NCBI GenBank assembly: GCA_016839515.1
Contig: JAEOUE010000091.1
Location: forward strand, 1-18,743
Length of the DNA stretch: 18,743 nt
Direction of reading: 5' to 3'
Origin: Candidatus Hodarchaeum mangrovi
GTDB lineage: Archaea; Asgardarchaeota; Heimdallarchaeia; Hodarchaeales; Hodarchaeaceae
Shown here: piece by piece, positions 1-18,743 of the stretch
How the letters are laid out: the number at the start of each line of letters is the position of its first letter
Numbering within the stretch: position 1 is the first letter of the stretch
Notes under the pieces: model-generated
What the model was told of the DNA's origin: nothing
The model's database searches: none
What the model saw: only the letters and a program-made list of their open reading frames with translations
Position numbers and translations under genes: made by a program

Positions 1-325
1 CATACCCATTCCCAATATACGCAATATTATTTTCCAAGATGAATTGATGAGCATAACCATTACCAGCTTGTGGTAGAAGAGCAACTTGGGTTGGATTAGA
101 GAGATCACTAATATCAAAAATTCTAAATCCTGAATATCCACAACTGACATAACAATATTCACCCTCCACTTTAAGCATATAGGCATCTCCTCCAGTTTGT
201 ACTCTAGCAAGCTCTTTTAGCTTCCATTGATCAACTTGGATTATTCCAGTTGTTAATCCATATCCAGAATAAAGATTAACCGTGATGAATAAAATAATAA
301 TAATAACCATATTTACTTTGGACAT
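1..325 (-). CDS. Secreted LVIVD-repeat (beta-propeller) protein, N-terminal part, runs off the window edge
   Basis: Not in the ORF track. Hand translation from ATG at 325 (alternative in-frame ATG at 337): MSKVNMVIIIILFITVNLYSGYG...TGGDAYMLKVEGEYCYVSCGYSGFRIFDISDLSNPTQV...AHQFILENNIAYIGNGY, open to position 2. Hydrophobic signal peptide plus the YxYV...GxxIxDISDxxNP LVIVD pattern. Confidence 0.85.
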   Translation of the reverse strand, partial: MSKVNMVIIIILFITVNLYSGYGLTTGIIQVDQWKLKELARVQTGGDAYMLKVEGEYCYVSCGYSGFRIFDISDLSNPTQVALLPQAGNGYAHQFILENNIAYIGNGY

Positions 326-464
326 GTTAACCACCATCTATTTCAATATGAATCATGTCACATTACTAGTTTTTAATAGTGGCATTAGAGGCAGTAACTA
401 GAATTTAAAAACGATCTGAAATGTTTTATCAAACCTTATTAGAGAAAAATTTGCTTTTGGATGG

Positions 465-1116
465 TTAAATTAACTCACACCATTTTGTAAATACTCTTAT
501 AGCACCATTCTTAAAGAAATCTTAGGGATTTCTATTTCTATAACATTAACCATAGCGTTCTGGGATTAAAAATTCTTGATAGCAGGAAAAATACCCAGGA
601 AAATCATCTACAATTCGAATCACTGTTTCAGAATCAAAATCATTCATAATAAGTGATAACTGCTCTTTTCGTATGATATGAAAAGGGAAATATAAAGACT
701 TGATCTTCTCTTTCAATCATATATAATCTAGAATCCTGAATCGGAAATCCAAATCGCTTTAATTCAGAAAATGTCAGTGTTTTGATTCTTTCAAGCCTTC
801 CAGTAATATATATTGATTTAAACTGTTTAGGCCATTGTTTTATGACACGTGCTGCAGCAAGGATAGGTTTTTTTAATCTCATTACCTTAATTTATGTCCT
901 ATTTTTATATAATAAAGTATCACGAAATAGTTGTCTAAGCTCATTTGTGTGAGATTTCTGGCTATTATCCGTATATTTGAAAAAAATTTGTTCTAGATCC
1001 AAGTTTAGCATATCACCCATTCTTATTTCACATTCTAAGATAGATTCAGCAATAGCCTTGGTTCTCTCTAAACTATCAATTAGTGTATCATCTATATCTA
1101 TTAAAATTGCTTTCAT
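465..1116 (-). pseudogene. HAD-superfamily hydrolase pseudogene (merges ORFs 892..1116 and 640..882 plus a downstream frame)
   Basis: Motif I ILIDIDDTL; in-frame TAA at 892-894, then the same frame gives KPILAAARVI...IYITGR (motif II); frameshift near 665-690 to IRKEQLSLIMNDFDSETVIRIVDDFP (motif IV DD); further in-frame TAA at 546-548 and 522-524, then DFFKNGAIRVFTKWCELI* ending at 465. Confidence 0.8.
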
Positions 1117-1470
1117 CAGTTCTACCCTTTAACATACTACTATTTTTATGATTACTTAATCGCGATAATAATCGTTTAAAACCCTTAATGGTAAACTATT
1201 GGATTAGGTTGAAAAGGGGTTAATTTGATTTTTTTTCTAAATATTTGTGATTCAATAGTGACCATACATCAAGAGCACCTCTTTAATTACGACTTAATTT
1301 AGAATCAAAGGAATTGGTAAATCAATCATTCATTTCAATGCCCCTTTTTTACGAAAATCAGACTAATCACTTGCGATAAACATATCTTAAGGAATTTAAA
1401 AGTCAATTTTTTATCAAAAATTGCACATATGGGGGATAAAAAACCCAACTAATTTATAGGTGAAACTTAA

Positions 1471-3177
1471 TTGAAATTAAAGCAATTAACAATTGTTAAC
1501 TTATTATTATTATTTTTCCTTTCTACTACTGTAATTTATAGTAGTTTTGGATTTATAGCGACAGACACCCCAATTATTGATGGTGTTATATCAAATGATG
1601 AATATCTAGCATCTAAAAGCTTCAGTTCAGGGGATTACATGCTTTATTGGCAAATTGAAGGAGATATGATTTATTTTGGAATTGAAGTTGATACAAGTGG
1701 GTGGGTAGCTGTTGGATTTGAACCAACTTTTGCTATGAAAGATGCTGATATGGTTTTTGCATGGGTAGAAAGCAATGGAACAGTAGTAATATTTGATGTT
1801 TATGCTACAGGAAATTATGGTCCTCATCCTCCAGATGTTGATCAAGGAGGTACATTCGATATCCTTTCTTATGATGGACTTGAAGGGTCAGGAAAAACTA
1901 CCATAGAGTTTTCTCGTAAGCTAAACACTGGTGATACATATGACAAAATAATACCCACATCTGGAACTTTTAACATTATATGGGCAACTGGAACTGCCGA
2001 TAACTTTGGATTACAACACGATCGAAGAGGATCTGCTTCTTTAAATATGGAAGAGGGGTTAGTTAAGGCAGTTGTAGAGGTAGAAGATCAACCAATAGTG
2101 GATGGGAGAGTTTGGATTCCTAAGGTGGATTCAGTTGGCCCTGGTTGGATAGTAATACATAATCAAACAACTGGTGAAACATTCGGTGCCATACTAGGCT
2201 ATACTCATTTGGAAAACGGTACTAATGAAAAAATCTTAGTAAAACTCGATTTAAGTAAGAGAACAGATACATTATTCGCAATGCTTCATACAGACGCTGG
2301 GGTTATTGGAACCTTTGAGTTTCCAGGAGTTGATGGTCCAGTTAAAGATGCACAAGATAATATTATTGCACCTAGCTTTAAGATTTCTGATGTCTTGGAT
2401 AGTTCAGTTAGTGTTTCTAATCAACCTGTAGTAGATGATAAAGTTACAATTGATAGTATTGTAAGTAGTGGATTTGGGTGGATTGTCATCCATAACAAAA
2501 CTAATACTGGGACCCCAGGAACAATCCTTGGATATAAAGAGTTAGATCATGGTGTTAATCCATATATTATTGTCGAAATTGAAGAGGAATCAAGAACTGA
2601 AACCGTATTTGCTATGCTTCATGCAGATAATGGAACATATGGTTCATTTGAATTTCCTGGCCCTGATGGCCCAGTGAAGGATAGTTCTGACCAAGTAATT
2701 ACTCCAGCCTTCAATATAACTTATATATTTACTTCTTCTGTTATGATTGAAGATCAAGAAATAGTGAATGACAAAGTGACCGTAAATCAAGCTATCATTG
2801 CAGGATTAGGATGGATAGTAATTCATGCTGATAATGTAGGCAGTCCTGGAAGTATTCTTGGATACACACAAGTTTTTCACGGTGTAAATAGTAATATTGA
2901 AGTGAGTCTCTCTACATCTGATAGAACTTCTACTATGTATGCAATGTTATATACTGATGAAGATGAATTAGGTGTTTTTGAATTTCCAGGGTCTGATATT
3001 CCAGTGAAAGATGATTCGGGAAATGTAATTACCCCTAGCTTCATTATAACTAATTTTACTGAACCTACTACTACAACTACCTCAACAACTACTCTTTCAA
3101 CACCTGGGTTTACATTACTCCCTGTTTTGACTTTATTAGGACTTGCAGTGTTTTTCTTCAGGGAACGAAAGCAATAA
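1471..3177 (+). CDS. Cell-surface protein: signal peptide, DOMON domain, three ~111-aa DUF7282-like repeats, Thr-rich linker, PGF-CTERM-like anchor
   Basis: TTG start after AGGTGA. DOMON signature LYW...GWVAVGF...MKDADMVFAW...IEFSRKLNTGD...IIWA.G...H. Repeats carry GWIVIH...ILGY...AML(H/Y)xDxxxxGxFEFPGxDxPVKD. Tail STPGFTLLPVLTLLGLAVFFFRERKQ. Confidence 0.9.
   Translation: MKLKQLTIVNLLLLFFLSTTVIYSSFGFIATDTPIIDGVISNDEYLASKSFSSGDYMLYWQIEGDMIYFGIEVDTSGWVAVGFEPTFAMKDADMVFAWVESNGTVVIFDVYATGNYGPHPPDVDQGGTFDILSYDGLEGSGKTTIEFSRKLNTGDTYDKIIPTSGTFNIIWATGTADNFGLQHDRRGSASLNMEEGLVKAVVEVEDQPIVDGRVWIPKVDSVGPGWIVIHNQTTGETFGAILGYTHLENGTNEKILVKLDLSKRTDTLFAMLHTDAGVIGTFEFPGVDGPVKDAQDNIIAPSFKISDVLDSSVSVSNQPVVDDKVTIDSIVSSGFGWIVIHNKTNTGTPGTILGYKELDHGVNPYIIVEIEEESRTETVFAMLHADNGTYGSFEFPGPDGPVKDSSDQVITPAFNITYIFTSSVMIEDQEIVNDKVTVNQAIIAGLGWIVIHADNVGSPGSILGYTQVFHGVNSNIEVSLSTSDRTSTMYAMLYTDEDELGVFEFPGSDIPVKDDSGNVITPSFIITNFTEPTTTTTSTTTLSTPGFTLLPVLTLLGLAVFFFRERKQ
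2068..3048 (+). repeat. Three intragenic tandem domain repeats (about 2068-2385, 2401-2718, 2734-3048), starts 333 nt apart
   Basis: Aligned translations AVVEVEDQP / SSVSVSNQP / SSVMIEDQE through PSFKI / PAFNI / PSFII; the DNA has diverged at synonymous sites. Confidence 0.9.
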
Positions 3178-3220
3178 TTCATTTAATAAAGGGAGGGAAA
3201 TTATTTTTTTTTATATAAAA

Positions 3221-3760
3221 CTAATCTACCATCAATAACGCGTAACGATTCATGACTTCTGTATAATCTTTCAGAACCTTAATCGGATAACCTATATTTT
3301 TAACTGTAGAAAAAAGATCGACTGCCATACCTTCTGGAGTTGGTCTTGACTGTTTAGGGTGTTTACAGTCTTTTGAATTACTTGTACATTCCTCACAAAG
3401 ATAGCAACTATCTATAGGTAAGATAAATGCCTTTACATATCCTTCTAGGAATACAATTTTTTCAAGTTTTAATAATTTCATATTCATGGTTTTGGACCAT
3501 TTGTGACGTGTTTCAGGATCCTCTAATTGTTTTTCAAATCGAAAAATTACTGCATTTTTATATTCATGAAAGAATTTCTCACACTCTGCAACTGATGGCG
3601 TGTTGGGAGGGCAAACTGCACTATTCCCAAATTCTGGGCATCCAAACATACACTTAAGACGTACCCATTGAGAAACAATAATCTGTTGAGGATCAATCCA
3701 TTTAAAATCGCTAAATCCCTGTTCCCTAAATTTTTCTTCCAATTCTTGATTATTTAGCAT
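3221..3760 (-). CDS. DUF2284 family predicted metal-binding protein
   Basis: VRLKCMFGCPEFGNSAVCPP, CYLCEEC, CKHP..SRPTPE.MAVD...TV Cys pattern characteristic of DUF2284. Confidence 0.88.
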   Translation of the reverse strand: MLNNQELEEKFREQGFSDFKWIDPQQIIVSQWVRLKCMFGCPEFGNSAVCPPNTPSVAECEKFFHEYKNAVIFRFEKQLEDPETRHKWSKTMNMKLLKLEKIVFLEGYVKAFILPIDSCYLCEECTSNSKDCKHPKQSRPTPEGMAVDLFSTVKNIGYPIKVLKDYTEVMNRYALLMVD

Positions 3761-3961
3761 GTCTATTTGATAATTTCAATAGAAGAAAAATATTATGATA
3801 GGTATCCCTTTTCAAGTTACATGTTTTAGAAAACAAATAAGGCTTTTTTCAGATTTATTCTATTTTAATGTTAAGTATATATTTTATATCTGAAAATGAG
3901 AACAAATTTTTTCATGAATGGAATATGTAAGGAAACCTAGGACAATGTAAGAGGATTTATA

Positions 3962-4028
3962 GTCTCATGAAATCAAAAATTCTCAAGCAGCAGAATTAGT
4001 TTACACATCCTAACTCCTTTCATGAGAC
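3962..4028. repeat. Perfect 11-bp inverted repeat GTCTCATGAAA (3962-3972) / TTTCATGAGAC (4018-4028), 45-nt spacer
   Basis: Read directly from the sequence, in the intergenic region upstream of the DUF2284 gene. Confidence 0.6.
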
Positions 4029-4175
4029 ATCTTTAAAAATACTACTGTTTTTCCTTTTCATTTTGTCTCCCTACAAATTAAATTTATTTCTCTATATTTC
4101 TCCTAGTAATGTTTCTTTACATTTCTTATATAAAAATGGTAATTCAAGACAAACACAGGCAATTTCAAAGAGAAA

Positions 4176-4892
4176 TCAGCTAATTGAAATCTTTTCTTTA
4201 CCAGTTATCATTCCAACCAAACGATTGCGATTTCGAGGTAGTATCGCTAATAGAAAATGAACAAAAGTCGTTAATAAAAAGTATAAATACACTAAACGAT
4301 GAACAATTTGTAAATCAATGGTTAATAACTCTAAAGGAGCTACAATAAGAGTGAATAATGCAGTGAATAAACTGGGAAGATATCCAGGAAATAATGACTC
4401 TGACATGACTATACCTGTAGATCCAATAATAAAAATGGCTATCAGATTTGTCAAAGTAAGTAATTTCTGTGCAGGATGAAATTTCAAACCATATCTTTTC
4501 TCCTCTATGATATAATAGGCATGTTGTGGGTATTGAGATGAGGGGAGAATTTTTATTGTACAAAGTAGAATTATTATTAATTCCCGAAAATCTCTATAAG
4601 TTGGAAAAATTTCCTTGGCTTTTTTATATTTAAAAATGAAGTACATGTAAAAAAACAGATACCAACAAGCTATGGTTCCACCAAGAGCGAAATGAAAAAT
4701 TTGGGTAAAATATTCTGTTCCAACAAAATATGTGTTACTAAAAAGCTCTAATCCAGTAAAAAAGAATAAAAGCATGATAAAAACATGAATCCAATGATTT
4801 AATCGTTCTAATCGTGTATATCTCTCAACTACTATATTTTTGACGGTTTTATGGAGATTTTCCTCTGTCAAATCTGAATTGGTTTCAATCAC
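4176..4892 (-). CDS. Di-heme cytochrome b membrane protein (FdnI / Ni-Fe hydrogenase cytochrome b type)
   Basis: GTG start after GGAG. RYTRLERLNHW, IFHFALG, KFHPAQKL, IVHRL...FVHFLLA, MITG: four TM helices with four His heme ligands in the canonical spacing. Confidence 0.88.
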   Translation of the reverse strand: MIETNSDLTEENLHKTVKNIVVERYTRLERLNHWIHVFIMLLFFFTGLELFSNTYFVGTEYFTQIFHFALGGTIACWYLFFYMYFIFKYKKAKEIFPTYRDFRELIIILLCTIKILPSSQYPQHAYYIIEEKRYGLKFHPAQKLLTLTNLIAIFIIGSTGIVMSESLFPGYLPSLFTALFTLIVAPLELLTIDLQIVHRLVYLYFLLTTFVHFLLAILPRNRNRLVGMITGKEKISIS

Positions 4893-5142
4893 GGGTGCAG
4901 TCTCCTTTTTTTAAATAATTTTTACTAATTTGGAATTAGAGAATTTATCTTATAAGATATTATTAATTATTTGTGTTTCTTTCATTCTAAAAGACAACAG
5001 AATACTAAATAAATCTAGACATCTTTTTCATCCCATTTTTTGTAAACTCCAACAAAGTAAAATCTCTAGTTCAGGAAATTAATACGTTTATGAAGTAGCA
5101 GCTCTGTTCCATCCCAGCTGTAGGGAAAAAGAGAACTTCAAT

Positions 5143-6183
5143 CTAGCGAATCTGTATCAAAAGATTTTTTTGAGCTTTTTCAGCATGTATTATTATCTGT
5201 TCAATAATGGTTGATACACTCTCAATACTACTGATCAAACCAATACTTTGGCCAAGAAGAACAGCTCCATCAGTTATATTACCTTGATAAGCTAAATCAT
5301 ATGCTTGAGCTGCTTTAATTAACTCTTCTGAACTCATTGCAGCCTCTTGGGCTAATTTTTCTCCTTTGTTAGCAACTAAATTACGTTGTAAACTATAAGC
5401 ATTTTTCCAAAGTCGGATTGGCCCTAAAATCCCTGTTACTAACACAGTGTCTTGAGCATTCGCAGGTGGAACAACATTTTTATAGGTATCATGAAATTCA
5501 CATTCATGGGAGGCGATGAACCGTGAACCCATTGCTATTGCCCCAGCCCCAAGTGCCAATGCTGCCAGTAAACCCCCTCCTGTGGCAAATCCTCCGCAAG
5601 CAATTCTAGGTATCATGGGAAATTTCTGTTGCACCTGTTGAAGAAGCACAAGGGTACTTACTTTTTCATAAGACTGGTGTCCCCCTCCTTCACTCCCTGT
5701 GACTACTAATCCATCCACACCAGCATTTATACACTTTTCAGCTAAGCTTAATGCTGGAGCAACATGAAAAAGCTTAATTTCTGTGGTGTTCCTTAAATCT
5801 TGAAAGGTTTTGGATCGGGGTAAGATGGCAGCTGACCCTGCACTAGTAACTACATATCTACACTGCTTTTGAATATGAGGATTATCTAAAATAAATTGAG
5901 GGATTTCTGTACATAATTTATCCACAAAGGGTTCTAATCGGGATGTTCTGATGTTAAATCCAAAAGGTTTATCAGTATGCTCCACAACATAGTTCATATT
6001 TCGTTTCAGTTCGGTTACAGGATCTATATCTTTATTTAACAGACCTGGTTGTGATAGAACACCTAATCCTCCTGCTTCAGAAACTGCTACCGTCAATTCT
6101 GTAGTATAGAAAGGAGCCATTGGAGCAGCAATAATAGGATGTTTTATCCCAAGCATCTCGGTAATTTGGGTTTTGATTACCAT
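5143..6183 (-). CDS. Nitronate monooxygenase / FabK enoyl-ACP reductase family FMN TIM-barrel flavoprotein
   Basis: TQITEMLGIKHPIIAAPM, AVSEAGGLGVL, TDKPFGFN, GSEGGGH, IACGGF..GGGLLAALALGAGAIAMGSRFIASHEC, GQSIGLI. Confidence 0.92.
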   Translation of the reverse strand: MVIKTQITEMLGIKHPIIAAPMAPFYTTELTVAVSEAGGLGVLSQPGLLNKDIDPVTELKRNMNYVVEHTDKPFGFNIRTSRLEPFVDKLCTEIPQFILDNPHIQKQCRYVVTSAGSAAILPRSKTFQDLRNTTEIKLFHVAPALSLAEKCINAGVDGLVVTGSEGGGHQSYEKVSTLVLLQQVQQKFPMIPRIACGGFATGGGLLAALALGAGAIAMGSRFIASHECEFHDTYKNVVPPANAQDTVLVTGILGPIRLWKNAYSLQRNLVANKGEKLAQEAAMSSEELIKAAQAYDLAYQGNITDGAVLLGQSIGLISSIESVSTIIEQIIIHAEKAQKNLLIQIR

Positions 6184-6389
6184 TGGTCTTCACATTCTCA
6201 TATGTTTTATGGTATTTAGAGAAAGTATACGAGGATTATATTATTCAATACCTTATGTTTTTAAATATAGGAGTATTACATAAAGATTCATTGAAAACAC
6301 CGTATAAAGGAATTGAAAAAAAATAATTATTCTACTTAATAGAAATTATAATCTCGGAATTTCATAACGAAGTCTAATTTGGGTTTAAT

Positions 6390-6869
6390 ATGGATGAACA
6401 AATGAAAAATGATGATATTCTTACACGAGCCTATAAAAGGATGCACCGATATACTTGTGGGGAAGCCTCACTTCAAGCATTATTGGAATTATGGGATTTA
6501 CCCCTTGAAACTAATTCTTGGGGTACTGCGGGTTATTTAGGAGCAATTGGATCAGGTAATACTACCTGCGGACTTTTAATTGGAAGTAGTATCGCAATCG
6601 GTCTTAAATGTGGACATGGGAACCAAGGAATTCCAGAACAAAATAATGATGATAGAGAAAAAGCCATTCAAGCTGTTAATGAACTTTACAATGAATTTTT
6701 GACAAAATTTGGTAGTACGGATTGTCAAACACTCAATAAAGTTGATTTTCGAAAAGGAGAAGAAATAACAGAATGGATGATCCAAAAAGGATGGAAACAA
6801 ACCTGTGATATTTTTTTGAATTTTACCATAAAAAAATGTCAGTCAATGGTAGAAGATGGAAAATTATAA
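6390..6869 (+). CDS. C_GCAxxG_C_C family putative redox-active protein
   Basis: YTCGEASL, GAIGSGNTTCGLLIGS, FLTKFGSTDCQTL, C-terminal QTC: the four-Cys family pattern. Confidence 0.85.
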   Translation: MDEQMKNDDILTRAYKRMHRYTCGEASLQALLELWDLPLETNSWGTAGYLGAIGSGNTTCGLLIGSSIAIGLKCGHGNQGIPEQNNDDREKAIQAVNELYNEFLTKFGSTDCQTLNKVDFRKGEEITEWMIQKGWKQTCDIFLNFTIKKCQSMVEDGKL

Positions 6870-7124
6870 TTTAAATTAATAATTCCTGTGAAATTAATGG
6901 AGATCTACTAGTTCAAAAGCCATTCGATCGCTTCTGATATATTTTTTCATCTTACTTAATAGAGGAAGACCAATCCTGGGAATTTAAAACGAAGATTAAA
7001 AAGATCTATAACTAAAATCATTGAATCGAAAATTTCTACTGTTTTTAAACCCCTAAAGAGGAATGAAAAAATCTAGAATCAAAAATATCTTTTCTTCTCT
7101 TTTTAACTGGAGGGATATTTGATT

Positions 7125-8432
7125 TTAAACCTTAGGGAGTCTAATCAAACCAATTCCCGTAAAAAATGCTCCAATACCACTAATAATTGCTGTCAAAAGG
7201 ATGGTTTCAGCAAATCCATAACTAGAGAGAATATATCCTCCAGCTAAAGCCCCAAATATACCAATCGAATTTGTAATAGTAGGTAAAAGAGAATAAAAGC
7301 TATTTCGTGACTCATCGGGTATAAGATCTAAATTTAATTGATTTCGTAGAATAAATTCAAGCGCTTCAAAAATACTTGGCATTTGAAATACAAAGACAAG
7401 TCCAAGGAGGAGAAAAACGTTAACTTCAATGGGAGGGAAATTAAGATAGTATATATAGATGGCGAGGAAAAATAATGGATTAGAAAAATTTGTAGTAATA
7501 AAAATCCATAATCTATTACGTTTTAAGCGGGTAATATATTTTACAATAAAAAATTGCCACAAAACGCCTGAGGCAAAAATTAAGGCACGGATTAACGCAG
7601 TGGTATCATCCTGACCCCCTGAATACCCCTCATATATACGAAAAAGTAAGAAATTTACCCAAATGCTATTATTAGCGGCCCAAATTATAGTGGATCCAAT
7701 AAAAAATAGAAAAATCCCATGATGGGATATTAACACTTTTATGCCATTGAAAAATTGTCCAAAATAACTTCTGATCGTAATTTGATCTTTCTTATCAATT
7801 GTATCTCTAATTAAAACGATAATCAAGAAAAGAACGAAAATAAGAAAAACAAGGGAAATTAAAAACAGTATTTTGCGAGAGAAGACCTGTGCTATAACTC
7901 CTCCAAAGAGAATCGAGAAACCATAGAGTGCGTGTGTTAATATTGATCTTCGTGCTTGAAAATTTTTGTAAATCTTCCTTTGAGGGTCATCTGTGTTCAT
8001 CAATCGTCTATAATTATTATCAAACCACGCTTCTAAAGCTCCACTTTCTTGTGAAGAGGCAAAAGCAGAAATTGCGCTATAAAAGAGGAGCCCTAAAAAT
8101 GACTCAGAGATTATTAAAAGGATGAAAGAGAGAATATGAAAGATATAGGCTAGAATCAATACTTTTTGATGGCCGATTACATCCCCAAGTACCCCTGTAG
8201 GATAATCAACAATCGTAAGAATAAAAAAACTCAGAGCAAATAGAAATCCCACTTGTGTTGGTACCAAAGAATCAAGCAAAAATAAGACAATAAACATACT
8301 AGAGATGGTAAACGCAATTAATCTGATAGCGTCGAGAATTAAATAACTTAAGAGTAACGTTTCTGCCTTTTCGTCTAATTTATCGCCGATAAATGCCCAA
8401 TTGATCAATTCTCTCACTGAAGAGCCACCCAT
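7125..8432 (-). CDS. Major facilitator superfamily transporter
   Basis: About 12 hydrophobic segments; DYPTGVLGDVIGHQK (motif A-like), SGALEAW, IPDESRNSFYS. Confidence 0.9.
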   Translation of the reverse strand: MGGSSVRELINWAFIGDKLDEKAETLLLSYLILDAIRLIAFTISSMFIVLFLLDSLVPTQVGFLFALSFFILTIVDYPTGVLGDVIGHQKVLILAYIFHILSFILLIISESFLGLLFYSAISAFASSQESGALEAWFDNNYRRLMNTDDPQRKIYKNFQARRSILTHALYGFSILFGGVIAQVFSRKILFLISLVFLIFVLFLIIVLIRDTIDKKDQITIRSYFGQFFNGIKVLISHHGIFLFFIGSTIIWAANNSIWVNFLLFRIYEGYSGGQDDTTALIRALIFASGVLWQFFIVKYITRLKRNRLWIFITTNFSNPLFFLAIYIYYLNFPPIEVNVFLLLGLVFVFQMPSIFEALEFILRNQLNLDLIPDESRNSFYSLLPTITNSIGIFGALAGGYILSSYGFAETILLTAIISGIGAFFTGIGLIRLPKV

Positions 8433-8627
8433 AAGAAAGTATTTTTGTGGAATGGAAAGGATGACTTCTCGCTATAATTATTTACTTTTTTATTGTGGTA
8501 AATTTTCTACTGCTCAAAGAATATTTTTTCTCATTACCAATACACCAAACTAATTTGATGAAACTTTCTCTCTTGAAAAGTAATAACTCTGTACCAAGTT
8601 CAAATTCTTAATCAAACGATAAAATGT

Positions 8628-9290
8628 GTATCAGAAGTGTATATCAATGAGTCACAGCCTTCATGATCATCTAAGTGTTGTACAGTTTATGCTTTAGAAC
8701 ACTGTTCAACGGTGGGAGAATTAGTTGTAATGTGCCAAAACTATCTATTTCCTGATGTCACTCCATCAGCATTATAACTTCATTATACTGACACAACAGG
8801 CAAAGCTATACTAATAAACATTCAAACAAATGGATCATTAGCATTTAAAATGAAAAAGAATGAAATAAATCTTGTATCGAAGAATTTCAACCTTCTTAAT
8901 CCTAATTCGGGGAGATATCCCTACTCATGTTATAACACTATAATTTCTATGTTATAACCATTAAACATGCAAGAAAATATTTCATTGAATGAACTCGAGG
9001 AAATTCTTAATGCAGTTCTTGTAGAAGGCCCTAAAGGAGAGACGAATTCAGTTCAGACTCTCTATAGGACAATTTTTGACCTGAAGAAAAAATAAATCTC
9101 TTTATATTACTAACTTGATTTTGAGAAGATAATAAACCTGAATTTAGAGACTAAATTAACTGAAGGATTTCATTATTACTTAATGAGTAAGCTGTTTCCA
9201 ACTTCTTCCTCTATTACCTATCCAGAAGGAGCTACAGAAAGTAAAGCCCCTCTACTAGACCAACTTCAGGAGGATCAATTACTAGCATAA
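8628..9290 (+). pseudogene. Ntn-hydrolase (choloylglycine hydrolase / acylase-like) pseudogene, 5'-truncated
   Basis: Absent from the ORF track. One frame reads YALEHCSTVGEL...AL*LHYTDTTGKAILI...NGSLAF...LVSKNFNLLNPNSGRYPYSCYNTIISML*...EILNAV..EG...TLYRTIFDLKKK*ISLYY*LDFEKIINLNL...LMSKLF, with stops at 8664 (TGA) and 8775, 8955, 9093, 9111 (TAA). Resembles the LExCxTVxE, HxxDxxG, xTNF and TxYSxxxDL motifs of this family as I recall them. Confidence 0.7.
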
Positions 9291-9683
9291 TTTTAGCATT
9301 GATACATTATGAGATTTGCCAAATGAAAGATCATAGAAAAAAAATAATTTTTTGAAAGTTAAAACCGGTTTATTTATACCATAAAGCAGGAAAAGTACAA
9401 TAACTTACCTGTAAAAATTTTTAAATGAAAATTTTACAAAAATTTAATTAATTAGGATTGAAAAAACTTAATCTGAGGATGTTTAAATCAAGGATGTTTG
9501 AAAGTAGTCCATTACATAATTAGTTGCAAGATTAGAAGAAGCTAGGGTGTAGAACAAAGAAACAAAGACAAATTTACCTAATTTAAAGACTAATTACTCC
9601 TTAAAATTTTATAAAGGAGTGTGTTTTATGACAAAGGAAATTATCATCCTTGAACAGGAAAATGCTCGAATCCAATAACTGAG

Positions 9684-12488
9684 ATGAGATCAATGAAAAT
9701 GAGTAAACAACTAGTAAATCCGATGATATTGAAGAAAATAGTTCTCTTATTCTTGTTAGCATTTACAGGTCTTTCAACTTTGTACTTAATCCCAACACCA
9801 CAAAATTCTCCTCTAGCTTCCGAAATACCTTCAATAAATGAAAATTTTACTCACCCTACATTTTCCTATCAGGTACATATCCCTATATTTATTGATGATA
9901 ATTCTGATTTTACCACATTAGGCTTTTCAGGAAATGGTACTCCAACAAATCCATTTATGATTAATAATTATAATATTACAGGTTCCTCTTCTGAAACCTT
10001 AATCGAAATTCGAAATACTGATCTTTATTTCAAGATAATTGATTGCTTTCTAGATCGTGGAAAATATGGGATAGTCTTTACTAATGTCACAAATGCAGTT
10101 GTTTTTAATAATACAATCCAAAGAAGCAAGGGCTTAGTAGGACAAGGAGATGCAATTGTTTTAAATTTATGTTATTACAGTAATTTTACACATAATCGAA
10201 TAATAGGCCATGATCACATTGCATTTAGCGTTGATAATTCATATTTTCTTGATATTTCCTATAATAACATAACCCATAATGATTATGGAGGTATTTATCT
10301 TGGTAATTCACATAACAATACACTAACCAATAATTATCTCCTTAATTCCTCTAGGGATGGGATTAATCTAGGGGATTCAACAGACAATCTGATTTCGGGA
10401 AATATTCTTGAAGAACAGGGAAAAGGTATTTACTTATACAACGCTAATGAGAATAACATAACGTGTAATCGTCTTGGGAATATCAGTGATAACGGTATTC
10501 GTATCGAAGCCTCGCATTCCAACCAACTAATTAATAATACTCTAAATGCAACTGCAAGGAATTTAGTTCTCATGACTGCTCCAAATAACACTATTCTCGA
10601 TAATAAAATATCTGTTTTAGGCATCGCTATATCAGGAAGTACACTAAAAGACCATTTGCAACGTCAAGTAGCAAACAACTGGGTTAATAATCGACCACTC
10701 ATTTTTTGGCAACATATTAATGGAGGAGTGATACCATCAGATGTAGGACAGGTAATACTTATTAATTGTACAGATATTGAGATTTCCAAACAAAATCTAT
10801 CAAATCTCACAAGTGCTTTACAAGTTTTATATTGTACTGATATGAAAATTATTAATAATACAATTTTTGATGCTGATTTTAACGGTATCTACCTATATAA
10901 TACTAATAAGAGTCAAATTCATGGGAATAATATTTACCGTACTGTCTCAAATGGACTTTATGTTGTTTATTCTCATAACAATTCATTTATTGATAATACT
11001 ATTTCTGAGGGTTTAGATATCAGTTTATATGTGTGGGGATCTCATCAAAACAATTTTTCGCAAAATGTGATTTCACGTTCTTTTGGGTGGGGTATACTTC
11101 TTGGTCAAGCGAATAACAACACAATGATGTTAAATCGAGTTGAGAACTCTTCATATGAAGGTATATTCTGCTATGAATCAAAAAATAACAACATAGAAAA
11201 AAATGATTTTCTCTTTAATTATATTGGATACCCTCAAGCATTTGATGATCAGACAAATCCTGATTTTAAAAATATCTTTTCACATAATCATTGGAATGAT
11301 TGGACTATTCCTGATAATGATTTAAATCGGATAGTAGATCAACCATACGATATTGAGGGATTAGCTAATAACCAAGATTTATATCCATTGACTGTGCCTT
11401 ATCTTCAATACGTACATAAAATAACAAAACCTACTCTAGTTCATCCCAATGGAGGAGAGATTTTATCGGGATTAACTTCAATTCAATGGAGTATGGCCAA
11501 TGATTCGTGGGATCACAAAGTTAGTTATACCCTTTATTATTCTTCTGATAATGGCTCATCATGGATATTACTTCAAACCAATCTAACTGTAACAACTTAT
11601 ACTTGGGATACCAATACAGTTGCTGATGGCTCAGAATATCTCATTCAGATTATAGTTAACTGCTCAGAGGGATTGATAATAAGTGATTATTCTAATAGTC
11701 CCTTTAAAATAGAAAACCTGAAGCATGCGTTATCGATACCTCATGTTATTTATCCTAATGGCGGAGAAAGCCTTACTGGCCAAGTAACCATCCAGTGGAA
11801 TAATGCTATGGACTCTTGGAACCACCTGGTACTATACACTCTTTATTATTCTGCAAATAATGGATCTACATGGATTTTACTCATATCTGATTTAAATTCC
11901 AATTCTTATATCTGGAATACTCTAATTATTGATGAAGGAGCAAATTATCTGATCAAAGTAGTAGCCACTTGTACAGGTGATTTGACAATCGCTGATATTT
12001 CTGATAATACCTTTAGCGTGACACGAGTCTCTCATCAAATTTCACCTTTGATAATATTGTATCCGAATGGTGGAGAAGTCATTTCAGGAAGTATTACAGT
12101 CCTTTGGATTGAGGTTGGTGATTCACTCAATCATTCAATTATCTATTCTCTATACCTCTCCTATGATAATGGAGTCACCTGGTTTGAATTAACGAATAGT
12201 CTAACATTACCCACTTATATGTGGAATTCTACAAGTGTCGCTGATGGTGACAATTATCTGATCAAGGTTATCGCTAGATGCTCGGAAGGATTAGAAATCG
12301 AAACTATTTCTGATGGTACATTTACTATTCAAAATGTCAGTAAAACTACCACAGCGTCTTCTACTGGGCCAATAGACACCTCAACCACCACAACAATGTC
12401 TAAACAAAAGAGTCCAGGTTGGTCTTTTCTTATTGTAATCCTTTCAATACTTAGCCTTTTAAAATTCATGAACCGTAACAAATTCTAA
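9684..12488 (+). CDS. Surface protein: right-handed parallel beta-helix (NosD/PbH1 repeats), three Ig/FN3-like repeats, Thr/Ser linker, PGW C-terminal anchor
   Basis: N-terminal hydrophobic segment; GNGTxxNPFxI, repeated GIxLxxSxNNxIxxN units, NHWNDW..PD.D.NRIVD.PY.I.G..NQDLYPL; tail KSPGWSFLIVILSILSLLKFMNRNKF. True start may be a later ATG. Confidence 0.9.
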   Translation: MRSMKMSKQLVNPMILKKIVLLFLLAFTGLSTLYLIPTPQNSPLASEIPSINENFTHPTFSYQVHIPIFIDDNSDFTTLGFSGNGTPTNPFMINNYNITGSSSETLIEIRNTDLYFKIIDCFLDRGKYGIVFTNVTNAVVFNNTIQRSKGLVGQGDAIVLNLCYYSNFTHNRIIGHDHIAFSVDNSYFLDISYNNITHNDYGGIYLGNSHNNTLTNNYLLNSSRDGINLGDSTDNLISGNILEEQGKGIYLYNANENNITCNRLGNISDNGIRIEASHSNQLINNTLNATARNLVLMTAPNNTILDNKISVLGIAISGSTLKDHLQRQVANNWVNNRPLIFWQHINGGVIPSDVGQVILINCTDIEISKQNLSNLTSALQVLYCTDMKIINNTIFDADFNGIYLYNTNKSQIHGNNIYRTVSNGLYVVYSHNNSFIDNTISEGLDISLYVWGSHQNNFSQNVISRSFGWGILLGQANNNTMMLNRVENSSYEGIFCYESKNNNIEKNDFLFNYIGYPQAFDDQTNPDFKNIFSHNHWNDWTIPDNDLNRIVDQPYDIEGLANNQDLYPLTVPYLQYVHKITKPTLVHPNGGEILSGLTSIQWSMANDSWDHKVSYTLYYSSDNGSSWILLQTNLTVTTYTWDTNTVADGSEYLIQIIVNCSEGLIISDYSNSPFKIENLKHALSIPHVIYPNGGESLTGQVTIQWNNAMDSWNHLVLYTLYYSANNGSTWILLISDLNSNSYIWNTLIIDEGANYLIKVVATCTGDLTIADISDNTFSVTRVSHQISPLIILYPNGGEVISGSITVLWIEVGDSLNHSIIYSLYLSYDNGVTWFELTNSLTLPTYMWNSTSVADGDNYLIKVIARCSEGLEIETISDGTFTIQNVSKTTTASSTGPIDTSTTTTMSKQKSPGWSFLIVILSILSLLKFMNRNKF
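11415..12335 (+). repeat. Three intragenic 103-aa repeats, period 309 nt (starts 11415, 11724, 12033)
   Basis: Consensus H...PNGGExxxGxxxxxWxxxxDSxxHxxxYxLYxSxxNGxxWxxL...YxWxT...G.xYLI....C. Confidence 0.9.
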
Positions 12489-12527
12489 ATGAACTTCAAA
12501 TTTGATAGATCATGATACCAAGACCTC

Positions 12528-12995
12528 TTAAGACCAAATTCCCAGAGACTTTCTTACAGCTACAATTTGCCCATAGTGATAGGAATTGTGTTGTAAAAGA
12601 ACAATTATTGCCTGAATAACAGGAGCTCCATCCCACGCAGGCATGGGTTGATGAAGATCAGTTGTTTTAATAAGCTCTTCAGCTTCCAAAAGACTCTCTT
12701 CAAACATTTTAACAAGATTAATAAAATTCTGATCATCGGATAAATAAGCAGCGTTTGGCCAATCATGATTTTTTGAGATATCTTTCCAATTTACTTCCTG
12801 TCCTCTAATTGACTCTAATATGGCTTTTTGCCAGATTTTTATATGATGTAGTAAGTCCCAACATGAATGGTTATCATTTTCTGGTTTAATTCGAGCATTA
12901 CTTGGTGTTAGCCCTTCTATGACTTTTTTAGGACTTAAATGGGTATATTTTCCATACAAACCATTGATCAAAGCTTTAACTACCGTTTCTGTCAT
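12528..12995 (-). CDS. DinB family four-helix-bundle protein
   Basis: HSCWDLLHHIKIW and LLQHNSYHYGQIVAVRKSLG metal-binding His motifs; GGTGA RBS upstream. Confidence 0.88.
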   Translation of the reverse strand: MTETVVKALINGLYGKYTHLSPKKVIEGLTPSNARIKPENDNHSCWDLLHHIKIWQKAILESIRGQEVNWKDISKNHDWPNAAYLSDDQNFINLVKMFEESLLEAEELIKTTDLHQPMPAWDGAPVIQAIIVLLQHNSYHYGQIVAVRKSLGIWS

Positions 12996-13193
12996 TTAAT
13001 CACCTACTATACTTCTTGTTGGAATTATCATATTTCATAAAATTATCATTTTTGAAGATTTGATCTTCAAACTTAAAATCCTACTTGTTGAAAATAAAAA
13101 TACTGTGTGAATGAGTATCTACTTCTACTGTCTGTATGACTATAAAACTTGTGCAATAGGCAAAACCATAAGTCTTGCAATGAATTTAGACTC

Positions 13194-13603
13194 ATGGATC
13201 CACTATTAAAAAAACTTCAATTCAAAGGATCAAAAGAAATTCTAATAATAAATTCTCCTAAGGAATTTGAAAAAGAACTCAAAAGGTTTCGAGAAGAAGC
13301 AACAGTCTTAGAAATAAAAGAAAAAAACAGGAAGTACGAATTTATATTAGTGTTTGTCGAAATTAGGAGGAAATCGTACAAAACGCTGATCTTGTAAAAA
13401 TTTTAGTCGAAAATGGTGTTCTTTGGTTTGCTTATCCTAAAAAATCATCAAAAAAATATAAATCAGATATTTCACGAGATGAAGGATGGAAACCATTAAA
13501 GAATCAACTATTTGAAGGTGTAAGACTAATAGCGATCGATACAGACTGGTTTGCATTAAGGTTTAGGCATATTAACGGCATAAAGTCGTTTTCTAAGGAG
13601 TAA
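13194..13603 (+). pseudogene. DUF3052-like protein split by a single frameshift
   Basis: MDPLLKKLQFKGSKEILIINSPKEF...FILVFVE in one frame; the -1 frame from about 13366 continues EEIVQNADLVKILVENGVLWFAYPKKSSKKYKSDISRDEGWKPL...FEGVRLIAIDTDWFALRFRH...SKE* (TAA 13601-13603). Confidence 0.8.
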
Positions 13604-13663
13604 AAAAAACATCATCAGATTAAAAGAGGGAATTAGATACTGAAATAATAATTTCAAATGGTT

Positions 13664-14638
13664 TTAAAGCCACAAATCTGTTGTTAAATACTTCAATCCA
13701 CTATCAGGTAATAAGACAATAATTGTTTTATCTCTTAACTTATTTTTTAGTAAATCAATTGCTGCAGCAACATTTGCCCCTGAAGAGAAACCAGCAAAAA
13801 TTCCTTCTTCCTGTGCTAATCTTCTAGTCATATTAATTACTTCCTCATCAGAGACTTGAAGAAAACCATCAGGGACTATATTTTCTAGATACTTCAGCTC
13901 AGCCATGTTATATCCTCCTCCTTGAATTTTATGGTCAATATTAGTAATTTTTTTCCCAGCTAGAACCGCCACACTCGTAGGTTCTACTATATAACATTGT
14001 ATTTTTGCATTATATTCCTTTAATGCTTTGTATATTCCAGAAAAACTCCCTCCTGACCCCACAAAATCACAGAAAGCATCAATATTACCATTGGACTGTT
14101 TAATTATTTCTTTTCCTGTATGCAAATAATGAGCTCGCCAATTTCCATCTAGTTTGAATTGATCTGCTCTAAATGCATTATATTCTTTTGTAAGTCTTTG
14201 TGTCTCCTTTTCCACCAATGCTAATGAATCACCTGAAACTTGTCCTGAAATTGCTCCTGGAGCTTGATCTACTAATATTACCTTAACCCCAAAGGCTCTC
14301 ATCATTCTGGCCCGTTCTTCTGTGTTTCCTTTACTCATAACAGCTATGAATGGATATCCTTTGATTGCACAGACTATAGCAAGACCAGTACCTGTATTTC
14401 CACTTGTAAGTTCAATTATTGTTTGACCAGGTTTTAGAATCCCAGCATTTTCAGCTTCTTCAATCATTTGTAATCCAATTCTATCTTTTTTTGAATATCC
14501 TGGGTTTAAAAATTCCAATTTAGCCAAAATACGACCAGAAGCCCCTTCTGTATTCCTAACCAATCTTTTTAAATCTACTAATGGTGTATTCCCAATTACA
14601 TCCAATATAGAATTACAAGTTCTTCTAGAGAAATCCAT
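13664..14638 (-). CDS. PLP-dependent cysteine synthase family protein
   Basis: IGNTPLV, AKLEFLNPGYSKKDRIG (PLP Lys), TSGNTG, VGSGGS, HKIQG, EEGIFAGFSSGAN, PDSGLKYL. ATG at 14638 preferred over TTG at 14644 because of RBS spacing. Confidence 0.92.
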   Translation of the reverse strand: MDFSRRTCNSILDVIGNTPLVDLKRLVRNTEGASGRILAKLEFLNPGYSKKDRIGLQMIEEAENAGILKPGQTIIELTSGNTGTGLAIVCAIKGYPFIAVMSKGNTEERARMMRAFGVKVILVDQAPGAISGQVSGDSLALVEKETQRLTKEYNAFRADQFKLDGNWRAHYLHTGKEIIKQSNGNIDAFCDFVGSGGSFSGIYKALKEYNAKIQCYIVEPTSVAVLAGKKITNIDHKIQGGGYNMAELKYLENIVPDGFLQVSDEEVINMTRRLAQEEGIFAGFSSGANVAAAIDLLKNKLRDKTIIVLLPDSGLKYLTTDLWL

Positions 14639-14938
14639 AAACAACCTTTCCTTTATTTGATTAATTTAGAAATATAACAAATAGCCATTAGATAATCTTG
14701 GAGAATTGAGTTCAATGTTCTCTTTAACCTCAAGAGATTTTTTAAAATAACTCGGGTAATAGCCTTTATACCTGAATCAAAAGAATCCGACAAAAACCTT
14801 GATGGAACAAAATTCTTTTTCATTCATTATTCAGTAAATTCTAGCTATATAACGAATTTGGTAAATAGAAAAAAATAATTAAAAGGAAAAGTGGAAACTG
14901 CAGAATCTAATTCTGTAATCATTCAGTTTGTAAAACAT

Positions 14939-15382
14939 CTAATCAGTTTCGTATTCACCAACAATAAAAGTAGCATGATACGAAGTCTTTGGAATAATCT
15001 CGGTTGAGATAGGATATGGCTTTAGCTCCTTAAACTTTGCATAATATTCCATAAAGGAAGCTTTATGTGAATTACTTGAATTTAAAATAAAATTTCCTAG
15101 ATCCTGACCATTAAATTCTATATTAATCATTAATGAAACTGTTCCTTCCCATATACAGATTACATCACTAGGACATCTTGAATCTTCTAATACATCAAGA
15201 AATTTTAGTTTAATTCCATGATCCTTTATAACTACTGAGTCTCCAACGTAAAGAGAAAATTCGGTGCCGATTTCACCAAAATTATCAGCTACTGATTGTT
15301 GCAACATAAAATAAGCAATCGAGGTTACACTGATAATAGTAAATAAAGAAATGAAGATAAATAACATTCGTTTTGAACTCAA
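14939..15382 (-). CDS. Membrane-anchored or secreted protein with DSRCPxxVxCxWxG motif, function unknown
   Basis: TTG start after AGGAG; N-terminal TM helix; EDSRCPSDVICIWEG and LKPYP motifs of a conserved uncharacterised family. Confidence 0.8.
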   Translation of the reverse strand: MSSKRMLFIFISLFTIISVTSIAYFMLQQSVADNFGEIGTEFSLYVGDSVVIKDHGIKLKFLDVLEDSRCPSDVICIWEGTVSLMINIEFNGQDLGNFILNSSNSHKASFMEYYAKFKELKPYPISTEIIPKTSYHATFIVGEYETD

Positions 15383-15436
15383 TTCAAATTTCTCCTAAAT
15401 AAGAAGAATGGTTTTTTATCTTAAAATACTACTGAT

Positions 15437-15452
15437 TAGAACACATGTTCTA
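15437..15452. promoter_or_regulatory. Palindromic candidate operator TAGAACA-CA-TGTTCTA
   Basis: Perfect 7-bp arms with a 2-nt spacer, about 55 nt upstream of the 15382 start and just upstream of a TATA-like TTTTAAGA on the minus strand. Confidence 0.45.
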
Positions 15453-15871
15453 TAACGCGGAACATCCTCAGAATATCTAATATCATTTATTGGATAGTAA
15501 ACGAACTATGCTTCGGTTTGAAAAAAAGGTGATTTAAGAATAGCTTTACTATTTTTTTGATAATAATCATACTACATTTCTGAAAATAATCCATTATCTG
15601 ACTATTAAAAAGAGATATTGGCCGAACCTTTCAGATAATCTATGAGAAATATACATTCACACCCCCTCATCTCACAGAGTAAAGAAAAGAAGGAGATTGC
15701 TTTGTTAAAAAAAGATATAACTTTTAACTAAAAAAATACCAAATTATTATTGAATATGAAGAATTAACTAAATATGGAAATACAATTATACAGGAAATAA
15801 ATGGATTTTTCAAATCTCAGCTGAAGAGCAAGCTTTTATTCGGAAAGATAGGATAGAGGTGTTGTTATTTA

Positions 15872-16075
15872 TTGAAAGTGGATGATTTATTAAAAGATCT
15901 GAAAGGTAAGAAAAAATTGCGTGAGATAAAATTCAATGCTTTGAGAGAAACTGATCGGGCTGAATTATGGTATTATATGGGGCAGTTGACTATTCTCGAC
16001 TATGTAATCAAATACTTGGAAGGGGAAACTTTCCCAAAGAAGACAACCATAATGGTAAACAATGATATATCATAG
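15872..16075 (+). CDS. Small hypothetical protein (67 aa, predicted helical)
   Basis: GAGGTG RBS before TTG; protein-like amphipathic sequence (ELWYYMGQLTILDYVIKYLEG); ends convergently with the acyltransferase at a T8 tract. Confidence 0.6.
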   Translation: MKVDDLLKDLKGKKKLREIKFNALRETDRAELWYYMGQLTILDYVIKYLEGETFPKKTTIMVNNDIS

Positions 16076-16093
16076 AAAGAAACCACTTTTTTT

Positions 16094-17002
16094 TCAATCT
16101 AATTTTTCCAACAATTCTGAGCTAATAATTTGCTGAAGCTCCCAGGGAGGAACTCGGATGAGTTTAAAAAGCAATTTATTAAAAGCATCTGTTTTATTTG
16201 AGGGAATAGTAATTTTATCGACCGTTGTCCCTAAAATATGTTCAAGAATTGTAAAAAAGGATTTCTCTTGGATAATCATCTGATCTCGGATTCTAACCAT
16301 AATTTCATCAGTGATTTCTCTAGCTGTGGAGAAAAAAACAGGATCAGTATCGTTCCAACCATTTTTACGAACATATTTATGCCAATAAATAGGTGGACCA
16401 AATGAAACAGAAATATATGAGTTAAATGTTGGAATTATTTTACCCCGCGATAATGCTTCAGCTGCCCCATGAATATAAGTGGGGATGACTGGGACTCTTC
16501 CATTAAGGGCTAAAACAAGTCGACCAACTCCAGTTTTTCCTTCTTTGATCAGATTGAAATAATCATGATAGGGAGTTCCAACAATCCGTTTCCCCTGGGG
16601 AGCGATAATAATACCTATCCCCTGCTTCAATAATTTAGCAGCATAGTTTAATGCTAATTCAGGCTTTTTAGGATAAATGGGAAAAGCACCAACATGAGGA
16701 GCTAGACGAAAAAACCAATTCTCTTGCATGATATTTCCAGCACCCATTAGAGCAATACGAGTTCTGGGTCCACGGGGAACTACAACAGCACTGGCCGCGA
16801 TAAAACCATCAAGATGACTTCGATGGTTAATACAAAAAATAATTGGGGTTCCTTCGGGAAACCTATTTAAATAATGTCGATTATGAACCTCCAATTTAAA
16901 AAATATACTCAGAAAACGTGGAATAACAGCAACAGGAAAAAAAGTGTAAAAGGCTCTATGGATAAAAGACCATTGAGCCATTGTTGTTTCTGGGACTTGC
17001 AT
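16094..17002 (-). CDS. Lysophospholipid / 1-acylglycerol-3-phosphate acyltransferase family (PlsC-like)
   Basis: Block I NHRSHLD (HX4D, 16808-16828), block II GAFPI, block III variant IAPQGKR, GKTGVGRL, block IV VPVIP, SFGPPI. Confidence 0.88.
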   Translation of the reverse strand: MQVPETTMAQWSFIHRAFYTFFPVAVIPRFLSIFFKLEVHNRHYLNRFPEGTPIIFCINHRSHLDGFIAASAVVVPRGPRTRIALMGAGNIMQENWFFRLAPHVGAFPIYPKKPELALNYAAKLLKQGIGIIIAPQGKRIVGTPYHDYFNLIKEGKTGVGRLVLALNGRVPVIPTYIHGAAEALSRGKIIPTFNSYISVSFGPPIYWHKYVRKNGWNDTDPVFFSTAREITDEIMVRIRDQMIIQEKSFFTILEHILGTTVDKITIPSNKTDAFNKLLFKLIRVPPWELQQIISSELLEKLD

Positions 17003-17175
17003 AGGTGTTCACTAAGGGATTTATACAATGAATTACAAAAAAATCTTTAATCTTTTACGTATATTGCTAGATATAATCCTTTGTAATAACTAGAGAGTTA
17101 TTTTAGTTTTGTGGTTCATGAGTAAAAGAGAAATAACAAGAACTGTTTTAGGAGAAATCAAGGAGATCTAATTTA

Positions 17176-18003
17176 ATGCAGCACGAAGAACGTCATATTG
17201 CTAGTTCAGATAATTTAAAACTTTTTTTACAAGTTTGGAAACCAAAAGAGGAACCAAAAGGTATTATTCAGATTATTCACGGACTTGGAGAACATTCAAA
17301 CCGATACATCAACGTTATAGAGACCCTTATTCCAGCAGGTTACGCTATATATGCTTCTGATTTAAGAGGACATGGGAAAAGTGAAGGTCCAACAATGTTT
17401 GTAAATGAATTTGATGATTATAGAAAAGATCAGCAACTTATCAGCAAAATAATTCAGGAAGACTACCCAAGAAAGCCAAAGTTTTTGCTTGGACATTCAT
17501 TAGGAAGTACGATAGCTGTTCTACTTGATAATTTAAATTCCTTTAATGGTTTGATACTTTCCGCATCTGGAATGAAGGCAGGTGGATCTGTACCAAGTAT
17601 TCTTGTCAAATTATCAGCTATACTGGCGAAAATAGTTCCTAAGCTGAAAGTAAGTACTTCAATAAAAGGAGAAGATCTATCAAGAGACACTGTAGTAGCA
17701 CAAGGTTATATGGAAGATCCACTAGTTTATAAATCAGCTACCGTTCGATTAGGCAATGAGTTCTTCAAAGCATTAGAAAAAACACATTCCGTTTTAGAAA
17801 GGATCAAAATACCATGTTTAGTAATATCAGGAGAAAATGACACTCTTATGTTGGGAGCTAGTGAAGTTTACGAGAAGATCGGGTCACAAGATAAATCCCT
17901 GAAAATAATAAAAGAGGCACGACATGAAGTATTTAATGAAATCGAACCCTCTAAATCTGAGGCCCTTTCTGAGCTTCAAATGTTTCTAGACAAACATTTA
18001 TAG
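17176..18003 (+). CDS. Alpha/beta hydrolase, lysophospholipase / monoacylglycerol lipase family
   Basis: IHGLGEHSNRY, DLRGHGKSEG, nucleophile GHSLG, LSRD...YMEDPLV, GEND (Asp), RHEVFNE (His); AGGAG RBS. Confidence 0.92.
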   Translation: MQHEERHIASSDNLKLFLQVWKPKEEPKGIIQIIHGLGEHSNRYINVIETLIPAGYAIYASDLRGHGKSEGPTMFVNEFDDYRKDQQLISKIIQEDYPRKPKFLLGHSLGSTIAVLLDNLNSFNGLILSASGMKAGGSVPSILVKLSAILAKIVPKLKVSTSIKGEDLSRDTVVAQGYMEDPLVYKSATVRLGNEFFKALEKTHSVLERIKIPCLVISGENDTLMLGASEVYEKIGSQDKSLKIIKEARHEVFNEIEPSKSEALSELQMFLDKHL

Positions 18004-18200
18004 ATGTCAAATCTCCATTAATCCTACTTCTGAAGTCTATTATCAGCAACTTGGGCAATTCCCCTCATAAATTTTTATAACATTGTAATTCAATAATCTT
18101 TTCAACAATAACATCCATAATATTACCCTTATTAATAATTAATCCAGACTCCCATCTTTGATTAGAAAAAAAGCATTTATAAGCGTAAAAAGTGGTATAA

Positions 18201-18743
18201 ATGAAAAAAATAAATTTACAATCAGCTAGCTTAATTTTAATTGATGATGGAGGAGTCATGAACGATAATAATGCACGAAGTCATCAATGGAAGGAATTAA
18301 TTGCAGATTATTTTATTCCAATTTATGGGGGATCGAGATCGAGATGGAAAGAAGCAAATCAGTATGCTTTGAATAATTTATTAAGTAGATATAATAAGAC
18401 TATCACGGAAAACCCTCTGGTTGATTTCAATAGCTATTGGAAAATAGAAATGACTCATTGGATAAAAGATATGTTTAGAATAGTAAATATTGACCTTCCA
18501 TCGGAGAAAAAACTCTTTAAATTAGCTAAAAATGCTGGAGAATGGATTACTCCACGAGTAAGGGCAGCTTATCCAGGAGTAGTTAAAACTATAGAAACCT
18601 TATCTGATAAAGGATTTCAATTATGCACTGCTTCTGGAGAAGTATCATGGGAACTTAATGGTTATTTAACAGGAATGATGATTGTAGAGTTTTTCACAAA
18701 GTTATATGGACCAGATTTAATTAACACAGCAAAAGCAAGTACC
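18201..18743 (+). CDS. HAD-superfamily hydrolase, partial (runs off the window)
   Basis: Not in the ORF track. Open frame MKKINLQSASLILIDDGGVMNDN...AYPGVVKTIETLSDKGFQLCTASG...FFTKLYGPDLINTAK; motifs I (DxGG variant), II and III Lys present. Confidence 0.88.
   Translation, partial: MKKINLQSASLILIDDGGVMNDNNARSHQWKELIADYFIPIYGGSRSRWKEANQYALNNLLSRYNKTITENPLVDFNSYWKIEMTHWIKDMFRIVNIDLPSEKKLFKLAKNAGEWITPRVRAAYPGVVKTIETLSDKGFQLCTASGEVSWELNGYLTGMMIVEFFTKLYGPDLINTAKAST

Follow-up and report, generated by a model that had tools for sequence, protein, structure and literature searches.

Probable lineage-specific juxtaposition of a genus-restricted acyltransferase and a monoglyceride-lipase-type hydrolase in a Hodarchaeales archaeon

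The divergent acyltransferase (AT) and lipase (LIP) genes near the end of the 18,743-nt stretch of DNA analysed here (the window) are, on balance, probably genes for two genuine enzymes of fatty-acyl esters that came to lie side by side in this lineage without forming an obligate module, and the window yields no conserved remodelling module. The layout given in the original prediction, with the two genes head-to-head over a 173-bp spacer and a HAD gene next on the LIP strand, was recovered, the open reading frames of AT and LIP ending where predicted:

16094-17002, minus strand: AT, acyltransferase of 302 aa (PF01553)
17003-17175, 173 bp: divergent spacer between the starts of AT and LIP, read from the sequence
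17176-18003, plus strand: LIP, MGLL-type alpha/beta hydrolase of 275 aa
18201-18743, plus strand: HAD-IA-like hydrolase, 5' part (first 181 codons, open at the contig end)
16295-17074: segment without a counterpart in the related locus L059 (AT residues 1-236 and 72 bp of spacer; blastn and tblastn)

The spacer is rich in A and T. The junction between AT and LIP is not an assembly artefact, because it is bridged by contigs from three public runs of three studies with 0-7 differences (X3, 15687-17852; X5, 16876-18443; X8, 16769-17469), one of which runs may be the source sample. An AT-deleted variant of the junction was not found in four runs at >=85% likeness, which is not evidence of its absence. 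For this genome, the probability that an alpha/beta hydrolase gene falls <500 bp from a random 900-bp gene was 0.015, so that a lone AT-LIP adjacency is mildly unusual, not compelling.

AT was placed in the GPAT/LPLAT (AGPAT) fold superfamily by Pfam score (PF01553, 51.8 bits, cut-off 23) and by fold match. Its HX4D dyad (H60-D65) lies in the stretch N59-H60-R-S-H-L-D65, which is invariant in 28/28 members of the family alignment from which invariants were taken, as is Q136 of block III (PQGKR, 135-139). The position aligned with the Arg of FLDR in block II of TmPlsC shows no conserved Arg, and a C-terminal helical extension starts at about residue 223. In PlsC, the block III consensus (F)PEGTR and the block II Arg bind the glycerol-phosphate acceptor. 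An AF2 model of AT (pLDDT 89.9, pTM 0.89) was matched by Foldseek to GPAT1 (8e4y, 2.1e-7), TmPlsC (5kym, 5.6e-7), squash GPAT, PatA and LpxM, with a probability of 1.00 and TM values of 0.38-0.53. Assignment of AT as an equivalog of PlsC was rejected (TIGR00530, 24.7 bits; cut-off 102.95). AT also fell below the Aas model cut-off. The earlier label "PlsC-type" was therefore too specific, since AT fails both the TIGR00530 cut-off and the block III consensus, with a more canonical PlsC-like gene and PlsY elsewhere in the genome; at the level of superfamily, the acyltransferase, lipase and HAD identities held (PF01553, PF12146 and the HAD orthologue of L059, respectively).

LIP matched PF12146 (Hydrolase_4) with E 7.5e-61, and carries the nucleophile motif GHSLG at 106-110. 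In alignments with solved monoglyceride lipases, S108, D222 and H250 fall opposite the equivalent residues, which are catalytic in human MGLL. Against the PDB, LIP matched monoglyceride lipases at E values of 2.5e-36 to 1.5e-35, among them human MGLL (2.5e-36), M. tuberculosis MGL (6eic, 1e-35) and 6qe2 (1.1e-35). No signal-like stretch was seen by eye at the N terminus. Homologues numbered 3189, many of them bacterial, with the closest at 89-90% identity, and a scan of genome contigs with LIP gave bacterial relatives only, at 27-33% identity. The HAD reading frame scored 17.2 bits against HAD_2 (cut-off 23.8) because it is truncated at the contig end; its full-length orthologue in L059 (L059:9047-9787, 78% identical) passes, with 41.6 bits for HAD_2 and 39.5 bits against 29.4 for TIGR01509 (HAD-IA). 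The missing C-terminal part was located in the same genome (G000:C184:2777-3097). Motif I reads DDGGV, with no Asp at +2, where DxD is expected.

Conservation was assessed by L059, which is syntenic with the window at ~84% nucleotide identity (amino-acid identities: MFS 83%, NosD 81%, DinB 86%, CysK 86%, LIP 90%, HAD 78%). LIP and HAD are intact there; AT has been reduced to a remnant of 92 nt corresponding to window 16204-16294 (83.7% identity) that adjoins LIP, the spacer is represented by its LIP-proximal 101 bp only (17075-17175), and, among the ORFs of L059, none in the interval from CysK to LIP encodes AT. Because this remnant adjoins LIP, the two genes were already neighbours in the common ancestor of G000 and L059, if not earlier, and their adjacency has persisted for some time. 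In 40 relatives, LIP and HAD homologues were never side by side, and neither was found beside AT elsewhere in the genus. The contigs of the nearest AT orthologues (G019, G011 and G008, at 71, 70 and 78% identity, respectively) lack an MGLL-type gene, and no AT relative above 78% identity was found among 5.8 billion clustered proteins. AT-LIP-HAD is thus not retained as a divergon or operon in related genomes, and since the pairing occurs in one lineage only, whose closest relative deleted AT, it is no fixed lipid-remodelling unit.

Members of the AT family turned up in a single genus (10/201 Asgard genomes, 1-3 full-length copies per genome). When 1.84 billion representatives were searched with a profile, 17 proteins scored E<=1e-30 and 675 scored E<=1e-10; ten matches from the 224-92-bit range, some of them probably family fragments, included six with names, of which five were from archaea (with Asgard-lineage labels, or Woesearchaeota) and the sixth from Patescibacteria. 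In the ESM Atlas, the family's own cluster (80 members, Archaea) was followed by Acidobacteriota PlsC-like clusters at 0.95, a resemblance that we treat as a lead only.

Neighbours were counted at 37 full-length family loci. An MGLL-type gene adjoins AT at one of these, the window itself, and lies 4-6 kb off at two more, so the adjacency set out in the original prediction as the point on which a module would stand or fall is not conserved. FadD-like ligases, scoring 416-455 bits against long-chain-fatty-acid-CoA ligase models, are adjacent to AT in 11/37 (eight immediately upstream on the same strand, three divergent), and a 515-aa lipase-like hydrolase is present in eight. Alpha/beta hydrolases of five types occur <3 kb from AT in 12/37, against an expected 1.27 (derived from the 23 alpha/beta hydrolase genes of G000, the sole background), a count that amounts to about five events as kin are not independent. 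FadB is found in 3/37, thiolase, MaoC, SCP2/AFOR/Fe-ADH and TetR genes occur too, and the second family copy of G000 (C111) faces a MaoC dehydratase. Because the neighbours are FadD-like ligases, alpha/beta hydrolases and beta-oxidation genes, a role of the family in fatty-acyl metabolism is plausible, and to this extent the earlier proposal stands. Within the clade of the window's AT, L014 carries a convergent 253-aa alpha/beta hydrolase and L013 a 299-aa one 1.6 kb off, and some alpha/beta hydrolase lies within two genes in 3/3 evaluable loci; this recurrence hints at a real functional coupling of AT and hydrolase, not pure chance.

In the reading that we favour, LIP would be a cytoplasmic MGLL-type serine hydrolase freeing fatty acids from monoacylglycerol- or lysolipid-like esters, and would travel with the HAD-IA-like gene in this lineage. 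AT would combine the LPLAT/GPAT fold and HX4D dyad with an altered acceptor-binding block. Most of its paralogues directly follow a FadD-like long-chain acyl-CoA ligase and precede a lipase-like hydrolase, so AT most likely uses acyl-CoA to O-acylate an acceptor of the lyso-glycerolipid or glycerol-phosphate type, a predicted acceptor that need not be LPA. The two enzymes may plausibly belong to one network scavenging exogenous acyl esters, by hydrolysis, activation by FadD or FakAB, and then beta-oxidation or re-esterification, with AT and LIP probably gained, lost and moved independently. The age of the AT-LIP adjacency, the alpha/beta hydrolases at all three evaluable loci of the AT clade and the HAD genes near it in L013 and L015 count against this reading.

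The conserved ester-lipid unit of the genome is a FakA-FakB-PlsY cluster away from the window, not the window pair. G000 also holds a more canonical PlsC-like gene (C153; block III PEGAR), which at 59.9 bits is likewise below the TIGR00530 cut-off of 102.95, as well as GGGPS, CarS and G1PDH-type genes. A more far-reaching reading, which we advance tentatively as a possibility, is that a glycerolipid acyltransferase dependent on acyl-CoA, with the GPAT/LPLAT fold and marked by PQGKR and the C-terminal helices, arose and was multiplied within the genus, in an ancestral order of FadD, AT and convergent lipase, and that together with FakA-FakB-PlsY and the PlsC-like gene it would allow fatty acids taken from outside to be built into ester or mixed ether/ester lipids; the window's AT-LIP pair would then be a rearranged remnant.

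The original prediction, a co-regulated AT, LIP and HAD module for Lands-cycle-like deacylation and reacylation of ester or mixed ether/ester membrane lipids, now seems unlikely. The short shared spacer of the divergent pair, the alpha/beta hydrolases near AT in its clade and across the family, HAD genes near AT in L013 and L015, and the presence of PlsY, FakAB and the PlsC-like gene beside GGGPS, CarS and G1PDH-type genes in the genome all speak for it. Against it, L059 deleted AT and 72 bp of spacer and kept LIP-HAD intact, orthologues at 70-78% identity have no LIP nearby, the exact pair occurs at a single family locus, and LIP and HAD homologues lie apart elsewhere; the hydrolases in the neighbourhood belong to five unrelated types (LIP and that of L014 share 24% identity, E 3e-4), and the HAD is a generic HAD-IA-like protein with DDGGV replacing DxD.

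We also doubt that AT acylates an acceptor other than a membrane glycerolipid (a storage lipid, a fatty alcohol or wax, an amino-lipid as for OlsA, or a small molecule) and that its LIP neighbour is coincidental. The replacement of the block III Glu by an invariant Q, the unconserved block II Arg, scores under the PlsC and Aas model cut-offs, and the presence of another, more canonical PlsC-like gene to handle LPA are consistent with such an acceptor, and AFOR, Fe-ADH and SCP2 genes in four loci suggest aldehyde or alcohol chemistry; by fold and profile, however, AT is matched best by enzymes that acylate glycerol phosphate or LPA (GPAT1, PlsC and squash GPAT), and the MFS, FadD, AT and PlsC-like genes of L048, in a row on one strand, fit two successive glycerolipid acylations.

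It is highly improbable that the contig came from contaminating bacteria in the bin and that AT-LIP is an ordinary bacterial lipid gene pair: the bin carries 6.09% contamination and many bacterial LIP homologues reach ~40% identity, but among 201 Asgard genomes the AT family was seen only in the ten of this archaeal genus, and every source-named AT homologue among the 67 listed (many are without a name) bears an Asgard-lineage name. Beyond the 90% group, the best non-self LIP matches carry Asgard labels; the contig itself shares synteny with others of the genus, encodes DUF7282 and DOMON genes, and has a uniform GC of 0.29-0.38. The contig is archaeal, as had been thought probable, and its host is an Asgard archaeon, with the closest homologues labelled Hodarchaeales or Hodarchaeota.

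Whether archaeal relatives of eukaryotes can produce fatty-acyl ester lipids bears on the origin of bacterial-type eukaryotic membranes. Restricted as it is to a single genus, the AT family is of limited relevance to the Asgard archaeon from which eukaryotes arose. Concrete, assayable enzymes are at hand in this acyltransferase family, with its links to FadD-like ligases and lipases, and in the conserved FakA-FakB-PlsY cluster, and sister lineages with and without AT offer a natural comparison for lipidomics.

PlsC and PlsY homologues in Asgard archaea have already been published (Villanueva 2017; Coleman 2019, PMC6431249; Manoharan 2019, PMC6737245), and the bearing of such bacterial-type acyltransferase genes on the lipid divide, and on lipids of ester or chimeric type, has been discussed (PMC6431249, PMC6737245). 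That work covers PlsC and PlsY orthologues; a text search of the literature found neither the 300-aa genus-restricted family nor its FadD and lipase neighbourhoods.

Among known systems, LIP is closest to the monoglyceride lipases (human MGLL, 3JW8/3HJU; M. tuberculosis Rv0183, 6EIC; 6QE2), with which it aligns over its full length at E ~1e-36, with similar length and with the GxSxG nucleophile, Asp and His in register; it is far under the cut-offs of NCBIfam models for lysophospholipase L2, BipL and others, and shares ~45% identity with other MGLL-type genes of the genus.

AT resembles PlsC, GPAT and LPLAT enzymes in its PF01553 domain, HX4D dyad, N-terminal helix before the core and block IV-like PVxP, and its fold matches PlsC (5KYM), human GPAT1 (8E4Y) and squash GPAT (1K30) at Foldseek E values of 2e-7 to 6e-7. 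It differs in its invariant PQGKR, where the PlsC consensus is PEGTR, in an additional helical C terminus of ~80 aa, in matching the PDB by sequence at no better than E 0.006-0.06, and in its restriction to one genus.

In E. coli, Aas and LplT re-acylate lysophospholipids, with the acyltransferase fused to an acyl-ACP synthetase and an MFS protein as flippase. Among NCBIfam models, AT matches the Aas-type PRK08633 best (E 6.8e-6), its paralogues lie directly behind an AMP-binding fatty-acid ligase (eight loci) or divergent from one (three), and L048 has an MFS gene upstream. Unlike in Aas, however, the genes of the AT family are separate, without fusion, and the best-scoring model makes the ligase a FadD-like (CoA) one; the MFS protein of L048 scores best with Tet-type efflux models and not with LplT, and the window's AT adjoins neither ligase nor flippase, with no PF00501 (AMP-binding ligase) match among the 14 window ORFs scanned.

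The window carries the features listed below, and the places given for the genes in the original prediction were matched exactly by ORF positions.

1471–3177 (+): surface-type protein with DOMON and three DUF7282 repeats, and a C-terminal hydrophobic tail
9684–12488 (+): surface-type NosD/beta-helix protein, 934 aa, with three C-terminal repeat units of ~100 aa each and a C-terminal hydrophobic tail
14939–15382 (−): 147-aa ORF whose N-terminus includes a hydrophobic stretch; no Pfam/NCBIfam match
15872–16075 (+): 67-aa ORF facing AT in convergent orientation; its end is 19 bp short of the AT stop
16094–17002 (−): AT, 302 aa; PF01553 Acyltransferase, 51.8 bits (Pfam)
between AT and LIP: 173-bp spacer, read from the sequence
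17176–18003 (+): LIP, 275 aa; PF12146 Hydrolase_4, E 7.5e-61 (Pfam)
18201–18743 (+): HAD, 181 codons, open at the contig end; HAD_2, 17.2 bits, sub-threshold (Pfam)

The 18,743-bp contig belongs to a 4.0-Mb bin (G000, 91% complete, 6% contaminated), and its GC is 0.29–0.38 along the whole length. The AT-spacer-LIP junction is spanned near-identically by contigs of three public runs (three studies; one run is a possible source sample), so the adjacency is not an assembly artefact. The host had been taken for a probable archaeon, and homologue labels and same-genus synteny bear this out against a bacterial contig: the named sequences among 66 listed strong AT homologues carry Hodarchaeota/Hodarchaeales or other Asgard labels, Hodarchaeales lies within Promethearchaeati (NCBI taxonomy), and the gene order of the window is common to same-genus contigs.

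Flanks of ±6 kb were fetched around all 36 other full-length AT-family loci of the genus (37 including the window), and a simple greedy caller supplied the ORFs, which were then clustered. An MGLL-type gene adjoins AT in the window only; two loci from another paralogue clade (L017, L018) have one 4–6 kb from AT on the same strand, and none was found on the contigs of the closest AT orthologues, from G008 (78%; 2.2-kb contig), G019 (71%) and G011 (70%). HAD homologues of this type adjoined LIP homologues in none of 40 relatives. The question is decided by L059, a metagenome contig that shares synteny with the window at ~84% nucleotide identity (amino acid identities: MFS 83%, NosD 81%, DinB 86%, CysK 86%, LIP 90%, HAD 78%), in which window positions 16295–17074 (AT residues 1–236 and 72 bp of spacer) have no counterpart; from the 3′ part of AT only 92 nt persist there, beside intact LIP and HAD. 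This small lineage therefore inherited the AT-LIP adjacency from its ancestor, and AT could be dispensed with in the L059 lineage while LIP-HAD was retained; the protein database, with LIP relatives at 89–90% identity and no AT above 78%, is consistent with this loss. The original prediction was correct in observing an AT and LIP pair, both enzymes being real, intact and lipid-related by homology. Its co-regulated AT-LIP-HAD module is not supported, the adjacency being confined to 1 of 37 AT-family loci, and the head-to-head arrangement is not conserved across relatives; it is lineage-specific, with AT lost in the nearest relative.

The 67-aa ORF is kept in L059 as a 76-aa ORF (7503–7733) in DNA 81.8% identical, and survives there with the flanking AT and 147-aa gene both gone. 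The 147-aa ORF is 74% identical to positions 15583–16053 of L014, a locus of G011, 4.7 kb from the AT orthologue. Window positions 8433–9683, 1.25 kb between divergent MFS and NosD genes, hold no ORF of at least 80 aa and have no blastn counterpart in L059, which is elsewhere syntenic.

LIP aligned over its full length to solved monoglyceride lipases (human MGLL, 2.5e-36; M. tuberculosis 6eic, 1e-35; 6qe2, 1.1e-35), with S108 (GHSLG), D222 and H250 on the corresponding residues, and its assignment as an MGLL-type serine hydrolase is well supported; its substrate would be an acyl ester. NCBIfam lysophospholipase models scored far under cut-off. The family is very large (3189 matches, many bacterial at ~40% identity). 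The HAD-like gene predicted on the LIP strand has a 246-aa, 78% identical L059 orthologue, which passes HAD_2 and the HAD-IA model TIGR01509; the sub-threshold score in the window arises because the gene is cut by the contig end, the C-terminal remainder being found on another G000 contig (C184).

More interesting than the AT-LIP-HAD arrangement is the AT family itself, a multiplied family of LPLAT fold that is restricted to the genus, has a changed acceptor block and is regularly associated with a FadD-like ligase and lipase-like hydrolases. Among 41 relatives, AT matches occurred in 21/21 other same-genus genomes, with 1–3 full-length copies in 20 and a weak partial match only (E 5.6e-14) in G010; other families outside the genus gave weak matches only. 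Phylum-wide, 10 of 201 genomes (59 genera) had AT at E≤1e-30, all ten from the host genus, and the AT profile gave 17 matches at E≤1e-30 against 1.84 billion representatives. Ten matches were examined from the 224–92-bit part of the list, of which six were named, five archaeal (Odinarchaeota, Promethearchaeota (two), Woesearchaeota, Hodarchaeales) and one Patescibacteria. A keyword search found no literature joining Hodarchaeales with acyltransferase.

Recurrent and nearby neighbours of AT-family loci were scanned with Pfam and NCBIfam. A FadD-like long-chain-fatty-acid-CoA ligase (416–455 bits) was found in 11/37 loci, immediately 5′ of AT and co-directional in 8 and divergent in 3; since this link turns up in each of the family's two main halves on a quick ML tree, it suggests that FadD-AT is the ancestral arrangement. 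A lipase-like alpha/beta hydrolase of 515 aa (Pfam matches: Palm_thioest, PGAP1, LCAT, Lipase_2) occurs in 8/37 loci, in every case on the strand opposite to AT and convergent with it, abutting the AT 3′ end in six and 0.9–2.5 kb off in two. Alpha/beta hydrolases of five types lie within 3 kb of AT in 12/37 loci, which, as the loci are kin, amounts to ~five events; if the 23 such genes of G000 (three Pfam models) were placed at random, 0.034 would be expected at each locus and 1.27 over all 37, and the excess, with its background from one genome, is indicative and does not amount to a formal test. All three evaluable loci of the window's AT clade have one (MGLL-type in the window, 253-aa Abhydrolase_1 in L014, 299 aa in L013). 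FadB-like 3HCDH+ECH genes are near AT in three loci, thiolase, PEMT-like and TetR regulator genes turn up near family members, and a MaoC dehydratase lies beside the second AT copy of G000. An AFOR/Fe-ADH/SCP2 set in four loci hints at fatty aldehyde/alcohol chemistry. In these loci (L024, L026, L035, L036) aldehyde:ferredoxin oxidoreductase, Fe-alcohol dehydrogenase, an SCP2-like gene and a 719-aa protein without a Pfam match form a conserved block adjoining AT, and the FadD-like ligase is present too in three (L024, L035, L036). At L048 (G014, contig C203), 1–4940 (+) is a row of MFS transporter, FadD-like ligase, family AT and a 234-aa PlsC-like acyltransferase, placing two acyltransferases behind one fatty-acid ligase. 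AT would most likely catalyse acyl-CoA-dependent acylation of a lysolipid-type acceptor, most likely as part of a network scavenging exogenous acyl esters.

G000 has archaeal pathway genes (PcrB/GGGPS, 43.1 bits; CarS, 132.8 bits; two G1PDH-type Fe-ADH_2), PlsY (79.3 bits), and on contig C153 a 226-aa, more canonical PF01553 gene (70.7 bits; TIGR00530, 59.9 bits). Contig C239 (locus L079) carries at 5112–8606 (−) a row of alpha/beta hydrolase (259 aa), FakA-like kinase (344 aa; YloV 221 bits, FakA 155.9 bits), DegV/FakB (295 aa; 176.6 bits against 99.7) and PlsY. In 6/6 loci fetched from the genus DegV is beside PlsY; the FakA part is clear in five of them and faint at the locus edge in one, and DegV and FakA flank PlsY in five loci of another family (24 PlsY loci fetched overall). 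The row is the conserved, putative fatty-acid-to-ester-lipid unit of this organism. In bacteria, Fak-PlsY is a route from free fatty acids through acyl-phosphate to acyl-glycerol-phosphate. This chemistry, from Fak to PlsY, is described in PMC13400652. The PlsY frame of L079 (5112–5765, −) is open for 219 aa with no ATG/GTG/TTG near the 5′ end, and the first listed start leaves 74 aa only; a non-canonical start is possible. Relatives G025–G039 (family f4) have 6–13 PlsY-family (PF02660) matches per genome, a striking multiplication of a predicted bacterial-type glycerol-phosphate acyltransferase in archaea.

On Asgard acyltransferases, Villanueva 2017 is cited in the papers discussed here. PlsC/PlsY orthologues were reported in Lokiarchaeum and Heimdallarchaeota LC_2 with no specific eukaryote link (Coleman 2019, PMC6431249), PlsY and PlsC in Loki/Thor genomes with discussion of possible chimeric lipids (Manoharan 2019, PMC6737245), and the same picture was restated by two 2026 publications, one in EMBO Rep (PMC13400652) and a review in EMBO J (PMC12993045), both giving archaeal lipids only for the cultured lokiarchaeon. 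Keyword searches found no relevant literature on an Asgard monoacylglycerol lipase or an archaeal Fak-PlsY cluster, such genes being of a kind that supplementary tables may list.

AT carries the HX4D dyad (H60-D65). As a single sequence it matched solved structures marginally (TmPlsC, E 0.058), and the family profile gave GPAT1 at E 0.0062 and PlsC at E 0.014. Its AlphaFold model (pLDDT 89.9, pTM 0.89) matched human GPAT1, TmPlsC, squash GPAT, PatA and LpxM in Foldseek (E 2e-7 to 2e-4, TM 0.38–0.53), with an extra C-terminal helical part from ~residue 223. Invariants in a 28-member family alignment are NHRSHLD, G105, P135-Q136-G137-x-R139, G158/G160/R161 and P171/P174/H178/G179. AT belongs to the GPAT/LPLAT fold superfamily, in a distinct subfamily. 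Of the "PlsC-type HX4D acyltransferase" first proposed, the motif and the superfamily stand; a PlsC equivalog is ruled out by TIGR00530 (24.7 bits; cut-off 102.95), the marginal structure matches and the altered block III. The PlsC consensus has Glu in block III, where the AT family has an invariant Gln, Q136 being constant in the 28-member alignment, whereas the shorter PlsC-like gene of G000 itself reads PEGAR.
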